In this document: piece after piece, positions 1 to 16,173 of the stretch
How positions within the stretch are numbered: position 1 is the stretch's first letter
Layout of the letters: every line of letters begins with the position of its first letter
Source of the DNA: a candidate division WOR-3 bacterium
Lineage (GTDB): Bacteria; Hydrothermota; Tepidihabitantia; Tepidihabitantales; DTDR01
DNA: 16,173 nt
Assembly (NCBI GenBank): GCA_039801885.1
Contig: JBDRVN010000041.1
Location: 1 to 16,173, forward strand
Direction of reading: 5' to 3'
Translations under genes and position numbers: made by a program
The notes under the pieces: model-generated
Database searches by the model: none
What the model was told of the DNA's origin: nothing
Seen by the model: the letters and a program-made list of their open reading frames with translations, nothing else

Positions 1-1
1 G

Positions 2-163
2 TCAACAATTAAAGAAGAGAATAAGAAAATCACCTATTTTGAAAAATATTATAATGAAATCTTTGATATAACCGGCAAAAAAATCAAACACCAAAAAATT
101 TCTTCCAAGGGTATCTATTTCTTAAAAGAAGAAAAGAGGATTAAAAAAATTGTAATTTATTAA
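2..163 (+). CDS. Partial CDS (3' end only): secreted protein with a T9SS/Por-like C-terminal sorting tail
   Basis: Not in the ORF track. Frame 2 is open from the window edge: STIKEENKKITYFEKYYNEIFDITGKKIKHQKISSKGIYFLKEEKRIKKIVIY*, stop at 161-163. It carries the CTD-type motifs IFDxxGK, GIYF and terminal KKIVI. The stop overlaps the convergent gene's stop (ttaa 160-163). Confidence 0.75.
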   Translation, partial: STIKEENKKITYFEKYYNEIFDITGKKIKHQKISSKGIYFLKEEKRIKKIVIY

Positions 164-1452
164 TTTCCCTTTGTTATTCTTTTTACCAAAAGAATTCTCA
201 AAATAGTAGTGAAGTTAGTAAGAAAGGCTAAAAGGATTATCGAAAGAAAAGACTGATTAAAGATGGAGAAAAGGAAGATTAAAAATAGTCTTATATCCCG
301 ACTTAAAGGAATTAAAGGATGAGAAATATCTTGAGAAAATAATAATCTTTCTTTATCCTTTAATATCATCGACATATTAGAACCGATAATTGCTAAAAAG
401 GCAAAGAAAAAAATCCAAATTTGATTAGTCTTTAAATAATGAGAAAAGGTAATTGCGGAAATAATTATTGTGTCGCTGTATCGGTCAAAAAGGGCATCTA
501 AGTAGGCACCAAATTTAGTTGTTGCCAATTTTATCCTTGCTATTTCGCCATCAACACCATCCAAAATAGAAACAAACTGAACTAATAAACCACCAAGGAT
601 ATTAGAAAAGAAAAAGATAAAAGAAGCAACAATTGTTAAGAGAAAATTGATAATAGTGATGGTTAAGGGCTTAATATTACACCAACAGAAAAATTTGGTA
701 AATAACTTAGAAATCCTGCGGTTAATTATCCTACTAATTATTCCATCTTCTTTTTTACCACAATTATTTAAAAGATAATTACTTACCCATTTTTTACTTT
801 CTTTATCATTCACATTAAAGACATATTCCTTTTTCTTAATAAAGAAAGTCTTTAACTTCTCTTTCTTTAAAAATTCTTTTATTAAATAACTAAGCTCTAT
901 TTCTTCTTCTAACAATTCTTTTTGGAAACTAAAGCCATTCTTTTCTAAAAAGAAAATTCCGCAATCTATCCCATCGAAATCTTCCAAATCCTTACCAATA
1001 TCAACAATAAAATTATCAACAATCTTTACTTTTGTCTCTTTTTCTAAATTATTTAATAGATTTAAGTTGTTATGAACTACCATTAATGGTGCTTCTTCTT
1101 TTAAAACCCTTTCAATAATTTCTGGTGAATAGATATGGTCAGCCATTAATAAAAGGAACTTCTCTTTTTCTTTAAGCAAATTAATTCCACAAAGGAAAGA
1201 AGCGCCATTACCTTTGTGATATTTCTCATTATAGACAAATTGGAAATTTATATCTTTAAATTTCTTTCTTAAATATTTTTCTATTAGCTCTCCTTTATAA
1301 CCAAGGACAACAATTATCTCTTTAATTCCAACTTTTATTAAAGGAATAATCACCCTCTCAATTAAAGAAAGTCCGAGCACCTTATGAAGAGGTTTTGGTA
1401 AAGAAGAGTTCATTCTTTCACCCTTCCCGGCTGCCAAAATAATCGCCTTCAT
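160..1452 (-). CDS. spsI: Bifunctional CTP:inositol-1-phosphate cytidylyltransferase / di-myo-inositol-phosphate-phosphate synthase (IPCT/DIPPS)
   Basis: N-terminal NTP-transferase domain (AIILAAGKGERM..PKPL, LLMADH, IGKDLEDFDGIDCGIF). DIPPS-type linker DGIISRIINRRIS. C-terminal membrane domain with the CDP-alcohol phosphotransferase motif DGVDGEIAR-x8-GAYLDALFD. Confidence 0.85.
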   Translation of the reverse strand: MKAIILAAGKGERMNSSLPKPLHKVLGLSLIERVIIPLIKVGIKEIIVVLGYKGELIEKYLRKKFKDINFQFVYNEKYHKGNGASFLCGINLLKEKEKFLLLMADHIYSPEIIERVLKEEAPLMVVHNNLNLLNNLEKETKVKIVDNFIVDIGKDLEDFDGIDCGIFFLEKNGFSFQKELLEEEIELSYLIKEFLKKEKLKTFFIKKKEYVFNVNDKESKKWVSNYLLNNCGKKEDGIISRIINRRISKLFTKFFCWCNIKPLTITIINFLLTIVASFIFFFSNILGGLLVQFVSILDGVDGEIARIKLATTKFGAYLDALFDRYSDTIIISAITFSHYLKTNQIWIFFFAFLAIIGSNMSMILKDKERLLFSQDISHPLIPLSRDIRLFLIFLFSIFNQSFLSIILLAFLTNFTTILRILLVKRITKGN

Positions 1453-1483
1453 CTTAATTTTTCTCTTTCATTAATTTTTATTT

Positions 1484-1505
1484 AAGAGGTCTAAAAAGAC
1501 CTCTT
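1484..1505 (-). promoter_or_regulatory. Stem-loop in the riboswitch expression platform (possible weak terminator or spacer hairpin)
   Basis: Perfect 8-bp inverted repeat AAGAGGTC-6nt-GACCTCTT directly 3' of the aptamer. No U-tract follows on the minus strand. Confidence 0.55.
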
Positions 1506-1645
1506 TCTTTCGCCTACGGAGTTAGTTGTCGGGTTAGGCCGAAAGAGTAGCCCGGCTTATCGCCTTCACCCCAAGTCTTCCAAAAAGAAGGCAAAATATC
1601 CTCCGCTCCGCATTATCTGAAAAAATGCGGATTCGGCATCGAAAG
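1501..1645 (-). promoter_or_regulatory. Cyclic di-AMP riboswitch (ydaO/yuaA class, Rfam RF00379)
   Basis: The minus strand reads CTTTCGATGCCGAATCCGC..GCGGAGCGGAGGA..TTGGGGTGAA..GGGCTACTCTTTCGGCCTAACCCGACAACTAACTCCGTAGGCGAAAGAAAGAG. This contains the ydaO hallmark blocks GCxGAATCC, GGAGCGGxGGA, GGGGTGAA and ACCCGACAxCTAACxCCGTAxGCG in the right order. P1 pairs CTTTCG..GCC with GGCGAAAG, and loop CTCTTTC can form the pseudoknot with GAAAGAG. It lies in the 5' UTR of IPCT/DIPPS. Confidence 0.93.
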
Positions 1646-1657
1646 TCCATGTATAAT

Positions 1658-1686
1658 AATATAGGTTTTTTAAATAAAAAAATCAA
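1658..1686 (-). promoter_or_regulatory. Sigma70-type promoter for the riboswitch-IPCT/DIPPS transcript
   Basis: TTGATT (1686-1681)-N17-TATATT (1663-1658). The predicted TSS near 1651 is just upstream of the aptamer. Confidence 0.6.
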
Positions 1687-1731
1687 GGAAAAAGAATATT
1701 ACCATTTGTCGCTAAGTGAATGAAAAAAAGT

Positions 1732-1760
1732 GGTAACCTTTTGGGGTCTTTTTTCGTATT
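1732..1760 (+). promoter_or_regulatory. Putative ECF sigma-factor promoter
   Basis: GGTAAC (1732-1737)-N17-CGTATT (1755-1760) resembles AAC/CGT-type ECF promoters (SigW/SigM-like). It is followed by AGGAG at 1770-1774 and ATG at 1781. Confidence 0.45.
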
Positions 1761-1780
1761 ATATATAGAAGGAGAATAAT

Positions 1781-1876
1781 ATGATGGCAAATATGGTAAG
1801 ATTGATTAAAAAAATGATAAAAAACAAACTAAAAAAGGAGGTATTAAAGGAGTTATATCTTTCTCTTAAAAGTTAA
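1781..1876 (+). CDS. Putative small basic peptide (31 aa)
   Basis: MMANMVRLIKKMIKNKLKKEVLKELYLSLKS*. SD AGGAG lies 6 nt upstream and an ECF-like promoter precedes it. No recognisable homology. Confidence 0.35.
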   Translation: MMANMVRLIKKMIKNKLKKEVLKELYLSLKS

Positions 1877-2143
1877 ATAATAAATTCCTTTCAATATCTT
1901 CTTATCTTTCCTTTAATTTAACAGGAGGATTTTACTTTCTATTAAGAAGGGAGCAGTATAGGAGATAGTATAGTTTATAATCTCTAAAGTATTAAATAAT
2001 TAAGAAGTAAACAAGTTTTCAATATAAATAATGACTTATAATTCTCTTTTAATATCCCTTTCTTTTCTAAAGAAATTAGAGAAAAAATAAAAGAATTTAA
2101 AATGGGGTTATTAAAAAGATGTTTACTGGTATATTGCCATTTG

Positions 2144-2171
2144 TTGACTTATCTCTTTTTTCTTTTATAAT
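2144..2171 (+). promoter_or_regulatory. Sigma70 promoter giving a leaderless transcript
   Basis: TTGACT-N16-TATAAT, with the ATG at 2177 only 5 nt after the -10 box and no SD. Confidence 0.7.
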
Positions 2172-2176
2172 TTTTT

Positions 2177-2683
2177 ATGTTTTTTACCTTGATTTTTTAT
2201 TTATTCTCCTCAACCGAGATTGGCTTATTATTAGGTGACCAGACCCCTTTTGGTAGATTAAAAAGATATTTCTATCCCACCCCTTCCTTTTCTTTAGAAT
2301 TATCAAAAGAAAGTAAATTTTCTGATTTTGGTTTATCTTTCACCTATTCCTGTTTTAAAAATCAATATTCTTCTCTCTATTTTCTGAAACCCCAGATTTT
2401 TTTTGAACCCTCTTTTTTAACAATTAAAAATAAAAAAGGGAAATTATTTTTCGCTCTTTCTTATCTTTATTTAATAAGAGAAGTCTATTGGGAAAAGAAA
2501 ACAAAAGAAAGCGGTAATTATTTTAATTACAATTTTGGTCTTGGTTATAAAGAGAAATTAAAGAAAATCAATTTTAAAATAAGAATTTTCCTTTCGCTTA
2601 TTCCGGAAAGACTGGAATTTGAAAAAGAAAGTAATTTTTATTATCTTTTAAATTCCCAAATTGGTGTTGGCTATGAATTTTAA
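2177..2683 (+). CDS. Small outer-membrane beta-barrel protein (hypothetical)
   Basis: Short hydrophobic N-terminal signal, alternating aromatic/polar beta-strand pattern (FGLSFTY, YNFGLGY), and a C-terminal beta-signal ending in Phe (QIGVGYEF). Confidence 0.6.
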   Translation: MFFTLIFYLFSSTEIGLLLGDQTPFGRLKRYFYPTPSFSLELSKESKFSDFGLSFTYSCFKNQYSSLYFLKPQIFFEPSFLTIKNKKGKLFFALSYLYLIREVYWEKKTKESGNYFNYNFGLGYKEKLKKINFKIRIFLSLIPERLEFEKESNFYYLLNSQIGVGYEF

Positions 2684-3263
2684 AAAATCCCTTTTATTTT
2701 TATTTCTATTTATCTTTTGCCAAAAAGATAGTTTGTTAAACAGAACAACCGGTGATTATTTCCCCTTGGAAAAGGGAAAAACTTATTACTATTATTCAAC
2801 TTTAGAAGATACCATCCAATTTAAGTTTGTTGGCGATACCTTTCTCTTTGGCACTAATCTTTTTTATTGTGAAAGAAATATTGAACCGATATTTTTTATA
2901 AAAGAAAAGTTTTCTATTAAAAAATTTGTCTGTAAAGAGACATTAATTTTTGGCGAGATTGAGACCTTATACAAAGGTTTTATTAATTTTCTCTCTTTTC
3001 CTTTGATTGAAAATAAAGAATTTAAAGATTCAATTATTAATGACACAATAAAATTCTATTTTCTTGGTAAAGTCTTAAAAAGGGATAATTTAGAAGTTCC
3101 CTATGGCAAATTTTCTGATGTCTATTCAATAATTATCAAAGAAAAGGAGATTATTGGTGAAAATAAAGATTCTTTAATTTACCTTTATTATTTAGCACCG
3201 GAAATAGGAATTATTAAGAAAGAGTATAATAATCATTACGAAATCCTCTGTCGCATAGAGTAA
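2673..3263 (+). CDS. Putative lipoprotein (DUF3108/TapB-like beta-sheet family)
   Basis: The more likely start is ATG 2673 (the ORF track starts at TTG 2661). MNFKKSLLFLFLFIF-C is a lipoprotein-like signal. Motifs DYFPLEKG..YYY, VPYGKF and YLAPEIGIIK. Confidence 0.6.
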   Translation: MNFKKSLLFLFLFIFCQKDSLLNRTTGDYFPLEKGKTYYYYSTLEDTIQFKFVGDTFLFGTNLFYCERNIEPIFFIKEKFSIKKFVCKETLIFGEIETLYKGFINFLSFPLIENKEFKDSIINDTIKFYFLGKVLKRDNLEVPYGKFSDVYSIIIKEKEIIGENKDSLIYLYYLAPEIGIIKKEYNNHYEILCRIE

Positions 3264-4544
3264 ATGATTATCTTTATATTATTTTTCTTATGCTATTTTT
3301 TAATGGCAATCTTTTTTAGATTTAGATTATATATCCTTTTTGTTTTTATTCTCTTTTTCTTTCTCTTCGGTTTCTCTTTCAAAGATTATATCAATTTTAT
3401 TGACTTTAATATTATTATGCTCTTTTTAGGAACTTATATTATTGCTGAAGGGTTTTTTTTATCAGAAATTCCCAAAAAGATTGCCTTTCATTTAGTTAAT
3501 AAGGCAAAGACCTTATTTTATTCAATTATTATCTTTTCTATTTTAAGCGGTCTTTTATCAAGTTTTTTAGAAAATGCGGCGGTGATTCTAATCCTGGCAC
3601 CAATTGCCTATTCTTGTGCCTTATATTTTAATACCTCACCATTAAATTTTATTATTCCAATTTGTTTGGCAAGCAATTTACAAGGCTCAGCAACCTTGAT
3701 TGGTGACCCACCAAGTATGATTTTAGCAGAGAAAGCAAATCTAAAATTTTTAGACTTCTTTATTTTTCAAGGAAAACCTTCTTTATTTTTTGCTGTCCAA
3801 ATCGGCTTTTTCTTTTCTCTATTAACAATCTATTTTATTTTAAAAAGAGAAAAGAAAGAACTTATGAAAACCCATCCGGAAATTGAAGAAGTTAATATTC
3901 CCAAAAGAAATTATCTTTTTTTAATAATTTTTTTATTATTTATTTTAAGTTTAATAATTTTCCCCCGAATAATGAAAGATAACAATTATCTTTTTTATGC
4001 CGGTCTTATCTCATTATTTTATGCTTTTTTAACAATTATCTTTCTTTTTATCTTCAAATTAATAAAGCCAAAAAATTTCTTTAAAATCCTTGACTACGAA
4101 ACTATCCTTTTTTTAATTGGCATTTTTATCTTAATTGGAATATTTAAAAATGGTGGCGGATTAACCATTTTATCCCATTTCTTTAATAACATCTTTGCTA
4201 TCTTTAAACACCAAATTTTTATTTATATTTTTATTCTTTTTCTTTCTCTCCTTTTTTCTTCTTTTATGGATAATGTGCCTTTCTTTTTATTAATTTCCGA
4301 ATTAATAAAAATTTTTTATCCGGAAGGTAAGATGTTTTATCTATTAATATTCGGTTCATTAATTGCCTCTACGGTTGGTGGTAATATCACTCCTTTTGGT
4401 GCCCAAGCAAATATTATCGGTATTGGTTATCTTAAAAAGAAAGGGATTAAGACAAAATTTTTTGACTTTTTTAAATTAGGTCTACCTTTCTCTCTGGCGG
4501 GAACAATTGCCAGTGGAATTTTTATCTATTTTTTATGGAGATAG
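3264..4544 (+). CDS. Ion transporter superfamily permease (ArsB/NhaD/SLC13/CitMHS-like)
   Basis: Polytopic membrane protein with the paired hairpin motifs SSFLEN..SNLQGSATLIGDPP and SSFMDNVP..GGNITPFGAQANII. Confidence 0.85.
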   Translation: MIIFILFFLCYFLMAIFFRFRLYILFVFILFFFLFGFSFKDYINFIDFNIIMLFLGTYIIAEGFFLSEIPKKIAFHLVNKAKTLFYSIIIFSILSGLLSSFLENAAVILILAPIAYSCALYFNTSPLNFIIPICLASNLQGSATLIGDPPSMILAEKANLKFLDFFIFQGKPSLFFAVQIGFFFSLLTIYFILKREKKELMKTHPEIEEVNIPKRNYLFLIIFLLFILSLIIFPRIMKDNNYLFYAGLISLFYAFLTIIFLFIFKLIKPKNFFKILDYETILFLIGIFILIGIFKNGGGLTILSHFFNNIFAIFKHQIFIYIFILFLSLLFSSFMDNVPFFLLISELIKIFYPEGKMFYLLIFGSLIASTVGGNITPFGAQANIIGIGYLKKKGIKTKFFDFFKLGLPFSLAGTIASGIFIYFLWR

Positions 4545-4545
4545 G

Positions 4546-5760
4546 ATGTTATTAATTAAAAATATCTCTCAACTCCTTTTAATGGATAAACCCGATTTTA
4601 CAATTATTGAAAATAGTTATCTTCTAATTAAAGAAGATAAAATTTATGATTTTGGTAAAATGGAAGATTTAAAATTGGAAAAGAAAGAAAATTACCAGAT
4701 TGTTGATGCGAAAAATTCTTGTGTTTTACCCGGTCTTATTGATTCCCATACCCATCTCTTCTTTTCCGGTGAAAGAGAAGATGAGTTGGAGATGAGATTA
4801 AATAAAGAAAGTTATTACGAAATTTTAAAAAAGGGTGGTGGAATTTATTATACTTTTAAAAAAACAAAAGAGAAAAAAGATAAGGAACTGTTTCAAGAGA
4901 ATTACGAAAAATTGTTAAATGTATTAAAATGGGGAACAACAACGATTGAAATAAAAAGTGGTTATGGAATTTATCCCGAAGAAGAATTGAGGCATTTAAG
5001 AATTATTAATCAATTAAAAGAAAAATTAAAAGATAAGATTACCATTCTACCTACTTTTCTTATCCACGTAATCCCTAAGGATATTGAAAGAAAAGAATAT
5101 ATTCAATTGATGAAAAAAACAATGGAGATTGTTGCTAAAGAAAAATTGGCAATCTTTTGTGATGTCTTCTGTGAAAAGGGAGAGAATACCTTTAATAAAA
5201 AAGAAAGTATAGAACTACTTTCTTACGGAAAAGAACTGGGTCTTATTCCTAAAATCCATGCCAATGAACTTTTTTATTCCAAAGGAGATTATGTTGCCTA
5301 TCAAGTTGGCTGTATCTCTGCCGACCATTTAATCTATCCGGAAATTAAAAATCTTAAATTAATGAAGAAAAAAGATGTTTGTGCCACTCTTTTACCCGGT
5401 ACTTCTTTATTTTTACAGATGAAAAAGAAACCACCAATAAATATATTTAAAAAATTAAATATGAAAATTGCTCTGGCAAGCGATTATAATCCGGGAACCT
5501 GCCCAATTTATCAAATGCCAATAATTATTTCTTTGGGTGCTTTCTTATATGATTTTAACGAAAAAGAGAGCCTCTATTATGGAACTATGGGAAATGCCTA
5601 TGCTTTAAATCTTCAAAATAAAATTGGTTCAATTGAAATAGGAAAAGAAGCAGATTTAATATTTTTAAAATATAATAAATACCAAAAAATCTTTTATAAT
5701 CCCTTTTCTAACCCAATAAAAACTGTACTCAAAAAAGGCAAAATAATTATTGAACAATAA
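4546..5760 (+). CDS. hutI: Imidazolonepropionase
   Basis: The likely start is ATG 4546 (GGAG at 4537-4540), not 4507. Amidohydrolase/HutI motifs PGLIDSHTH, GTTTIEIKSGYG, DVFCE, KIHANE, SADHL, LLPGT and ASDYNPG. Confidence 0.92.
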   Translation: MLLIKNISQLLLMDKPDFTIIENSYLLIKEDKIYDFGKMEDLKLEKKENYQIVDAKNSCVLPGLIDSHTHLFFSGEREDELEMRLNKESYYEILKKGGGIYYTFKKTKEKKDKELFQENYEKLLNVLKWGTTTIEIKSGYGIYPEEELRHLRIINQLKEKLKDKITILPTFLIHVIPKDIERKEYIQLMKKTMEIVAKEKLAIFCDVFCEKGENTFNKKESIELLSYGKELGLIPKIHANELFYSKGDYVAYQVGCISADHLIYPEIKNLKLMKKKDVCATLLPGTSLFLQMKKKPPINIFKKLNMKIALASDYNPGTCPIYQMPIIISLGAFLYDFNEKESLYYGTMGNAYALNLQNKIGSIEIGKEADLIFLKYNKYQKIFYNPFSNPIKTVLKKGKIIIEQ

Positions 5761-8700
5761 AAACTTTCTTATTTACTTCATAGTCTTCAAACTTTATCTT
5801 AATAATATAAATTCCCTTTCTTAATTTGGGTATCTCTTTTGTGCCTTTTTTCTGATAAACAAGATTTCCTAAGAGATTATATATTTTAATTTCTCTTATT
5901 TTTTTACCAATCAGAATAGATTTTTCCGAATTAATTGTCAGAGGATCTTCTTTGGTTAAATTCTCTTTGCCTAAGAGAACATTTTTTCTCGGAAGATATC
6001 GCCAGAACTCATAGGTATTGCTTCCCTTCAAAGCGTAAACTCTCTTGTTTATCTCGTCATAAACTAAGGCACCGCCACTTTTTACTTTCTTATTACTGGG
6101 CGCCAAAGGAATTGGCTCAGCCTCTATCCATTCATTATTTTGAATATCATAATACCAAAATTCATTACAATTACCACCTTTAAAAGCATAAACCTTTTCG
6201 CCATCGCAACAAAGGCTAGCACCATCTTTTGCTTTTTTCTTCTTCAAACTTCTACCAACCAAAGGTAGGCTTTTTCTTATTTCAAAAGAGTCTTTTCTTA
6301 TATCGTAGGCAAAAAACTCATTGGTATTTCCTTTTAAGATATAGATGTAATTACTATCGCTCGTAATCGCACTTCCCTTCTTAAATTTCTTTTCACCCGG
6401 TAGTTCTTTTAAAGTAAGCCAACTATCCTGTTCAATCCAATAGGCATAAAATCCCTTTGTTCCACCTTTTAATAAGATAATATAATTAGTATCTTCTGAT
6501 AGAGGAAAATAGGCTAATCCGGTTCCGCCACTAGGTCCTTTCTTTCCCGGAATATCTTTCTTTCTTTCCCAACTATCAAATTCCGGATAATAACAATAAA
6601 ATTCTTTTGTCTTATTTCCCTTGGTAGCGAAAAGTAAATTATGTTTTTTGTCATAAACTAAGGCACCGCCATCTTTTATATTTTTCCCTTTATCACCGCT
6701 TGGCAAAGGCTTGCCTTCTTTCCAGGTTCCTGTTGAGCAACAATAAATATAAAATTCTCTTGTATTATTTCCTTTAAAAAGAAAGACAAAATTATTACCG
6801 AAAGCCAAAGCACCGCCACCTTTCACTCCTTTATAACCTCCCCTTGGAATATCCCTCAATAATACCCAAGCTTCGTAACTTTCGACAACAAAATTTTGGC
6901 AAAGAGTATCGTTTTCTGGTTCCATATCTCCGTTCAAGATTAGCTGGGCAAGAATTGTAAAACTTCCTTCATATGCCTGCCAAGGCGAAAAACTAACAAT
7001 CTTAATTTCATAAGGTAGCATCTCAACAGAAACGGAATCAAGATATATGGGCAAGTTGTCTTGATAAATCACAATTTTCAACACAATCCAAGTAGAAACA
7101 TTACCAAAATTTTTTATTTCAATTTGCGGAATAATTTCTCCTGCGGATACGGAATCACTGGGTGAAACAATCCTTAATATCCCAACATCCATAACTTTTA
7201 CAAAATGGGTGCTTCTCATTGTATCATTAAAAGGATTAATATCATTATAACAGGAATCAATTAAACATTGCGAACATACATAATCTCTTCTTCCTGGTTG
7301 CCAACTATCAAATTCAACTGATAATGTTTCACCAGCATTAAGGGTAAGTGTTTTCGTTGAGAGATAATCATCACCAATCTTAAAAGATAATTTCAAGTTT
7401 TTATTAACAGTGCCATAATTTTTTATCAAAGCAATAACTGGATAAGTTTTATTAGAATCGCATTCTTCCGGTGGTGAATAAATAGTTATTATCCCACAAT
7501 CATGAACTTGAACCGTAAAGTTTTCTTCCTTCTTATTATTTATTGGTATTTGGTCATTAACTAATCTTGTTGAACAAGTAACAACATATTCTCCCCTTTT
7601 CGCAATCTGCCAATTGGGAAAATCAATTATTCTTACTTCGTTAGGTAAAAGATTCTCCACATAAGTTTCATTTATCCAATAATACTCATCACCGGTAATT
7701 TTTATTGTCGTAAAGAAATTAACCGAAGTATTACCATAATTTTTTACTTTTGCCTGCGGTGTTAAAATGCCTGTGGAGTCAACCTCACCTTTTGGAGTAA
7801 TAATTTCTGTTATCCCAACATCCAATACCCGAACAAACACCGAATCGCGTTTATGATTATTTTCAGGAAAATTATCAGTTACCAGCAATGTGCATTTTAC
7901 TAAATGCTTGCCTCTTTCCTTTGCCTGCCATTCGTTAAAAGAAATTGTTGTTTCTCTTTCGGCTGCTAAATACAGATAAACAGAATCATTATAAAAATCA
8001 CCAATTTTAAATAAAACGCTAAATTCTTGGTCAATATTTCCATAATTTCTTATCTTTGCTTCTGGTATAACAGAAGTACCGGAATCAATAATACCGGTTG
8101 GCGCTAAGATTTCCTTTACTCCGCAATCCCACACACGAACGAAGACGGAATCAATCTGATAATTATTTTCCAAAAATCGGTCATTTACTAACAAACTACA
8201 CTTCACTAAATGTTTTCCCCTTATTGCCGCATACCATTGATTAAAAGATAAAACTGTTTCTCTTTCTGCTGGCAGATTACAAACTAAGGAATCCCAATAG
8301 AAATTGCCAATTTTAAAATAACTCTTAAAATTAACATTAACATTACCGTAATTTTTTAATTTTGCCTTTGGTATAATATTTGTTCCTGAATCAACTGTTC
8401 CTACTGGCTGTAGAATTTCTTTTATCCCGACATCAAAAACTCTCACAAAAACTGAATCAATCCGATAATTATTACTGGGGACAAAATCATTAAAGAGTAA
8501 AGAACATTTTACATTATGCTTTCCTCTTTGAATTGCTAACCATTGATTGAAGGAAAGGGTTGTTTCTTTTCCCGCTGGTAAAATTAAGAAAAGAGAATCC
8601 CGATAATTACTGCCGATTTTAAAGAGAACTCCAATATCTTCATTAGTATTACCATAATTTTTTACCTTTGCCTGCGGAAGATGAGAGGTTCCGGAATCAA

Positions 8701-9544
8701 CGGTACCAGTGGGAGCCAATATAGATACTACGCCCACATCTCTAACTCTGACAAATATCGTTTCTACTTTCCAATCATTATTCGGATTATAATCATTCCG
8801 TAATTGAGTAGAACATTTGACAATCCAGGTCCCTCTTTGTCTCACCTGCCAACTGCTAAAACTTACTTCTCTAACCTGTCCAGGAGAAAGATTGTTTACC
8901 ACTTGGATATTATTATAAAAAGTACCGATCCGCATCCGCACCGTGCAGGTGGTCATAAAGTCACCAAAATTTTTCACTTTTGCTTTTGGTGTTATTGTCG
9001 TTCCGGAATCAAGAATACCTTTCGGAGCAACAATTTCAGTAACACCGACATCGTAACGATAACCATAAACTGTTACATCATCAATATAAACACCTTCGCT
9101 CACATTTACCGAATCAGAAGAAAATCTAAATCTTATTTTGGTTGCGGTATTAGGAATTGGCGACATTACCCTTTGAATAAAACCGCCAACAAAACCATTT
9201 GACTGCCAAAAAGTTATCCATTCGCTACCAGAATAATATTCAAAATATATGTAATCGGAAGAATCCAAATCTTGATAGATATAAAAAACTACTGCACCAC
9301 TGTAAAATCCACTAAGATTTATACTCCTTTCCATCCAGATATTAACATTACTTCGATAAAGACTGTCTTTACTACATTTTGCACTATAAGAAGAAGAATG
9401 ATAACGGGTAGAAACCCTTGTCCAAGTATCTCCCACTCCTCCTAATGTCCAATTTTGGGGGAAATTTGTCATATCATCATACCAAATTAAAACCTGAGAA
9501 AAAGATAAGGAAAGAAAAAGGGTAATTAAAATTATTACTCGCAT
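5747..9544 (-). CDS. Large secreted/surface protein: signal peptide, jelly-roll (MAM-like) domain, 7 CARDB Ig-like repeats, 6-bladed Kelch propeller, T9SS-like CTD
   Basis: Signal MRVIILITLFLSLSFSQ. RFRFSSD..GVYIDDV beta-sandwich. Seven D[VC]G[VI]xxIxxP..KNxG repeats. Six KG-type Kelch blades (e.g. GGAL..KGxxTxEF). C-terminal IYNLLGNLV..KGIYIIK..KKVFIV. SD AGGAGGTG at 9556-9549. Confidence 0.9.
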   Translation of the reverse strand: MRVIILITLFLSLSFSQVLIWYDDMTNFPQNWTLGGVGDTWTRVSTRYHSSSYSAKCSKDSLYRSNVNIWMERSINLSGFYSGAVVFYIYQDLDSSDYIYFEYYSGSEWITFWQSNGFVGGFIQRVMSPIPNTATKIRFRFSSDSVNVSEGVYIDDVTVYGYRYDVGVTEIVAPKGILDSGTTITPKAKVKNFGDFMTTCTVRMRIGTFYNNIQVVNNLSPGQVREVSFSSWQVRQRGTWIVKCSTQLRNDYNPNNDWKVETIFVRVRDVGVVSILAPTGTVDSGTSHLPQAKVKNYGNTNEDIGVLFKIGSNYRDSLFLILPAGKETTLSFNQWLAIQRGKHNVKCSLLFNDFVPSNNYRIDSVFVRVFDVGIKEILQPVGTVDSGTNIIPKAKLKNYGNVNVNFKSYFKIGNFYWDSLVCNLPAERETVLSFNQWYAAIRGKHLVKCSLLVNDRFLENNYQIDSVFVRVWDCGVKEILAPTGIIDSGTSVIPEAKIRNYGNIDQEFSVLFKIGDFYNDSVYLYLAAERETTISFNEWQAKERGKHLVKCTLLVTDNFPENNHKRDSVFVRVLDVGITEIITPKGEVDSTGILTPQAKVKNYGNTSVNFFTTIKITGDEYYWINETYVENLLPNEVRIIDFPNWQIAKRGEYVVTCSTRLVNDQIPINNKKEENFTVQVHDCGIITIYSPPEECDSNKTYPVIALIKNYGTVNKNLKLSFKIGDDYLSTKTLTLNAGETLSVEFDSWQPGRRDYVCSQCLIDSCYNDINPFNDTMRSTHFVKVMDVGILRIVSPSDSVSAGEIIPQIEIKNFGNVSTWIVLKIVIYQDNLPIYLDSVSVEMLPYEIKIVSFSPWQAYEGSFTILAQLILNGDMEPENDTLCQNFVVESYEAWVLLRDIPRGGYKGVKGGGALAFGNNFVFLFKGNNTREFYIYCCSTGTWKEGKPLPSGDKGKNIKDGGALVYDKKHNLLFATKGNKTKEFYCYYPEFDSWERKKDIPGKKGPSGGTGLAYFPLSEDTNYIILLKGGTKGFYAYWIEQDSWLTLKELPGEKKFKKGSAITSDSNYIYILKGNTNEFFAYDIRKDSFEIRKSLPLVGRSLKKKKAKDGASLCCDGEKVYAFKGGNCNEFWYYDIQNNEWIEAEPIPLAPSNKKVKSGGALVYDEINKRVYALKGSNTYEFWRYLPRKNVLLGKENLTKEDPLTINSEKSILIGKKIREIKIYNLLGNLVYQKKGTKEIPKLRKGIYIIKIKFEDYEVNKKVFIVQ
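6880..9052 (-). repeat. Seven tandem CARDB-domain coding repeats (~306-321 nt period)
   Basis: The DVG/DCG repeat starts are at 9052, 8740, 8434, 8128, 7822, 7501 and 7189, giving periods of 312, 306, 306, 306, 321 and 312 nt. Confidence 0.88.
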
Positions 9545-9566
9545 TTTTCACCTCCTAATTTTTTCT

Positions 9567-9599
9567 AATTTAGTTGGCACACCCCCTGCCAACTAAATT
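9567..9599 (-). promoter_or_regulatory. 13-bp perfect stem-loop in the 5' UTR of the CARDB/Kelch gene
   Basis: AATTTAGTTGGCA-GGGGGTG-TGCCAACTAAATT, between the predicted TSS (~9617) and the SD. No U-tract follows on the minus strand. Confidence 0.6.
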
Positions 9600-9623
9600 T
9601 ACACACACCCTTTATTTATAAAT

Positions 9624-9651
9624 ATTATATATAATATTTTAAAAAAGTCAA
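9624..9651 (-). promoter_or_regulatory. Sigma70 promoter of the CARDB/Kelch gene
   Basis: TTGACT (9651-9646)-N16-TATAAT (9629-9624). Confidence 0.7.
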
Positions 9652-9709
9652 GAAAAAATTACTTGATTATCTCTTTATTTTTCAATAACTTAGAATCTTT
9701 TATTAAAGA

Positions 9710-11092
9710 TTATCCTTTAGGGTATAGATATTTTTGAATAAATTCTTCCCTTATTCTTTTTAATTCTTCTTTCGGAATTAATCTTAAAAGTCCCCAACCA
9801 ATATTTAATGTTTCTTCAATACTTCTATTTTCGTATTCACCTTGGCTAACAAATTTTTTTTCAAATTCTTCGGCAAAATGAAGATAAATTTTATCTAATT
9901 CAGTTAATGCTGCCTCTCCTAAAATCACTTCTAATTCTTCGGCTTCTTTACCTTTGGCATAGCAGGCAAACAACTGATTTGCTAAATCAGCGTGGTCTTC
10001 CCTTGTCTTTCCTTTACCAATACCTTTATCCCTTAATCGTGATAAGGAAGGAAGCACATCAATTGGTGGAAAAACTTTTTTCCTTTGTAAACTTCTTGAT
10101 AAAATTATTTGTCCTTCGGTAATATAACCGGTTAAATCAGGAATCGGATGGGTTTTATCATCTTCCGGCATCGTTAATATTGGCATCAAAGTTATTGAAC
10201 CTTTCTTTCCTTTTATCCTTCCGCATCTTTCATAAATTGATGCTAAATCAGTATAAAGATAACCAGGATAACCTCTTCTTCCGGGAACCTCTTTCCTGGC
10301 AGCAGAAATTTCTCTCAAGGCTTCGCAGTAATTGGTCATATCAGTTAAGATAACTAATACATGGATATCTAAATCAAAAGCCAAATATTCCGCAGCAGTT
10401 AAGGTTGCTCTTGGTGTTGCGATTCTTTCAATTGCTGGTTCATCAGCCAGATTTAAGAAAAGGACGCTCCTTTCTAAAGCGCCGCTCTTTTCAAAACTGT
10501 CAATAAAGAAATTTGCTTCTTCAAAGGTTATCCCCATCGCACCAAAAACAACCGCAAATTCTTCTTCTTTTCCTAAAACCCTTGCTTGTCGGGCAATTTG
10601 AGCAGCCAAAAGGTTGTGAGGAAGTCCTGAGCCAGAAAAGATAGGTAATTTTTGACCTCTTACTAAGGTATTTAAACCATCAATAGCGGAGATACCCGTT
10701 TGAATAAACTCATTAGGATATTCTCGGGCATAAGGATTAATTGGTGCACCATTAATATCTCTTTCTATTTCCGGTATAATTTCTGGACCGCCATCCCTTA
10801 CCCTTCCTAAACCATCAAAAATTCTTCCTAAGATATCTTTGGATAATCCAATTTTTATTGTTTCACCAAGAAATCTAATTTTAGTTTCTTCTAAATCAAT
10901 ACCTCTTGTTCCTTCAAACACTTGCACCAATGCCTTATCTTCATAAACTTCTAAAACCTGACCAAATCTCCTTTCCTTTTCACCAACAATAATCTCTACC
11001 AATTCCAAATATTTAGCGCCTTCTACCCCTTTAATTAAAATCAAGGGTCCGGAAATTTCGCTAATCTTTTTGTGATATTTTATTTCAAACAT
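9710..11092 (-). CDS. atpB: V/A-type ATP synthase subunit B
   Basis: [64 protein letters not shown] and [16 protein letters not shown]. Confidence 0.97.
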
Positions 11093-12825
11093 TCTTCAAT
11101 CTCCTTTTTAATTTCCGAAAATTCTTTTTCCATTTCTTCTTCTTTTATAAACTTCATTTTGGCAACTCTTTCTCTCACTTTTAATTTTTCAATATCTTCA
11201 ATAGTCACTCTGTTTTCATTTAAGGCTTTTTTTGCTCTCTCATAAAAATAGAGACATATTTTTAACATTTCGTATTGTTTTTTTAAAGAGGTATAGGTAT
11301 CTATTTCTAAAAAAGCATTTTGGTGTAAAAAATCTTCTCTGATAATTCTTGCTGCTTCTAATATCAACCGGTCGGTAGGTGAAAGAGTATCTTTTCCCAC
11401 AAGTCGCACAATCTCTAAAAGTTCAGCCTCTTTTTCTAAGATTGCCATTGCCTCCTTTGCAAGCTCAACAAATTCCGGAGAAACTTTCTTACTTAAATCT
11501 TCTATCAGATCTTGCTGATATAATGAATAAGAATTTAACCAAGAAATTGCTGGAAAATGTCTTTGATAAGCAAGTTTATCTTCTAAAGACCAGAAAACCT
11601 TCACCACCCGCAAAGTTGCCTGAACAACCGGATCACCAAGGTCGCCGCCCGGTGGTGAAACTGAGCCAATTACTGATAAAGCACCTTCTCTTTCTGGTTT
11701 TCCTAATGCCAAAACCCTACCAGCCCTTTCATAAAACTCCGCAATCCTTCTTTGTAAATAAGCCGGATAACCTTCTTCACCAGGCATCTCTTCTAATCTT
11801 CCCGAAATCTCTCTCATTGCCTCTGCCCAGCGAGAAGTAGAGTCGGCTTGTAAAGTTACTGAATAACCCATATCCCGAAAATATTCACCAATCGTAATTC
11901 CGGTATAAACACTTGCTTCTCTTGCCGCTACCGGCATATTAGAGGTATTAGCAATTAATACTGTTCTTTTCATCAAAGGTTCACCGGATTTTGGATCCTT
12001 TAACTGAGGAAATTCTATCAAAACATCAGTCATCTCGTTACCTCGTTCGCCACAACCAATAAAAATAACAATTTCGGCGTCTGCCCATTTAGAAAATTGA
12101 TGTTGAATTACTGTCTTACCGCTACCAAAAGGACCGGGAACACAGGCAGTGCCGCCTTTGGCGATTGGGAAAAAAGTATCAACGACTCTTTGTCCAGTGG
12201 CTAAAATTTCTTTGGGAGGCAATTTGTTTTGATAAGGTCTTTCTTTTCTTACGGGCCATTTATGATATAATTTTAAATCAATTATTTTATCTTTTGTTTT
12301 TATCTTACCGATCGGATCTTCAATTGTAAATTCTCCTTCTTTTAATTCAGTAAGTTCACCCTTAATATCCGGTGGTATCATTATTTTATGAATAACTAAA
12401 TCAGTTTCTCTTACTTCACCAACAATATCACCACCAGAAACATCTAAAGGTGGTTTTACCAAAGGTTTAAAATACCATTTCTTTTCTCTATCTAAAGCAG
12501 GAATTAAAATACCCCGAGTAATAAAATCACCAGCGAGCATTCTTATCTCATCAAGAGGTCTTTGGATACCGTCATAAATTGAAGAAATAAGTCCAGGACC
12601 AAGCTCAACCATTAAAGGTTGATAAGTCGGAAAAACTGGATCGTTTACACCAAGACCAGCAGTATCTTCATAAACTTGAATATAGGTTAAATCACCAGAA
12701 AGGGCAATAATTTCGCCAATCAATTTCTCTTCGCCCACATAACAAACATCATACATCCTGGCACCTTCTAATCCCTTACAAACAACCAAGGGACCAGATA
12801 CTTTATATATTCTTCCTACTTTCAT
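11080..12825 (-). CDS. atpA: V/A-type ATP synthase subunit A (catalytic)
   Basis: Walker [41 protein letters not shown] and [12 protein letters not shown]. 581 aa, no intein. Confidence 0.97.
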
Positions 12826-13153
12826 AATCTTCTTTAAAAATATCGGTTCCTAACGCCCTTTTTAATAATTCTCTTATTCTCAAATCTTCAATACTCTCTT
12901 CTTTTGTTGCTAAACTAATAAATAATGGATAAGAAGCTTGTTCATACTGCTTAATAATTCCCAAAATTGCCGAATAGATTTCCGGTGTAAAAAAGATTAT
13001 TTTATAACCCTCTTTTATTTTCTCTTCCAATAATTCTTTTACCAATTCCTTTTTTGTTTGTAAAACATCAATACCATAAAGATTAAAAATTTTCAAAAAG
13101 TCTTCTTCACCAATTACTAAAACTTTTAAATTACCAAAAGTTTCGCTACCCAT
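12803..13153 (-). CDS. atpF: V/A-type ATP synthase subunit F
   Basis: KVLVIGEEDFLKIFNLYGI N-terminus and LKRALGTDI C-terminus, with the expected size and position between C and A. Confidence 0.85.
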   Translation of the reverse strand: MGSETFGNLKVLVIGEEDFLKIFNLYGIDVLQTKKELVKELLEEKIKEGYKIIFFTPEIYSAILGIIKQYEQASYPLFISLATKEESIEDLRIRELLKRALGTDIFKEDYESRKNI

Positions 13154-14121
13154 TCTTTTGGCAACTTTTCTTTTATTTTTAAATAATAAATTTTAGAAAG
13201 ATTATCAATCTCATTATCTCTTTGCCAGTAATAAGCACATAACAATTCGCAACTGAAAATTAAATATTTAGTAAAATTGGTTAGAGATAATAACCTTTTT
13301 CTAAAAAGATTTTCTAACAAAAGAAAGTTTCCTTCTTTTTCATAATCAATTATGCCTTCTTTTATTATTAGAGAATAATCTCCTTTAAATAAAAGAGAAA
13401 TCTTTTCCCAATCAGTTTTCAAAATCTCATAATAAAAGGGAAAATCATAAAAAGAATAAGGTAGTAAATGGAAATAAAAATCTTTTTCTAAAATATCTAC
13501 TCCTTTTCTTTTTATCCGGAAACTGGTTAAAAGATTTTTCTGGGTAGCCTTCTCTCGAAAGTAAAGTTTTAAAAACTCACTATTTTGGGTATATTCATAA
13601 GCTAAAGAGAACATCTTTTTGTCTAAAAAGATATCTAAAAGATTTAGATTTTTTACTTCTTCAAAATAAGAAAATGTTTCTTTTATTAATTCTTTTATTT
13701 TTAATAAATATTCGTTTTCAATTTTTATTTGAAAGATATTTTTCAAAATATTTATGGGAATTGCTGAAAAACGTGAGAAATATAAAGAAAAATCCTTTTT
13801 CAAAATCTCTCCTTTTAAATAAAGTTTAAGATTGTGTAAATCATACTCAAAAAGAATTGTGTAATAGAGCCAATCGTCTAAAGAATAATTTTTAAAAAAT
13901 TGATAATTTTCCAGTTGGGCATTCCATAAAACTATTGAAATTTCTTCGGCTAAAAATTTTTGATAACTTGTCTCTTTTAAATAATCTAAAAAAGATTTTT
14001 CATCTTCTCTATTTAGTAAATTTTCAAAATCCTCTTTTTTCAAAAGTTCTTTCTCCCGAAAACGAATCCGACCAGAAACAAAAGCATATTTGGAATCTTC
14101 TCTGAATTTAACTGGTTCCAT
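13126..14121 (-). CDS. atpC: V/A-type ATP synthase subunit C
   Basis: YAFVSGRIRFREKELL..LKETSY N-terminus, YDLHNLK, and YYWQRDNEIDNL C-terminal motif. 331 aa, upstream of F-A-B. Confidence 0.85.
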   Translation of the reverse strand: MEPVKFREDSKYAFVSGRIRFREKELLKKEDFENLLNREDEKSFLDYLKETSYQKFLAEEISIVLWNAQLENYQFFKNYSLDDWLYYTILFEYDLHNLKLYLKGEILKKDFSLYFSRFSAIPINILKNIFQIKIENEYLLKIKELIKETFSYFEEVKNLNLLDIFLDKKMFSLAYEYTQNSEFLKLYFREKATQKNLLTSFRIKRKGVDILEKDFYFHLLPYSFYDFPFYYEILKTDWEKISLLFKGDYSLIIKEGIIDYEKEGNFLLLENLFRKRLLSLTNFTKYLIFSCELLCAYYWQRDNEIDNLSKIYYLKIKEKLPKEWVAKLLVI

Positions 14122-14130
14122 TAGATTGAT

Positions 14131-14158
14131 ATTATAACAATTTACTTCTAAAAATCAA
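14131..14158 (-). promoter_or_regulatory. Sigma70 promoter (extended -10) for the C-F-A-B operon
   Basis: TTGATT (14158-14153)-N16-TATAAT (14136-14131) with a TGn extension. The ATG is 9 nt downstream of the -10 box and there is no SD. Confidence 0.65.
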
Positions 14159-14167
14159 TTTTTTTAT

Positions 14168-14173
14168 TATAAT
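14168..14173 (+). promoter_or_regulatory. -10 element for a leaderless thiL transcript
   Basis: TATAAT 5 nt upstream of ATG 14179. No SD, and the -35 box is unclear. Confidence 0.55.
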
Positions 14174-14178
14174 TTAGT

Positions 14179-15096
14179 ATGCTTTGGAGCGAACTTAAAG
14201 CAATTGAATTCTTAAAAAATTTAAGCAATAAAATTGGTGATGATTGTGCTGTTTTAGAAAAAGGAATAATTGTTACCACTGATGCCTTTATTGAAGGTAC
14301 CCATTTTGAATTAAAATATTTCTCCTTTTCTGATATCGCCAAAAAAAGTTTTTCTGCTACCCTTTCGGATATTGCGGCAATGGCTGGAATACCAAAATAT
14401 CTTTTTATTGCCTTTTTATATCCTTCCTATTTAAAAGAGAAAGATTTTAAAGAAATTTATAATACCTATAAAAATTTGGCGAAAAAATATAAAGTAGAAA
14501 TTGCCGGTGGTGATATTGTAAAGAGCGAGAAATTGGGAATAGTTTTAACCTGCCTTGGTTATGCTAAAAAACCGATTTTAAGAAGCACTGCTAAAATTGG
14601 TGATAAGGTTTATCTTACTGGTTTTCTTGCCCTTTCGGAAACCGGTCGATTGGCATTGAAATATAATTTAGATAGAAAGAAATTTAAATGGGCAATAAAA
14701 AAACATTTAAACCCTGAACCAAGAATTAAATTGGCACAAGAATTAAAAAATAAAATAAATTCCTTAATTGATACTTCTGATGGCCTTGCTTGCGACACCT
14801 ACAATTTGGCAAATGTTAGTAAAGTAAAAATTGAAATTGATTTTAATAAATTACCAATCGCCGAAGAGACATATTTATTATGTAAAAAATTGAATTTAGA
14901 TTTAAAAGAATTTATCCTAAAAAGTGGCGAAGATTTTGAATTGCTTTTTACTGCCAATAGAAAGATTCCCAAAGAAATAGATAAAATAAAAATAAGTGAA
15001 ATTGGTGTTGTAAAAAAAGGGAGAGGCGTTTATTTAATAAAAGAAAATAAGAAAGAAAAAATTTTTCCAATTGGTTATCAGCATATTGGAGAATAA
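14179..15096 (+). CDS. thiL: Thiamine-monophosphate kinase
   Basis: IGDDCAV, TTDAFIEGTHF, LSDIAAMAG, GGD, IDTSDGL, GEDFELLFT and C-terminal GYQH. Confidence 0.95.
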   Translation: MLWSELKAIEFLKNLSNKIGDDCAVLEKGIIVTTDAFIEGTHFELKYFSFSDIAKKSFSATLSDIAAMAGIPKYLFIAFLYPSYLKEKDFKEIYNTYKNLAKKYKVEIAGGDIVKSEKLGIVLTCLGYAKKPILRSTAKIGDKVYLTGFLALSETGRLALKYNLDRKKFKWAIKKHLNPEPRIKLAQELKNKINSLIDTSDGLACDTYNLANVSKVKIEIDFNKLPIAEETYLLCKKLNLDLKEFILKSGEDFELLFTANRKIPKEIDKIKISEIGVVKKGRGVYLIKENKKEKIFPIGYQHIGE

Positions 15097-15234
15097 ACGG
15101 CATTTATACCCAAAAATTTAAACTATCCGCAATTTTAGGCAAGATATAAAGAATACGCTCTTCTAATCAATTTCTTTATTTATAATTCTTTTACGCATCT
15201 TACTTATTATATTTTTAACTACCTTCACTTTTGA

Positions 15235-15275
15235 GAAAATAAAAAGGGCGAGAAAAACCTCGCCCTTCCTTTTAT
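15235..15275 (-). terminator. Rho-independent terminator, probably bidirectional
   Basis: 9-bp stem AAGGGCGAG (15244-15252) / CTCGCCCTT (15259-15267). The minus strand continues TTTATTTTC and the plus strand continues CCTTTTATT. It lies between convergent genes. Confidence 0.85.
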
Positions 15276-15311
15276 TAATTATTATTAATTATTAATTTTC
15301 AACTTTTTGTT

Positions 15312-15869
15312 TTATTCTGTCTTCACCATTTTCTTGATAGCAACAAACTCTCCTGCTTTGAGACGATAAAAATAAACACCGTTGGGAAATTGGGTTTTAG
15401 GGACATTCTTAACACTCCACGTCACATTATAATAACCTGGTTTCTGTGTACCTCTCACCAAAGTCGTCACTACTCTTCCTGCAGTGTTAAGGACTTCCAG
15501 GCTGACTTCGGTTTCTTTTGGTAAAGAATAGCAAATTATAGTTTTGTTATTAAAAGGATTAGGATAGCATTGAGAAAGGCTAAAAACCAAAGGGAAGGAG
15601 AGAGATTTATAAAAATCTTCTTCTTTAATTATGACGCCCCCTTCATAAGGCGGATGCCAAAAACCAAAAATTCCACGATAATTAGAACTTGTGAGAATAT
15701 TGGAAGCAATCGGTTGAGCAAAACTTAGTCGGCAGGTATAGTTACCTGCTGTCATCTTTTTTCCGCCTTCGTCAAGGACAATTCTCTTTAGAACATACTG
15801 GGCGGAGCACAAATTCAGAGATAATATAAAAAATACAATAAGGATTATAACCACTTTTTGTTTTCGCAT
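15312..15869 (-). CDS. Small secreted protein with a T9SS type A / FlgD-Ig-like C-terminal domain
   Basis: Signal peptide, short N-domain (VLDEGG..NY..FAQP..Y.GIFGFW), and CTD LSQCYPNPFN..YSLP..NTAGRVV..PGYY.VTW..NGVYFYRL..KKMV. Confidence 0.88.
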   Translation of the reverse strand: MRKQKVVIILIVFFILSLNLCSAQYVLKRIVLDEGGKKMTAGNYTCRLSFAQPIASNILTSSNYRGIFGFWHPPYEGGVIIKEEDFYKSLSFPLVFSLSQCYPNPFNNKTIICYSLPKETEVSLEVLNTAGRVVTTLVRGTQKPGYYNVTWSVKNVPKTQFPNGVYFYRLKAGEFVAIKKMVKTE

Positions 15870-15871
15870 AA

Positions 15872-16173
15872 TTATTCCCCCTCTTCTTTTTCCCTAAGTT
15901 TTCGTCTTTCTATTCTTTCTAATCGTTTCTTTTCTCGTCTTTCTTGTATCTTTTGCCTTTTTATCTCAATTTCTCTATCTAATGCTTCGTCATCAGGAAT
16001 TATAATATTTGGCCTAATTTCATATCCTTTTGCTCTTCCAATGGCAATCCAGTCAAAAGTTGCGTTTAAATCGCCGATATCTGCTTTAGCAGTAAAACCT
16101 TTATTTGACCTTTCTGAAATATAAATTAAACTTGAAGTATAAGGAGTAATAATAATTCTTACAGGTATTTGTT
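15872..16173 (-). CDS. Partial CDS (3' end): protein with a phage tail-fibre (gp53-like) C-terminal domain and a charged coiled-coil tail
   Basis: Not in the ORF track. The frame is open from the window edge: QIPVRIIITPYTSSLIYISERSNKGFTAKADIGDLNATFDWIAIGRAKGYEIRPNIIIPDDEALDREIEIKRQKIQERREKKRLERIERRKLREKEEGE*. The stop (15874-15872) is 2 nt before the next ATG. Confidence 0.75.
   Translation of the reverse strand, partial: QIPVRIIITPYTSSLIYISERSNKGFTAKADIGDLNATFDWIAIGRAKGYEIRPNIIIPDDEALDREIEIKRQKIQERREKKRLERIERRKLREKEEGE

Follow-up and report, generated by a model that had tools for sequence, protein, structure and literature searches.

A predicted c-di-AMP riboswitch in the leader of a fused IPCT/DIPPS-like gene of a candidate division WOR-3 bacterium

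The uptake of K+ and of compatible solutes is restrained by c-di-AMP, which acts both through proteins and through riboswitches of the RF00379 class. In the available portions of two papers (PMC10636490, PMC9960051) these riboswitches are described as OFF switches of K+ uptake genes. The Bacillus subtilis ydaO/kimA and yuaA/ktrAB switches, which are of the RF00379 family and occupy the 5′ leader on the strand of the gene, precede transporters, belong to a theme of K+ and osmolyte homeostasis, and act by transcription termination (PMC10636490, available part). The nlpC riboswitch of Corynebacterium glutamicum, which controls a cell-wall peptidase, lacks a terminator; translation is its proposed point of action, by way of a GGAG/CUCC stem close to the aptamer (PMC9960051, available part).

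Among enzymes, the closest described systems are the IPCT/DIPPS protein of Archaeoglobus fulgidus (PDB 4MND) and the Thermococcales proteins represented by the NF041135 model, which share a fusion of two domains. The archaeal IPCT/DIPPS genes are under heat-shock regulators. A second point of comparison is the 'alternative' inositol-lipid cluster of Bacteroides vulgatus and Prevotella, which are FCB-group organisms; as laid out in the available portion of Heaver et al. [quoted passage not shown]

The window analysed here is a contig of 16,173 nt, and the whole of it was scanned with cmscan against 4227 Rfam families. A single match reaches the gathering level: RF00379, running from 1648 to 1496 of the minus strand, which scores 59.0 bits (gathering threshold 38; E = 9.9e-12) and covers the model end to end (positions 1-134 of 134). 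The E-value is 1.4e-12 when bases 1-2300 alone are scanned, and a permissive Rfam scan of the same bases revealed no tandem or second RNA element, the one additional match (RF04343, 25.4 bits versus a threshold of 55.8) being sub-threshold noise. The earlier note on this DNA had claimed a complete ydaO-class aptamer at 1645-1501 on the minus strand and had named RF00379 as the covariance model to check it against; the match agrees with that claim, being full-length and directly 5′ of the gene.

The aptamer (ydaO/kimA class; 1496-1648, minus strand) lies on the gene strand within the 5′ leader, as do the Bacillus switches, whose theme of K+ and osmolyte homeostasis it would share, with 44 nt between its end at 1496 and the ATG at 1452. 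It differs from them in preceding a biosynthetic gene, predicted to serve an inositol-phosphate solute, where the Bacillus switches precede transporters, and in residing in a WOR-3-type diderm and not in a Firmicute.

In the six Rfam helices, all 23 of the 23 enforced pairs are G-C, A-U or G-U, and P1, the long-range helix and the inner hairpins, which make up the pseudo-symmetric helix set, are able to form; the long-range helix contains a compensated A-U in place of a G-C. One helix of 2 bp is flagged as non-canonical. Its place is taken by 15 nt inserted with respect to the Rfam consensus (1580-1594, minus strand); this insertion folds with 1579-1575 into a small local hairpin and is also complementary to the region of the start codon. 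P2 carries a further insertion of 14 nt. Several well-conserved consensus positions are changed, and posterior probabilities are lowered locally by the two insertions. The G+C content of the aptamer, 49% in a window of 30.6%, is in line with a structured RNA that has been maintained, and the aptamer is predicted to bind c-di-AMP. A spurious 50-aa ORF overlying the aptamer has no candidate in the protein collection, which has no bearing on conservation of the aptamer either way.

The gene that follows (160-1452, minus strand) encodes a fused IPCT/DIPPS-like protein of 430 aa (P0001), in which NTP_transf_3 (PF12804) spans residues 3-119 (E = 1.8e-18) and CDP-OH_P_transf (PF01066) spans residues 262-382 (E = 2.6e-10). 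The cytosolic nucleotidyltransferase (IPCT) domain occupies about residues 1-230 (763-1452, minus strand) and contains the GxGxR motif (G9, G11, R13) and K20. The membrane (DIPPS) domain contains the CDP-alcohol phosphotransferase signature D298-x2-D301-G302-x2-A305-R306-x8-G315-x3-D319-x3-D323 (484-561, minus strand), which corresponds to the Dx2DGx2AR..Gx3Dx3D pattern given in the available portion of PMC9246714. The named residues of both domains are all invariant in an alignment of 25 sequences.

Structural and profile comparisons point to the same family. Residues 1-413 align with 41-439 of the A. fulgidus enzyme (4mnd_A; E = 1.1e-54), and residues 1-192 match the IPCT structure 2xme_A (E = 4.2e-26). 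Residues 1-425 align with positions 1-418 of the 419 in NF041135 at 284.8 bits (E = 1.1e-84), which misses the equivalog cutoff of 580 bits; as this model is specific to Thermococcales, the low score limits exact equivalence and not family membership. The protein is about 33% identical to those of the Archaeoglobus and Thermococcus loci, and falls in a separate clade from them, but shares their two-domain fusion with end-to-end alignment and both catalytic signatures intact, so that the fused IPCT/DIPPS gene announced for this position is indeed a full-length homologue. The gene is monocistronic, since a convergent ORF (2-163, plus strand), the 3′ end of a gene with 53 aa present and open at the contig edge, abuts its stop codon and bounds the riboswitch-controlled unit.

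The closest proteins are named as candidate division WOR-3 and are 82% identical, the close relatives (P0002-P0007) being 70-84% identical, and two proteins of the window have T9SS sorting domains; both observations fit the WOR-3/FCB diderm that had been guessed as the host. A quick tree places the window clade inside the family, between clades with Archaeoglobus/Thermococcus and with Thermotogae, and distinct from the clade of characterised hyperthermophile enzymes.

Eighty distant IPCT/DIPPS matches, those listed with 30-46% identity, provided loci for comparison (661,219 nt, both strands). The same Rfam scan found RF00379 in 0 of these 80 listed loci, which also serves as a control for the specificity of the match in the window, and a regular expression for the core motif matched the window alone; six of the 80 (L032, L037, L047, L051, L064 and L068) have at most 162 nt upstream of the match and are thus uninformative as to absence of a riboswitch. 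The pairing of this riboswitch with IPCT/DIPPS is not general, and is at best lineage-restricted. In 44 of the 80 listed loci a neighbour cluster lies within 3.5 kb, usually directly upstream and on the same strand, and PF01658 confirmation of two of its representatives identifies it as MIPS. No MIPS gene is present in the 16-kb window, where the IPCT/DIPPS gene is flanked upstream by the riboswitch and downstream by the convergent gene at the contig end; the lack of an adjacent MIPS gene and the predicted riboswitch control both set it apart from the archaeal IPCT/DIPPS genes. A DAC-domain (diadenylate cyclase) gene was likewise absent from the 13 ORFs scanned on the 16,173-nt contig.

We propose a model in which a bifunctional enzyme is encoded by a single-gene transcript whose 5′ leader would be the c-di-AMP riboswitch. 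The IPCT half would use CTP to activate L-myo-inositol-1-phosphate and the DIPPS half would pass the inositol-phosphate moiety on to another molecule of inositol-1-phosphate; together the two halves would form the committed pathway to di-myo-inositol phosphate (DIP), an anionic compatible solute. Judged from its sequence, the enzyme's product is presumably DIPP/DIP. When c-di-AMP is bound, expression would go down, and de novo solute synthesis would be turned off together with K+ and osmolyte uptake by the same signal. We consider the model as a whole—a functional c-di-AMP riboswitch, probably OFF, on a gene for DIP synthesis—to be probable, while leaving substantial room for error.

The alternative that fares best retains the riboswitch and alters the product: CDP-inositol would be made, and the inositol-phosphate passed to diacylglycerol, ceramide, glycerol or some other alcohol. 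We regard this as unlikely, if worth serious attention, and give no greater credence to its joint corollary that c-di-AMP tunes an inositol lipid or envelope component and not a soluble osmolyte. The proposed lipid route of Bacteroides and Prevotella offers a precedent, but one built from separate genes with a HAD hydrolase, whereas the WOR-3 protein is a single fused polypeptide aligning end to end with both the A. fulgidus enzyme and the Thermococcales model, with no HAD or lipid gene adjacent to it in the window. The shared motif does not reveal which acceptor the membrane domain uses, and the protein stands outside the characterised hyperthermophile clade and below the equivalog cutoff of NF041135; the best lipid-synthase models of NCBIfam nevertheless score far lower than that model's 284.8 bits, at 83 bits for archaetidylinositol phosphate synthase and 54.5 for PIP synthase. 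This riboswitch class is often tied to cell-envelope genes, and in Actinobacteria the ydaO-preceded genes are almost all cell-wall related (PMC9960051, available part), which would suit an envelope product.

Downstream of the aptamer core, a stable hairpin of 9 bp (AAGAGGUCU / AGACCUCUU, loop UUUU; 1484-1505, minus strand; −13.3 kcal/mol) is situated directly 3′ of P1; its 5′ arm is SD-like, its 3′ arm is anti-SD-like, and its tail is A-rich with no U-tail. Downstream is a weak SD-like box, GAAAGAG (1463-1469, minus strand), 10 nt ahead of the ATG, and no exact match of at least four bases to the SD core is found at this gene. The combination of the AGAGG/CCUCU hairpin and this box resembles the GGAG/CUCC arrangement of nlpC, a mechanism that is unproven in both organisms, and the WOR-3 hairpin is predicted in both modelled states, the free and the aptamer-enforced folds.

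The leader has no canonical U-tailed terminator between aptamer and ATG, in which it differs from the Bacillus switches; because such a terminator is in use elsewhere in the window (15241-15270), its absence here is informative. Within 1400-2250 a single terminator-like element was called, inside the aptamer, versus 0.7 in shuffles, and a canonical intrinsic terminator is rejected for this leader. Given the lack of a U-tailed terminator and the weakness of the SD-like box, the step under control is probably translation initiation or the fate of the transcript, and not classical intrinsic termination. The GAAAGAG box could pair either with CUUUC at 1645-1641 or with the aptamer's CUCUUUC near 1547-1541, and in the aptamer-constrained fold 1645-1641 pairs with 1469-1465. 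Comparison of constrained with free folding yields small shifts, with no decisive polarity and no clear OFF mechanism.

The opposite polarity would result if, in the ligand-free RNA, 1594-1580 and CUCUUUC (~1547-1541) blocked the AUG region and GAAAGAG, and c-di-AMP freed the start site. DIP is a K+ counter-ion, and high K+, with high c-di-AMP, would on this account induce an organic anion to balance the charge of K+; we find the switch itself doubtful, and doubtful to the same extent the K+ response that is part of the same claim. The unconstrained MFE structure does pair 1594-1581 with 1455-1444, AUG included, but the local hairpin of the insertion would form first during transcription. The duplex between the aptamer and the TIR has an energy of −19.3 kcal/mol, versus −13.8 ± 2.4 to 2.7 kcal/mol in shuffles, and is equalled in 23 of 1000 and 36 of 1000 of them, a complementarity somewhat above chance in a test that is marginal. 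Enforcing the aptamer raises the probability of being unpaired from 0.38 to 0.53 for the AUG and from 0.43 to 0.62 for positions +4 to +12; these effects are small, and the accessibility of the SD-like box moves the opposite way, from 0.76 to 0.65. That this is the first c-di-AMP riboswitch to turn a gene ON, its folded aptamer withdrawing 1594-1580 and the CUCUUUC loop and inducing DIP as the counter-ion of K+, seems to us a shade less credible again; if true, it would provide a direct RNA link from K+ sensing to compatible-solute synthesis in an uncultivated and probably thermophilic WOR-3 bacterium. Comparative support for an ON switch is absent, and the characterised c-di-AMP riboswitches are all described as OFF switches (PMC10636490, PMC9960051; available portions), by analogy with which c-di-AMP most likely lowers expression of the WOR-3 gene too.

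Upstream of the aptamer is a promoter-like site, TTGATT-17 nt-TATATT (1658-1686, minus strand; 9 of 12 matches), with a predicted transcript start near 1651, about 3 nt ahead of the aptamer. The sigma70 promoter that the earlier note had claimed here stands in so far as the site resembles the window's three strongest intergenic sites (TTGAYT-16-TATAAT at 2144-2171, 9651-9624 and 14158-14131), and falls short in that such sites are not enriched relative to shuffles, numbering 4 versus 3.0 expected around the leader and 74 versus 68.7 window-wide. A promoter at 1686-1658 is plausible rather than demonstrated. With the aptamer sitting exactly between this plausible promoter and the ATG, 21 bits above gathering over the full model, richer in G+C than the window around it, and with its six main helices intact and the compensated A-U in the long-range helix, we think it very improbable that it is vestigial, or that its specificity has shifted to a different ligand or been lost, leaving the gene effectively constitutive or otherwise controlled, although it has changed conserved positions, a non-canonical 2-bp helix, two insertions that lower posterior probabilities and no clear expression platform, and although the pairing occurs in none of the 80 listed relatives and no DAC gene is among the 13 ORFs of the contig.

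We judge the observation genuine, and regard the IPCT/DIPPS gene as a plausible addition to the regulon of an already known class of riboswitch. The literature yielded no report of a c-di-AMP riboswitch paired with IPCT/DIPPS, in keeping with the earlier statement that no such pairing had been described; the gene lists of the 2010 (Block) and 2013 (Nelson) surveys could contain one, and PMC4227106, considered as a report of a riboswitch-inositol pairing, is unrelated in its available portion. We found no described case of a c-di-AMP riboswitch that controls the making of a compatible solute de novo. Should the pairing be real, the c-di-AMP regulon would reach beyond the uptake of solutes to their synthesis; the locus would also offer a testable handle on the regulation of bacterial DIP synthesis and document c-di-AMP signalling in WOR-3, a candidate phylum without a cultured model. 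The surprise is moderate, as the pairing fits the existing paradigm and does not overturn it.

The solute predicted to be under riboswitch control may serve in thermoprotection, a link that had been suggested for this locus. Cold hadal Thaumarchaeota, and also Atribacteria, are reported to possess fused IPCT/DIPPS genes (PMC7265257; bioRxiv 10.1101/536078; available portions of both), and many of the 80 listed relatives belong to lineages not known as thermophiles, which weakens the association with heat. The composition of the window proteins leans thermophilic, which is suggestive only: the pooled soluble proteins have an IVYWREL value of 0.459 and a charged-minus-polar value of 15.5%, and the composition of the IPCT domain ranks 19 of 85 with overlapping ranges (17.0% in Nitrospina, 13.5% in Thermotogae).

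Elsewhere in the window, orf200 (2661-3263) has an Atlas lead to a DUF3108-like family at 0.93, a family carried by 16% of the members.

The 16,173-nt window, which takes in its whole contig, was compared with 4227 Rfam families, and the c-di-AMP riboswitch aptamer (RF00379) is the only match at the gathering level, lying on the reverse strand at 1648-1496 and covering the full model (1-134 of 134; 59.0 bits against a gathering threshold of 38; E-value 9.9e-12). The earlier note had placed this aptamer at 1645-1501 and proposed the covariance-model search, and the call is correct. A permissive Rfam rescan of 1-2300 recovered RF00379 again (E-value 1.4e-12), with no other match rising above noise. 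Of the Rfam consensus helices, six can form, all 23 of their 23 pairs being standard or G-U; the seventh (2 bp) is non-canonical, with a 15-nt insertion carrying its own hairpin in its place, and P2 holds a 14-nt insertion. The G+C content of the aptamer is 49%, compared with 30.6% for the window.

The start codon of P0001, a 430-aa orf on the same strand (1452-160), follows 44 nt after the aptamer match, and a convergent orf cut by the contig edge (2-163, forward strand) abuts its stop codon, so the riboswitch controls a single gene. [quoted passage not shown] Residues 1-425 align with 1-418 of 419 in NCBIfam NF041135 (bifunctional IPCT/DIPPS) at 284.8 bits (E-value 1.1e-84), which is below a 580-bit cutoff tuned to Thermococcales; the next-best NCBIfam model scores 83 bits. 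Residues 1-413 match the A. fulgidus IPCT/DIPPS structure 4mnd (E-value 1.1e-54), 1-192 the isolated IPCT 2xme (4.2e-26), and 191-426 AF2299 (4o6m; 5.5e-31). The GxGxR residues of the nucleotidyltransferase (G9, G11, R13) with K20, and the CDP-alcohol phosphotransferase signature (D298-x2-D301-G302-x2-A305-R306-x8-G315-x3-D319-x3-D323; motif as quoted in a passage of PMC9246714), all occur in P0001 and show no variation across an alignment of 25 sequences.

This alignment seeded a profile search of genome contigs, in which fused IPCT/DIPPS-like genes prove widespread (at least 563 confirmed stretches). Orfs of at least 200 aa within 3.5 kb of the gene were clustered across the 80 loci among the matches listed. 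[quoted passage not shown] The DUF4202/HD genes (about 200 aa; L003:5275-5892, L006:3062-3670 and 14 further loci) are often accompanied by MIPS upstream, and the window has no copy. As an HD phosphohydrolase, this protein is a candidate for the missing phosphatase of these bacteria acting on DIPP, the phosphorylated DIPPS product.

The enzymes of Archaeoglobus, Thermococcales and Thermotoga have been shown to make DIPP. A quick IQ-TREE tree of 89 rows (careful search unfinished; midpoint root; fragments L035, L053 and L064 left out) groups P0001 with its relatives P0002, P0005, P0006 and P0007 (SH-aLRT 100) and then with P0009-P0012, adjoining a MIPS-linked Bacillota/Fischerbacteria clade. 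Sequences from Archaeoglobus, Thermococcus, Thermodesulfatator and Aquificales make up a distinct clade of 12 rows, a Thermotogae sequence falls in a third clade of 52 rows, and both Stahlbacteria (WOR-3) sequences are placed elsewhere. Characterized members thus bracket the window clade and, if their DIPP activity holds, favor the same activity for it. The rival reading, less probable but compatible with the sequence, is that P0001 passes inositol phosphate to a lipid or another alcohol. Such transfer is proposed, unconfirmed, for Bacteroides/Prevotella clusters in part of PMC9246714; those clusters have separate genes, whereas the window has one fused gene.

Proteins of the 80 listed loci are only 30–46% identical to the query, with no close relative among the matches listed, and the same Rfam scan, serving as a specificity control, found RF00379 neither upstream nor elsewhere in any of the 80 (661,219 nt; upstream sequence of 944 nt or more in 74 loci, of 162 nt or less in six). 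IPCT/DIPPS genes as a family thus do not share this riboswitch. Other riboswitches occur in the flanks of these loci—cobalamin (L002:7008-7199, L004:7273-7459, L018:406-612), c-di-GMP-I (L040:121-207) and glycine (L069:3592-3668 and 10032-10114)—and none lies directly upstream of the IPCT/DIPPS-like gene among the matches listed. The spurious orf over the aptamer, a long-shot protein query, gave no match.

Outside Block 2010, Nelson 2013 with its supplements and three 2014 structure papers, the literature search returned nothing that connects c-di-AMP, with or without its ydaO riboswitch, to di-myo-inositol phosphate (DIP), to IPCT/DIPPS or to the synthesis of inositol phosphates; where these terms do occur together, in a few papers, the context is unrelated as judged from the listings. 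Provisionally, then, the pairing is not in print, in line with the earlier note, which knew of no described example; riboswitch class and enzyme family are each already known, and what is new is their pairing, a new c-di-AMP regulon member in a new phylum. The surveys likeliest to list such a gene are the Block and Nelson ones.

A sigma70 promoter had also been proposed before the aptamer. The site is present (TTGATT-17-TATATT, 1686-1658, reverse strand; 9 of 12 matches) and conforms to the TTGAYT/TATAAT pattern of the window's three best sites (10–11 of 12), all intergenic with TTGAYT-16-TATAAT in common (2144-2171, forward; 9651-9624 and 14158-14131, reverse); promoter-like sites show no enrichment over shuffles (4 vs 3.0 in 1400-2250; 74 vs 68.7 window-wide). 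A riboswitch promoter here is plausible, and would put the transcript start about 3 nt before the aptamer. Divergent from it, in a 490-nt intergenic region, is a 31-aa lysine-rich orf (MMANMVRLIKKMIKNK...; 1781-1876, forward) with a strong AAGGAG at 6-nt spacing and no family assignment.

A 9-bp hairpin directly 3' of P1 (1505-1484, reverse strand; -13.3 kcal/mol) resembles an SD in its 5' arm (AAGAGG) and an anti-SD in its 3' arm (CCUCUU), and ends in an A-rich tail. It was rejected as a terminator, being uncalled by the terminator scan and A-tailed. The organism does use U-tailed terminators, as seen in the textbook bidirectional example at 15241-15270 (13-bp stem, T-runs on both sides) common to the convergent ThiL/T9SS-tailed gene pair. 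Passages of PMC10636490 and PMC9960051 describe every characterized c-di-AMP riboswitch as an OFF switch and propose for C. glutamicum one that lacks a terminator and would act on translation; its GGAG/CUCC stem is similar to the window hairpin. By analogy with these, we lean towards an OFF switch that would act otherwise than by termination; an ON switch is a live and more novel alternative, and an improbable one.

The P0001 gene lacks any exact match to the SD core of four bases or more, its only SD-like box being GAAAGAG (1469-1463, reverse strand); other window genes have AGGAGGTG or AAGGAG at 4–8 nt spacing. A five-codon orf (ATG AAA GAG AAA AAT TAA; 1454-1471, reverse strand) overlaps this box and ends 1 nt short of the main ATG; it may be there by chance or contribute to translational coupling. 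The post-P1 hairpin is present in folds with and without the aptamer enforced. Enforcing the aptamer brings CUUUC (1645-1641) into a helix with GAAAG (1469-1465) and leaves the AUG slightly more open (0.53 vs 0.38); in the unconstrained fold, bases 1594-1581 of the insertion are paired to 1455-1444, spanning the AUG. The best aptamer:start-region duplex reaches -19.3 kcal/mol (shuffles -13.8 ± 2.4 to 2.7; attained by 23/1000 and 36/1000). As modeled, these results are too weak to fix switch polarity.

The proposed link to thermoprotection is suggestive at most. Sections of PMC7265257 and bioRxiv 10.1101/536078 report, respectively, that hadal Thaumarchaeota transcribe fused IPCT/DIPPS genes at about 2 degrees C and that Atribacteria of cold hydrate sediments have them, and both interpret them as genes for osmolytes or piezolytes. 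Among the 80 listed loci, many belong to groups that are not known to be thermophilic (Pelagibacteraceae, Nitrospina, Cytophagia, Acidobacteriota, Latescibacterota), many with adjoining MIPS, which argues against DIP genes alone as a marker of heat. Pooled soluble housekeeping proteins of the window (2210 aa) have an IVYWREL fraction of 0.459 and charged-minus-polar bias of 15.5%; the P0001 IPCT domain (IVYWREL 0.470) ranks 19 of 85 for that bias, with overlapping ranges, and comparison homologues give IVYWREL fractions of 0.483 (Thermococcus) and 0.374 (equally AT-rich Pelagibacteraceae). Against general composition thresholds for thermophily, the window proteins lean thermophilic, suggestively, as ranges overlap.

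The nearest proteins to P0001 are P0002-P0007 (70–84% identical). P0005 (82%) and the partial P0008 are both named 'candidate division WOR-3 bacterium', and two window proteins carry T9SS C-terminal sorting domains, in support of the WOR-3 affinity first guessed. V/A-type ATPase subunits A, B, C and F are also encoded, and no DAC-domain (diadenylate cyclase) protein, MIPS or IMPase was found among the 13 window orfs scanned. Two orfs at 2177-2683 and 2661-3263 (forward strand), with no Pfam or NCBIfam match, lie ahead of a CitMHS/DASS-type anion transporter and HutI. The C-terminus of the first, orf168, is ...GVGYEF, resembling an outer-membrane beta-barrel terminus; the second, orf200, has an Atlas lead to a DUF3108-like family (score 0.93), carried by only 16% of members. 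The TATAAT boxes of orf168, VatC and ThiL, genes without an SD, end just 6–10 nt before the ATG (2144-2177, 14121-14158 and 14160-14179), and their mRNAs may be leaderless or near-leaderless; VatC and ThiL diverge from a common 57-nt region.
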